A stretch of 64,000 nucleotides of DNA from Squalus acanthias. Its lineage: Eukaryota. Both the position numbers and the translations under genes were made by a program. Of this stretch, positions 1 to 64,000 are shown one piece after another. A model generated the notes under the pieces. That model saw only the letters and a list, made by a program, of their open reading frames with translations. It was not told the origin of the DNA and searched no databases. The DNA lies in the NCBI GenBank assembly GCA_030390025.1, contig CM059430.1, positions 10,726,001-10,790,000 of the forward strand, read 5' to 3'. Position 1 is the stretch's first letter, and each line of letters starts with the position of its first letter.

Positions 1-321
1 CAGCCGGTCAAGGCAAAGCTGCTTCCCTCCCAGCGATTAGCCTCCCTCCCCATGATCCACGCTCCGATCTCCGACCTGCTCTCCAATCTCCCGCACCCTC
101 CCTCCTCTCCGCTCCCCGGCTGTGGCCTTCTAGTGCAGGCCGTCCCGCCCAACAGCCAGCCAGCCTCTCAGTCTGGCCAGCTATTGCCCGGGAAACAGCA
201 AAAAAAAATTCAAATGACATCCTGCTGTTAAATTTGGCAGGACCTCAATGTTCCCTGCATTTCCAGGTTTCCCCGTCGCTATGACCCCAACCCCGCCCCA
301 CCTCCCTGTAAATATCGGGCC
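1..321. mobile_element. Right end of a non-autonomous Harbinger-like element (continues off the window)
   Basis: GC-rich stretch ending AAATATCGGGCC, the same terminus type as other MITEs here (AAAATATGGGCC at 2524, AAAATACGGCCC at 47528). Confidence 0.5.
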
Positions 322-400
322 TTAATTTCTTATCTGATTCAGATCATATGTCTGCAGAGTGGTGAATATGGCTGATGTGGTTGAACTGTTGCATACAGGT

Positions 401-640
401 TACATAAAATTACATCACAGTTACAGCACAGAAACAGGCCATTTGGCCTACCTGACCGGTGTTTATGCTCCACATTAGCCTCCTCCAAGTCTACTTCATC
501 TAACCCCATCAACATACCCTTCCATTCCCTTCTCCCTCATGTACTTTTCTGGCTTTCCCATAAATGCATTCTATGCTATTCGCCTCAACTACTCCATGTG
601 GCAGCAAGTTCCACATTCTCACCACTCGCTGGGTAAAGAA
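401..640 (-). mobile_element. CR1 LINE 3' end fragment
   Basis: Parallel to 33638-33930 (ACAGCACAGAAACAGGCC...CCACATTCTCACCACTC...GGGTAAAGAAG), the reverse complement of a CR1 ORF2 C-terminus and 3' UTR. Confidence 0.7.
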
Positions 641-733
641 GGTTGTACGCATTGTCCTACCTACAAAAAGACTTGCCAATGTGAGATCCTTGGTTTACCA
701 AGAGGGGTGATTGTCAGGAAGATTCAATCACAT

Positions 734-930
734 ATACAAAAGCAAAGTACTGCGGATGCTGGAAATCTGAAATAAAAAAAATAGAAAATGCTGAAAATAC
801 TCAGCAGGTCAGGCAGCATCTGTAGAGAGAGAGAAACAGAGTTAACGTTTCAGGTCAATGACCTGAAACGTTAACTCTGTTTCTCTCTCTACAGATGCTG
901 CCTGACCTGCTGAGTATTTCCAGCATTTTC
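734..930. mobile_element. Palindromic Penelope-derived non-autonomous element with 14-bp TSD
   Basis: Long inverted repeat centred near 857; direct repeat AGATTCAATCACAT at 720-733 and 931-944. Confidence 0.75.
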
Positions 931-1615
931 AGATTCAATCACATCATGTGTTAGAGTAATATTCTAAGCATTCATTCTTGATCATTGAATGTATGACTGC
1001 ATATTGCAAATGATCTAAATGGCACTCTGCTTCTGGCATTAAGTCTATTCATTCACAATCAAGAGGTTGCATCATTTGGTTTCACGGATGCCTAATGTTT
1101 AAATATAGCATGACGTTCTACGCCTGCTGTGGTCTCATCATGACAGATTTTAATCTTGGTTGTGTGTGAGGAAGGGGTTGAGAACAAAAAAAAATGTCAT
1201 TAACCATCTTGGCTTACTCAAAGGACATTTTCTACTCGTCAGTCATTGAACAGCATTGATAATAGTCAGATAGAATTCCAGGGCCTGGGCTACTTTGGCC
1301 TTCAGGCTGAAGGAGTCGAACTGGAGACGGATGGTCATGCAAGAAAACAGGATGAAATTAAATTGGGAAAACTTGCTATGTTTTCCTCTGCGGGGCTTGT
1401 TAATGTGGTTTGCATCTGTCTAAAAGTTTATTCATGCAGCAATCTTTGTGAGCAAGATTATACTATGCCAGGCCACTGTTACTGATTTACTCACAGCAAA
1501 TTCATTGTGTAGTAAGAAGTAGGCTTTATTTCTTTAACAGTATCTTTTTGGCAGTATGGCAAGGGAGGTTAACACTGCAAAATGGTAGACTTTCCCATTT
1601 TGGGCACTTGGTGTT

Positions 1616-2524
1616 GGGCCGTATATTCTGATGCCCATGGGTTTGGTGTTGGGCCGTATATTCTGATGCCCATGGGTGTGTACACACTGTGTACACACCC
1701 GTAGGGACATTGGAAATGCCAGTTTCAGGTATGCCAAGCGCATGCACTGAAAACCGGCATTTCCGATCTGTCAAGAATCCTCTTGATGTGGAGATGCCGG
1801 TGTTGGACTGGGGTGGACAAAAATGAGAAGTCGCACAACACCAGGTTATAGTCCAACAGATTAATTAAATAAATCTGTTGGACTATAACCTGGTGTTGTG
1901 CGACTTCTCATAAGAATCCTCTTGACAGATCGGATGCCTGCCCTGGAGAAAGGCCTCTGCGGGCAGATAGTTCCGCTTTCTGGAGAACCTCCGCCCGCAG
2001 AAAACCCTTAGAAATCTTACGCCTGGTAAAAGCAGGTGTAAGACCTGCTTTTACCAGCATAAGAGTTGAAAAAAGTTAAAAAAAAAAATTTCACTCATTT
2101 ATCATTTAAAAATACTTTTAAAAAAGGTAAGTTTATTTTTAGCCCTGTAAAAAGCTTCAATTACTTTTTTCAAAAAATTAAATTTTTGTTTAAAATATTT
2201 AATTTATTGTAATTTCAACTCATTTTAAAAATGTGATTTAAAAAAAATATATATTTAATGTTTTACAGTGTTTTTGGGGTGATCTCCATTCATATATTTG
2301 ACAGGTCTGTCTGTCAAGTGTATGAAGGGAGATTCCCTTCTCCTATTGGCTCCCCATGGCGAACCGCATGCGCCTCTGGGATACGTGGGCCCTGGGCATT
2401 GCGAGTTGGAGAGGCCCAGGAACGGAAGTATACGCACCTCGGGAGCCCTCAGGTAAGTCCGTAGATTTTTTTCCAGATCGGAGGCATCCGCACGCAGGAA
2501 GCCTCTGATCGGAAAATATGGGCC
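1616..2524. mobile_element. Harbinger-type MITE (paralog of 46803-47528) with a nested insertion and a duplicated left end
   Basis: TIRs GGGCCGTATATTCTGAT / ATCGGAAAATATGGGCC; colinear with 46803-47528; 35-bp tandem duplication at 1608-1642 and 1643-1677. Confidence 0.8.
1787..1911. mobile_element. Short palindromic Penelope-LTR-like insertion with 14-bp TSD
   Basis: About 40-bp inverted arms at 1823-1911; TSD AAGAATCCTCTTGA at 1773-1786 and 1912-1925; the arm matches 51378-51413 downstream of the Penelope fragment. Confidence 0.8.
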
Positions 2525-3104
2525 TGTGTTAGCGTTGAGCATCCCCGGTCAAATGCGATCAACTGGAGACTAGAGCACCCTTTGTCCTGCTGTGCTTTAA
2601 CTATACACCTTGCTCTCAACTTCAGTAGAGCACCCCTACTGCACTAATGCGACATTTTTATTTGTCACAGGAGCCATCCTCTGCTCCTCTTGAGTGAAAT
2701 CGTCAAAATAGGATCGCTTTTGTCCTGGAGTCCTGCATCCACTCAGGAACGGGTCGAGGCAGCCCAAACTCATTTCACGTTGGATTCTTACAGCCAGCAA
2801 GTAACACTAGCTTTCATCTCACCAGTGTGGGTGAATTCAAATCCAGGTTCCTGAGGTGAAAAAAGAGTGCGTTAACCTGCTACACCACTCAACCCTCCAA
2901 TAAGTAGTTTCTACAACTTTATTAACATTCATCGAGTGTCACTGTTAGATACAGGAACAAGTCATTGGTTTTGGGTCATCGGGGCTGTAACTTCCTCTTT
3001 ACCTAACATTGAGATTGGTGCATGAAAAGACAAAAACTATTTCTTCCTGTATGTAAGAATATGCTGACAGAATTAGATTTCTTTAAGATTGACATGATAG
3101 GCTA

Positions 3105-3545
3105 TTTTTTTTATTCGTTCATGGGATGTGGGCGTCGCTGGCAAGGCCAGTATTTATTGCCCATCCCTAACTGCCCTTGAAAAGGTGGTGGTGAGCCGCC
3201 TTCTTGAACCGTTGTTCTTTGTAGTAGTTTGGTGGCTTGCTCGGCCATTTCAGAGGGCAGTTAAGAATCAACCACATTGCTGTGGGTCTGGAGTCACACA
3301 TAGGCCAGACCGGGTAAGGACGGCAGATTTCCTTCCCTAAAGGACATTAGTGAACCAGATAGGTTTTTATGACAATCCGATAGTTTCATGGTCACCATTA
3401 CTGATACTAGCTTTTTTATTCCAGATTTATTTAATTAACTGAATTTAAATTCCCAGCTGCCGTGGTGGGATTTGAACTCATGTCCCCCAAAGTATTAGTC
3501 TAGGGCTCTGGATTACTTGTCCAGTAACATAACTACTATGCTACC
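3105..3545 (-). mobile_element. Retroposon fragment (CR1-type tail; SINE/LINE)
   Basis: TTTATTCGTTCATGGGATGTGGGCGTCGCTGGCAAGGCCAG also occurs, decayed, at about 44445-44620; tRNA-like head reversed near 3460-3545. Confidence 0.55.
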
Positions 3546-4626
3546 ATTCAAATAGCTTTGAAAATGTACACATGTTGTTTAACTTAAACCATGATTGCTG
3601 GATTAGTGGACATAAGTACAACCCTGACAAGTATTAAGCAGAATGAGAGATTAGAAGAAATTTGTTCAGTCAGGACAACAGAACAACATCTGACCAGGTT
3701 TACCATTTCATTTCTGAGTTTGAAACTGATACGAAACCAAAGGGCCCTAGACATACATAAGAAAATATAGAAGAAGAAAAGGTTATTGGACCCATCAAGC
3801 CCACTCTTTCCAATAAATCATAAACAATCCCTTTGAACGTTCCTGAATTAGTCTTGTAATGAAGATAAGTAACCACTGGTAACCTTTCCACAAGAGATTT
3901 AAATCTATCAATTGAAAGTTCAACAGCTAGTCATCAGCACATTTAGGTAGAAATGTTCTCATTGGAGTGAGTTACCTCACTGAGGTGTCATAGATTTCCA
4001 CCAATAGGCTTTTTGCTGAGATTATTAAACTGTTTTGCCACGTACTGACATAAATTTACCTCAAAACATTTGTCCACTAATTTAGGTGAGAATAAGATAC
4101 GCAATTCAATTCTCTTAGCTATTGGGGTGCCAAGCAGGTGTCACAGTGTAGCTCATCGGATTGAGGCCTCAAGATCGGGCCGGGGCAGCTGCCAGCAAGA
4201 TAAGTTGTGGGTGTGGGGAGAGTCACTATTGCGGAGCACAGGGGTCCCGGGGCCTGCTCCTGCTCTTCCGAGGCCCCCAATAATTATTTAGCACTTGCCT
4301 TTGGCTGGCCTCATCAGCTCCATCGCCCATGTGTGCGTGGCACAGGCTCTGACCAGTTCCAAATTAAAATGGTAATCAGGGTCCTATTTAAGACATAGAA
4401 CCCGATATGCATATTAGACGGGACCTATCGTCTGAAACAGGCAGGTGCTTTGGACACCCAGCAGTAGGCCCCTTTCAAAAACTGCTGGCTGCAATGTCAG
4501 TGTTAACGGGATAGTAAGGCTATTAACCTCATTTTGAGACCGTTACTGCCCCATTAATGCCAAGCGAAGGTAGTGAAATACGACCCCTCTGTCCTTAGGT
4601 TGCACCTAACAAATCTTCGCGTTTAC

Positions 4627-5055
4627 AGAGCACCGCACTGTCGGAGGTGCCGTCTTTCAGATGAGACATGAAACCGAGGTCCCGCCTGCTCTCTCAGGTG
4701 GACGTAAAAGATCCCATGCCGCTATTTCGAAGAAGAGCAGGGGAGTTCTTCCTGGTGTCCTGGGCCAATATTTATCCCTCAACCAACATCACTAAAACAG
4801 TTGATCAGACCTTTATTTAAAAAAAAGACAGACTTGCATTTCTATAGCGCCTTTCACGACCACCGGACGTCTCAAAGCGCTTTACAGCCAATGAAGTACA
4901 TTGCTGTCTGTGGGAGCTTGCTGTGCGCAAATTGGCTGCCTCGTTTCCTACATTACAACAGTGACTACACTCCAAAAAGTACTTCATTGGCTGTAAAATG
5001 CTTTGGGACGTCCTGAGGTCATGAAAGGTGCTATATAAATGCAAGTCTTTCTTTT
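4627..5055 (+). mobile_element. DeuSINE (SacSINE1-like), 5'-truncated, with an internal inverted copy of its own tail
   Basis: Deu-domain text GGATGAGAC..AAACCGAGG..AAAAGATCCCATG and tail GCTATATAAATGCAAGTCTTTC; 4818-4898 is the reverse complement of the tail. Confidence 0.8.
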
Positions 5056-6639
5056 TTATTCTGGTTCTAATCCATACAGTCCAAAAGGTTCGAACCCTAG
5101 CCTGTGCTGTGCTGGGACAGCAGTTGGTTTGCAATAATTTGCCAAAACACCCCCGAGCAAGGGAGGGGAAGCATTGTCAGGATTTCTACTTCTGATTGCT
5201 ATCCAGTGACCCTTACTGGAAAGTATGTGTGTCGGCACTCGTCGTTCAGGCTCAGGCACCAAGAACAGCCATTTGGGTGAGGTACCGAAAGCTGGCCAGT
5301 TTCCGTAAAAAAAAAACCCGTACCCCTCAATAACTCTTTTAGCCAAGGCAGAAATTGTCGAGTGACTTAAAATAAAAGGGAAGTGGCGCGCACTCTGTTT
5401 CTGTGACCTATGAATGTTTGGTGGCATCCAAACTGAGTCACGACGCAAGAGAAAGATAACGGTTTAAGATAATGGCATTTATTCAGCCAGTTACTTGCAG
5501 TTCCAAGGAAGCCTGAAGTGACTGCTGAAGCAGGCAACCAGATTGGATTTCAGTGATGAATGAGCTGCAGATAAGATTCCAGCATTTGAGCTGCTTAAGG
5601 ATTTCCACAGTCTCTTAACAATCAAAATAACAGCCACACTTCCTATCAAACGTTTCCAGTTCCATGCGCTTTGCAGAAATTTAAAAGTCCGTAATACAAA
5701 CACCTCTGGCTAAAACATGGAGCGAAGCCCAATGATCATTATCAGGAGGCTATCAGCCACGTTTGCCTCTGTCGCGTAGCTTAAGGAGAAGCTGCAAACG
5801 ATTTGTGCTTTCATCACTTCACATTAGCTATGGGCGTGTTTTTTTCCCCCCGACTTGGCATGCAGAGTAAGTTGAGAGTTGAATATAGTGGGTGTTTGCA
5901 ATGCAATTGTTTAGCCGTACTTAAGTCCTCATATGGGTAACCTGATAATGCAAAGCATCAAAATAAGTGTTCCCCTGAGCGTTTAACAGTTTGACAGTGG
6001 CTGCAGACAAGAAATAGCTCCCTGTTCACGAGAACAATATTACCGTAGATTATTTTTTTTCTGGATTCATTTAAGAAGTGGCGGATCTAACCAGGCTTGC
6101 GGGCTGAAATTCAGAGGCAGTTCAGAACCAGTTAATGCCTCTTGTCGCAAGATTCAAAGTGCAGTGTTGTTTATAGATTAAGAATGCTGGTTATTTTCGG
6201 AGTATTATGGTAACTCAATGCATGCTTGTTCAGGTATGAGTGCAGAGCGGAGCCTCCTCAGGATCAGACCCAGTTTTTGACAGCTCCGTTTTGTGACGCA
6301 GCAGGCTGTAGCATTGGGTGGGCATTTCAGAACAAGCGCTGGGACAGAAACAGAACTGCATTATGCAATATTCTGGTACCTTGCTGATGTAACACGATCT
6401 CTCTGTTTGACAGAGTGAAATGTGTAGCATGTATTTAATAAAAAAAAACAAAAAATTGGTTTCTGCGGGGACTGATGGGCTTTCACACAAGCAATCGATG
6501 TTCCATTCGGGGTGTTCATAAAAATGTTTTCGGGTCTTTGCAGAAAGAATATATGTTCGAATCAATCTAATTCATGCATGTGCCTTGGATAGGATGCTAT
6601 TGGTGTAATATCATGAATGGGGTGACAATTGAACTGCGA

Positions 6640-6926
6640 AACAACACTTTGTATCGATATAGCACATTTTACCTAGCAAAACAGCCCAAGACACTTCACA
6701 GAGGTCTATTCCAAGAAGCGCAGGGGAGTTCTCCCAGTGTCCTGGCCAATAATTATACCTCAACCAACATCACTAAAACAGCTGTTTGTGGGATCTTGCT
6801 GTGTGCAAATATGCCTGCCACGTTTGCCTACATTACAACCTCGCTACAACATTACTTCATTGGTTGTGAAATGCTTTGGGATGTCCTGAGGTCGTGAAAG
6901 GTGCTATTTGCAAGTTCTGTCTTTCT
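6640..6926 (+). mobile_element. Decayed DeuSINE fragment
   Basis: Matches the body and tail of 29895-30322. Confidence 0.65.
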
Positions 6927-7215
6927 TTAAATTGTACTGCACAATTTATAGTGATAATTGAACAGTAACAGTCATGATCATTTAATAATAGTATTGACCC
7001 TCCAGTTTGTGGGGGGGGGGGGGGGGGAGGGAGGGAATTATGGCTTGTGAGTAATTAATGAAAATGGAAGAATATGTAAACTGACACCAAGATCAGTGAA
7101 AATTACAGCACGACATTCCCTCTCATATTCTTCCAGTTGCACGTACAAAGTATTAAACGAAAGCAGACGAAATATAACTGCACCACCCACTGTAAAACTG
7201 AGTTATACAAATTAG

Positions 7216-7606
7216 CAGGTCAGGCAGCATCTGTGGAGAGAGAAACAGAGTTACCGTTTCAGGTCGATGACCCATCGTCAGAACTGGAAAAAGTTGGAGA
7301 TGTAACAGGTTTTTAAGTAAATGTAGGGGCAGGGAAAGGGGGGAGGGGAGGCAAGAACAAAAGGGAAGGTCATCCTATCACAGACCTTCCCTTTTGTTCT
7401 TTGCTCCCCTCCTCCCCCCTCTCCCTGCCCCTACACTTGCTTAAAAACCTGTTCCATCTCTAACTTGTGCCAGTTCTGAGGAAGGGTCATCGAGCTGAAA
7501 CGTTAACTCTGTTTCTCTCTCCACAGATGCTGCCTGACCTGCTGAGGATTTCCAGCATTTTCTGGTTTTTTTTCAGATTTCCAGCATCCGCAGTATTTTG
7601 CTTTTG
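7216..7606. mobile_element. Palindromic Penelope-derived element with two opposed hammerhead motifs and 10-bp TSD
   Basis: The whole unit is an inverted repeat centred near 7380; TSD TACAAATTAG at 7206-7215 and 7607-7616. Confidence 0.8.
7472..7508 (+). ncRNA. Minimal type I hammerhead ribozyme motif
   Basis: AGTT-CTGAGGA-AGGGTC atc GAGCT-GAAA-CG-TT-AACT: CUGANGA and GAAA core, stem I AGUU/AACU, one stem II mismatch. Confidence 0.65.
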
Positions 7607-8467
7607 TACAAATTAGGAAGGTTCCAGGCTCGAACTCCAATCTGTGCTGAGTCAAAGCATCTTCAGCGGTCACGCCCTTTTAAAATGCAAATCAGGGTTA
7701 GGGAACGAGGGGTAAAAAAAACGCTGCAACTCACACTCCTGATCACAACCCAATGAGTTCTGCTGGAAAGCCCAATTGGATGGCTCTCAGGGTGGGCTTC
7801 GATCGGCCTGTGCTGGCCTGTGTGGTTAAATAGCCTGTCGAGACACACTGCTGTAGATTTTGAGGCCTCCCTTCAGGCAGAAATGTGGCAGTAGTGCCCC
7901 AAATATGCTAGGCAAGGAGTTACCTCAGTCGGGCACTGGAGTGTCAACCTTGATTTTTGTGCTCTAGTCCCTGGAGTGGGACTGTGAACCCACAACCTTC
8001 TGACTCAGAGGCGAAAGTGCTACCCACTGAGCCACACTTGACAGTCAACACATTGAAAAGAGGGGAAATAGTGAAGGAAATCGAGAAAAAAAATGAGAAA
8101 GGAGATAGTGGCGCTCCAGCACAGGTGATAGACCAGAAGTGAAAGAAGCCGTGGAAATGTTTTAAACAGCTGATCTCGGATTAAAGGATTACTCCAAAGG
8201 TCAGGAATCTTTTCATGCTCCTCGAATTCCTGTGTCAGTGCTGCAATATCTTGTCTTCGTTATGGTAAGCAAATAGAGCTTTTTAAACACACAAGATTAT
8301 TTCTGGAACTTTAAGTGGGGAAAAAAATGAATTAATTCTTCAGAAAATAGCAATTTGTGGAGACAAAGGAAAGTGGCCAAGAAATGGAACAGGTCAAAGA
8401 GGTCATGAAGTATCAGAGTAAGAAAGCAAAGAAAAAAGCAAAACAGGATTGGCAGGAAATACAAACA

Positions 8468-8528
8468 TTCACACACAATCTCACACACTCACACACACTC
8501 TCACACACACACTCTCTCACACACACAC
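8468..8528. repeat. (CA)n/(CT) microsatellite abutting the assembly gap
   Basis: Seen directly. Confidence 0.9.
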
Positions 8529-9028
8529 NNNNNNNNNNNNNNNNNNNNNNNNNNNNNNNNNNNNNNNNNNNNNNNNNNNNNNNNNNNNNNNNNNNNNNNN
8601 NNNNNNNNNNNNNNNNNNNNNNNNNNNNNNNNNNNNNNNNNNNNNNNNNNNNNNNNNNNNNNNNNNNNNNNNNNNNNNNNNNNNNNNNNNNNNNNNNNNN
8701 NNNNNNNNNNNNNNNNNNNNNNNNNNNNNNNNNNNNNNNNNNNNNNNNNNNNNNNNNNNNNNNNNNNNNNNNNNNNNNNNNNNNNNNNNNNNNNNNNNNN
8801 NNNNNNNNNNNNNNNNNNNNNNNNNNNNNNNNNNNNNNNNNNNNNNNNNNNNNNNNNNNNNNNNNNNNNNNNNNNNNNNNNNNNNNNNNNNNNNNNNNNN
8901 NNNNNNNNNNNNNNNNNNNNNNNNNNNNNNNNNNNNNNNNNNNNNNNNNNNNNNNNNNNNNNNNNNNNNNNNNNNNNNNNNNNNNNNNNNNNNNNNNNNN
9001 NNNNNNNNNNNNNNNNNNNNNNNNNNNN
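8529..9028. other. Assembly gap (500 N)
   Basis: Run of N. Confidence 1.
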
Positions 9029-10798
9029 GGGGGGTCAGCAGGCGCGTTTGGTGGCAGGGTCGGCTGAGAATTATTTTTTTTGACAGCGGGTAGGGAACCC
9101 CCTGTCATCCCGCTGCCACGCTAGTTTCCCAGATGTTGCGTCTGTCATCACTGAACATACCTGACACCAAGCGGCGGGGGAGGCAATTTAGACGATTAAG
9201 AGCTTGTTAACAGGCACTGAAAAACTATTTCAAGCTCATCTTTAAATTTTAATAATTCGCCCATGGGTTCTCCACTGCTCGGTGATCATGTCAGGTGAGC
9301 AGGTCGGGTGCTGTGTCAGCATGGGATCATTTCTTTACTTGACAGCTGAAAATGTGCTATAAAAGCTCCCATCTCACAGCTGTTCACTTTCCAATGTCAG
9401 AAGCTGTTGCTTACTGCATTTGGAAGACAGATTGAGCTTTATGCAGCTCGCAAGTGTTTGGAGCAAACTCTCTATCCAGTGTCACCTCATTGGAACAACC
9501 TCTCTCACCATTGACAGATCGCTTCTGCCATCTCAACCTCACCTGCCATCTATTCCATCAGCATCGGTGCCCTTGAAAGTATTTCACCTTGGTCCTCAGA
9601 ATCCCACCACGGTCAGCCCCAACACCAGCAGCACCAGGCACACCAGCAGCACCAACAACAACACCAGCCTTCTCCGCAATCAACTGATTCTGCACAGGAC
9701 ACAGGGCATCAGCACCCGAGCACATTGCTGCCCGGGACGCCAGGGATGGCCTCACCATGGCCGCATCTACTTCACTTGATGCTGTACACCCTGGCTGCAA
9801 CAAGATATGCCAGGTTGGCACCACCCCACACCAACATCATAAAGCATCCCTATAATGCCCAAGCCAATCCTTTCACACTCATCGCCAATGCGGGGGGTAC
9901 AGTTATGTCTCAACATTCACTGCAACTCACTAAGCCACTTCCAAAGGTGCATAGAAATCTGTCCAAGAACGCAAAGTGTTGAAAATAAAGACTTCAATGT
10001 TTGACAGCACATTAATAGAAACTTCACATGAACATTGGCTAAAACACCCAAGTGCTTACCCTTGTGTGTTGTTAGTTGGTATGATTAGACCAGGATGAGG
10101 GTGAGTGTGAGGGGTGGCTAGTTAGATGGGGAAGTGATATTGTAGATAGAGAGGGATAGGTGGAGGTGAAAGGTAAGTTGGGGTGAGTAAGGATGTGCAG
10201 GAGTAGGGTAGGGAAGGCAGAGAGATGGGGATGTGATGAGTGGCACAGCAGGATGAGGTTTAGTGTGGCTTTGCAGTAACATTTCGTGATCTACTGAGAT
10301 CATTGAAAGGCTTGCGCCACTGCAGCCTGGACCTCCTGACGACATCTCTGCTTATGTCCTCTTGTGCAATGTGCAACCAGGCTGCGTTGATCTCCTGGGG
10401 AGGTCTCTTCGGACCAAAGGAAGGGAAGAGACCTCCCTGCGTGCTGTGACTCCCTCCATAAGCATATGGAGGGAGTCATGGGAGAGCCTGGGTGTAGTCA
10501 TGCACCTCTGTGCAGTGCTTGTCAGTGTTTGCAGCACCTCAATGCTGTAGAACACTGACAGCACAACTGGCAAAATCAATTTGCACATGGTCCCTTTAAG
10601 GAAACCGGCTGATGACGCGTCATCAAGTGACGTCATCAGACCCGCTTCCTTCAGTTGGCCGGGAAAGGCGCTGGGCGGGCTTAACAAGCCCAATCAACGT
10701 AAGATCACTTTGGACAGCGGACTGGAGCCAGCAGCAGACTGGACCCCGCCACTGACCTCGGCCACACCAGATCCGCTGAGGTCGGGGAAATCGCAGCT
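9029..10798. mobile_element. Internally deleted Harbinger derivative (paralog of 52532-54329); left TIR lost in the gap
   Basis: Colinear with 52545-54329; Myb/SANT remnant on the minus strand at about 10270-10500 (PRLSHDSLHMLMEGVTARRE...QCRKPFNDL); right end GGAAATCGCAGCT. Confidence 0.8.
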
Positions 10799-10905
10799 GT
10801 TAACTCTGTTTCTCTCTCCACAGATGCAGCCTGACCTGCTGAGCATTTACAGCATTTTCTGTTGTTATCTCAGATTTCCAGCCTCCGCAGTGTTTTGCTT
10901 CTGCT
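10799..10905 (+). mobile_element. Arm of the Penelope-derived palindromic repeat (host of the Harbinger insertion)
   Basis: GTTAACTCTGTTTCTCTCTCCACAGATGC..., the same text as 7502-7606. Confidence 0.8.
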
Positions 10906-10989
10906 TATGGTTGTCGTTGGCTCATTTCAGAATTTAAAAATAGCATGCCAATTCCTAATCTTGCCAGAAAATCTTTAAGTCTTTTACTC

Positions 10990-11864
10990 TTAGGTGGAAA
11001 AGTAAGCTGTGAGGAGGACGCAAAGAACCTGCAAAGGGATATAGACAGGTTAAGTGAGTGGGCAATAAGGTGGCAGATGGAGTATAATGTGGGGAAATGT
11101 GAGGTTATTCATTTTGGTAGGAAGAATAGAAAAACAGAATATTTTTTAAATGATGAGAAACTATTAAATGTTGGTGTTCAGAGAAACACAGAAGGTTAGC
11201 ATGCAGGTACAGCCAGCAATTAGGAAGGCAAGTGGCATGTTGGACTTTATTGCTAGAGGGTTGGAGTACAAGAGTTTGAAAATCTTGCTACAATTGTACA
11301 GGGCTCTGGTGAGACCACACCTGGAGTACTGTGCACAGTTTTGGTCTCCTTATCTAAGGAAGGATATACTTGCTTTAGAGGCAGCTGCAATGAAGGTTCA
11401 GTAGATTGATCCTGGGATGAGAGGGTTGTTCTATGAGGAGAGATTGAGTAGATTGGTCCTATACTCTCTGGAGTTTAGAAGAATGAGAGGTGATCACATT
11501 GAAACATATAAGATTCTGAGGGGGATTGTTGAGAGATTGTTTCCCCTGGCTGGAGAGTCTAGAACTAGGGGGCATAGTCTCAGGATAAGGGGCTAACCTT
11601 TTAAGACTGAGATGAGGAGGAATTTCTTCACTCAGAGGGTTGTGAATCTTTGGAATTCTCTGCCCTAAAGTGCTGTGAATGCTCAGTTGAGTACATTCAA
11701 GGCTGAGGTAGATAGATTTTTGGACTCGAGGGGAATCAAGGGATATGGGGATAGGGTGTGAAAGTGGAGTTGAGGTAGAAGATCAGCCATGATCTTATTG
11801 AATGGCAGAGCAGGCTCGAGGGGCCTTATGGCCTACTCCTGCTCCTAATCCTTATGTTCTTATG
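10990..11864 (+). mobile_element. CR1 (HER1-like) LINE, 5'-truncated, frameshifted
   Basis: LQRDIDRLSEWA...KCEVIHFG and LYRALVRPHLEYCAQFWSP; CTTATGTT tail. Confidence 0.9.
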
Positions 11865-12479
11865 TACTATCTCATTTTCACTCCACTTTCTCCCCTTCTC
11901 TCCTGAAGGCACTAACTCATGCTAGAGTTCGGTTCTATGACCACTGGGCACCCTGGCAAGTCAGGAAGTGGCCTTCTCAGGAGGGTAGGGATTTGGGCAC
12001 GGGTGCCCATGGAATCATGGCGAGCTGTGTTGCTCATGAAAAAGAGGTCATTTCATTCTGTGTCTATATCACCCAAAAGCATATTTGCATGGTCATTCAT
12101 ATGCAAACAAGTTGTATTTGAATGCTAAATTTAGGTTAGTTGTGGTTTACTGAGGTGTTTTAAAATCCAAAACAAGTTACGGCATGAAACGACCTTCATT
12201 GTAACAATGAAAGATTTTATAGAACGATTAAGAAACATGCCATTTTGGGGATTCTGAAATCAACGAACTTCAATAATAAGCAGGTTTGACTGTACAGTGC
12301 TGCATGAGACTTAGTCGGCGTCATATCATCATCTGATTTGGAATAATATATATGGACTTAAATAACACATAAAGCAATGAGATGCAGCACAACTTAATGA
12401 CAGCTTTGCATTTGTTGACTCATTTCCTTGGGTGTCAGCAGTAGAGTAAATACAGAAAGTATTGGCTAACACCTGCAGT

Positions 12480-13213
12480 TACCAGGCGAATAGCAGGCCA
12501 AAGAGGCTCACTGTTATTGATGTGCAAATCAGACAGCAACTTCCGGCGACCACACATGTGCAGTTAAATGAAGAAATCCGGACGTTGCTGTCCAACATGT
12601 GACGCTCCTCCATTAGTTTCCCAAAAATTGCATCTCGCCATCTGACTCACCATTCAAATACATTGAAGGGTGTGAAGTTCCTGTACTTACCTTATAGATG
12701 CAGACTAAATTCGCCATGAAAAGTTAGGGTTTGTCCATTCCAGTGTAAGTACCCTTTTAATGGCGTGGTATGTCTTAATTACTACCAAACATCCTCTCTG
12801 GCACTGAAAATTAACTTTGACATGTATGGAGTCTCATTCCTTCAGCTTTTAATTATTGTTGGAGAATTTAAAAAAATATATATTTTACTTTTTATTTCTC
12901 TTTGATCTCTCTCTCTCTTAATCCAATCTTTCTTTCCCTCTCTTTATTTCACTTTCTGTACCTGATTTGACATTGAATTCACTATTCCAACCGACACTTC
13001 CTGCTTCAGACTCTGCGCTGCTCATTAACGATTCTTCAATCTGATTGGTTAAGGAGATACGCAGCTGCTTGCCCTGGTCACACAGGTGCCGCATGCCCTG
13101 TTTGGCTGACAGGAACTTGCTGTGCAAAAGCCGACAGAAAGTCGATGGGCAAGTGCAAGTCTAACGAACGGCTGGCACCGTTTGTTCGCTGCTCAGAGCA
13201 CCAAGTCCGGCCC
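12480..13213. mobile_element. Probable older Harbinger-type MITE
   Basis: Ends AAGTCCGGCCC with an AT-rich core; left terminus not clear. Confidence 0.4.
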
Positions 13214-13250
13214 AATAAGTTACCATCTATTCAAATCACCTAATGCAGCA

Positions 13251-13355
13251 AAACAGAAAATGCTGGTAACACACAGCAGGACAGTCAGAATCTGTCGAGA
13301 GAACAGACAGGTTGACGTTTCAGGTTTCCACCATCTGCAATATTTTGCTTTTCAT
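13251..13355. mobile_element. Short Penelope-derived palindromic unit with TSD
   Basis: Decayed arm sequence; CTAATGCAGCA repeated at 13240-13250 and 13356-13366. Confidence 0.6.
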
Positions 13356-13507
13356 CTAATGCAGCACTATGTACATATGGGGATTCAAAGGAAACAGTCG
13401 GAGAGTTCAGTGCACATTGCTGTACTCGAACTTTCTGCAAGCTTCCCATCATTTATTGTTCCCTTTAATTGCATTGGGTTTTTAAATTAAACATATTGAA
13501 AGCCACT

Positions 13508-13664
13508 GGGGTAATCTGGCAGAGCCGATCGACACCCATTATAGCGCACACACAATTGTCATCCCATTGAAATCAATGTAATGAAAATCAGACGGGTTCT
13601 ATAACAGACAGGAGATCCACTCCGCCAGAATACCAGCCTGGTGGTGAAGACGAAAGTTTACCCC
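13508..13664. mobile_element. Small Harbinger-type MITE
   Basis: GGGGTAA...TTTACCCC termini with 3-bp TSD ACT/ACT. Confidence 0.6.
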
Positions 13665-13801
13665 ACTGTCCTTTTTGTACTGGGAAATTACTTTTAATAT
13701 CTGTGGGATTTAGATAAGACTTTCAAATAAAAAACATATAAAATAAAACAACTACAAATGCTGGAAAATCTATCCAAGCCATAACATCTAGTTTTCATGT
13801 T

Positions 13802-14719
13802 CCTTCTTCTTCTCTTCTTCTTAGGCAGTCCCTGGGAACCGAGGATGACTTGCTTCCACATTAAAAATGAGTTCTCAGGTGCCTGATGAGTCCAATGCGG
13901 GACCTACAGTCTCTGTCACAGGTGGGGCAGACGGTGGTTGAAGGGGCGGGTGGGTGGGGTGCTTGGGTTGACGTGCGCTCCTTCTGCTGTTTGTGCTTGG
14001 CTTCTGCTTGCTCCCGGCGAAGAGACTCGAGGTATTCGGCGCCTTCCCGGATGCTTCTCCTTCACTTTGTATGGTCTTGGGCCAGGGATTCCCAGGTGTC
14101 GGTGGGGATGTTGCACTTTTTCAAGGAGGCTTTGTGGGTGTCCTTGAAGCATTTCCTCTGCCCACCTGGGGCTCTCTTGCCGTGTCGGAGCTCCGAGTAG
14201 AGCACTTGTTTTGGGAGTCTCGTATCGGGCATGCGGACAATGTGACCCATCCATCGGAGCTGATCGAGCGTGGTCAAAGCTTCGATGCTGGGGATGTTGG
14301 CCTGAGCGAGAACACTGACGTTGGTGCGCCTATCCTGCCAATGGATTTGCAGGATCTTGCGGAGGCAGGGTTGGTGGTACCTCTCCAGTGCTTTGAGGTG
14401 CCTGCTGTACATGGTCCATGTCTCTGAGGCATACAAGAGGGCGGGTATTACTACTGCTCTGTAGACCATGAGCTTGGTGCCGGGTTTGAGATCCTGGTCT
14501 TCAAACACTCTCTTCCTCAGGCGACCGAAGGCTGCACTGGCACACTGAAGGCGGTGTTGGACTTCGTCATCGACGTCTGCCCTTGTTGACAGTAGGCTCC
14601 CGAGGTATGGAAAGTGGTCCACGTTGTCCAAGGCCTTGTCGTGGATTTTGATAATCGGGGGGCAGTACTGTGTGGCGGGGGCAGGTTGGTAGAGGACTTT
14701 TGTCTTACGGATGTTTAGT
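13802..14719 (-). mobile_element. RTE-clade LINE, 5'-truncated (post-RT region, C-terminal zinc knuckle, 3' UTR)
   Basis: VDHFPYLGSLLS...TKLMVYRAVVIPALLYASETW...QLRWMGHIVRM; (AAG)n tail. Confidence 0.9.
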
Positions 14720-15033
14720 CCTTATGGACAATCTTTACAGTGACCTTATACTAATGCACCTACCTTGGAAAAACACAATGATAAATCCAATAAATTGAAA
14801 GATAGGATACAATGTTAGTATTCAGTACTGAAATCAAGAAGTAGCTGATGATGGCACAGAGAAAAGTATTTTTTTTATTGCTGGATTTGCAATAGGTGTG
14901 AACAGAGCAATCGTAATCTTTGATGGACTGCGTTATTATTTGTTAACTTAGCTGGAAGGTCCATCACCCTTCCTGTCATTATGTAAATAATACAGTAAAT
15001 GTCAGTCAATGGGTACACTGATAGTGAGACAAT

Positions 15034-15777
15034 GGCCCAGAAATTGATCTCGCTCTGTTCCCGCGGGGGTAAGCCTTCCCCGCGATGTCTCACCTCGCTT
15101 ATGCTTTTTCTGATCCAGCTCGCACGAACTTGATGTTCCAGACATCAGCTGTGCTGGGCTTGCGTATCCCAGCGGCGTAGTGAATTCGTGCGAGCTGTGG
15201 GATCACGTGACTCAGTTAGAGCCAATGGCAGCACACCATCTTCCATTCATAAGTCTCACAGCATGGCTGTGAGACTTATGAATCTTACACCCCCCCAAAA
15301 TAACAGCTAAACCTCAATTAAATTAAAAAAAAAACCCATCACATTAATAAAATAAGTATAGTTAATTAAATTAACCATTTTAAATAAAAAATTAAATTTT
15401 TGAAAAAATTTTAAATCTTTTAAAAAGTTATAAAAATAAACTTACCTGTCTTTAAAGTCTATAAAAAAGATATACCTGTAAAAAAAAATTCAAAAAAATA
15501 CTTAATTCACTACTTACCTTCTTAAAAGCGGGTCTTACTCCTCCTTTTTACATTTCCAAAATCTTCCCTACTTACCTGCGCGTCCAAAGCATGAAGTGCA
15601 CAGCGTGCGCGCAGCCTGTAGCGCGCACGCGATGCACCCAGGCCCCGCCCCCTTTTCAGAAGAGCAATTGCCGGTTTTCAGCGCATGCGCAGGGCATGCA
15701 GAAAACCGGCAATTGGAGTGGGAATACGCGAGAGTACGCAGTGCGTACTCTCGCGTCCCGGGATCAATTTTCGGCCC
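15034..15777. mobile_element. Harbinger-type MITE
   Basis: TIRs GGCCCAGAAATTGATC / GATCAATTTTCGGCCC; TSD AAT/AAT; AT-rich core related in reverse to 1616-2524. Confidence 0.8.
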
Positions 15778-15799
15778 AATACTTCAAACTGAATAATTG

Positions 15800-15960
15800 C
15801 TACAAAAGTGGAAAACACTGAAAACACGCAGCAGGTCAGTCCGTACCCGTGTGGTAAACTTGACTGAATGCTCCACAGATGCTGACTTACCTGCTGGGTC
15901 TTTCCATTATTTTCTGCCCTTTTTTTCAGATTTCCAGTATCTGCAATGTATTGCTTTTTA
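15800..15960. mobile_element. Decayed Penelope-derived palindromic unit
   Basis: CAGCAGGTCAG...CACAGATGCTGACTTACCTGCTG...TTCAGATTTCCAG. Confidence 0.55.
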
Positions 15961-16653
15961 CTTGAGTACTTGTTAAACGACACCACAGATTAACTGGTTA
16001 AAGTGCTAACTACTACAAGCATTGTGTCAGTTACGTGAAATTGTTTTTCAATGCAATGGGGTAAGAATCAATTCTTTTTACACTCTGAGACTGGGACTAT
16101 AATAGGATTTTCGACTATAGCCAAGTGGTCCTGGCGGAACCCAAACTTAAGCATCTGTGAGCAGCTTATTGGTGAGTAAGTGCCACCTGATAGCACTGTT
16201 GATGACTCCTTCCATCAGTTTGCTGATGATTTAGAGTAGGCTGATGGGGCAGTAATTGATAAAGTTGAATTTGTCCAGCTTTTTGTGGACAGGGAATACC
16301 TGAGCAACATTCCACACTGTCAGGGAATACTGACATGAATATTTTAACATCCACCTAAACAGGCAGACAAACCCTCAGTTGAATATCTCATCTGAAGAAT
16401 ATCACCTCTGAAAATGCAACACTTCTTTAATACAAGTGTCAGCTTGACTCAGTTGGCAGTATTCTTGCCTCTGAATAAGAAAGTTGTAGACTCCATTATG
16501 AATTTGAGCACAACATCACATCATTATGACCTTGATTGCATAATCTAGGCTAATGCTTCAGTGCAGTATGGAGGGAGTTTTGGATTATTGGAGATGTCCT
16601 AGCCAACATTTTCCCCTGAATGCACACCACCAAAACATGTTACCTGGTGTTAC

Positions 16654-17336
16654 GAATCACAGGAAGTTAATATGCAGGTACAGCAAGCAATTAGGAAGGC
16701 GAATGGTATGTTATCCTTTATTGCAAGAGGGTTACCCTATAAGAGTAAGGACATTTTGCTGCAATTATATAGGGCTTTGGTGAGACCATACCTGGAGTAC
16801 TGTGTACAGTTTTGGTCTCCTTACCTAAGGAAGGATATACTTGCCTTAGAGGGGGGGCAACGAAGGTTCACTCGATTGATTCCTGGGATGAGAGGGTTGT
16901 CCGATGAGGAGAGATTGAGTAGAATGGGCCTATGTTCTCTAGAGTTTAGGAGAATGAGAGGTGATCTCATTGAAACATACAAGATTCTTTGAGGGCTCGT
17001 CAGGGTAGATGCTGAGAGGCTATTTCCCCTGGCTGGAGAGTCTAGAACCAGGGGTCACAGTCTCAGGATAAGGGGTCGGCCATTTAGGACTGAGATGAGG
17101 AGAAATTTCTTCACTCAGAGGGTGGTGAATCTTTGGAATTCTCTACCCCAGAGGGTTGTGGAGGCTCAGCCATTGAGTATATTCAAGACAGAGATCGATA
17201 GATTTTTGGACATTAAGGGAATCAAGGGATATGGGGATAGGGCTGGAATGTGATCAGCCATGATCCTACTGAATGACAGAGCAGGATCGAGGGGCCGTAT
17301 GGCCGACTCCTGCTCCTAATTCTTATGTTCTTATGT
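16654..17336 (+). mobile_element. CR1 LINE 3' fragment
   Basis: ORF 16672-16992 MQVQQAIRKANGML...RRMRGDLIETYKIL; CR1 tail. Confidence 0.9.
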
Positions 17337-19268
17337 TCAGCTGTTTGTGGGATCTTGCTATGAGAAAATTGGCTGCCTGCAGAACAACACTGACTGCACT
17401 TCAAAAGTAATCTATTGGTGGTAAATCATTTTGTAGCATCCAGCGGATGTGATGGGGCATTTCTTCACTGGAGTATCAGCCTAGATTTCCCTAGATTTTG
17501 TGATCAAGTCCTGGAGTGAGGCTTAAGTTTACAAATCTTCTGACTCAGAGTCGAGAGTGTTACCAGACTGAGCCAAGGAGGATTTTGAAATCAGAGAGGG
17601 AGATGACAAGGCTGGAGATGTTGCGAGAGGAAGTTCCAAAGGGCAGGGACCTAATGGTTAAAGGAGTGGCCAATGATAGTGTAGCGCAGGAAGTAGGGAG
17701 CAAAATGTCAGTCAGTGTCAGGGAAGCTGACAGTTTACAGGGAGCTTACAGCTGGAAGAGATCACTGAGGTCCACAGGGGAAAGGCTGAGGAAAGAAGGA
17801 ACTTGCATTTATATACGCCTTGTCCTCAGTACTTATGGCATCCCAAAGCACACACAGCCAATGAGGCACTTGTGAAGTGTAGTCACTATTGTTATGTAAG
17901 CAAATGCAGCAGCCAATCTGCACACAGCACGGCCGCACCTTGAGATGAGATGAATGACCAGTTAATCCGTTTTTGGTGTTTTGAACTGAGGCAAGGCTGT
18001 TGGCGAGAATAGCAGGAGAACTCCTTACTCTTCGATCTTTTTACGTACAGCTAAACATGCTTCAGTTCAACGTCTCATTCGAAGGATGGCACTTTCGATA
18101 TTGCAGCAATACCGTAGTAATGCACTGATGTGTCAGTCTAGATGATGTGCTTAAATCCTGGTGTAAGGCTTGAACCCACAACCATTGGACTTTCAGGCAA
18201 GAGTTCTTCCAACCGACCCAAGTTGATACTGATATGGAAGAATTTAAAGGCAAGAATGAGGATTTTAAAAATCAATTTGCTGAGGTACTTGAAGCCAGTG
18301 GAGCTTGGTGTGATGGGGGTGCTGGACTTTGTGCAGCTGATGGTGTAGGCCATGGCAATCTGGCCCTGAAATTACACCTTGGGCTACTAACAAATGATCA
18401 CTTAGCAGGAACGATTTTCGTCTTCAGGTGGAAAAGAGTTCCACCTTTAGTTAGCCCTGCTTTAAGTCCCGCCTGAATCCCAAGTGCTAATAGCGCTCGA
18501 TTCTCCAGTCTAACTTTATTTGCATAACTATTTGCGACTCCAGGCGACAACTCAGGTGGGTCGAGGGATGAGCACCACTGGTATGAAAGGGAAATGGAGT
18601 GTAAGTTAAATATTAAAGGGATGGGGACAATCAAAAGGGAGTGTCCAAAGGAAGGAGACAACAATTTGGAGCATTAAAAGGCATCTCATTCCATCAGCAA
18701 CCTTTGCCAAGACTAAAGAGCAAGGGGTTGAAAAGTGCCAAGATGAAGGGAAAGGCTCCTGTACACGGAGGCATGTGTCTGCAGATAATTAATGCTGCAG
18801 CCTCCTCTTTGATGACTACTGATGTTGAAGTGGTGCTGCATCAGATGCTTGTGAAGAGAGCATCATTTCAGCTCCCCACTCTGGAGCAGCTCCTCTAACT
18901 TTTAATGAATACTTGCTATTAGAGATGGAATAGGAACCTTAGATCTTGGGTGCTTATTGGACAGATTACTGTTAATTGGAATCAATGTGCATTTAATCAT
19001 TTCATTGCCTTTGATTTCATGGGTATCTAAAGTCTGTGTTTGTTCACCAGAACAGTATGCTCATTTTTCCAGAAGTTGCTGCATAATTGTTTGTGCATGT
19101 ATCCGCTCTTTTAAGCTTCCACTGTAAAATTAGTCAATTGCATCAGGCTTACTTGTCTGGAGAGCTAGTGGACAACACACACTGATCCTCGATCAACTGG
19201 CAAATAGGCATGATATGAGAAGGAATCTTTCCCAGATCAGTGTTGCCTACCTCCGCCACGTGACCCAA

Positions 19269-19556
19269 GTTGTTGTTTGTTTTCGTATCTTCACACTCTT
19301 CCCTTGGAGAAGGATTCGCAGGCTGATTAACAGTCTGATGGGCCGCGACGTAAACGCTCTTTCCTTTGCCATAACCAGCTTCCTACCAGCCGATAGGGTG
19401 GTCGGCCCTACCTGGCCGAAGGGTTTTACGGGCTCCCACAACCCACGCGATGAGGGAGGGGGACACCCACGTTCACCGGACTCAAGTATCCCTGCTGGTG
19501 GTCAACTCAGAGCTGGAGCTCCGGTCTCCACTGGCCGGGACTGTCGGGAAACTGTC
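19269..19556 (-). mobile_element. Unclassified CpG-rich short retroposon-like insert
   Basis: The minus strand ends GATACGAAAACAAACAACAAC (simple-repeat tail); abrupt GC/CpG shift; abuts a SINE head. Confidence 0.4.
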
Positions 19557-21988
19557 AGTTTGAACCCTGCACCTTCTGACTCAGAAGCGGCAATGCTACC
19601 AATAAACCAAAGGCTTTCTGCATGACCCAGGTGAGACTGCCCAACTCATTACTTATGGGACGCCTAAGTGTAAATATAAATCAAGACCAGGATTCAACAT
19701 TGGGTCTTCTAGCTGAGCGTCCAGTGCTCAAATATTGTAGCTGCTGAGCCTTTTAGTTGTACCATACTTAAAACATTAAAAGAGCCTCTCTTCTCTGAGT
19801 TCCTCAAAATCTGTCACAAAATTAGTAAAGAGTTCCATAGCCATGTTCATTCATTCCATTTTTTTGTAATTGAAATTGCATGTATTTAGCACAGCCCATC
19901 TTGGCATGTTACAAGGATGTTTCTGTAAGCTGATCATGGAATGGCACAAGCAGGGGTTGCGGAGCTGCTCCTGGCCTGAACCAGCCCACCCTAAAGCTGA
20001 ACTTTAACCTTTGGGAGGTCATGAGGAGTCAAGAGGCCTTGTGGGAGACAACAAAATTGGAAACACGAGGAGGAGGAATTTCTAAAAATCCATAAAAGTA
20101 TTCTTCATAACCTTTTGGAATTGACATCCTGATCTTCTTAACAATTTGTGTACAAAGAATTAGGCAAAACTGATTTTACAGGGATGTCGTGTGTCAATTT
20201 ACTATTTCTTTCTCTCTTGGGCTCATTTGTAAGGAATATTTTAACTGTCTTGTTACCAGCTGTACCTTTTCATACCAGTATTAGTAAAAATGACAGAATG
20301 ATGTGACAGACTTTTTAAAACACACAATTAATTAAGTAGCGTGTCACTTAGGTATTATTTACAACGCAATTGTAAGCCAGTACACTAACCTCCTTGTTTT
20401 AATCACTTGCCATAAATTATTTTGACAGCATCACTTAACTGTGTCACAGCATTTTTCTTTCACCTTCTCACTCAATCTTTTCTGCGGACTCCATTTTATT
20501 CCCACATTTTATCGACCGTCTCCTGTCCTGAGTATTTAGCATCAGGTATTCTCATCAATCAGGAATTCCAATAGCAAAAGAGGGACCGAAATGTACAGTT
20601 TAATCTGATCTTTCCCTTCACCAGCTCATAAATACAGACATGTTTTAACTCTGCAAAACTGCACAGTGAATATGAAGCAACTACCATTTGGTAGGTCGAT
20701 CACCTCTTTATTTCCCGTTACCAGCAGAGTTTTGATTGAGAACATACATATATACATTTGCTATCAGGACGCTGAGCTCATTTTAGCCTTAAGGGAAGCA
20801 CGGTTTTACTCACTCTTGCTTGTCTTAATCTTACTTCATTTATCTGCCTAGTTCACCACTTAGAATGCTAATACATTTACCACTAATAATTCAAACTGTG
20901 ACAAGGTAATCAAGAATAATCTGTGGGCAGGGGAAATATACACAAAGCAGCAAATTAGGAGAGCTCTTGATCTAATAAAGTAATAAATAACGCTTAGGCC
21001 TTTGGCTACATGGTATCTGCTCATTTAATAGCGAAAGGGGAAAGAAAGGCTTGACAGTATAGTGCTCATTGTCCCGTAATAGCTTGATTACCTCAGGAAA
21101 AAATGCAGTCAGTGGTTGCTGCTGGTGAACCGTGAAATTGCCACTGCTCAGAGAGGCAATTTATCATTAGCATTTGGGGAGAGGGGGTTGACCCGGTGGG
21201 GATAGGACTTCAGGTACTCATCCGTAGCTTCAGCCATTGGAATGCGCACTGGAAGGTCTCCTGGCCGGGCAGCTGGCGAAGTAACTGAACCCTATTAGAA
21301 ATGCATGTTTTTAAAAATAAGGGAAGTTTAATGCACAGCCATATTGTGAGATGAATGTCTAATCGAGGAAGGCACATACTGGGAGCATTGTCTTCTGAGC
21401 TTTCGAGTGAGGTCTTTAGCTTCCCACCACAGCCAGCAAGAGTTAATTTAAACAAAAAAGCTGGTGGCTGTGCCCAAGCTGTTTCGGCTGATGGGACAGT
21501 TACACATACCCACTGAACAGGCCCGGAAGAAAAAGGCCCACCTATTGTTTGAGGACTGTGGGAGCCGATTGAAAACCAACATGTTACAAATGCTACTCCG
21601 TGAAGCTGAAATGCGTGCAGAAACCCACAGGGGGAGAAATTCGGTATCGCCCATTTTGGGGCACTAATCTCGGCCGGGCGCAAAGTTTAGCGTCCGGCGC
21701 TAATTATCGCCTCCGACTGCAAAATTCGCCTCTATCGCCCCTGGATGTGATTTGAGCATTAAATCAGGCGCTACACACCTCTCTTAAGGCGCCAACATCG
21801 GGGAGTGAATCGCTACCTCAGAACGCTACCTGGACCTCAGGCGATGTCAGTTACCATGGAACCCAGGCAGACTGGCGCCGGCCAGTTCTTAAAGGGGAGG
21901 GTCCATCTTGCTAGCCAGTCACACCCTTCTCATTGCAGCTCTGACTCTGGTGCTGGTAAGACCTACCACCATTGTGCTGAGAGGAGTG

Positions 21989-22224
21989 ATGGATAGGCCA
22001 TGGGAGAGAGCTCAGCGCTTTAGCGACCAGGCCTTGGTGGCTCTGGTTGGCGCTGTCGAGCGGCGACGGGCAGTGCTGTACCCAGAGAGTGGCAGGAGGC
22101 CATTGCCCCGGGAGTACTGAAGAGTGTGGAGGGAAGTGGCTCAGCACGTCTCCTCAAGGAGCCTGGTGCCGAGGATTCACACTCAGTGTAGGAGAAGTTC
22201 AACGACCTCACTCAGGTGGTCAGG
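21989..22224 (+). pseudogene. Harbinger Myb/SANT-like DNA-binding protein, exon 1 (premature stop and frameshift)
   Basis: MDRPWERAQRFSDQALVALVGAVERRRAVLY...REY*RVWREVA...QCR/KFNDLTQVVR followed by a GTGAG donor; TGA at 22118-22120; 1-nt loss near 22192. Confidence 0.8.
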
Positions 22225-22276
22225 GTGAGGGGCTGCTTTTCAATACCTCTACATCCCTCCATCTCAACTTCACTCT

Positions 22277-23413
22277 GTGCCCAGAGGGTTTAAAAACCCA
22301 AATGTCCAGCACTCATCCAAGACCTATGGCCATCTCATAAAAGACACATGCACACTCCACACCTTGCACACATTAAGGGCTTTTCAACTATGGGAGGCAC
22401 ATCAGACAAACACAAGGCTGCATATATTAAAGGCTATTCAACTATGGGAGGGGAGCAGGGGGGTAGGGTCTGATGACGGCGAAGCTCTTGGACCCAGCGG
22501 ACTGCAGCAATGCCATGGGGCTAGGGAAGCTTGGGGGCCATCTCCCCAGAGGGTGAGTAGGCAAGCGAGTTCTGCTGCACAGGACTCGGATGAGGACCTC
22601 GACATCGCAGCCATGAATAGCCAGGCCTTGAGCATGCACACTGAGCTCATGGGTGCAGTGGCAAGGGTGCCCAAGAGCATGAGTGGACTGGCTAGGAGTG
22701 TGGAGGAATCCGCCACTAACACAGCTGCCTTCTGTGTGCAAACCCTTGAACCCATCCTTGCCTCGTTGCAGAGGATGGTGGAATTGCAGGGAGAACCGTG
22801 GGGAACCAGAGCCCATGCGCGTGTAATGGGTGAGGTGGCAGGATCCATTGCAGCACAGGCCGAGGCAACGCAACGGCTTAGTGCTGCAATTGAGTCATTG
22901 GCTGGTGCCATTCAATCTCAGACTGCTCTCATGCAGTCTCAGATTGATGTCACGCAAGCGCTGACTGCTGCCATCATTGCTGGGTCACCCACAGTCCCTC
23001 GGGGATCTGACAGTACCGCAGCAGGCCAGCAATCTGTGCTCGAGCAGATTGCTCCGGATGCTGAGGTTCTGCCCCGGGGGAGTGGCAGTGTGTCGGTCGA
23101 GCAGGAAGGTGCTGCCCTCTCTCAGGATGACAGCATTCCTGCTCCCACCACTGCCACTCCGCCATTGCACTTGGCACGGCCTGTAAATCCAGCCAGCCCA
23201 GACTGCTGCCGCCCTATGCAGAGTTGGTGCAGTCTGCAGCCAGGCCCTCCATGCCCAGAGCTGGTCGAGGACGTCCTTCAAGGCCATCTGCAGTCTCTGG
23301 ATCCAACATTCAGCAGCCTTCCGCCAGCCTTGCTGCAGCCACTGGGGCCACATTACGGAGGAGCAGTAGGGTGGGAAGGGGGGAAGTGCACAGGGGTTGG
23401 AAGTTACCCTTGA
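22277..23413 (+). pseudogene. C-terminal (helical, low-complexity) part of the Harbinger Myb partner gene
   Basis: 378-codon open frame inside the TIRs, downstream of the Myb exon; Ala/Gln-rich helical segment; exon boundaries unresolved. Confidence 0.6.
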
Positions 23414-23734
23414 AGGGCCACCAGTAGAATGTGTAAATAAATGGGGGGAATATTTGTGGGAAAGTTCGAGGTTCTTGTTATTATATTTGTTTTGTGTTTT
23501 GCCGTTTATCTCCATGTTGTGAGAACGAGTTTTGTTATTCATGATTTGTTGTGTTGGTTTCTAATTGTTTGTCCTGAATAAATGACACAGAATTTGTAAT
23601 ATAAATACATTTTTTAATTCTAACTTTACATATTTGGTCCTTTGACTCATTGCAGCTTTGCCCAGCAATGTGGGGTGCGGGATGCTTTCCGTGATGTGCT
23701 TCTTCATCCCAGAAGTCATCTTCTCAGTAAGGGC

Positions 23735-24919
23735 TTAGAAGCAGTGTCTTATGAGCCGTTCACGGACGGCCCTTGCAGTGACAATATTGTGCGCCTCCCT
23801 CCCACGTTGCTGCTGCTGATACTCCTCTTCATCCTCCTCCTCCTCTCCCTCTTCCTCCTCCTCCTCAGGTGGTGCACCAATCCCTGGTGGCAATGGCTGG
23901 GTCCTCATAATCGCAATGTTATGCAGCATGCAGCACACAACAATGAAAAGGCAGACTCGCTCAGGTGAGTACTGCAGGGCTCCTCCTGAGTGGTCCAGAC
24001 ACCGGAACCGTTGTTTCAGCACGCCGATCGTCTGCTCTATGAGGTTCCTGGTGGCGCTATGGCTCTCATTATATTGCAGCTCAGCAGGGGTATTGGGGTT
24101 ACGGAGCGGTGTCATCAGCCAGGTGCAGAGTGGATAACCTTTGTCCCCGAGGAGCCATCCACTTGGGTGATGCGGTGCTTGGAAAAGGTCTGGCACACCA
24201 GTCTGGCGCAGGATGCAAGCATCGTGGCTGGTGCCAGGATAGCGGGCATTGATGGCGAGGATGAGCTGTCTGTGGTCGCAAACCAACTGGACATTTAAAG
24301 AGTGGAAGCCCTTGCGGTTTCGGAAGACATCTGCATTTTCATGCGGTGCCCGCAATGCCACTTGCGTGCAGTCAATGGCGCCCTGAACCATGGGGAAGCC
24401 GGCTATCCTCGCAAATCCATAGGCGCATTTGCGCTGTTTGTCCTGGGTCATGGGGAAAGAGATGTACTGGCGTCTCCTCTTATACAGAGCATTTGTCACC
24501 TCCCGGATGCAACAATGCACAGCGAACTGGGAGATATTCACTATGTCCCCAGTAGAAGCCTGAAAGGAACCGCTGGCATAAAAATTCAGAGCCACTCTCA
24601 CCTTCACTGCCACCGACAGAGATGTCCTGGTCCTGAGTTGAGGCTGCAGATCTGGCTGCAGGAGGTGGCAGAGCTCAGAGACCACCTCCTTGCTGAAGCG
24701 CAGCCTGCGCAAACACTGCTCCTCAGACAAATGAATGTAGGAGAATTGCTCCCGGAATACCCTGGGAGGGTAAGGTCTCCTGTGCAGAGGCCTGATGGCC
24801 CTCCTCCTTCTGGCCATGTTTGCCACTTTCTCTCTGCGCCTCTGAGGCCTCCGATTGTGCAGCTGGACGACGACACCCTGAGTTAGTGCAGCCCCCATAG
24901 AAGCTTCTAAATATGGCAA
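23735..24919 (-). CDS. Harbinger DDE transposase (HARBI1-like), 394 aa, apparently intact
   Basis: GAIDCTQV, NRKGFHSLNVQ, WLLGDKGY, RNLIEQTIGVLKQRF, CCMLHN motifs; acidic tail; no stops. Confidence 0.93.
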   Translation of the reverse strand: MPYLEASMGAALTQGVVVQLHNRRPQRRREKVANMARRRRAIRPLHRRPYPPRVFREQFSYIHLSEEQCLRRLRFSKEVVSELCHLLQPDLQPQLRTRTSLSVAVKVRVALNFYASGSFQASTGDIVNISQFAVHCCIREVTNALYKRRRQYISFPMTQDKQRKCAYGFARIAGFPMVQGAIDCTQVALRAPHENADVFRNRKGFHSLNVQLVCDHRQLILAINARYPGTSHDACILRQTGVPDLFQAPHHPSGWLLGDKGYPLCTWLMTPLRNPNTPAELQYNESHSATRNLIEQTIGVLKQRFRCLDHSGGALQYSPERVCLFIVVCCMLHNIAIMRTQPLPPGIGAPPEEEEEEGEEEEDEEEYQQQQRGREAHNIVTARAVRERLIRHCF

Positions 24920-26269
24920 ATATGAAGGTGAAATAAAAATTAACCTCCAAAGTGGTTCTCAGGACCCAAAACTCCTTTGGACGGCGTCGAATCTCTCCAG
25001 ACGTCTCGCTCCCTCTCAATCTGCGTGTTCCAAAAATTTCGCCGACAAGAAAAGGCAGGAAGCGGCTGCCTTTAAATAGCGCTCCCCCAGCCTCTTCCCA
25101 ACTTGAAAACGTTCTCCTCTACCTGTTGAAACTCGTGGCAGGCGCTAAGGCAGGGGGCGCGACTCAATATCCGGTCCGGGGCGCTACCGGAGCGCTGCAC
25201 GCTTGACTGACGTCACGATCTGCGGGCGCAGGAGATCGTGGCGGTAGTGTTTAGCGCCGCCGCAAAACGACTGGTCAATTTCGCGAACGGCGTTAAAATC
25301 GCCACGCTCGGGCGCTAAGTTCCTAGCGCCCCGTTAGCGCCCCCCGGAGGCGCTAACCAACCGAATTTTTCTCCCATAGGGTTTCAGCTTTTATTGCTAA
25401 TGTGTTTACGGAATTTATTCAAGGCAAATTTTTTCCAACCTGTGAGGTTATTTTGAGAATTTAGCAGAAATTGCTGTCTGGATTGCCCTGGAATGTGTCT
25501 GAAGTGGGGTAGAGACACCTCTGTTGCCAGCATGCCTCAACTAAACTCGTTACAATGCGAGCAAAAGCACTGTCCCTTTCACCAGTAGTGAATGGGGCAA
25601 TGCTGTTTCACACATTTCTCCACTGTTAGGATATGAGTGGGATATTGAGCAGATGCAAGAGCTATAATTGACAGTGAGAAAACATCAATTAAGAATAGAC
25701 GTGTTGCAGTGCATATTGAGAACCAGGATGGTTTAGAACTGGCCGACGCTCTTGTTCCAGATGTGCTGTTATAAAGACTTCAAGCTTCTCTCGAACTGGG
25801 CTAATCTGAACCAGGAAAATGTCTGGTTCTGCTCCAGCAGCAGCTGCAGTATAGCTACAAGCCAATTTCGGTTCTGGGTTACACATTCCAGGTGAATGAT
25901 GCAGCAATAGGTGGGCACAAGACATTATTGCAACATTGTCCATTGCATTTGAGACAATCCGCATTTGCACAGTAAAATCAGTAAAAAAAATTTACAATCC
26001 AATCTGCTTATGACACCACCCTCTGTTTCAGGATATCAGCTAGATCAGGCATATTTACTATTCTGAGAAGTACAAAATGAAGTTTCAGGGCAAAATTCTC
26101 CTGTATGCCTTTATGTGAATTTTAGCAACAAGGTAAAGGTGAATAAGAAGAAAGTAGAAAGCACTATTAGACTGCTCATCCATGTTTTAGTGCTGGTCTA
26201 ACTATTCCTAACCTTCCAATATTAGATTAACAATCATTAGCAAGATATGAGCAAAAGAGCCAATTTTTA

Positions 26270-26738
26270 CAGGAACATAGAAACAGGAGTCGGCCATTCA
26301 GCCCCTCGAGCCTGTTCCGCCATTCAATTAGGTCATGGCTGATCTGTATCTTAACTCCATCTACCCATCTTGCTTCTGTAACCCTCAATACCCTTGCCTA
26401 AGAAAATTCTATCGATCTCAGTTTTTAAATTTTCAATTGACTTCCAGCTTCAACAGCTTTTTGGAGGAGAGAGTTCCAGGTTTCCACCACCCTTTGTGTG
26501 AAGAAGTGCTTCCTGACATCACCCCTGAACGGCCTGGCTCTAATTTTAAGGTTATGCCCCCCCTTTGTTCTGGGCTCCCCCGCCAGAGGAAATAGTTTCT
26601 CTCTATCCACCCTATCAACTCCTTTAATCATCTTAAAGACCTCAATTAGATCACCACTTAATTTTCTACACTCAAGGGAATACAAGCCTAGTCTATGCAA
26701 CCTGTCCTGATAATTTAACCCTCTAAGCCCCGGTATTA
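26270..26738 (-). mobile_element. CR1 LINE 3' fragment
   Basis: IPGLRGLNYQDRLHRLGLYSLE...FFTQRVVETWNSL. Confidence 0.9.
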
Positions 26739-26985
26739 TTGTGGTTAAGATCATTAATGGGGGAGGCTTGCAGCAATCAGCCAGGTCACAGTAAAATCAA
26801 AAAATGTGTATTTCACTGCAGGTCAGACTTTGCGTGAATGAGTTTCACAAAGGGAAGGATATTGAAGTATCAACACAAGCATAAGTAAATGCCTAAAAAG
26901 CAACTTGGACAGAAATTGAAGTGTAGTGTGCTCGGGGGGAAGGGCAGAGAAACAACCTAACAGAAAAAAAGTTAAGCCATTTAAA

Positions 26986-27442
26986 AAGAAAGAAAGACTT
27001 GCATTTCTATAGCGCCTTTCACAACCACCGGACGTCTCAAAGCGCTTTACAGCCAATTAAGTACTTTTTGAAGTGTAGTCACTGTTGTAATGTGGGAAAC
27101 GCGGCTGCCAATTTGCGCACAGCAAGCTTCCATAAACAGCAATGTGATAATGACCAGATAATCTGTTTTTGTTATGTTGGTTGAGGGATAAATATTAGCC
27201 AGGACTCCCCTGCTCTTCTTCGAAATAGTGCCATGGGATCTTTTACATCCACCTGAGGGAGCAGACAAGGCCTCGGTTTAACGTCTCATCTGAAAGACGG
27301 CACCTCCGACAGTGCAGCACTCCCTCAGCACTGCACTGGAGTGTCAGCCTAGCCTTATGTGCTCAAGTCCCTGGATTTGGACTCTGAACCCACAACCTTC
27401 TGACTCAGAGACGAGAGTGCTACCCACTGAACCACAGCTGAC
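26986..27442 (-). mobile_element. Full-length DeuSINE (SacSINE1-like)
   Basis: Reverse complement of 29895-30322: tRNA-like head, Deu domain, L2-type tail. Confidence 0.85.
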
Positions 27443-27473
27443 ATTTAGCAATTGATGGCTGCTTTGTTCTATA

Positions 27474-29892
27474 GGGGGCGATTTTCCCACTGGAGGCGAG
27501 ATGGAGGCGGGTTTCGGTTTGGGTGGGTTTGAAACCCGCCTCCACTCATAGTTTTCAAATAATTGAGATTTTCCCATGATTGGCCACTTGATTTCAGAGG
27601 TGTGAGATGTCCTTGGTCAATTAGTATTTTGGGTGCCTGCTGTACATGGTCCATGTCTCTGAGGCGGGTATCACTACTGCTCTGTAGACCATGAGCTTAG
27701 TGCCGGGTTTGAGGTCCTGATCTTCAAACACTCTCTTCCTCAGGTGACCGAAGGCTGCACTGGCACACTGAAGGCGGTGTTGGACTTCATCATCGACGTC
27801 TGCCCTTGTTGACAGTAGGCTCCCGAGGTATGGAAAGTGCTCCACGTTGTCCAAGGCCTTGTCGTGGATTTTGATAATCAGGGGGCAGTACTGTGTGGCG
27901 GGGGCAGGTTGGTAGAGGACCTTTGTCTTACGGATGTTTAGTGTAAGGCCCATGCTCTCGTACGCTTCGGTGAAGGTGTTGACGATAGTTTGGAGTTCGA
28001 CCTCCGAGTGAGCGCAGACGCAAGCGTTGTCTCATACTGTAATTCGACGACAGCAGGCACCTCAAAGCACTGGAAAGGTATCACCAATGCTGCCTCCGCA
28101 AGATCCTGCAAATCCATTGGCAGGATAGGCGTATCAATGTCAGTGTTCTCGCTCAGGCCAACATTCCCAGCATCGAAGCTTTGACCACGCTCGATCAGCT
28201 CCGATGGACGGGTCACATCGTCCGCATGCCCGATACGAGACTCCCAAAACAAGTGCTCTACTCAGGAGCTCTGACACGGCAAGAGAGCCCCAGGTCGGCA
28301 GAGGAAACACTTCAAGGACACCCTCAAAGCCTCCTTGAAAAAGTGCAACATCCCCACTGACACCTGGGAATCCCTGGCCCAAGACCGCACAAAGTGGAGG
28401 AGAAGCATCCGGGAAGGCGCCGAACACCTCGAGTCTCTTCGCCAGGAGCAAGCGGAAGCCAAGCGCAAGCAGCGCAAGGACCCCACCCACCCGCCCCTTC
28501 AACCACCATCTGCCCCAACTGTGACAGAGACTGTAGGTCCCGCATTGGACTCATCAGTCACCTGAGAACTCATTTTTAATGTGGAAGCAAGTCACCCTTG
28601 GCTCCGAGGGACTGCCTAAGAAGAAGTATTTTGGGACTGAAACCCGCCTCTGTTGACAGCACTTTTCCAGTCTGATTTTATGGCTTCTTGCTCCCTTGGC
28701 TCATTCCACAGGATTTCTGCCTATGCTGCACCACGTGCAACATATTTTGAGAAACCACTCTGTCCAATTCCAAGGCAAGGGCCTCCCCGAGGCTCTCGGA
28801 TGAGGCGCTGCAAATGTTGTTCGAGGGGGTGACAGCTAGCATGGAGGTGCTCTTCCACTCATCTGGGAGGAAGAGGCCTGCCAAAGAAACCTCTGTGGGT
28901 ACAGCTGGCAAGGGATATAAGCTCCAGATCTGTGTGCAGATTGGGACACTGTTTCTGTGTATTGATGAAATGCCATCCCTGTTGGAAAGCATTAAAATGA
29001 TTTGATGCCAAAATGTTGGCGTTATGGCATCTGTTCTTTCGCGTTAGGTAGCTCCACATTGCGGGCACTGCCACACTTGCATTGTCAGGTTGGTGGCCTG
29101 AGTGAAAGCAGGCCAGAGAGTCATGTCCATTGTCAATGATGTCTTAGGATGGAGCCAAGGACATGTCCCAACTTGGGCAACCTATGCAAATCTGGCCATG
29201 ATAAGTTCATCCCTTGCATCCCGGGCAGCCATGTGCTCGCGTGCTGCCGCTGCTGCTGGTCGATACACCAGCGCTCTGACCTCCTCCTGCTCCTCCTCCA
29301 GCTCCTCCTCCTCCTCAGCCTCCTCCTCCTCATCCTCATCTGAGGTCCATGGAGAAAGAAAACGAATGGTTCCCATGCTGCTTGTAGATGCCTCCTTTGG
29401 GGAAGCGCTCATTGCAAGCGGAGAGAGGGTCTTCCAAGGAGGTCCCACAGTTGATGGAGTCAAGCTGCAGCACTTCCGACTTCAGAAGGCCTTCTAAAAT
29501 TGCTCAGAGACCTTTTAAAACAAAAGTCTGGCACCTGCAAGTAATCCTTGCTGCAATAAACGATGTCTTGTTAGACCTGCAGCAGTGAGGAGGCCACCCA
29601 CGAGTCAACCTGCCAGGTTTACCTGGCGTGGTTTAGGAGGTGCGTGGAGCACGCCGAAATCCTCGAAAAATCACAAAGGCCTCTCAAAATAGCATTTAAT
29701 GAGCATTTAATGATCACAAGTATCGCTATGGCCAGCTGGAGGTGGAACCGTTTCCCGACCTTCAAAACCGGCACCGGCAAAATCCCGCGGAGGCGGGTTG
29801 GAGGCGGGTTGCGAACCCGTCCTCATTGAATCTGATTTTCCCGCCTTTCCCACCTCCAAACCCGCCTCCTCCGATGGCAGAAAATCACCCCC
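27474..29892. mobile_element. Internally deleted Harbinger derivative carrying a nested RTE
   Basis: TIRs GGGGGCGATTTTC / GAAAATCACCCCC; Myb stub on + at about 28775-28890 (PRLSDEALQMLFEGVTA); acidic transposase C-terminus on - at 29182-29345 (...AARDARDELIMARFA). Confidence 0.8.
27634..28624. mobile_element. RTE LINE insertion with 5' inversion and 11-bp TSD
   Basis: 27634-28050 on -, 28051-28624 on + ending in an (AAG)n tail; TSD AGTATTTTGGG at 27623-27633 and 28625-28635; same family as 13802-14719. Confidence 0.9.
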
Positions 29893-29894
29893 AG

Positions 29895-30322
29895 CGTGTC
29901 AGCGGTGGCTCAGTGGGTAGCACACTCGCCTCTGAGTCAGAAGGTTGTGGGTTCAAGTCCCACTCCAGGGACATGAGAACAAAACTCTAGGCTGGCACGT
30001 CTTTCGGATGAGACGTTAAACCGAGGCCCCGTCTGCCCCCTCAGGTGGACGTAAAAGATCCCATGCACTAGTTCAAAGAAGAGTAGTGGAGTTATCCCTG
30101 GTGTCCTGGCCAATATTTATCCCTCAACAAACATAACAAAAACAGATTATCTGGTCATTATCACATTGCTGTTTGTGGGAGCTTGCTGTGCGCAAATTGG
30201 CTGCCATGTTTCCCACAATACAACAGTGACTACACTCCAAAAAGTACTTCATTGTCTGTAAAGCACTTTGAGACATCCGGTGGTCGTGAAAGGCGCTATA
30301 TAAATGCAAGTCTTTCTTTTTC
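29895..30322 (+). mobile_element. DeuSINE (SacSINE1-like), near full length
   Basis: Box A TGGCTCAGTGG, box B GGTTCAAGTCC, Deu domain, tail ATAAATGCAAGTCTTTCTTT. Confidence 0.85.
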
Positions 30323-31446
30323 TTTTTACTTTAAAAGCAACTATCTAACAATGGTGAGATTTTTGAAGGGGATACCTGTGTTGAAGGTGTAAGATTTATT
30401 TTCTAGGTGTGTCTGAGGTATTCCCCCAACCCAAGAAAATTTTGAGTTCTAACAATGATTTAGTTCATCTTCACCATTTTGGAGTAGTATTTGAGAGGGT
30501 AATTTTTCTCATTAGCCATTCTGAGTTGTTGCTTTTAAACTCCGACCAGTCAATCTACATTATTAACGAACAAAAAAAATGACAGACCTCATGCCATTTA
30601 AGTTAAATCACAACAAAATAGACTGCAATTGTCCAATGGCATATAATTCAGTCCATCAGGCTCTGCACTATTTCTTCCACATCACTCACTCTATTGATTT
30701 GAATTTGGCTTGATCAGTGCCTGATATAGTCGGGTTTAAAACCCATATTTTAAGGCTCCAAACTGTGGTGTTTAACAACTGAATGGACTTTATTCAGATT
30801 ATCAGTCTGAAACCTTTAAATCTAAATATTGGCTCAATTTTTTAATACTGGATCAATATGCATAAATTTTGATTTGTACCAGATATTGGTACAAGTTGCT
30901 TTTGCAATGCTTCAATATTAACTGTGGTGAGTTACTATAGGATGGTAAATTCCCATAAGATATAAAGATAAAGGCAAACAATAGAAAACAAAATGAAATA
31001 GACAGCAAATCTGAATAAATGCTGGAAATACACCAAATCCATCAGCATCAGAAAAAAGTCACACATTTAGCATTTAGGGTGTATATCCCTTGATAGAAAC
31101 CAATAAAACATTAATTACCTGATTATTATGATCTGTTATTTCACCTTTGAAGTCACTTTAGAAAGAAGTGCTTCTTTCTTTAAGGGTATTCAAAATCTAG
31201 CTGTGAAAGTTGAAGTACTAGGTGGGCAAGCTTTAGCAGGCTGAGTGTTGTTTTTCCTAATCCTTGACTGCTGTTCTGAAGAGAAGATCCTTTTAGATAC
31301 AGTGGAGGAGAGTGAGTGCAATTGGTATTGAGTTCCCTTCTGAAACCTTGAATTTTCCTTTACAAGTGGTACGCAGACCATTTTTTGCAGCTTTTCTGGT
31401 TCCTAGCTCAAATTTTGTGACATTTACAAGGCACTGAAACTTTAAT

Positions 31447-32070
31447 TGAGCTGAATGTCTTAATATGTTACAGGTAACAAGACTGTCTGGGGCAGTGTTT
31501 CACAGGAGAAAACCCTTTTGTGAAGCTTTGTCATTGGAATTCCACTAGAGACTGGCGATTCTACTTCTGCCCTCTTGTCAGGTATCAACAAAACTCAATC
31601 CGCACAATTTCCCTGTTCAATTGCTTCAATTGGCGCAGTACATTATAGTTAGGAAGCACTATAGTTATCAGACCACTATGGCTGTGCTACACGCTCCATC
31701 TTGGTTAGCAATGGTTTCGCCCAGCTGGATCTCTCTCCAACTAGAGCTAATGCCTACTTAGAACGACTGCAGACCAAACAGTTCTGATTGCTTGAGACCA
31801 GACGGCCAAGCATTTCTGTGGTGAGGCTGCGGGGTCCTCTACAAGATTCCGAACAGAGCGGAGGCATAAGAGCTTCCAGCACTTAAACCGGACCTTCATG
31901 TTTGTGTCAAAAGCACAAAAGCTGCTGTAGTTGCACCTCACTGTACTGCATCAGTCCAAAAAATCAACACAGAATATCAGTGGTGAAGCTTCACAAAGGA
32001 CTTTCTCCTGTGAAACGTTGCCTCAAACAGTATTGCCATCCACAGCATATTGGGACGTCCAACTCATTCT
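31447..32070. repeat. Old foldback structure with diverged inverted arms of about 95 bp
   Basis: GTTTCACAGGAGAAAACCCTTTTGTGAAGCTT (about 31497) versus AAGCTTCACAAAGGACTTTCTCCTGTGAAAC (about 31986), with similarity extending outward. Confidence 0.6.
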
Positions 32071-32625
32071 AACCAGGAACCAGACGTTCTAGTAGCATTC
32101 ATGATATTCAAGTCTTGCCGTGTGGAACTTAATAATAATTGCACTCACTGACTTCCATCCTTTGCCCTGGATTTCTGACATTGTGACTGGCAGGAAGAGA
32201 GGAGGTCAGCAGCATTAGTACATCGATCGTGCTTTGCTGAAATTAAGCGCCCAGGTGTGAATTTGAACAACGTAGTTTAGAAAGGAAATGTTTCTATACT
32301 TAAAAGCTGCAAACAATAGCAGGAGGACATTTTGGGAGAACTGCAGGGGCAGAAGCGTTAATATCCTGGATTTGGCCGTCGCACTCAGCATAATAATAAG
32401 GAAGGAAGGAAGAACTTGCATTTATACAGCGGCTTTCACGTCCTCAGGACGTCCCAAAGCACTTCACAAGTAATGAAGTACTTTTGAAGTGTAGTCACTG
32501 TTGTAATGTAGTCAAACGTGCAGTCAATTTGCGCACAGCAAGATAAATGACCAGATAATCTATTTCGGTGTGTTAGTTGCGGGATAAATATTGGTCAGGA
32601 TACCAGGAGAACTCTCCCTTACACT

Positions 32626-32997
32626 CAATAACAACAGAAAACGCTGGAAAAACCCAGCAGGCCAGGCAGCATCCGTGGAGAGAGAAACAGAGTTAACGTT
32701 TCCGGTCGAAGACCTTTCGTCAGAACTGGAAAAAAGCAGGAAATGAAATAGATTTAAGGCAAGGATAAAGCTGGGAAAAGGGGGAGGGGATGAAAGAACA
32801 AAAGGAGAGATTAAGAGACATTAAGAGACATTAAGAGATGATCAAGGCAAGAGGAGGTGTTAATGTGACAGGTTGAGGCTAAAAGAAGTGTGAAATGCGC
32901 TGGCAGAATGAAGGACAGCTGCCAGCTTCTAGGAGGAAAAAAAAAAGGGGGGGGGGCAAACAAAAGGGTGGATTCCAGCATCTGCAGTATTTTGCTA
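32626..32997 (-). mobile_element. Penelope-derived non-autonomous unit with 13-bp TSD
   Basis: TSD TCTCCCTTACACT at 32613-32625 and 32998-33010; same arm sequence as 7216-7606. Confidence 0.75.
32691..32727 (-). ncRNA. Minimal hammerhead ribozyme motif, core intact
   Basis: Minus strand reads AGUU-CUGACGA-AA-GGUC uuc GACC-G-GAAA-CG-UU-AACU. Confidence 0.7.
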
Positions 32998-33637
32998 TCT
33001 CCCTTACACTTCTTTGAATAATCCCTTGGGATCTCTTATGTCCCCCTGAGAGGCGTTTAAAGTTTCTTCTGAAAGATGGCATCTCTGACAGTGCAGTGCT
33101 CCCTTAGCTCTGCACTGAATTTCCTACAGTAAGATCCTGAACCAAAAATAAACAATTCTATTGTTCGTTTTGTAGTGAATTATTTTCAAAGGACTGCAAC
33201 CAATTCTGTAACAGACTCTGAAAGATCTGAATTGGAAGAATTTTGCTCTTTCGGGAGAAATGCAAGACTGTTGAGTATTGTATTCAAATATTTGTATCTG
33301 TAAACAGCCAGATCTCTGAGCTATTACCAGCTGATTTAGTAAATAGTGTACAGAACCACTCAAAATGTAGATGATGCCTTTTTTGATGCAATGCCATAAT
33401 GTGAAGTGGATAAGTTGTGACATATGGCATAACGCTGCTCCCCCCCACCCCAATCTGGTCATTTATAACCTTAATGTCAAAAGGTTAGACTGATCTGCCA
33501 AAATATTTGGTTCACATATATTTCATACTTCTACAAATCATAGGAAGCCAGATATGAACTAGACAGACAGTGTTTGCCTAGGACAGAAGCCAGTGGCCTG
33601 CACCATGATTTGAATGTCTCGCTCTGTATTCTGTAGT

Positions 33638-33930
33638 GACATAGAATGACATAGAATGTACAGCACAGAAACAGGCCACTCAGCCCAACTAGTCCATGCC
33701 GGTGTTTATGCTCCACACGAGCCTCCTCCCACCCCTTTGCATCTAACTCTGTCACCATCACCTTCTATTCCTTTCTCCCTCATGTGTTTATCTAGCTTCC
33801 CCTTAAATGCACCTATGCTATTCACCTCCACCTCTCCCTGTGGTAGCGAGCTCCACATTCTCACCACTCCCTGGGTAAAGAAGTTCGTCCTGAATTCCCT
33901 ATTAGATTTATTGGTGACGATCTTATATTT
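33638..33930 (-). mobile_element. CR1 LINE 3' end fragment
   Basis: CATAGAATGA tail repeat; reverse translation ...NFFTQGVVRMWSS. Confidence 0.75.
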
Positions 33931-34562
33931 AAGGCCAAACCATTCTCTGGTCTTTACAGCACAGTTCTAATTATCCTCTTTATGTTTCTGTTTGTTGAAT
34001 CTGTTTCAAACTATGCATCTTATCTGTAAAACCTAATTACACACCTTGTAAAATAGATTATATGCAGAACACTAGATGCTTGCCAGTCAGGTAACACGAA
34101 GGAATGGGGCAGTAATGGTCAAGTGGCTGTGATGATGTCACATACTGTAACAAAAAAGCTTGGGCTGTTAATACGAACCTTCAGATTAATTCATTCCTAA
34201 AACTCCCAACCACATACTTGTTATTCTTTGTATCATATTGTTTCTTAATTGAATTTTGGATTTTTTTTTCTGTGGCAGGGTAGAGTAGTGCTACATAGGT
34301 GGAGGGATAATAAAGATGATAAATATTATACCACAAAAAATAAAATATAGGTATGTGTCCTTTTAATTCTAGACGACAAAATTGCCGGGAGTCAGTCACA
34401 GGTCATGTTGCAGAGTTGTTGGAACTCTAATTGGCAGGTACGATCCCACAATGGTTACAGTACTGGACTAGTAACTCAGAGGTCATGAGTTAACAAATCC
34501 CGCTGTGGCAAGCTGTGAAATTGAATTTAACAGATTTGGTCATTTTTGGACTAGTCCCAGAA

Positions 34563-34739
34563 ATGAATACGTGGCTAGAGGAATGGTGCAAGGGGGAGGG
34601 ATTCAAATTCCTGGGACATTGGAACCGGTTCTGGGGGAGGTGGGACTAGTACAAACCGGACGGTCTGCACCTGGGCAGGGCTGGGACCGCTGTCCTAGGG
34701 GGAGTGTTTGCTAGTGCTGTTGGGGAGGATTTAAACTAA
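34563..34739 (+). pseudogene. CR1 ORF1 C-terminus (SGNH esterase-like domain)
   Basis: MNTWLEEWCKGEGFKFLGHWNRFWGRWD*YKPDGLHLG...EDLN*; DGLH block; in-frame TAG at 34647-34649. Confidence 0.75.
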
Positions 34740-37677
34740 TGTGGCAGGGGGTTGGGAACCTGAGCAGGGAGACAGAGGAAAGCATATCAGGAAGGGACAG
34801 AAGGTATGGAGTAAAAGGTAAAGTGTTAAATAAGGAAAAAGCAGGAAGTAAGTGTCGCAAAACACATTTGAAAGTTCTTTATCTGAATGCACGTAGCATT
34901 CGTAACAAAATTGACCAGTTAACGGCACAAATAACTACGTATGGGTATGATCTTGTGGCCATTACAGAAACATGGCTGCAGGGTGAAAACGTCTGGGAAT
35001 TAAATATGCCAGGGTATTTAACAATCAGGAAGGACAGGCAGGAAGGAAGGGGAGGGGGGTGGCTATGTTAATAAAGGAAGGAATCACTGTAATACAGATA
35101 AATGATATTGGGTCAAAAGATCAGGATAATGAAACAGTTTGGGTAGAGATTAGGAATAATAAGGGGAAAAAAACACTGGTGGGCATAGCATATAGGCCTC
35201 CTAATAGTTGCAACTCTGTTGGAAGAAGTATTAATCAGGAAATAGTTGGGGCATGTAATAAGGGAACAGCTATAATTATGGGGGATTTTAACTATCATAT
35301 TAACTGGACAAATCAAATTGGGCAGGGCAGCCTTGAGGAAGAGTTTATTGAGTGTCTTAGGGATGGATTTCTTGAGCAGTATCTAACTGATCCTACAAGG
35401 GGGCAAGCAACCTTGGACCTAGTACTGTGTAATGAGTCTGGATTAATTAATAATGTCCTAGTTAAGGATCCCCTTGGAATGAGTGACCATAACATGGTTG
35501 AATTCCATATCCAATTAGAGGGTGAGAAGGTTGGTTCTCAAACAAGCATACTGAGCTTGAATAAAGGAGACTATGATGGCATGAGAGCAGAATTGATTAA
35601 AGTGGACTGGGAAAATAGATTAAAGGGTAAGACGGTACATGAGCAGTGGTGTTCATTCAAGGAGTTATTTTACAACTTTCAAAATAAATATATTCCACTG
35701 AGGAAAAAAGGGTGTAAAAGAAATGACAGCCATCCATGGCTAAGTAAAGAAATTAAAGAAAGTATCCAACTAAAAACAAGGACATATAAGGTAGCCAAAG
35801 TTAGTGGGAGGATAGAAGATTGGGAAGTCTTCAAAAGACAACAAAAAGTAACTAAAGGATTGATTAAGAAAGGGAAAATAGACTATGAAAATAAATTAGC
35901 AAAAAATATAAAAACAGATAGCAAGAGTTTCTATAGTTATATAAAAAGAAAAAGGGTGGTTAAGGCAAACATAGGTCCCTTAGAGGATGAGACCGGGAAA
36001 TTAATGGTGGGAAACATGGAGATGGCAAAAATGCTGAACAAATATTTTGTTTCAGTCTTTACGGTAGAGGACACTAAGAATATCCCAACACTGGACAAAC
36101 AGGGGGCTCTAGTGGGGGAGGAGCTAAATACGATTAAAATTACTAAGGAATTGGTACTCAGTAAAATAATGGGACTCAAGGCGGATAAATCCCCTGGACC
36201 TGATGGCTTACATCCTAGGGTCTTGAGGGAAGTGGCAGTAGGAATTGTGGATGCTTTGGTAATAATTTTCCAAAACTCCCTGAACTCAGCAAAGGTCCCG
36301 GCAGATTGGAAAACTGCTAATGTAACACCCTTATTTAAAAAGGGTAGTAGGCAGAAGGCTGGGAATTATAGACCAGTTAGCCTAACATCTGTGGTGGGTA
36401 AAATTTTGGAGTCTATTATTAAGGAGACAGTAACGGAACATTTAGATAAACATAATTTAATAGGACAAAGTCAGCATGGCTTTATGAAGGGGAAGTCATG
36501 TCTGACAAATTTGCTCGAGTTCTTTGAGGACATAACGTACAGGGTGGATAAAGGGGAACCAGTGGATGTAGTGTATTTAGACTTCCAGAAGGCATTCGAC
36601 AAGGTGCCACATAAAAGATTATTACTTAAGATAAAAAATCACTGGATTGGGGGTAATATTCTGGCATGGGTGGAGGATTGGTTATCTAACAGGAAGCAGA
36701 GAGTTGGGATAAATGGTTCATTCTCGGACTGGCAACCAGTAGCCAGTGGTGTTCCGCAGGGGTCGGTGCTGGGTCCCCAACTCTTTACAATCTATATTAA
36801 CGATTTGGAGGAGGGGACCGAGTGTAACATATCAAAGTTTGCAGATGATACAAAGATGGGAGGGAAAGTAGAGAGTGAGGAGGACATAAAAAACCTACAA
36901 GGGGATATAGACAGGCTGGGTGAGTGGGCAGAGATTTGGCAGATGCAATACAATATTGGAAAATGTGAGGTTATGCACTTTGGCAGGAAAAATCAGAGAG
37001 CAAGTTATTATCTTAATGGCGAGAAACTGGAAAGTACTGCAGTACAAAGGGATCTGGGGGTCTTGGTGCAAGAAAATCAAAAAGTTAGTATGCAGGTGCA
37101 GCAGGTGATCAAGAAAGCCAATGGAATGTTGGCTTTTATTGCTAGGGGGATAGAATATAAAAACAGGGAGGTATTGCTGCAGTTGTATAGGGTATTGGTG
37201 AGACCGTACCTGGAGTACTGCATACAGTTTTGGTGTCCATACTTAAGAAAAGACATACTTGCTCTCGAGGCAGTACAAAGAAGGTTCACTCGGTTAATTC
37301 CGGGGATGAGGGAGTGGACATACGAGGAGAGGTTGAGTAGATTGGGACTCTACTCATTGGAGTTCAGAAGAATGAGAGGCGATCTTATTGAAACATATAA
37401 GATTGTGAAGGGGCTTGATCGGGTGGACGCGGTGAGGATGTTCCCAATGATGGGTGAAACTAGAACTAGGGGACATAATCTTAGAATAAGGGGCTCCTCT
37501 TTCAAAACTGAGATGAGGAGAAACTTTTTCACTCAGAGGGTAGTGGGTCTGTGGAATTTGCTACCCCAGGAAGCTGTGGAAGCTACTTCATTAAATAAAT
37601 TTAAAACAGAAATAGACAGTTTCCTAGAAGTAAAGGGAATTAAGGGTTACGGGGAGCGGGCTGGAAATTGGACATGA
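34739..37677 (+). CDS. CR1 ORF2 (APE endonuclease + reverse transcriptase) with a single frameshift at a G-run
   Basis: YLNARSI, AITETWL, IIMGDFN, SDH; KSPGPDG, NYRPVSLTS, LDFQKAFD, GVPQGSVLGP, FADD; the 110-aa and 872-aa ORFs join at G6 (35054-35059). Confidence 0.9.
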
Positions 37678-38094
37678 GTTTGAGTTCGGATCGGTCAAGG
37701 CCCTGTGGGTGGCGGAGCGGGCCCAGGGACCGAGTGGCCTGGTCCTTCTCCTGCTTCTTGTGTTCTTTAGAGTTGAGGTTGGATCAGATCAGCCATGATC
37801 TCATTGAATGGCGGAGCAGGCTCGAGGGGCCGATTGGTCTACTCCTGCTCCTATTTCTTATGTTCTTATGCTTAAAAGATGGCCATGAAAGCTGCTGGAT
37901 TGTGTAAAAAATCCAATTGATTCACTGGTGTTCTTCAGAGAAGAGAACCTGCTACCCTATCCCGGCTGGCCGACACGTGACGCTAGCCTGCATGGTTGAC
38001 CCTCAATGCTCTCTGAAGTGGCCCAGGAAGCCACTCAGTTGTACAAGCAATTACTTGAAGAGGAAGGCCCATCACCACCTCTTTAGGGCAATGA

Positions 38095-38214
38095 GCGATT
38101 TCTTACAGTACAACAGTGACTACACTTCAGAGGTACTTCATTGGCTGTGAAACACTTTGGGACGTCCTGAGGTCGTGAAAGGCGCTATATAAATGCAAGT
38201 CTTTCTTTTTTTTT
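38095..38214 (+). mobile_element. DeuSINE tail fragment
   Basis: CAACAGTGACTACACTTC...ATAAATGCAAGTCTTTC. Confidence 0.75.
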
Positions 38215-38636
38215 ATAAATGAGGCCGTGCCAGTGTTGACCACATTCTGAGAACAAATATAAAAGATGTAAGAAGTTGGAAGGCATGGTGGAGCTGGTTT
38301 GTTCATTGAGAGATGGTGCAAAACCACAACAGTAATTTAAGGTTTTTCTGTATCTGTGAGAAAGAGAACCAAGTGGAGGAGGTAGAAAGTCTAAATTATT
38401 CTAATTGTAAGAAATCACTGTTTAAATGTTGCTACATTTACACCTAGCTTGGAGTTGTGCACTCGTCTTTATCTTAACTTGTCCACGTTCTATCTGCTGT
38501 AAATGTTGAAAAAGTGGAAGTTGAGGCTGGCAGGATTAGGGCTAAAAGTCAGTAGATGGGAAGAATAAAATTGCCTAACTTAGATTACATTTGATTATAA
38601 TTAAGCTTGACTGAGAAGTGTTACAGAGAAGCCTGA

Positions 38637-39309
38637 GAAAGAAAGACTTGCATTTATGTAGCGCCTTTCACGACCTCAGGACGTCGCAAAGCACTTTACA
38701 GCCAATGAAGTACTTCTGAAGTGTAGCCACTGTTGTAATGTAGGAAACATGGCAGCTGGAGAACTCCCCTGCTCTTCTTTGACTAATGCCATGGGATATT
38801 TTGCGTCCACCTGAGAGGGCAGACGGGGCCTCGTATAACCCTTCATCCAAAAGGCAGCACCTCTGACAGTGTAGCACTCCCTCAGTACTAAGTCCCAAAG
38901 CGTTTTAGAGAGATTGAAGTACTTTTGAAGTGTAGTCACTGTTGTAATGTAGGAAACGCGGCAGCCAATTTGCGCACAGCAAGCTCCCACAAACAGCAAT
39001 GTGATCATGACCAGAAAATCTCTTTTTTAGTGATGTTGATTGAGGGATAAATATTGGCCAGGACACCGGGGATAACTCCCTTGCTCTTCTTCGAAGTAGT
39101 ACCACGGGATCTTTTACGTCCACCTGAGAGAGCAGACGGAGCCTCGGTTTAACGTCTCATCAAAAGACGGTATCTCTGACTGTGCAGCGCTCCCTCAGTG
39201 CTGCACTGGAGTGTCAGCCTAGATTTTGTGCTCAAGTCCTGGAGTGGAGCTTGAACCCACGACCTTCTGTCTCAGGCGAGAGTGCTACCCACTGAGCCAC
39301 AGCTGACAC
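38637..39309 (-). mobile_element. Two adjacent DeuSINE copies
   Basis: Deleted copy at 38637-38890 followed by a more complete copy at 38891-39309 that includes the head. Confidence 0.8.
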
Positions 39310-39399
39310 TAGAGAAATTGTTGCAGAGTTGCAGAAGTGTGTGACAACACAGGCTTTGTGCAAGACTTTTACTATACTCGGGACTGGCAGATCTTCCAT

Positions 39400-40110
39400 C
39401 CATGCAGAGGGATCTGAGTGTCCCAGTGCATGAATCACAAAAGGTTACTATGCAGGTACAGCAAGTAATTAGGAAAGCTAATAGAATGTTATCGTTTATT
39501 GCGAGGGGAATTGAATACAAAAGTAGGGAGGTTATGCTTCAGTTATACAGGGCATTGGTGAGACCACATCTGGAGTACTGTGTACAGTATTGGTCTCCTT
39601 ATTTAAGGAAGGATGTAAATGCGTTGGAGGCAGTTCAGAGAAGGTTTACTAGATTAATACCTGGAATGGGCGGGTGGTCTTATGAGGAAAGGTTGGACAG
39701 GCTAGGCTTGTATCCACTGGAATTTAGAAGAATAAGAGGTGACTTGATTGAAACATATAAGATCCTGAGGGGTCTGGACAGGTTGGATGTGGAGAGGATG
39801 TTTCCTCTTGTGGGAGAATCTAGAACTAGGGGTCACTGTTTAAAAATAAGGGGTCGCCCATTTAAGACAGAGATGAGGAGAAATTTTTTCTCACAGAGGG
39901 TCGTGAGTCTTTGGAACTCTCTTCCTCAGAGGGCGGTGGAAGCGGAGTCTTTGAATATTTTTAAGGCAGAGGTAGATAGATTCTTGGTAAGCAAGGGGGT
40001 GAAAGGTTATCGGGGGTAGGCGGAAATGTGGAGTAATCAGATCAGCCATGATCGTATTGAATGGCGGAGCAGGCTCGAAGGGCTGAGTGGCCTACTCCTG
40101 CTCCTAATTC
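39400..40110 (+). mobile_element. CR1 LINE 3' fragment (205-aa open ORF2 C-terminus)
   Basis: Highly similar to the C-terminus of the 35059-37677 protein. Confidence 0.9.
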
Positions 40111-40949
40111 GTATGTTCCTATGTTTGTATGACACTGTGCACATTAGTCAGAGGAAGCAATATTTTATAATGAGATATTTTATCCAGTGAGGAGCAATAT
40201 GTCCGGCAGCTCCACTTCATAAGGGAGAGTGTCAGAGCTAAATCGCCTGCAGCAACACCAATTACAGCTCTGCACCAGGTCAAACACATTTTATTGCCTG
40301 TGGCCCTGAAGGTGACTGTGGCCCTGAATTTCTACACCTCACATTCCAGGCTGCAACAGATAATATAAGCAACATTAGTCAACCTGCGGTGCTTTCCTGT
40401 CATGGTTATGCTCCTCACCAATCCAAAGAAACTCTGCACAACAAGAATTTGGTGCAAAGTGGTGATTTTATATTTGGAGTGAGTATTAACACCGCTGTGT
40501 CAGCCAATGGGTTGGAGGTGGGGCGGGTTTTACGGCGGGGCCTACAGCAAACAGCAAACAGCTCAATCAGGGGGAAATCCCTCTGGTTGGTCAGGCGAGG
40601 ATGGAGGCGGGACATTGACACAACAAGCAGCTCGTCTCCATTCACAAAATCCAGCCCAAAGTCTCTATAAGCACTACAGCAAACAGAACTCATGACCGAA
40701 ACTACAACAGAAACTCCCGATAAAAGCAAGATTATTTCTCCAGCAAAATGGAGTGAGTGGAGGATAGTTACACAATACAAATTATGTGCATAAAATCAAT
40801 CTCAGCCACTTACAGCAGTGCGGGCTCCAGGCATGATTGACGGGGGAATTATCCAATCATATCCATTCTGGCCGGGACTTGTGTTGTCATTATATGCAGC
40901 CTTTTGAATTACCATCAAACAAATTCAAAAACTAAAGGTCCCCATTGTG

Positions 40950-41400
40950 CAAACCCCTAGTGCCTGTCTTAGGTGCTGTCTCCAGTGGCTACCGCATGGG
41001 AGGGGGAAAGCCACTGTTCATCCACTGCGGGCACTTGAGATGGCCATGGTGGGTGACCTCGAGGAACTCTGGCCGGAGGGAGCCCGGGGCAGTCTGGCCC
41101 AGCTGACTTTCTGGCACCAAGACGGGCACTGGTTGAGGGTCTGGTGAGGAAGCAGACATGCCGTCACCAGGAGTGGACAGCATGTGCCTCTCCCATATGG
41201 CACTGCCACTCGCTGCACCTCTGCACTCCTGCTGCTCTGTGCACAAACAGCGTAGGTTTGGAAACCCATTCTGTGCTTTCCTTCACGTTTAGCAAACTGG
41301 AGGAGATGGTGGAAGCTAGAGCATGAATGGCAGCAGTTTGAGCTCCAGTGGGAGCTGTAAGAGTTGTCACCACAGGCTTCATTGCTCAGGGCCCTGTTGC
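40950..41400 (-). pseudogene. Possible decayed Harbinger Myb-partner C-terminal remnant
   Basis: Minus-strand GAGTGGCAGTG...TGCTG..C.CTC..GGTGACGGCAT resembles 23080-23140; QTAAIHALASTI resembles TQALTAAII. Confidence 0.35.
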
Positions 41401-41536
41401 AGTGTATATATGATTGTTTCACTCCACTATTTTGCCTGCAATGATTTGACTGCTGTTTTGCCTGCTTTAAGTCTTTCACTCCACTGTTTTGCCTGCTTTT
41501 ATTATTTGCCTATGCTGTTTTGCCTGCCATTATAGA

Positions 41537-41884
41537 ACCTAATAGAGGTTTTCAAGATGATGAGGGGTTTCGATAGAGTAGATAGAGAAAGGCTGTTCCC
41601 TCTGGGGAGTGGGTCAATAACCAGAGGTCATAGATTTAAAATCATTGGCAAAAGATGTAGAGGGGAACTGAGAAGAAATGTTTTCACTCGGAGAGTTGTC
41701 CGGGTCTGGAACGCTCTACCTGAAAAGGAGGTGGAAGCTGATACCATAAATAATTTTAAAAGGGAGTTGGACAGGTACACGAGAATGAGGAACTGACAGG
41801 GTGTGGGTCAAAGCACGACTGTTCTTTCAAAGAGCCAGCACAGGCACGACGGGCCATCCTTCTGTGCTATAAGTTTCTATGATT
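41537..41884 (+). mobile_element. CR1 LINE 3' fragment
   Basis: MMRGFDRVDRERLFPL...FTRRVVRVWNAL; TTCTATGA tail. Confidence 0.85.
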
Positions 41885-44179
41885 ATTTGTTGGTGTTCTT
41901 TTGCCTGCCTTTATTTAACTGCGTTGCTTTGTCTAGTATTAAATGACCGTGCTGTCTTGCCTGTGATTTTACCCAAATTTGTTTAAATATTATTTTCGTC
42001 TTGCATTTTACACACTGCCAGTTCAATTTTACAGCTATTCATTTTCTTTACAAAGGGGAGCAAACTGCTAAATATAATGTCAAAGTCTGGAAATCATAGT
42101 CTCGTTACAAAGCTCTGGAGGCCAGTCTGATGTTTTGTGGTTTACCTCACACTGTGTAAACTTAGTAGTAAATGGATAATAGAATAATGTCTTTCTCAGT
42201 AAAACTATGTTTTCCATTTTAAACCACACTGATGCTTTCCAGTTAAAGCAGTTTCATCCGTTGTAAATTATTCCTTTGGTATCCAAGCTTTTTGAGTCAT
42301 ATGGATGGATGTATTCCGCAGTGGTAAACTGGGCATATTGACAGCAGTGACAGGAAATGAAAACATGTCTTTTCACGAAAACGCCTGTCACCACAACTGG
42401 TTTAATGTCATTTATTTTACTTTTCACACACTATTGAATCTGTTGCATTTCCCCATTTGTGCCTTATCTATTATTTTATTGCGACCAAGTTGTGCTTTAT
42501 TTGCATCTTTATCTGTCATGGCCCAACCTCCTCTTGCTAACAAGGCCAGGTCAGACACCAACAGCGATTAATGTAAGTCTCTAAACTATTTGCTAAATCA
42601 GGTTTCAAGATTCTGTCATTACATGTGTCACTGTTTATTGAAATATTTTGATATTCTTGCAATGTCTGAAAATTCTGATCCATATGTTGTTTGCATAAGG
42701 TTTGCTTTGGTTAAAATCTTCTCTATAAGTCTGTTTTAACAACTATTGCTAACTGCTGTTATCAATACATCTAAAATAGTGTCACACCCTTGTAGTACTT
42801 GACATGTGTTCCAACAGAACTCACACTAAAAATATTTAACATCCTGATCATGCTCTCTTTCTTTTCCAATCAATAAAGGTTTATCCCAGACTGCTTATTC
42901 ATAATGTAAAGCCCAGAATCCCAGAATCATTCTTGCTGCTCCACTTTCAAATCTTTATAATGTATAAATGTTCTTTTAAAGTTGGGGCCCCAGAATTGTG
43001 CAAATACTTAAAATGTAGTCGTTGTTTCTTGCCAATGAGGTCTACAAGGTGGAAGTTCTCATTTTATGTATTTGTTTTCTTTTAAGAACTGATTGCCGTG
43101 TGTGTGTGTGAGAGAGGTGGATTAGTGATGGCGGATGCATCTGTTTTCCTTGGTACTATTAGCAGCTGATCAATGTAACATGGGGGTAGTGTAATCCCTG
43201 CTGGTGCAGGATCATTTATATCTGAACATCGGCAGTATGCAGGTAATTAGGAGTCTCTTCAGATTAGCAATATAGTCGGGTGCGGTTACATCGTTTTCTC
43301 TGCTACCTTTTTCACCCTTGATGGTCCTGCAGTCCAAACCTTGGACCTTCATCCAGGTTTCGCCATCAACGGTGTATTTCTTTGTGGTCCATATAGGTGG
43401 ATTCTAGGCTCCAAAGTCAAGAACTTTTGACCAGTGAAATGTAAAAAAAAGATAAAACCTTCAAAGATCTTATCCCTAGGAGACCGTGCAAAGGCCCTTA
43501 CTTCAATCAGAGCAAAAACTTAACCTTTGTCATTTTGTATTTAAACTGAAGCTTAGCCTTAGCATGGCATGAAGCCCAAATGCAAATCTCCTAGTTCTGC
43601 GGTCAAGAAAAATTCCGCTCAAGAGTCAAGTGATTATGGAGCCCCCAGCGCGTGAACTGAATCGAGGCGGCACTAAACACAAACATCCGCGCCATCTATA
43701 CTGGTACCAGGTGCCATTCTGGTACTACCTGCCCAGGATACCAGACAGATTAAGTATGAGCTAACCTGTAATATGCAGCCAGAATGTCCTGAGAAGAATT
43801 TCTTGTCGACTGTGCGCAAAACGCAATTTTTTATCATATTTTGCCATGAGTGTTTTTACAACACCAGATTTTTTTTGTTTGATTGCTCACTCAAGAAAGT
43901 TTTAAATTGTTAGCAGGTTTATACTATTGTATTTCCTTGTTTCCAGAATGAAGGGTAAATTTACCTCACGCTGAAGAAGATAACGAACCCAAATCAAAAT
44001 GGTAGATGTATGCCATTTTACTGACAAAGTCTCTGTGCATTCCAAATCTATTTGTGGTAACAAAAGTAAACCGGCCAATCACAAAATACCTCAATGAAGC
44101 TCCTTCATATATCTTAAACCAGCTAAATCGGCGCTTAATTGATAAAACTGTAGAAGGTTTGGTTCATCTTTTTATTGCT

Positions 44180-44442
44180 ATTGCCCCACCATTGGCGGCC
44201 GTGCCTTCAGCTGCCTAGGCCCTAAGCTCTGGAATTCCATCCCCAAACCTTTCCGCCTCTCTACCTCTCTCTGCTCCTTTAAGGACGTTCCTTAAAACCT
44301 ACCTCTTTGACCAAGCTTTTGGTCACTTGTCCTAATATCTCTTTATGTGACTCGGTATCAGATTTTGTTTGATAATCGCTCCTGTGAAGCACCTTGGGAC
44401 GTTTTACTGTGTTAAAGGTGCTACATAAATGCAAGTTGTTGT
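44180..44442 (+). mobile_element. L2 LINE 3' end
   Basis: GGRAFSCLGPKLWNS...LKTYLF and a tail shared with the DeuSINEs. Confidence 0.75.
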
Positions 44443-45395
44443 TTATTCGTTTTGGGGGATATGAGCGTCTCTAGCAAGGCCAGCAATTACTGTCCAAACC
44501 TAGTTGCCCTTGAGAAGGTGACGATGAGACGTTTTCTTGAACCGCTGCGTGTGATGACACTGCCCCCATATTGCTGTTAGGTCGGGAGTTCCAGAATTTT
44601 GACCCGGCGACCATGAAAAATCCATAAAACATTTCCAACACAGCAGAACAAAAATTCAAGAAAATCCTGATTTTACCTACATTGGCCAGTCCTACCAAAA
44701 AGTAAGCCTCAGCTCTTGAATATTTTCGGTAAAGTCTGTTCTCTACCAGGTCATGGCATGGCTCTTATCCATCTGCACTTCCCTCGTGCAATCAAAGTGC
44801 ATCCTGGCTTTCCAAATACAGCTGTCAGTATTTTATGAATTTTCAAGTATTTATTGTAAACAAGAATTATAGTAAAATTACATCCATATGCGGTTAAGCT
44901 GCTTTTATTTACATAGTACCTGTCTCAGAAGGTTTAAAATATTTACTTACAATACATGACATTGATTGACAGATTGGAAGCTACAATGAAGTGTTTATAC
45001 ACTATAATGCATTGTTTTTCATATGAAGTAACATTCTTAATTCAATGACTCAACTTTCCACAATTAAATCCTAGCTACTGTCTGTCAGGTTGAAAATTGA
45101 AGTATGTTAATAAATAAAGTCAAAAAATAATTTTTAGTGTAGTTAATCTCTTTTGGGATGTCCTGAGATCATGAGAGGCACTATATAAATGCAAGTTAAT
45201 CCGTCTTTCTTTCTCAAACATCCCTCCAGATCAACCATGATCTTATTGAATGGTGGAGCAGGCTCGAGGGACCAAATGGCCGACTCCTGCTCCTGCTCTT
45301 ATGTTCAAATCTTATCAGCTGGCATAGTTTTTCTCATCCACCTCTTGCTTATAAAACAGTACCTTGTGTCACGCAAGATCCACAAGCGTGTGGAT

Positions 45396-45549
45396 CAACT
45401 TTCCCGCTAAGCTGCGGGGTCTGGAGGTCCCGCGCAGGCTGCTCACCGGCTTTTCAATGGAAGAAACCGCGCATGCGTGAAGGTTTGAATGGATCACGCA
45501 GTCAGTTAAAGGGACCGTGCACGAAAAAATAAAATTCGAGGGAACATTG
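45396..45549. mobile_element. hAT-type MITE with 8-bp TSD
   Basis: TIRs CAACTTTCCC / GGGAACATTG; TSD GTGTGGAT at 45388-45395 and 45550-45557. Confidence 0.85.
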
Positions 45550-46461
45550 GTGTGGATATGCATTTGAATGACTAATTTATTCAGTTAATTCAAATGCTTG
45601 CAATTTGATTTTGGGGTTCGTTTCCGAAAACATTTCTCAGATGGGAGCTAGGCAAAAAGTCGGTTACCACTTTCTACCAGTCTTGCTCACCTCCTTATTC
45701 GCGTGTATTTTCTCGTAAAAAAAAAAGTAAACCATAGAGGAAAATTTAGCACATAGGTCGCCAGTGTATGTTGAATTATTAAGAGAAACAGCATTCAGTT
45801 CAGGTCTTCTAGATTCATGCAGAGCATGGCCTTATATGGGGAGGATTATGAAGGTAGCTTATTTGGAGCTTTCCCTATTTACACAGTGTTATGGGCGGAT
45901 GGGAGAAACAGACTTTACATTGATTCACTGGGAGAGTGAATAGAATTGATGCTCATGCTGTAGCTCTTGCCATAACATTGATATTCTTTTGGTTTTCAAC
46001 TGCACAGTATAGTTCAAAGAGAACTCCAGTTAGCCCCTTCAACAGCCCAGTTTGAAGCTGGGCCTTGCAGATGTGAAAGGTCCCAGGTTCAATCCACAGG
46101 TTTCAGCCAGGGTGGCAACAAGGCTACATTGATTGGCTCCTGTAACCCTGGGCCAGGAATTGGGCTCAGTTCTGATGCCTATCCCGTCAAACAGCCAACT
46201 GACATTCACACTGTAGACTCACATATGAAGAATGACCATTTGATTGTGGTACTGGAAGGCAACTGTTGCCTGTAGAATCATACCACAGCATGATTTAGTA
46301 TCTTCAGGAAAGAAAGGGGAGAGCATTAGAGAGTGGTAGTGAAAGAAGGGAGACTCCAAGTCTTCATTGATATGGAACCAACTGCAGGTCCAATTTGAAA
46401 CAAATCGCCTCCGTTTGCAGTGATGAATTAGGAACTCAAGCTGATACCAAATTCTAAATTA

Positions 46462-46642
46462 GGGCCTGAATTTCCTCAATTCGATTTACGGCAAAATTAC
46501 GCCAAAGGTTTATGTCAATTTCTATGCCAATCTTTCTCGCGGCAGTTTATGCTGAAATTTCCTGAGAATCTCATTAACATACACCTGAACGTAAAAAAAA
46601 CAGCTTAAAACGAGCGGAAATCAGCATAAACAATCAGGGCCC
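46462..46642. mobile_element. Small Harbinger-type MITE
   Basis: GGGCCTGAATT / AATCAGGGCCC termini. Confidence 0.5.
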
Positions 46643-46802
46643 GAGGAGCACACAGAACATTCGCTATTTTCCTTCTTTAAGTCCGTCTTTATTTTAGTGA
46701 TTTTATGAAAATTCAACTTTGAAGCCATCAAACCATCATTTATGCGCATTAAGCACCGCATGTTTAAGAAAATGCAATGGTGGAAGCTTTTCTCTTTTTA
46801 TT

Positions 46803-47528
46803 GGGCCAGATATTCCGATGCCTATGGGTGGGTACGCGCTGTGTACACACCCGTAGGGACATCGGAAATGCCGGTTTCAGGCATGCACAGCGCATTTCCG
46901 ATCTGTCAAGAATGCTCTTGACAGATCGGACGCCTGCCCTGGAGAAGGGCCTCTGCGGGCGGATAGTGCCGCTTTCTGGAGACCCTCCACCCACAGAAAA
47001 CCCTTAGAATTCTTGCGCCTGGTAAAAGCGTAAGGCCTGCTTTTACCAGGATAAAAGTTGAAAAAAAGTTTTAAAACATTTTTTCACTCATTTATCATTT
47101 AAAAATACTTTAAAAAAAGGTAAGTTTATTTTTAGCCCCGTAAAAAACTTTCATTATTTTTTTCAAAAAATTAAATTTTTGTTTAAAATATTTAATTTAT
47201 TGTAGTTTCAACTCATTTTAAAAATGTGATTTTTTAAAAAATTTATTTAATGTTTTAAAGTGTTTTTGGGGTGATCTCCATTCATATATTTGACAGGTCT
47301 ATCTGTCAAGTGTATGAAGGGAGACTCCCTTCTTTGATTGGCTCCCCATGGCGCACGTGATCCTAGGGACACATGCGCCTCTGGGATACGTGGGCCCTGC
47401 GCACTTTGAGTTCGAGAGGCCCAGGATCGGAACTACACGCACCTCGGGAGCCCTCAGGTAAGTGCGTAGATTTTTTCCAGATCGGAGGCCTCCGCACGCG
47501 GGAAGCCTCCGATCGGAAAATACGGCCC
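46803..47528. mobile_element. Harbinger-type MITE (uninterrupted paralog of 1616-2524)
   Basis: TIRs GGGCCAGATATTCCGAT / ATCGGAAAATACGGCCC; flanks ATT/AAT. Confidence 0.85.
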
Positions 47529-47810
47529 AATGTAACAGATTATAATGTCATAAAAAAGTATCTAGAAAATACAGCACAGGTCTCCTTTAGAAGAAGTATT
47601 TTAAAATTGCTAACACACCAGAAATAGTGACGTTGGGTCCTGCTATACCTAAAATGTTGGTGTAGATTTACACCCATTCAGAAATGGTGTAAATATAGGA
47701 AACTACCGTTCCCTCTGGTCTTTTGCGTGGGGGGTGAAGCTATGTTAATAATTAAATGGAGTTTAGGTGGACATAATTCTGGAGTGGTCCAAACCAGCGT
47801 ACATCACTTA

Positions 47811-47906
47811 GGTTTGAATTTCCTGGGAAAGACCCGATTGTTTACACTGGTGCAATGCGGCTCTTATGCCACTGTTGCACCGAAAATTGCGAGGAAATTT
47901 CGGGCC
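47811..47906. mobile_element. Tiny Harbinger-type MITE
   Basis: GGTTTGAATTTCC / GGAAATTTCGGGCC; flanks TTA/TTG. Confidence 0.45.
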
Positions 47907-48463
47907 TTGGTGTTTACTGAGTCCATCTCATATCGAACAAATTCATTCCCTCCAGATTGAGAGGCTCCTTGTAAATAGGATTCATACTGCTCAATAATTA
48001 TCGATGGGTGACATGATACACGGTATATATATGGATTAAAAAATACATTTATTTCAATTTTTCCAAAAAAATAAGCTTTGCATTACAGTCTGCTGAAGTG
48101 CTTCGCTCAGAGAGCTTGATTTTCTTCCTGAAAGCTGGCAGCCCACAAGCATATTTCGCATTACATGATGGTAGCTGTAAAATGGTATGTGTGGTTTATG
48201 CCTGTTATGCCCACCCATGGATACACTGTATTATTAAAGAACTTTACAGAATCATCATGGTTAACTACTGTATGTGCAGCGCTCTCCAAGGAACATAAAG
48301 TCTAAAGCAGAAAATAATAGGCTATCAAATTGTTTCTTTCACCCAGATGTCTACCCTCTCAAAATTGCTGACAATGCCAGCTGAAAATTGGTTTTAATCT
48401 CCTGTCGGTAAAATATAGAATACAAGCCTTTCGGCTTCTTTCTGCCTAGAATTTCTTCTAGGG

Positions 48464-48780
48464 GTCTAGAACGAGGGGATCACAGTCTCAGGATACGAGG
48501 TAGGACATTTAGGACTGAGATGAGGAGAAATCTCTTCACTCAGAAGGTGGTGAACCTGTGGAATTCTCTACCACAGAAGGCTGTGGAGGCCAAGTCACTG
48601 AATATATTTAAGAAGGAGATAGATAGATTTCTAGACACAAAAGGCATAAAGGGGTATGGGGAGAGAGCGGGAATATGGTATTGAGATAGAGGATCAGCCA
48701 TGATCATATTGAATGGAGGAGCAGGCTCGAAGGGCCGAATGGCCGACTCCTGCTCCTATTTTTTTTTCGATGTTTCTTAT
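48464..48780 (+). mobile_element. CR1 LINE 3' end
   Basis: SRTRG.HSLRIRG..FRTEMRRN text and CR1 3' UTR. Confidence 0.85.
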
Positions 48781-50523
48781 CTTCTAATCTCAATCGGGAT
48801 GACAGTAGAGGTGCAACAATTAGCCTCAATGTCCCTGGGTAGGGATGGCTGCAGGGAGGAAGGGAGGGAGGCTGGTGGGAGGGTGAGGGCGGCTGGAAGT
48901 GACATGCAGGGTTTTTTGCTCCTGATTGCTAAGGGGTGTCCTGCTAATGGGAAGCATGGATGTTGGATGAGGGGAGTGTTGGGGCTTGGCTGTGACACCC
49001 TTCAAGATGGAACAGCCTGTCAACATTCGTTGTCTGGGTGCACCCACATGGATTGCCCATCTGGTTGAGGTACCTGAATGTTCGTGGCACCTGTGGAACT
49101 GTACCCAACAGGAGTCGGCTCCTTCAGTAAAGGAGAGGAGAAAACTTGGGGAAAATGAGCTTGCGGGCTATTGTAAAAAAAATGTGAAATAAATATTAAG
49201 AGCCGATTTTCCAAATTCAAAATTCATGGATGGAAAATGGTGCGAAATGTACCCATGATTTCTCAATCCATGCTGTCGGCAAGGCTCCACACTGGGAGTG
49301 CCAACTTAGGAAATTGCGCATATAATGGCTGCAGTTGTTTGAAATTTTGCTGGTATTCGATAGATTGATTTGCTATATACAGAAGCACCTCACTTTCTTA
49401 ACAGGAGGCCTGTAGGTTTACATTCATTTTTTGCTAACTTTTATTTACAAAGCTGATGTTTTGGACTAACAAACGGCATGCATATTCAACTGTCGTCTGG
49501 CAAACAGTGTTAAGTAGATTATGGAATGCTTAATAGTAGCCAAGCTTATTCATGTGCAATATGAGGGCCACTTCAGACTAATTGGTCCTCATTCTGGGAG
49601 ACTGACATATGGCTTAGAGTATCATGTAAGCATGTGAACTGGTATGTAAATAAGGGAGCAGAACTGAGAGTACCAAAAATCCAGCCAGCATCTGTTTTAT
49701 TTAGAACATTCTGTACTTCTTCAAAAGCTTATGGCTCCTATCTTTCCCAATTGGTTTCAGACAACAAAAGTTGCATAGCCACTCTTCTGAACAGTACGTT
49801 CCACTTGAATGCCAGTTTGCTCCATGTACAGATTTTCCCATATTCATATCAATGCAAGTAAATCACACAAACAATCTCCTTTTATAAGCAAACTTTGCTC
49901 GTTTAGTATCATTGCTCAGGCAACGATGGAAAGAAGCTGAGAGTCTGTGAGATCTCCAACTACTGCCACTTTTATGTTACTCTATTAAGCTTTGTGGTTT
50001 CCTCCACTTAAAACTATGTGGTTTATGGAATGTTTGATATAGTAGAAGTACAATATGGTGAAGCTGATTGTGCTCGGAGTTCATCCTGTTATATTTCAGG
50101 GTGGGTCCAGAACACGTGTGAACAGTGAAATAACTGCATGTGTGCAAGATTACAGACACCCTGTTGCTCAAAAACCATGATTGCAGCTTTAAGGCAATTA
50201 TGCATGTGCAGTCTTGTGCTTCCACAGTTGTTTAAAGCCAATTCTACGAATTTAAATTTCTGGCTCTAGCTGTTCCCCATCATCTTTGAAAGGCCCGTTC
50301 TGGCCAGCAGTGTAAAAACCATGTTGCTTGTTGGTGCAGGTGAACTGAGAGCTCAGTCCACCAATAGGAAAAACACAACAGCAGACAGCAATACCATTGG
50401 AGGCTTTTTGGAAATCAACCTCATTTATTTATTCTCTCTCTTTTATTGGTGGAACATTAATTGGCTTATTCTCCAGTGATACTTTGGGGGAAACTTAGGA
50501 ACAGGAAAAGGCCACTTGGCCAA

Positions 50524-50890
50524 CACATAGAATGATAGAATCTTACAGCACAGAAGGAGGCCATTAGGCCCGTCGTGCCTGTGCCGGCTCTTTGATAGAG
50601 CTGTCCAATTTAGTCCCACATCCCAGCTTTTTCCCCATAACCCTGCAAATAACTCTGCTTCAAGTACATGTCCATTTCCTTTTAAAAGTTCCTGTGGAAT
50701 CTGATGCCACTACCCTTTCAGATAGTGCGTTCCAGATCTTAACAACCCTCTGTGTGAAGACATCTCTCCTCATTTCCTTTCTAGTTTTTTTTCCAATTAT
50801 TTTAAATCTATGACCTCTCGTTACCGGCTCACTTGCCAGAGGAAATAATTCCTCCCTACTTGGTCTATCAAAACCCCTCATCATTTTGAA
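50524..50890 (-). mobile_element. CR1 LINE 3' fragment
   Basis: ORF 50660-50884 MMRGFDRP...FTQRVVKIWNAL. Confidence 0.85.
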
Positions 50891-50893
50891 CTA

Positions 50894-51413
50894 AGTGTTC
50901 TCCAAGGCGGCCTTCGAGACACACGACAACGCAAAATCATCGAGCAGAAACTGATAGCCAAGTTCCGCACCCATGAGGACGGCCTCAACCGGGATCTTGG
51001 GTTCATGTCACGCTACATGACGTCGAGTCATCCAGACTCGAGTCGTCGTTGGCTTGTTCACAGATGTGATTTACAGTTTTAAAAAAAAGTAAAAAGCTTA
51101 ACCATACAGACTGCAGCATTTGACACGTTGGACCCCCTGTGACCCCACCTCATTGTCTTAGCTGTATTTTGCTGTGTCTTTGATGTAATGCCTTCCTGAC
51201 TGGCCTGATTGTCTCTCTGCCGAGGTGTGATGGAGGGCAGTCAGAAAGATTTACTGTAGTCGTCTGACATTGTACGCTACACATTGTTCTCTGTCTATAT
51301 ATGCTTTGCTGATTTGTATTCCTTCACTTTACCTGACGAAGGAGCAGCGCTCCGAAAGCTCGTGATTTCAAATAAAACTGTTGGACTATAACCTGGTGTT
51401 GTGCGACTTCTCA
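50894..51413 (+). mobile_element. Penelope-like element 3' fragment (GIY-YIG endonuclease C-terminus + pseudo-LTR)
   Basis: 50894-51016 translates SVLQGGLRDTRQRKIIEQKLIAKFRTHEDGLNRDLGFMSRY (conserved E and GLN); followed by a hammerhead motif, AATAAA and the LTR end. Confidence 0.8.
51329..51365 (+). ncRNA. Minimal hammerhead ribozyme motif in the Penelope pseudo-LTR
   Basis: TTAC-CTGACGA-A-GGAGC agc GCTCC-GAAA-GC-TC-GTGA; perfect 5-bp stem II. Confidence 0.75.
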
Positions 51414-52045
51414 TTCAGGTCATTTATATATAACAAGAAAAGCAATGGTCCTAATACTGACCCCTGGGTGACCCCACTGCATACTTCTCTCCAGTCAGAA
51501 AAACATCTGTACACCACTACTCTCTGCCTCCTATTACTTAGCCAATTACATACCCAAGTTACCACCGTCCCTTTAATAGCATGTGGTTCTATTTTCCGAA
51601 TAAGTCTGTTATGCAGTACTTTATCAAATGCCTTTTGAAAATCCAGATCTACAACATCTACTGCACTACCTTCATCAACCCTCTCTGTTACTTCATCAAA
51701 GAACTCAATCAGGTTAGTCAGACACAATTTGCCTTTAACAAATCCATGCTGGCTGTCCCTTATTAACCCATGCTTCTCCAAGTGCGAATTAATTTTGTTC
51801 TTGACAATGCTCTGTGGTAGTTTGCCCACCACTGACATGAGACTGATTGGCCTGCAGTTACCAGGTTTATCCCTCTCCCATTTTTTGAACAGGGGTGCAA
51901 CATTTGCAATCCTCCAGTCCTCTGGTACCACTCCAATATCCAAGGAGGAATGAAAGATTGTGGACAGAGCTTCTGCTATCTCCATCTTAGCTTCACTCAG
52001 CACCCCAGAATGCATCCCACCTGGACCGGGTAACTTGTTGACTTT
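51414..52045 (-). mobile_element. CR1 ORF2 RT-domain fragment
   Basis: PEDWRIANVAPLFKK, SQHGFVKG, LDFQKAFDKV, GVTQGSVLGPLLF. Confidence 0.9.
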
Positions 52046-52425
52046 GCCAACCTATTTAGCACCTCCTTTCTGCCTATGATCACTCTTTTTGGTTGATTTC
52101 AATCCCACCTTTCAATCTTATTCCTCTATCCTCCTATTTCACAAAGGGCATCAGTAGGTGTCTCTTGAACCCATTACATTATTTGCTTGAATGGCTTTCC
52201 CTGGTAACTTATTCTGTATTGAGACTATTGCTATTTCTATCTGGTCTGCCATTACTCTCTGTGAAAAGCAGGCCGGTAACAAATCCAGGGCATGAAAGCA
52301 ACATTCTACATATTGCGCCTGCTGCTACACAACAGTATCTCGCTGGCAACTGATGAAAACAAAGGCGCTCCACCTTTAGACATAGGCCAAGCCTCAGAAC
52401 CTGATCCCAACATTATTATACTATT

Positions 52426-54495
52426 ACAAAAGCAAAATACTGCGGATGTTGGAAATCTGAAATAAAAACAGAAAATGCTGGAAATACTCAGCGGGTCAGG
52501 CAGCATCTGTGGAGAAAGAAACAGAGTTAACGGGCTGGATTTTGCGGGGGGGGGGGGTTCAGCGGACGCAATCGGTGGCGGGTCGGATGGGAAAATGTTT
52601 TCTTTCCCCAGCGGCTCGGGACCTCGCTGTGAACCCACCACCACGTGCCTTTCCCCGATGTCGGGTCTGTCAGCGCTGAGCAGACCCGACATACAGCGGC
52701 GGGTTCACAGCGGGGGACCTAATTCAGGTAATTATTGGCTTGTTTAGAGCCACTTAAGAATGAATTTCAGCTCACCTTCTGCATTTGACAGCTCGTCCAC
52801 GGGGTCCACGCTGGTTGTGGACTCCGTCTGTCAAGCTGAGGCGGGAGTTCAGTGGCCATTGAATCAGCTGTTGAGGTGAGAGCTTCAAATGTACAGTAAA
52901 AGCTCCCACCTTACACAGATATCTTCCCTCAGCCACAAGCTCTTCCTCGCTGCATTTCCACAACAGATTCACCATGCTGCAAGTCTTTACACCAGTCTCC
53001 AGCCAGTCTGACCTCATTACCTTTCTCACCATTGACAGATCGCTTTAATCATCTCTACTTCACCTGCCATCTATTCCATCAGCGTGGGTGCCCTTTATAC
53101 TCTCTCACCTTGGTCCTCAGAATCCCACCATGATCAGCCCCAACACCAGCAGCACCAGGCACACCAGCAGCACCAACAACAACACCACCAACCTTCTCCG
53201 CAATCACCTGATGCTGCACAGGACAGAGGGCATCAGCACCCGAACACATTGCTGTCCAGGAGGCCAGGGATGGCCTCACCATGGCCAGATTTACTTCACT
53301 TGACACAGTACACCCTGGCTGCCACATGATGTGCCAAGTTGGCACCACCCCACACCAACACTAAATGCTGGCCTTGCCAGCGACGCCCACATCCCATAAA
53401 AAAAACGAATTAAAAAAAACACCATAAAGCTTCCCTACAATGCCCAAGCCATTCCTTTCACACTCATCACCATTGTGGGGGGTACCGTTATGTCTCACCA
53501 TTCACTGCAACTCACTAAGCCACTTCCAAAGGTGCACACACATCTGTCCAAGAACACAAAGTGTTGAAAATAAAGGTTTCAATGTTTGACACCACATCAA
53601 CAGAAACTTTACATGAACATTGCATAAAACACCCAAGTGCCTAACCTTGTGTGTTGTTAATTGGTATGATTGCACTAGGATGAGGGTGAGTGTGAGGGGT
53701 GGCTAGTGTGATGGGGAAGTGATAATGTAGATAGAGATGGATGGATGGAGGTGCAAGGTAAGTTGGTGTGAGTAAGGACATGCAGGAGTAGGGTAGCGAA
53801 GGCAGAGTGATGCGCATGTGATGAGAGGCACAGCAGGATGAGGTTGAGTGTGGCTTTGTACTAACGTTTCGTGATCTACTGAGATCCTTGAAACATTTGC
53901 GGCACTGACCACATCCCTGCTTGTGCCCTCCTCTGCAATGTGCAACCAGGCTGTGTTGATCTCTTGGGGAGGTCTCTTCCACCCATGAGAAGGGAAGAGG
54001 ACCTCCCTGCGTGCTGTGACTCCCTCCACAAGCACCTCTGTGCAGTGCTTGTCAGTGTTTGCAGCACCTCAATGCTGTAGAACACTGGCAGCGCAAATGT
54101 CAAAATTAATTTGGCCATGGTCCCTTTAAGGAAACCGGCTGATGACGCGACATCAAATGACATCACCAGACCTGCTCCCTCTAATTGGCCGGGAAACGCG
54201 CTGGGCGAGCTTAACAAGCCCACTTAAGGTAAACTCATTTCAGAGGCCGGGATGGAGCCAGCAGCGGGGTCAAGACCCTCCTCCGAGGTCGCATGCCACA
54301 GACCCGCTGAGGTTAGTGAAATCACGGCCAACGTTTCAGGTCAATTAACTTTCATCAGAACTGGAAAAAAATTAGAGATGTAACAGATTTTAAGGAAGTG
54401 CAGAGGCAGGGGAACAGGGGCGGGGAGGAAAGAACAAAAGGGAAGGTCTGTGATAGGGTGGAAGGCAGGAGTGAGTAAATGACAAAAGGGATGAT
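52426..54495 (-). mobile_element. Penelope-derived repeat interrupted by a Harbinger derivative
   Basis: Arm at 52426-52531 resumes at 54330 (AACGTTTCAGGTC...TCAGAACTGG). Confidence 0.75.
52532..54329. mobile_element. Internally deleted Harbinger derivative with TSD AAC
   Basis: TIRs GGGCTGGATTT / AAATCACGGCC; TSD AAC at 52529-52531 and 54330-54332; Myb remnant on - at about 53860-54035 (QCRKCFKDL). Confidence 0.85.
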
Positions 54496-57400
54496 TGCTG
54501 GGTGGCTATGCCAGGGCCTGTAGATATGGTTGATGGCATAATGGAAAGGCGTGTGCAGTCCTGTTTCAGCTCCTGCTGATCGCCTTGATTCTTTTCATCT
54601 TACACTATTTCAACAATGACTTCATAACAAACCCCCATCACTAACTTTATTTGACCTGTTGACCACTAAGGGACTCTTCACTAAGATGTGGTATTGCTCC
54701 CTGAGCTCCCGTGAAAGTTTCTCCAGCACAAGTTCCTTTTTCATGAACCCACTTTTCTTAGCTCTTCCTACTTCACTGAAGTCTTATAAATGCTTCAATT
54801 ATATTTGTCATTCCGGGGAATTAGCAGACAAGACTTGGCTATTTTAGGTTCCAGACAAACATTGCATGCTGTTAGGAGAAAGGAAAAAACATTCTCCGAA
54901 ATGTTTTCCTTTTTAAAAAAAATTATTTTTTTTTAAATAAAAATACAAACAAAAATTAATAGCTGGAGCCAGTCCTAATGCACTCTATAAAAAGGCGGAA
55001 AAGCTCCTGATCCTTTTAATAACTCCAGATGGGAACAGGGAGTGCTCAGCTCCATTTTGTTCTAAGCCTATGAAAATCACATTAGGCTTTAATTCAATGT
55101 ATTATAATATTTAAATAAAGCCCTGGCTTCTTTTTGATTGAGACTACTTTCGGCCAGTTTAAAATGTGTACTGGAAGATCCTGGTTGTCACGAAAGTTGT
55201 GTAGGTCTCGATATGTGGAACTGAGCTAATATTTGAGGTCTTCCAATGTCTGTTCTGCTCTTGCAACCTGGCCTTAAGGGCAGGAAATAAACCCCCATTG
55301 TCCGTTTCATATAGAATTATTCATCACAGCTGATTTATACTGAATAAAACACTGCCTTTCCTAAACACACACACAGACAGCTCCTGAGTTGGAGTGCTAG
55401 GCCCAAAATTCCTGGCGGTTCACTATTGCCCCGGTATGCACGACTGCCAAAGGCCAATTTCACCCCCAAAAGCCTCGTGTCTCTAATACACTTTTTTTTT
55501 GAGCATCTCACATGCATTCTATGATTTTATGTGTTCGCTGCAGCATTGACTGTTCTGGAGTGTCTCCCAGATGCAGAGGAAAACCCGGCTTAAGGTTGTG
55601 TCTGAGCAGAAGCAACAGCCCGTTCACTGATCCAGGTACGAGCCCTCAGCAGACTTCAGGCACCTGAATTTCTTGTGGTCCCACCATATCGGCAGAGGTG
55701 TATCCGGGTGGGACTTCCACCTACCTGTTCCTTGCGCCTCTGACCCCCGCGCACTGCCCAGAGTCAGGAGCGTTTCGTTATATTTGATATAAATTCTATT
55801 TATTTTAAATTTATCTTTGGCAAAGAGTTGTACCTGCCAAGAGGCTGACTCCCGGGACAGGGTACTCAGTGACAGGTCGATGTAACCTTCTCTACAACCG
55901 GTTTTTCCCTCTTTTTCTTGCCACAAATCCACTTCCCGGCTTGGTCCTGGATCTTTCGAGTGGATCAAATGAAGTCTTTTGTTATATCCTTAGGCGTTCT
56001 GAGCCATGAAGGAGAACTGGTTGGACGCATGTCGCCTACACCACGAGCTTAACCTTTATTGGGACTTTGCTGGAATAGAAGAAACTCAACAAAGACCAAA
56101 GCTCCCTTCACCACCCCTTCTTGGTGTACTCCTGATGGACTACTTCCAGGTAGAGTTGGCATCCACCATGACCCCAGGCACCAATATGACTGACCAGGAA
56201 TAGAACCTAAGAGCAGGAGTAGAAACAAGTATCTTCTGGTCGGTATGGCTTTCATACCCATGCTTATCTCAGCCAGCAGAGCAGAGGAATCGTACAATTG
56301 GCCTCAGTGCCCTGGACGAGAGAGGAGGAAAAAGTGAATGTTAGGTGAGAACCGGATTGAACTCAACGGTGATGCCTTCCACAACTGAACAGCCTCCTAG
56401 CAAACGCTATTTAGGCTTTCACATAAAGAATAGCTACTTGGGCGAGGCACTGAAGAGCTTTTGGCATTGCAGAACTGTACCGCAATTAGAGTCAGCCCTT
56501 TCAGCGGAGAAACTGGGAATTAAAACAAAAAGGATATACTGTGTGCTAGGTCTAGCATTGCAAGAGGCCCTGCCTTCTAGAGTTTGCATCTTGCCTGAAC
56601 CACAGAGGAGCTAAAGCCAGCCCTAGCCTTTTACCTCATCCCGTATGATTGATTGCGTGCTTTTGTTTTCTGCCTATGGACAGCGCTCTGCGGTTCTTGG
56701 TGATGGTTGTGGGATCTCTCAGGAAAAGAGTCTCATGAGGCCCAAGCAGAAAAATCACGAGGCAAAGGAAAGTAATCCTCTTCTGAGGGAAACATTTCTG
56801 CTTCCTATTTTGAAGAGAATAGCTAATTCCCTACAGAAGAAAATATTAAAATTCATCGGTTCATCCCTGTTGTATGTAAATAAAATTTAAGTCATTGTTG
56901 TAATTCAAGTAAAGTAGCTAATGCTTTTTTTCACCTAATTTGGCCGAACACTTTTATTTCCCTCTACTCAGTAACACAGCATAGCATGGCTTCCTGTATA
57001 ACACATTAAGCTTGACAGATTCCACTTGAAGCAATTCCATTTGCAGTCATTTCTTGTTAATTTTTCTTCACTCATAGTTTGATTTGCACGCATCCTGTGG
57101 CATGAAAAGGCTACTTGATTGAAAATGTGTTTTAACTGGCTACTTCTTGCCTCCTGTTTCCTATTGTTTCCTTTGTGGCCTGAGACCCACACTCTTCTAC
57201 CTTTCAGCCCTGCTGTCAGAGTCGATTTGTATGGGCTATTGTTTGCCACTGAGGCAAGAATCAAGGTGGCAGTGCGAGCGAGATTGTTTTCTGGTTAAGG
57301 TGTCTATCAACGGTGTCCTGGGTCATTGCTTCTAGTGCAATGTTTACCTAATGATTCTTGCCACTTCCCCTTTCTTTGTTGCTCAAGCACTTTGTTCTTT

Positions 57401-57684
57401 ATCATGGCAAATTAATGATGATTTAAAGAACTGAAATTACAGCCAAACCCTGATAAGATTACCTTCAATCCTCAACAGTTCAACATTTCCTGTCAGAGCA
57501 CGTGGATTTGAAAACAAAAAGAGCATATTTTTAAGCTAGGTAGGTTTAAAAGGTATCCACAAAGGCCTAACTTTGTGAACCAGATTTGGCATTACACTGG
57601 ATTTACTCAATACAGTGGCAACCTGAAATGGTGTGAGACTTTCCCCTCCAGCTCCTCACTCAGGAGTCAGATCGGGTCCTGACT

Positions 57685-58212
57685 GAAATATCCTCTCCAT
57701 CACAAAGGCTGCCTCATTCCACTTTTGTAAGATCACCCGCCTCCGAATCTGCCTGAGCCCATCTACTGCTGAAACTCACATCCATGCCTTTGTCACCTTC
57801 AGACTCAACTATCCTCCACCCTCCATAATCCTCAGCTCATCTAAGACTCTGCTGATTGTATACTGTCCCACACCAAGTCCCGCTCACCATCACCTCCCCA
57901 CCCCCCACCCCCTGTCCCCCAACGCCCCCCATCCTCAGTATCTTCTGGTTCTCAAACGCCTCCATTTTAAAATTCTCATCCTCGCATTTATATTCCTTCA
58001 TGGTCTTATCTCGGTAACCTCCTCCAGCCTTACAACCTCCCCCTCTCCCCCCCCCCTTCGAGAACTCTGTCTTCCTCTGACCCCGAAGTGCATTTCCCCA
58101 CCATTGGCAGCAGTGCTTTCAGCCGTCTCGGCCCAATTCATTCCTTAAACCTCTCTGCCTCTCCACCTCCCTCTCCTTCTTTAAGGCCCACCTTAAAACC
58201 TACCTCTTTGAC
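57685..58212 (+). mobile_element. Decayed L2 LINE fragment
   Basis: AETHIHAFVTFRLNY and GSSAFSRLGP...LKTYLF-like text. Confidence 0.7.
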
Positions 58213-59001
58213 CTGGGCCCGGGAAACCCATCCGGCCAGTGTTAAAGCAGGGCGTTGTGAAGTCTTCTTGCATGGATAGAGTGGCCAACTCCGTGGAGCA
58301 TCAAACGCGGCAATCAAATGAGTCCATGAACTCGTGGACCACGGCCATGCACGCTCTGGATGCCAACAGGACTGCCGCCTTAAATAGGATGACAGATACC
58401 TGAGCCTTGGCCTTACAGCCCCACAATGATCTGCACCAAAGTGCTCTCCAGCAGAAGTGCAGCTGGCCCATGAGAGGGATGATGGTGAAAGGGGACAATG
58501 GAAGTGGGGACTCCACTCAAAGCACTTCCACTTCTCACCCGTTGCCCCCTCTTCAGTTAGTACCCAATATGCTGCCTCGTGTCCCGATTGCCGAGTCTGG
58601 CCCTGCACAGGTTCCGGCGGAGCAGTCTTTGGCGGGGCCCTGACGGATCCAAAACCCAGAGGTCATCGGCCAAGAGTATCTCATCAGTCAGAGCGGGGTT
58701 CTGAGCAGCCACAGGTTTTGCACCACGTAGGTGCGGTAGGAAAAGGAAGAATAAAGCTTTGTAGTTGCACAAGGGTATGCACATGGGTGTATGAGAAAAT
58801 GTTATGTTGTAAAGTTTCCATTCTTTAGTAGAAACACATAAATTTTATTAGTTTGCACCACTTTCCAGTCTTGCCCATTCTTGGGTGCTGGGTGGCAAGT
58901 CATCTTTTAACTTGCTTGATGATGAATGGGAAGGCGTGAATTGATGGGGTCCATTAGGGGGAGGTGCAAGGGGTGGTTGGTTGTTGCAGGACTGTTTTCT
59001 G

Positions 59002-60090
59002 TCAGTGGCATTGGGTGGGTGAGAAGAGTGGCCATTGCATGTGGTTCTGACATCGGTCCACTGGTGCAACCTGAGTGAACCTTGCATTAATAAAGGCATC
59101 CCTGGCAGCAATGTGAGCAGCTGGTGCTGCATTGCCCTCGTCACCTTCCTCCTCCTCGGAATCATCCGCAGACGTTCTGCGATCTGCGCCTTGTTCCTCC
59201 TGTAGGTCCAAACCTTGCTGCTGCGCAATGTTGTGCAGAGCGCAGCACACGACAACCATTCTGGAGACCCTGGCTGCTGTGTACTAAAGGGCGCCTCCAG
59301 ATCTGCCTAGGCACCTGAAGCGCAACTTCAGCATGCCGATGGCTTGCTCGATCATACATCTGGTGATCATATGGCATTCAGTGTAGCACTGTTGGGCTTC
59401 ATTGGTTGGGTTTATGACGGGGGTCATCAACCAAGTTTGAAATGGGTATCGCTTGTCTCCTAGCACCCACCCATTAAATGCGCTTGCAGGTTCAAAGAGT
59501 TTGGAGGGCTTGAACTGCTGCAAGACGAAAGCATCATGGCAGCTCCCCGGGAATCTTGCATACACCTGCAGAAATACCTTTCTATGATTGCACACCAGCT
59601 GCACTGGAAGCCCTTGCTGTTGACGAATACTCCTGGTTGATCTGGGGGTGCCCGGATTGCCACGTGTGTGCAGTCGGTGACACCCTGCACCTGTGGGAAG
59701 CCAGCTAGAGATGCAAACCCGAGCGGCCACTAATTCCGACTGGCGTCATCGCAGGTGAAGTTCGCATAATTGCTGGCACTGTCAAACGAGCCATCAGTCA
59801 CCTGTTTCATGCATTTGTGGGCCGCCGACGGGGAGATCCTGGATATTTCTCCGGCAGAACCCTGGAAGGATCTGGAGGCAAAACTGTTGAGGGCAGTGGT
59901 CACTTTGACAGTCACTGGTAACACGTGACCAACGGGTCCGGCAGTGGGCAGGTCTTCTTCTAGGAAGCTGCCGATATCTACCACCACCTACGCGACAACG
60001 TGAGCCTCTTGGAGCACTGCTGTTCAGACATGTCAAGGAAGCTCAGCCTCTGCCTGTACACCTTGTGTCGTGGGTAGTGCCTCCTGCAAG
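59002..60090 (-). pseudogene. Harbinger transposase pseudogene (multiple frameshifts)
   Basis: [72 protein letters not shown] spread over several frames. Confidence 0.88.
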
Positions 60091-60095
60091 CTGCA

Positions 60096-61859
60096 CCCCT
60101 CTCTGCTCCCTCTCTGCTGCTCCACCTCTCTGCTGCTCCCCTCTCTGCTGCTCCCCTCTCTGCTGCTCCCTCTCTGCTGCTCCACTCTCTGCTGCTCCCC
60201 TCGCTGCTGCTCCCCTCTCTGCTGCTCCCCTCTCTGCTGCTCCCTCTCTGCTGCACCTTCTCTGCTGCTCCCTCTCTGCTGCTCCACTCTCTGCTGCTCC
60301 CTCTCTGCTGCACCCTCTCTGCTGCTCCCTCTCTGCTGCTCCCCTCTCTGCTGCTCCACTCTCTGCTGCTCCCTCTCTGCTGCTCCACTCTCTGCTGCTC
60401 CCTCTCTGCTGCACCCTCTCTGCTGCTCCCTCTCTGCTGCTGCACTCTCTGCTGCACCCCTCTCTGCTCCCTCTCTGCTGCTCCACCTCTCTGCTGCTCC
60501 CCTCTCTGCAACACGGTGGCATAGTGGTTAGCACTGGTGCCTCACAGCGCCAGAGACCCGGGTTCGAATCTGACCTCGGGTGACTGTCTGTGTGGAGTTT
60601 GCACATTCTCCCCGTGTCTGCGTGGGTTTCCTCCGGGTGCTCCGGTTTCCTCCCACAGTCCAAAAATGTGTGGGTTAGGTTGATTTGGCTATGATAAATT
60701 GACCCTTAGTGTTAGGGGGGATTAAATATGTGGGGTTATGGGGATAGGATGGGATATGTTAGGGGGAATTAAATACGTGGGGTTACGGGGGTAGGGTGGG
60801 ATATGTGTACTGTGGGGATTAAAGCAGGGACAGGGTACTGGATTTGGATGATCAGCCATGATCGTATTGAATGGCGGAGCAGGCTCGACGGGCCGAATGG
60901 CCTACTCCTGCTCCTAGATAGATTCTATGCTGCTCCCCTCTCTGCTCCACCTCTCTACTGCTCCACTCTCTGCTCCACCTCTCTGCTGCTCCACTCTCTG
61001 CTGCTGCCCTCTCTGCTCTTCTCTCTGCTGCTCCCCTCTCTGCTGCTCCCCTCTCTGCTGCTCCCCTCTCTGCCGCTCCCCTCTCTGCCACTCCCCTCTC
61101 TGCCGCTCCCCTCTCTGCCGCTCCCCTCTCTGCCGCTCCCCTCTCTGCTGGTCCCCTCTCTGCCGCTCCCCTCTCTGCCGCTCCCCTCTCTGCTCCCCTC
61201 CCTGCTGCTCCCTCTCTGCCGCTCCCCTCTCTGCCGCTCCCCTCTCTGCTGGTCCCCTCTCTGCCGCTCCCCTCTCTGCCGCTCCCCTCTCTGCTCCCCT
61301 CCCTGCTGCTCCCTCTCTGCCGCTCCCCTCTCTGCTCCACCTCTCTGCTGCTGCCCTCTCTGCTGCTCCCCTCTCTGGTGCTCCCCTCTCTGCTGCTCCC
61401 TCTCTGCTGCTCCCCTCTCTGGTGCTCCCCTCTCTGCTGCTCCCTCTCTGCTGCTCCCTCTCTGCTGCTCCCCTCTCTGCTCCTCTCTCTGCTGCTCCTC
61501 TCTCTGCTGCTCCCCTCTCTGCTGCTCCACTCTCTGCTGCTCCCTCTCTGCTCCCCTCTCTGCTGCTCCCCTCTCTGCTGCTCCCCTCTCTGCTCCCCTC
61601 CCTGCTGCTCCCCTCTCTGCTCCCCTCTCTGCTGCTCCCCTCTCTGCTGCTCCCCTCTCTGCTCCCCTCTCTGCTGCTCCCCTCTCTGCTGCTCCCCTCT
61701 CTGCTGCTCCACTCTCTGCTGCTCCCTCTCTGCTCCCCTCTCTGCTGCTCCCCTCTCTGCTGCTCCCCTCTCTGCTCCCCTCTCTGCTGCTCCCCTCTCT
61801 GCTCCCCTCTCTGCTGCTCCCCTCTCTGCTGCTCCCCTCTCTGCTGCTCCTCTCTGCTG
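60096..61859. repeat. Minisatellite, 11-15 bp unit (CTCTCTGCTGCTCCC variants), two blocks at 60096-60508 and 60928-61859
   Basis: Seen directly. Confidence 0.95.
60511..60925 (+). mobile_element. HE1-like V-SINE
   Basis: tRNA head (TGGCATAGTGG, GGTTCGAATC), V domain TGTGTGGAGTTTGCACATTCTCCCCGTGTCTGCGTGGGTTTCCTCCGG, CR1/HER1-type tail. Confidence 0.88.
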
Positions 61860-62524
61860 TCCAGCTACAGGTCTCTCAACAGCAGGCTGCTGCTGCTGGT
61901 CATCCAATCTAAGGCAGCCAAGGCGCCACCCATCCTGATGTGACTCAGAAAACCTCAAAAGTGTAGAAAGCAAACACTCAGCAAAAGTACTGTGAACAAA
62001 CCCTTTCCCACTAGTAGACAAGAAAGCTGCTGTGAGTGCTGAGTATTTATTGCAGTGTTTCCTTGAGTTTTAATCAGCCCCCTCAATTGCCGTTGTGTTC
62101 TGGCCTTTCATTGAGTTTCAGGAATCTCGGAAAACCCGTGGATGCGACGTTAAACTTAAAACTGTGTTGAAATATCGCTCTAATTGAGTGATTAGCATAT
62201 GTTAATAGGCAACCCGCCTCTTCCGAGCGGGTTGCGCGCAACCAGCCTAACACGCTCGAGTTAAACACGGAAGTTGGCGGGTTGAAGTCGGTTTCCCGAC
62301 ACGCTCGCATTTTTGCTGGATTTAACCCCCACCCGCACCCAAACCCACGCGCTCCTCCAGGTTAAAAAATTTAAATAAAGGACCCGCCTCCTGAGAGCAG
62401 GTTGGTCGCCTGCCTCCCCATCCCCCGTCCCATTCCGTCTCCATTAAAACCGGAAGTGGGCTGGTTCGAGGCAGGTTGGGTTCAGGTTTGAAACTTCTAA
62501 AATTTTAACTTCCCACCCGAACCA

Positions 62525-62962
62525 AACATAGAAACATAGAAGATAGGAGCAGGAGTGGGCCATTCGGCCCCTCGAGCCTGTTCCACCATTTAATGAGATC
62601 ATGGCTGATCATCCAAATTCAGTACCCTGTCCCTGCTTTCTCCCCATATCCCTTGATCCCTTTAGCCTTAAGAAATATATCTAACTCCTTCTTGAATATA
62701 TTTAATGAATTGGCCTCAACTGCCTTCTGTGGTAGAGAATTCCACAGGTTCACCACTCTCTGGGTGAAGAAATTCCTCCTCATCTCAGTCCTAAATGGCT
62801 TACCCCTTATCCTTAGACTGTGACCCCTGGTTCTGGACTCCCCAACCATCGGGAACATCCTTCCTGCATCTAGTCTGTCTAGTCCTGTTAGAATTTTATA
62901 AGTTTCAATGAGATCCCCTCTCATTCTTCTAAACTCTAGCGAATATAAGCCTAATCGACCCA
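62525..62962 (-). mobile_element. CR1 LINE 3' fragment
   Basis: ORF 62619-62963 RLGLYSLEFRRMRGDLIETYKIL...; AAACATAG tail repeat. Confidence 0.9.
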
Positions 62963-64000
62963 CCTATTTTGGGGGGTGAAACATGACCCTCTTAGTCGCC
63001 CACTCCTGATCCAAATACCAGCCTAAACCCTTGCGGCCTTCTTCCATTTCCAGTCTCCCACTTCCTGGCTGAGCCTCAGTCCCATTTCCTGTTGATTCTT
63101 GACGCATCTCGGGCCTCGACTTATGCCAGATCATGGCGAGAGACCACCCAAAATGCTAGTTGCTTGAGACTAGATGGTGGTAAAAACTTGGTACAGTGCT
63201 GCATCAACAGCATCTTTGGGAAGATCTGAAAATCCACAGCAAGAGGTCATGATGAGAAAAATAGCTTTTATAATCATGCAAGTACTTCAAATTCTCCATG
63301 GAAATTAAGGCAAAAACATTTTTTAAGTATTTTGTAATGTAAATAACTGAGAGTAACAAGTTCTGGAGAGGGAAGTTTGTTAAGTAGTAGGGAAACCGTA
63401 TCGCCAATATATCTGTGAGGCTCTTACTTTACAAGACCAGTCCTGTTGTGTTATTCATAGTAAGATGGGGGTGAGGGGGAGAATTTTCCATTTCACATCA
63501 GGCTAAGGCCTGAAAATACATACAGTTCATGGCAAAGGCGGATTAGGGGGAGGTGCGGAGAGAGACTGAGACCGGGACGACTGAGCAACTCCAGCTACAA
63601 TGCCTGAGCTCAATATCAAAGTACCTCAGTATCGCACCGCCCCACACCCCCGCCACCACCCCCCCCCCCAGCTCCAGTGTAAACATCCGTCCCCTTCAGC
63701 GACACAATCCAAGACTCGAAGCATTTTTACTCTAACTCATTCTTTCACAGCACCTCAAAAATGTAAGACCTCCTTCAATGTTTTCCTTCCTTCTACAGTC
63801 TTCAAAAACATTTTTAACCCAAGCTTGTTATCACCTAGTCACTATTTCCTGATTTATCTTTTCCACCTTGCTGGTACCCTGCATTCTGAACCTCGCTCCT
63901 TGGATTAAAAAATTATTAGGAGACCTATATCGTTAAGAGAGAGAAAACTTTCACCTCATCATACTAAACTGCAAGAAGTAAGGAGGTAATAATTTTTTGA

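Follow-up and report, generated by a model that had tools for sequence, protein, structure and literature searches.

The two related Harbinger copies that adjoin a hammerhead-like motif in 64,000 nucleotides of Squalus acanthias DNA (the whole stretch analysed here, called the window) very probably belong to an ordinary non-autonomous family, for which this site is a passive hot spot spelling its degenerate palindromic target motif, since a very abundant Penelope repeat offers that motif in about 74,000-167,000 copies. We regard this as a well-quantified case in which a mild sequence preference and a high-copy repeat together produce single-base hot spots that resemble targeting in a small window. 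The features concerned are as follows.

52532..54329, no strand assigned: non-autonomous Harbinger-type DNA transposon, copy 1, 1,798 bp, with imperfect 14-bp terminal inverted repeats (TIRs) at 52532-52545 and 54316-54329
52529..52531, plus strand: left copy of the AAC target-site duplication, which is GTT in ribozyme orientation, read from the sequence
54330..54332, plus strand: right target-site duplication AAC, read from the sequence
53703..54068, minus strand: decayed Myb/SANT-like ORF (Harbinger second protein), PF13873 at E 0.2 here, over the Pfam cut-off in three relatives
54333..54500, minus strand: 5' part of the host's Penelope-like terminal repeat, carrying the hammerhead core (CTGATGA at 54358-54352, GAAAC at 54337-54333)
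52430..52528, minus strand: host repeat, 3' part, opening with AACT (52528-52525), the helix I 3' strand, read from the sequence
9029..10798, no strand assigned: copy 2 of the same Harbinger family by alignment to copy 1, left terminus lost in the gap
10799..10900, plus strand: GTT and then the host repeat's 3' part, in opposite orientation to copy 1, read from the sequence
8529..9028, no strand: assembly gap of 500 N that hides the left junction of copy 2
7476..7508, plus strand: uninterrupted host hammerhead-like motif, an empty site with GTT at 7502-7504, from sequence and motif scoring

Copy 1 is bracketed by AAC at 52529-52531 and again at 54330-54332, and the host repeat is continuous through both sides of the insertion, which bears out the sequence-only reading that the element splits a hammerhead-bearing repeat and duplicates these three bases. 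Copy 2 can be aligned to copy 1 along its whole assembled length (75% and 82% identity). Its right border at 10798 is directly followed by GTT-AACTCTGTTTC (the flank reads GTT-AACTCTG), and this is the copy 1 site in reversed orientation, just as had been proposed. About 21 terminal bases and the left junction of copy 2 lie inside the N gap; comparison of contigs from 4 of the 20 listed public runs with 9030-9500 yielded only short repeat pieces, so that the gap was not bridged and this junction was not identified. Further empty copies of the host repeat are present in the window, and host-repeat copies also occur there as inverted pairs at 7214-7603 and 740-930, giving long hairpins typical of Penelope insertions. 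The Rfam matches at 7271-7487 are miRNA models that overlie such an inverted pair.

Judged by its sequence context, the host is the terminal repeat of a Penelope-like element, because its copies sit downstream of reverse transcriptase (RT) and GIY-YIG frames. In one such locus (L223), matches to RVT_1 (E 4e-6) and to GIY-YIG (E 2e-4) that narrowly miss the Pfam cut-off and fall in fragmented frames lie upstream of the hammerhead, which follows about 360 bases past the end of the GIY-YIG frame on the same strand. The motif comprises CTGAYGA, a 5-bp helix II, GAAAC-GTT and a 4-bp helix I, and in ribozyme orientation the insertion site reads CTGAYGA...GAAAC-GTT-AACT. We take the duplicated GTT to be positions 16.2, 16.1 and 17 (GUU) in standard hammerhead numbering, that is, the predicted cleavage triplet; the earlier claim that the duplication is the NUH triplet of a minimal hammerhead thus stands for a motif that we file as hammerhead-like only. 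As the Rfam hammerhead models were unmatched both at the gathering threshold and at E values up to 10, the putative ribozyme assignment rests on the core motif, its pairing and the Penelope context. Across 28 aligned copies, most of them fetched via the conserved 13-mer, 96.8% of the cells are paired over nine pairs, and the CUGANGA and GAAA boxes, helices I and II, the NUH triplet and a palindromic 15.2-16.2 are all present. The first helix II pair is A-U in 15 and G-U in 13 of these copies, the usual G10.1-C11.1 being absent, and the count of compensatory pairs among the 28 was zero, which is uninformative for close repeat copies. Folding of the monomer gave no hammerhead fold (z 0.72 and -0.35), an equally uninformative result because helix III is absent and failure is expected.

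Minimal hammerheads are described in the pLTRs of Penelope-like elements, and such motifs are stated to cleave weakly and as dimers, in the available text of PMC4209133; minimal hammerheads are also the subject of a review, consulted in excerpt (PMC6155905). The host motif resembles the metazoan pLTR hammerheads, as far as the accessible part of PMC4209133 describes them, in its type I core lacking loop 3, its palindromic 15.2-16.2, the extra base after position 9, the short helix I and the location downstream of an RT and GIY-YIG ORF, whereas it departs from them in having A-U or G-U as its first helix II pair, in matching no Rfam model and in showing no compensatory changes. The exact host 13-mer occurs 73,611 times in the genome, and sampling 400 kb evenly gave 18 sites, from which about 167,000 copies of the host motif are estimated.

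The insertion of copy 1 falls between the core and the helix I 3' strand, splitting the predicted host ribozyme as had been suggested, and would abolish self-cleavage of that host copy, whose helix II, in the part at 54333-54500, is decayed. Such loss of cleavage would matter little, since only about 1-2% of the sites are hit: any Harbinger-like end, searched with a loose pattern, gave 1,089 and 867 junctions on the two sides of the hammerhead site, and 867-1,089 junctions over 73,611 sites correspond to about 1.2-1.5%.

The imperfect 14-bp TIRs of copy 1 (GGGCTGGATTTTGC and GGCCGTGATTTCAC) are conserved in its relatives. Among 77 paired ends, which include a few duplicates, an exact 3-bp target-site duplication (TSD) was found in 42 and at least two of three matching bases in 64, while duplications of 4 or 5 bp were found in none. 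The Myb/SANT-like PF13873 domain, weak in the window copy (E 0.2), scores over the Pfam cut-off in all three relatives that were picked for an open frame, and no transposase ORF was found within 52532-54329. A 4.2-kb transposase-coding element (L383) has three segments in common with the element at 70-80% identity, encodes a transposase 57% identical to the PF13359 protein of the window and occupies the same host site in the Penelope repeat. Taken broadly, the family counts as a non-autonomous Harbinger, and its members may be moved in trans by the transposase and Myb protein of a related autonomous element. Assignment to the narrow PIF/Harbinger group, as defined in the available text of PMC4482050, was rejected, because TWA duplications occur in only 14 of 129 other, non-host sites with aged flanks. 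The family does share with the PHIS and PIF-Harbinger groups of that source, within the part available, short TIRs starting with G/A, a 3-bp TSD, a Myb/SANT ORF and a related element with a DDE_Tnp_4-type transposase; unlike theirs, its TSD is not strictly TWA, CWG or ANT. Its C|NNN|G frame resembles that of NuwaII (C|TNA|G) with a looser centre (PMC4482050, same portion).

Another Harbinger element spans at least 21630-24958 of the window; a TIR-like sequence opens it at 21630, and its DDE_Tnp_4 transposase frame of 407 codons occupies 23735-24958 on the minus strand. Harbinger-type ends are very abundant genome-wide, one TIR 12-mer occurring in 72,543 copies. The accessible text of PMC9179366 reports that Harbingers were not found in elephant shark and names other cartilaginous fish as worth checking.

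For the genome-wide use of the site, right ends of the family were counted by a 24-mer with 629 genome matches, a count that is independent of window copies 1 and 2 as neither is matched by it. Exact 8-base flanks placed 8 and 7 right ends at the hammerhead site in its two orientations, and patterns tolerant of decay recovered true host flanks in 13 of 16 and 11 of 12 further matches. The union amounts to 15 + 11 = 26 of 629 right ends, or 4.1% (2.7-6.0%), as a lower bound, against 0.03 expected under uniform insertion, an enrichment of about 900-fold, so the genome-wide flank check proposed with the sequence-only reading did reveal enrichment for the hammerhead repeat. Four of the first 100 right ends listed lie at the site, as do three of the 27 copies most closely related to copy 1. 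The left end could be located in 12 of the 15 site-inserted elements that were fetched whole (in the other three it was not located), and all 12 have host repeat on both sides, with an exact duplication in 7; a Penelope end landing beside a Harbinger was rejected on this ground.

The occurrence of both orientations (15 and 11) and the lack of clustering on the family tree, where site-inserted copies require 19 label changes against 18.98 after shuffling, agree with the earlier view that the insertions are independent. This tree was built from the last 750 bases of 151 rows, 20 of them at the site, with duplicates left out, and it is star-like and of low power. That the junctions are instead copies of one or a few composites, in which a Harbinger inside a Penelope end was spread by retrotransposition or duplication, we hold to be exceedingly improbable: although the host is a retroelement that could carry passengers, and some of the non-host flanks are segmental duplicates, the insertions occur in both orientations, the inserts differ in length and come from many unrelated families, their outer host flanks differ, and the copies are scattered on the tree within its low power.

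The target preference was modelled from 129 right and 64 left flanks, with host sites excluded. These non-host flanks are diverse and share the palindrome RANAC-WWW-GTNTY, to which outer positions add more weakly, for 6.4 bits in total; in the family sample, several other repeats carry two or more hits at a single base. The hammerhead's GAAAC fits a half-site of this motif perfectly, and in a motif lacking loop 3 the triplet comes directly next to it, so the duplication falls on the triplet. The duplicated GTT/AAC itself is atypical, WWW being found at 66 of the 129 other sites. Within an empty host copy the highest score falls on the triplet, at 8.8 bits, 373-fold over the average, and a model with about three host flanks in its training set gave a similar result (9.0 bits). 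Target choice would be read from DNA sequence, and the motif model trained on the non-host flanks predicts 1.7% of ends at the hammerhead site (bootstrap 0.7-3.8%) against the 4.1% seen.

The observed fraction is about 2.5-fold over the model (binomial P 4e-5 against a fixed 1.7%), and the two intervals overlap once the uncertainty of the model is counted. This residual excess could reflect partial adaptation, i.e. a Harbinger preference tuned to the Penelope site as a harmless and renewable landing place, or a repeat context (the overlapping palindromes AACGTT and GTTAAC, DNA shape, open chromatin) that adds to the base preference. We think this unlikely. It draws on the excess itself, on the hammerhead site being the largest hot spot seen for the family, on the use of the same site by several Harbinger families and on the presence there of three among the 27 closest to copy 1, but Harbinger3_DR of zebrafish has a motif of the same type in the available text of PMC3016246, and the model errs in a consistent direction at each of the four sites tested, use being higher than predicted at good sites and lower at poor ones (the best site is under-predicted and the two poor ones are over-predicted), as decayed flanks blurring a sharper plain preference would produce. 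The second-best host position (6.8 bits, 43 junctions) lies 6 bases downstream and falls about 20-fold short of the triplet in use, where 4-fold is expected from the model. The deviations at the best and the two poor sites point to a true preference sharper than the aged flanks reveal, CpG decay being visible at the junctions, and such a preference would absorb the 2.5-fold residue. It is quite improbable, in our estimation, that the excess is real tuning by Harbingers early in specialising on the Penelope hammerhead site, with cleavage-competent Penelope ends being eroded by DNA transposons; since GAAAC is the conserved catalytic core, the landing pad would on that reading be hard for the host element to mutate away.

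Other sites allowed use to be compared with motif score. A second family of hammerhead-like motifs, GAAAG-CTY-GTRAT (87,435 exact sites, 3.3 bits), adjoins a different Penelope ORF in locus L233, and 0 and 0 Harbinger junctions were found at its triplet with the loose end pattern. This minimal motif of a second Penelope family, seen at L233:1632 and 8149, in L206 and in L028, has a G-C first pair in helix II and a CUU/CUC triplet. At a LINE-like site, GACAC-AAA-GAGTCTG (11.5 bits), 1,393 of 7,746 occurrences of its 12-mer adjoin a TIR-like end (18%), a per-site use by the wider Harbinger set more than 10 times that of the hammerhead site (e.g. L318, L326, L344). The repeat in question is presumably CR1; the 12-mer was used for counting because an empty-site pattern (1,999 matches, control 810) is too narrow in its upstream half. 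For the family itself, 1 of 629 ends was found at the LINE-like site with one orientation tested, two of three pattern matches being other sequence. Inserts at the hammerhead site have many sizes, fall into several sequence clusters and include many other Harbinger families, and extrapolation from each list's first 100 rows puts an estimated 550 of the 72,543 GGGCTGGATTTT ends (0.8%) there. Use of the sites ranks with motif score and not with ribozyme status, in counts that pool all Harbinger-like ends and with a motif model trained on one family.

A family specialised on the hammerhead repeat, aiming at its cleavage triplet, had been proposed from the two window copies, both at the site, and from the duplication lying exactly on the predicted triplet, to which the roughly 900-fold enrichment over uniform insertion can now be added. 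Such specialisation nevertheless appears highly improbable: 603 of the 629 counted ends (about 96%) were not found at the site and the general motif explains most of the enrichment, site-inserted copies form no clade, and targeting of the ribozyme itself is opposed by the empty triplets of the second hammerhead family, by the heavier per-site use of a non-ribozyme LINE-like site among the wider Harbinger set and by the many other Harbinger families sharing the hammerhead site. Among target-specific elements nested in other mobile elements, such as Tx1L in Tx1D, most copies lie in the host. Like Tx1L, the window family inserts repeatedly at one base of another mobile element, yet only about 4% of its ends (26/629) are at the host site.

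A known system close to the window family is Harbinger3_DR of zebrafish, whose target is given as AAACACCWGGTCTTT in the available text of PMC3016246. There too, a 3-bp duplication is centred in a palindromic target and the second protein is Myb-like, and the half-sites of its target fit the RANAC / GTNTY of the window family, whose motif is in contrast far more degenerate (6.4 bits), with a W-rich centre rather than CWG, and whose members are non-autonomous. With four repeat sites, thousands of copies each and use ranked by motif score, the genome offers natural tests of target choice, and were the residual excess true adaptation, a DNA transposon would be exploiting a catalytically constrained RNA motif. 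In the open-licence literature, we found no description of such exploitation or of Harbinger insertion in Penelope hammerheads, and Harbinger is unmentioned in the accessible part of the bioRxiv preprint 10.64898/2026.07.22.740005.

Several minor observations concern other repeats. A repeated unit on C1 with an identical Harbinger end and flank was seen in 9 of 30 loci (L306, L308-L311, L322, L323, L331, L332) and is a tandem or segmental amplification. Retroelement sequences in the window include an 896-aa LINE ORF2 carrying endonuclease and RT at 34987-37677 on the plus strand and an RT fragment at 51386-52051 on the minus strand. At 19308-19382, on the minus strand, an HDV-like (CPEB3 family) ribozyme match of 37.6 bits, above the Rfam gathering score, is probably the 5' end of a retroelement.
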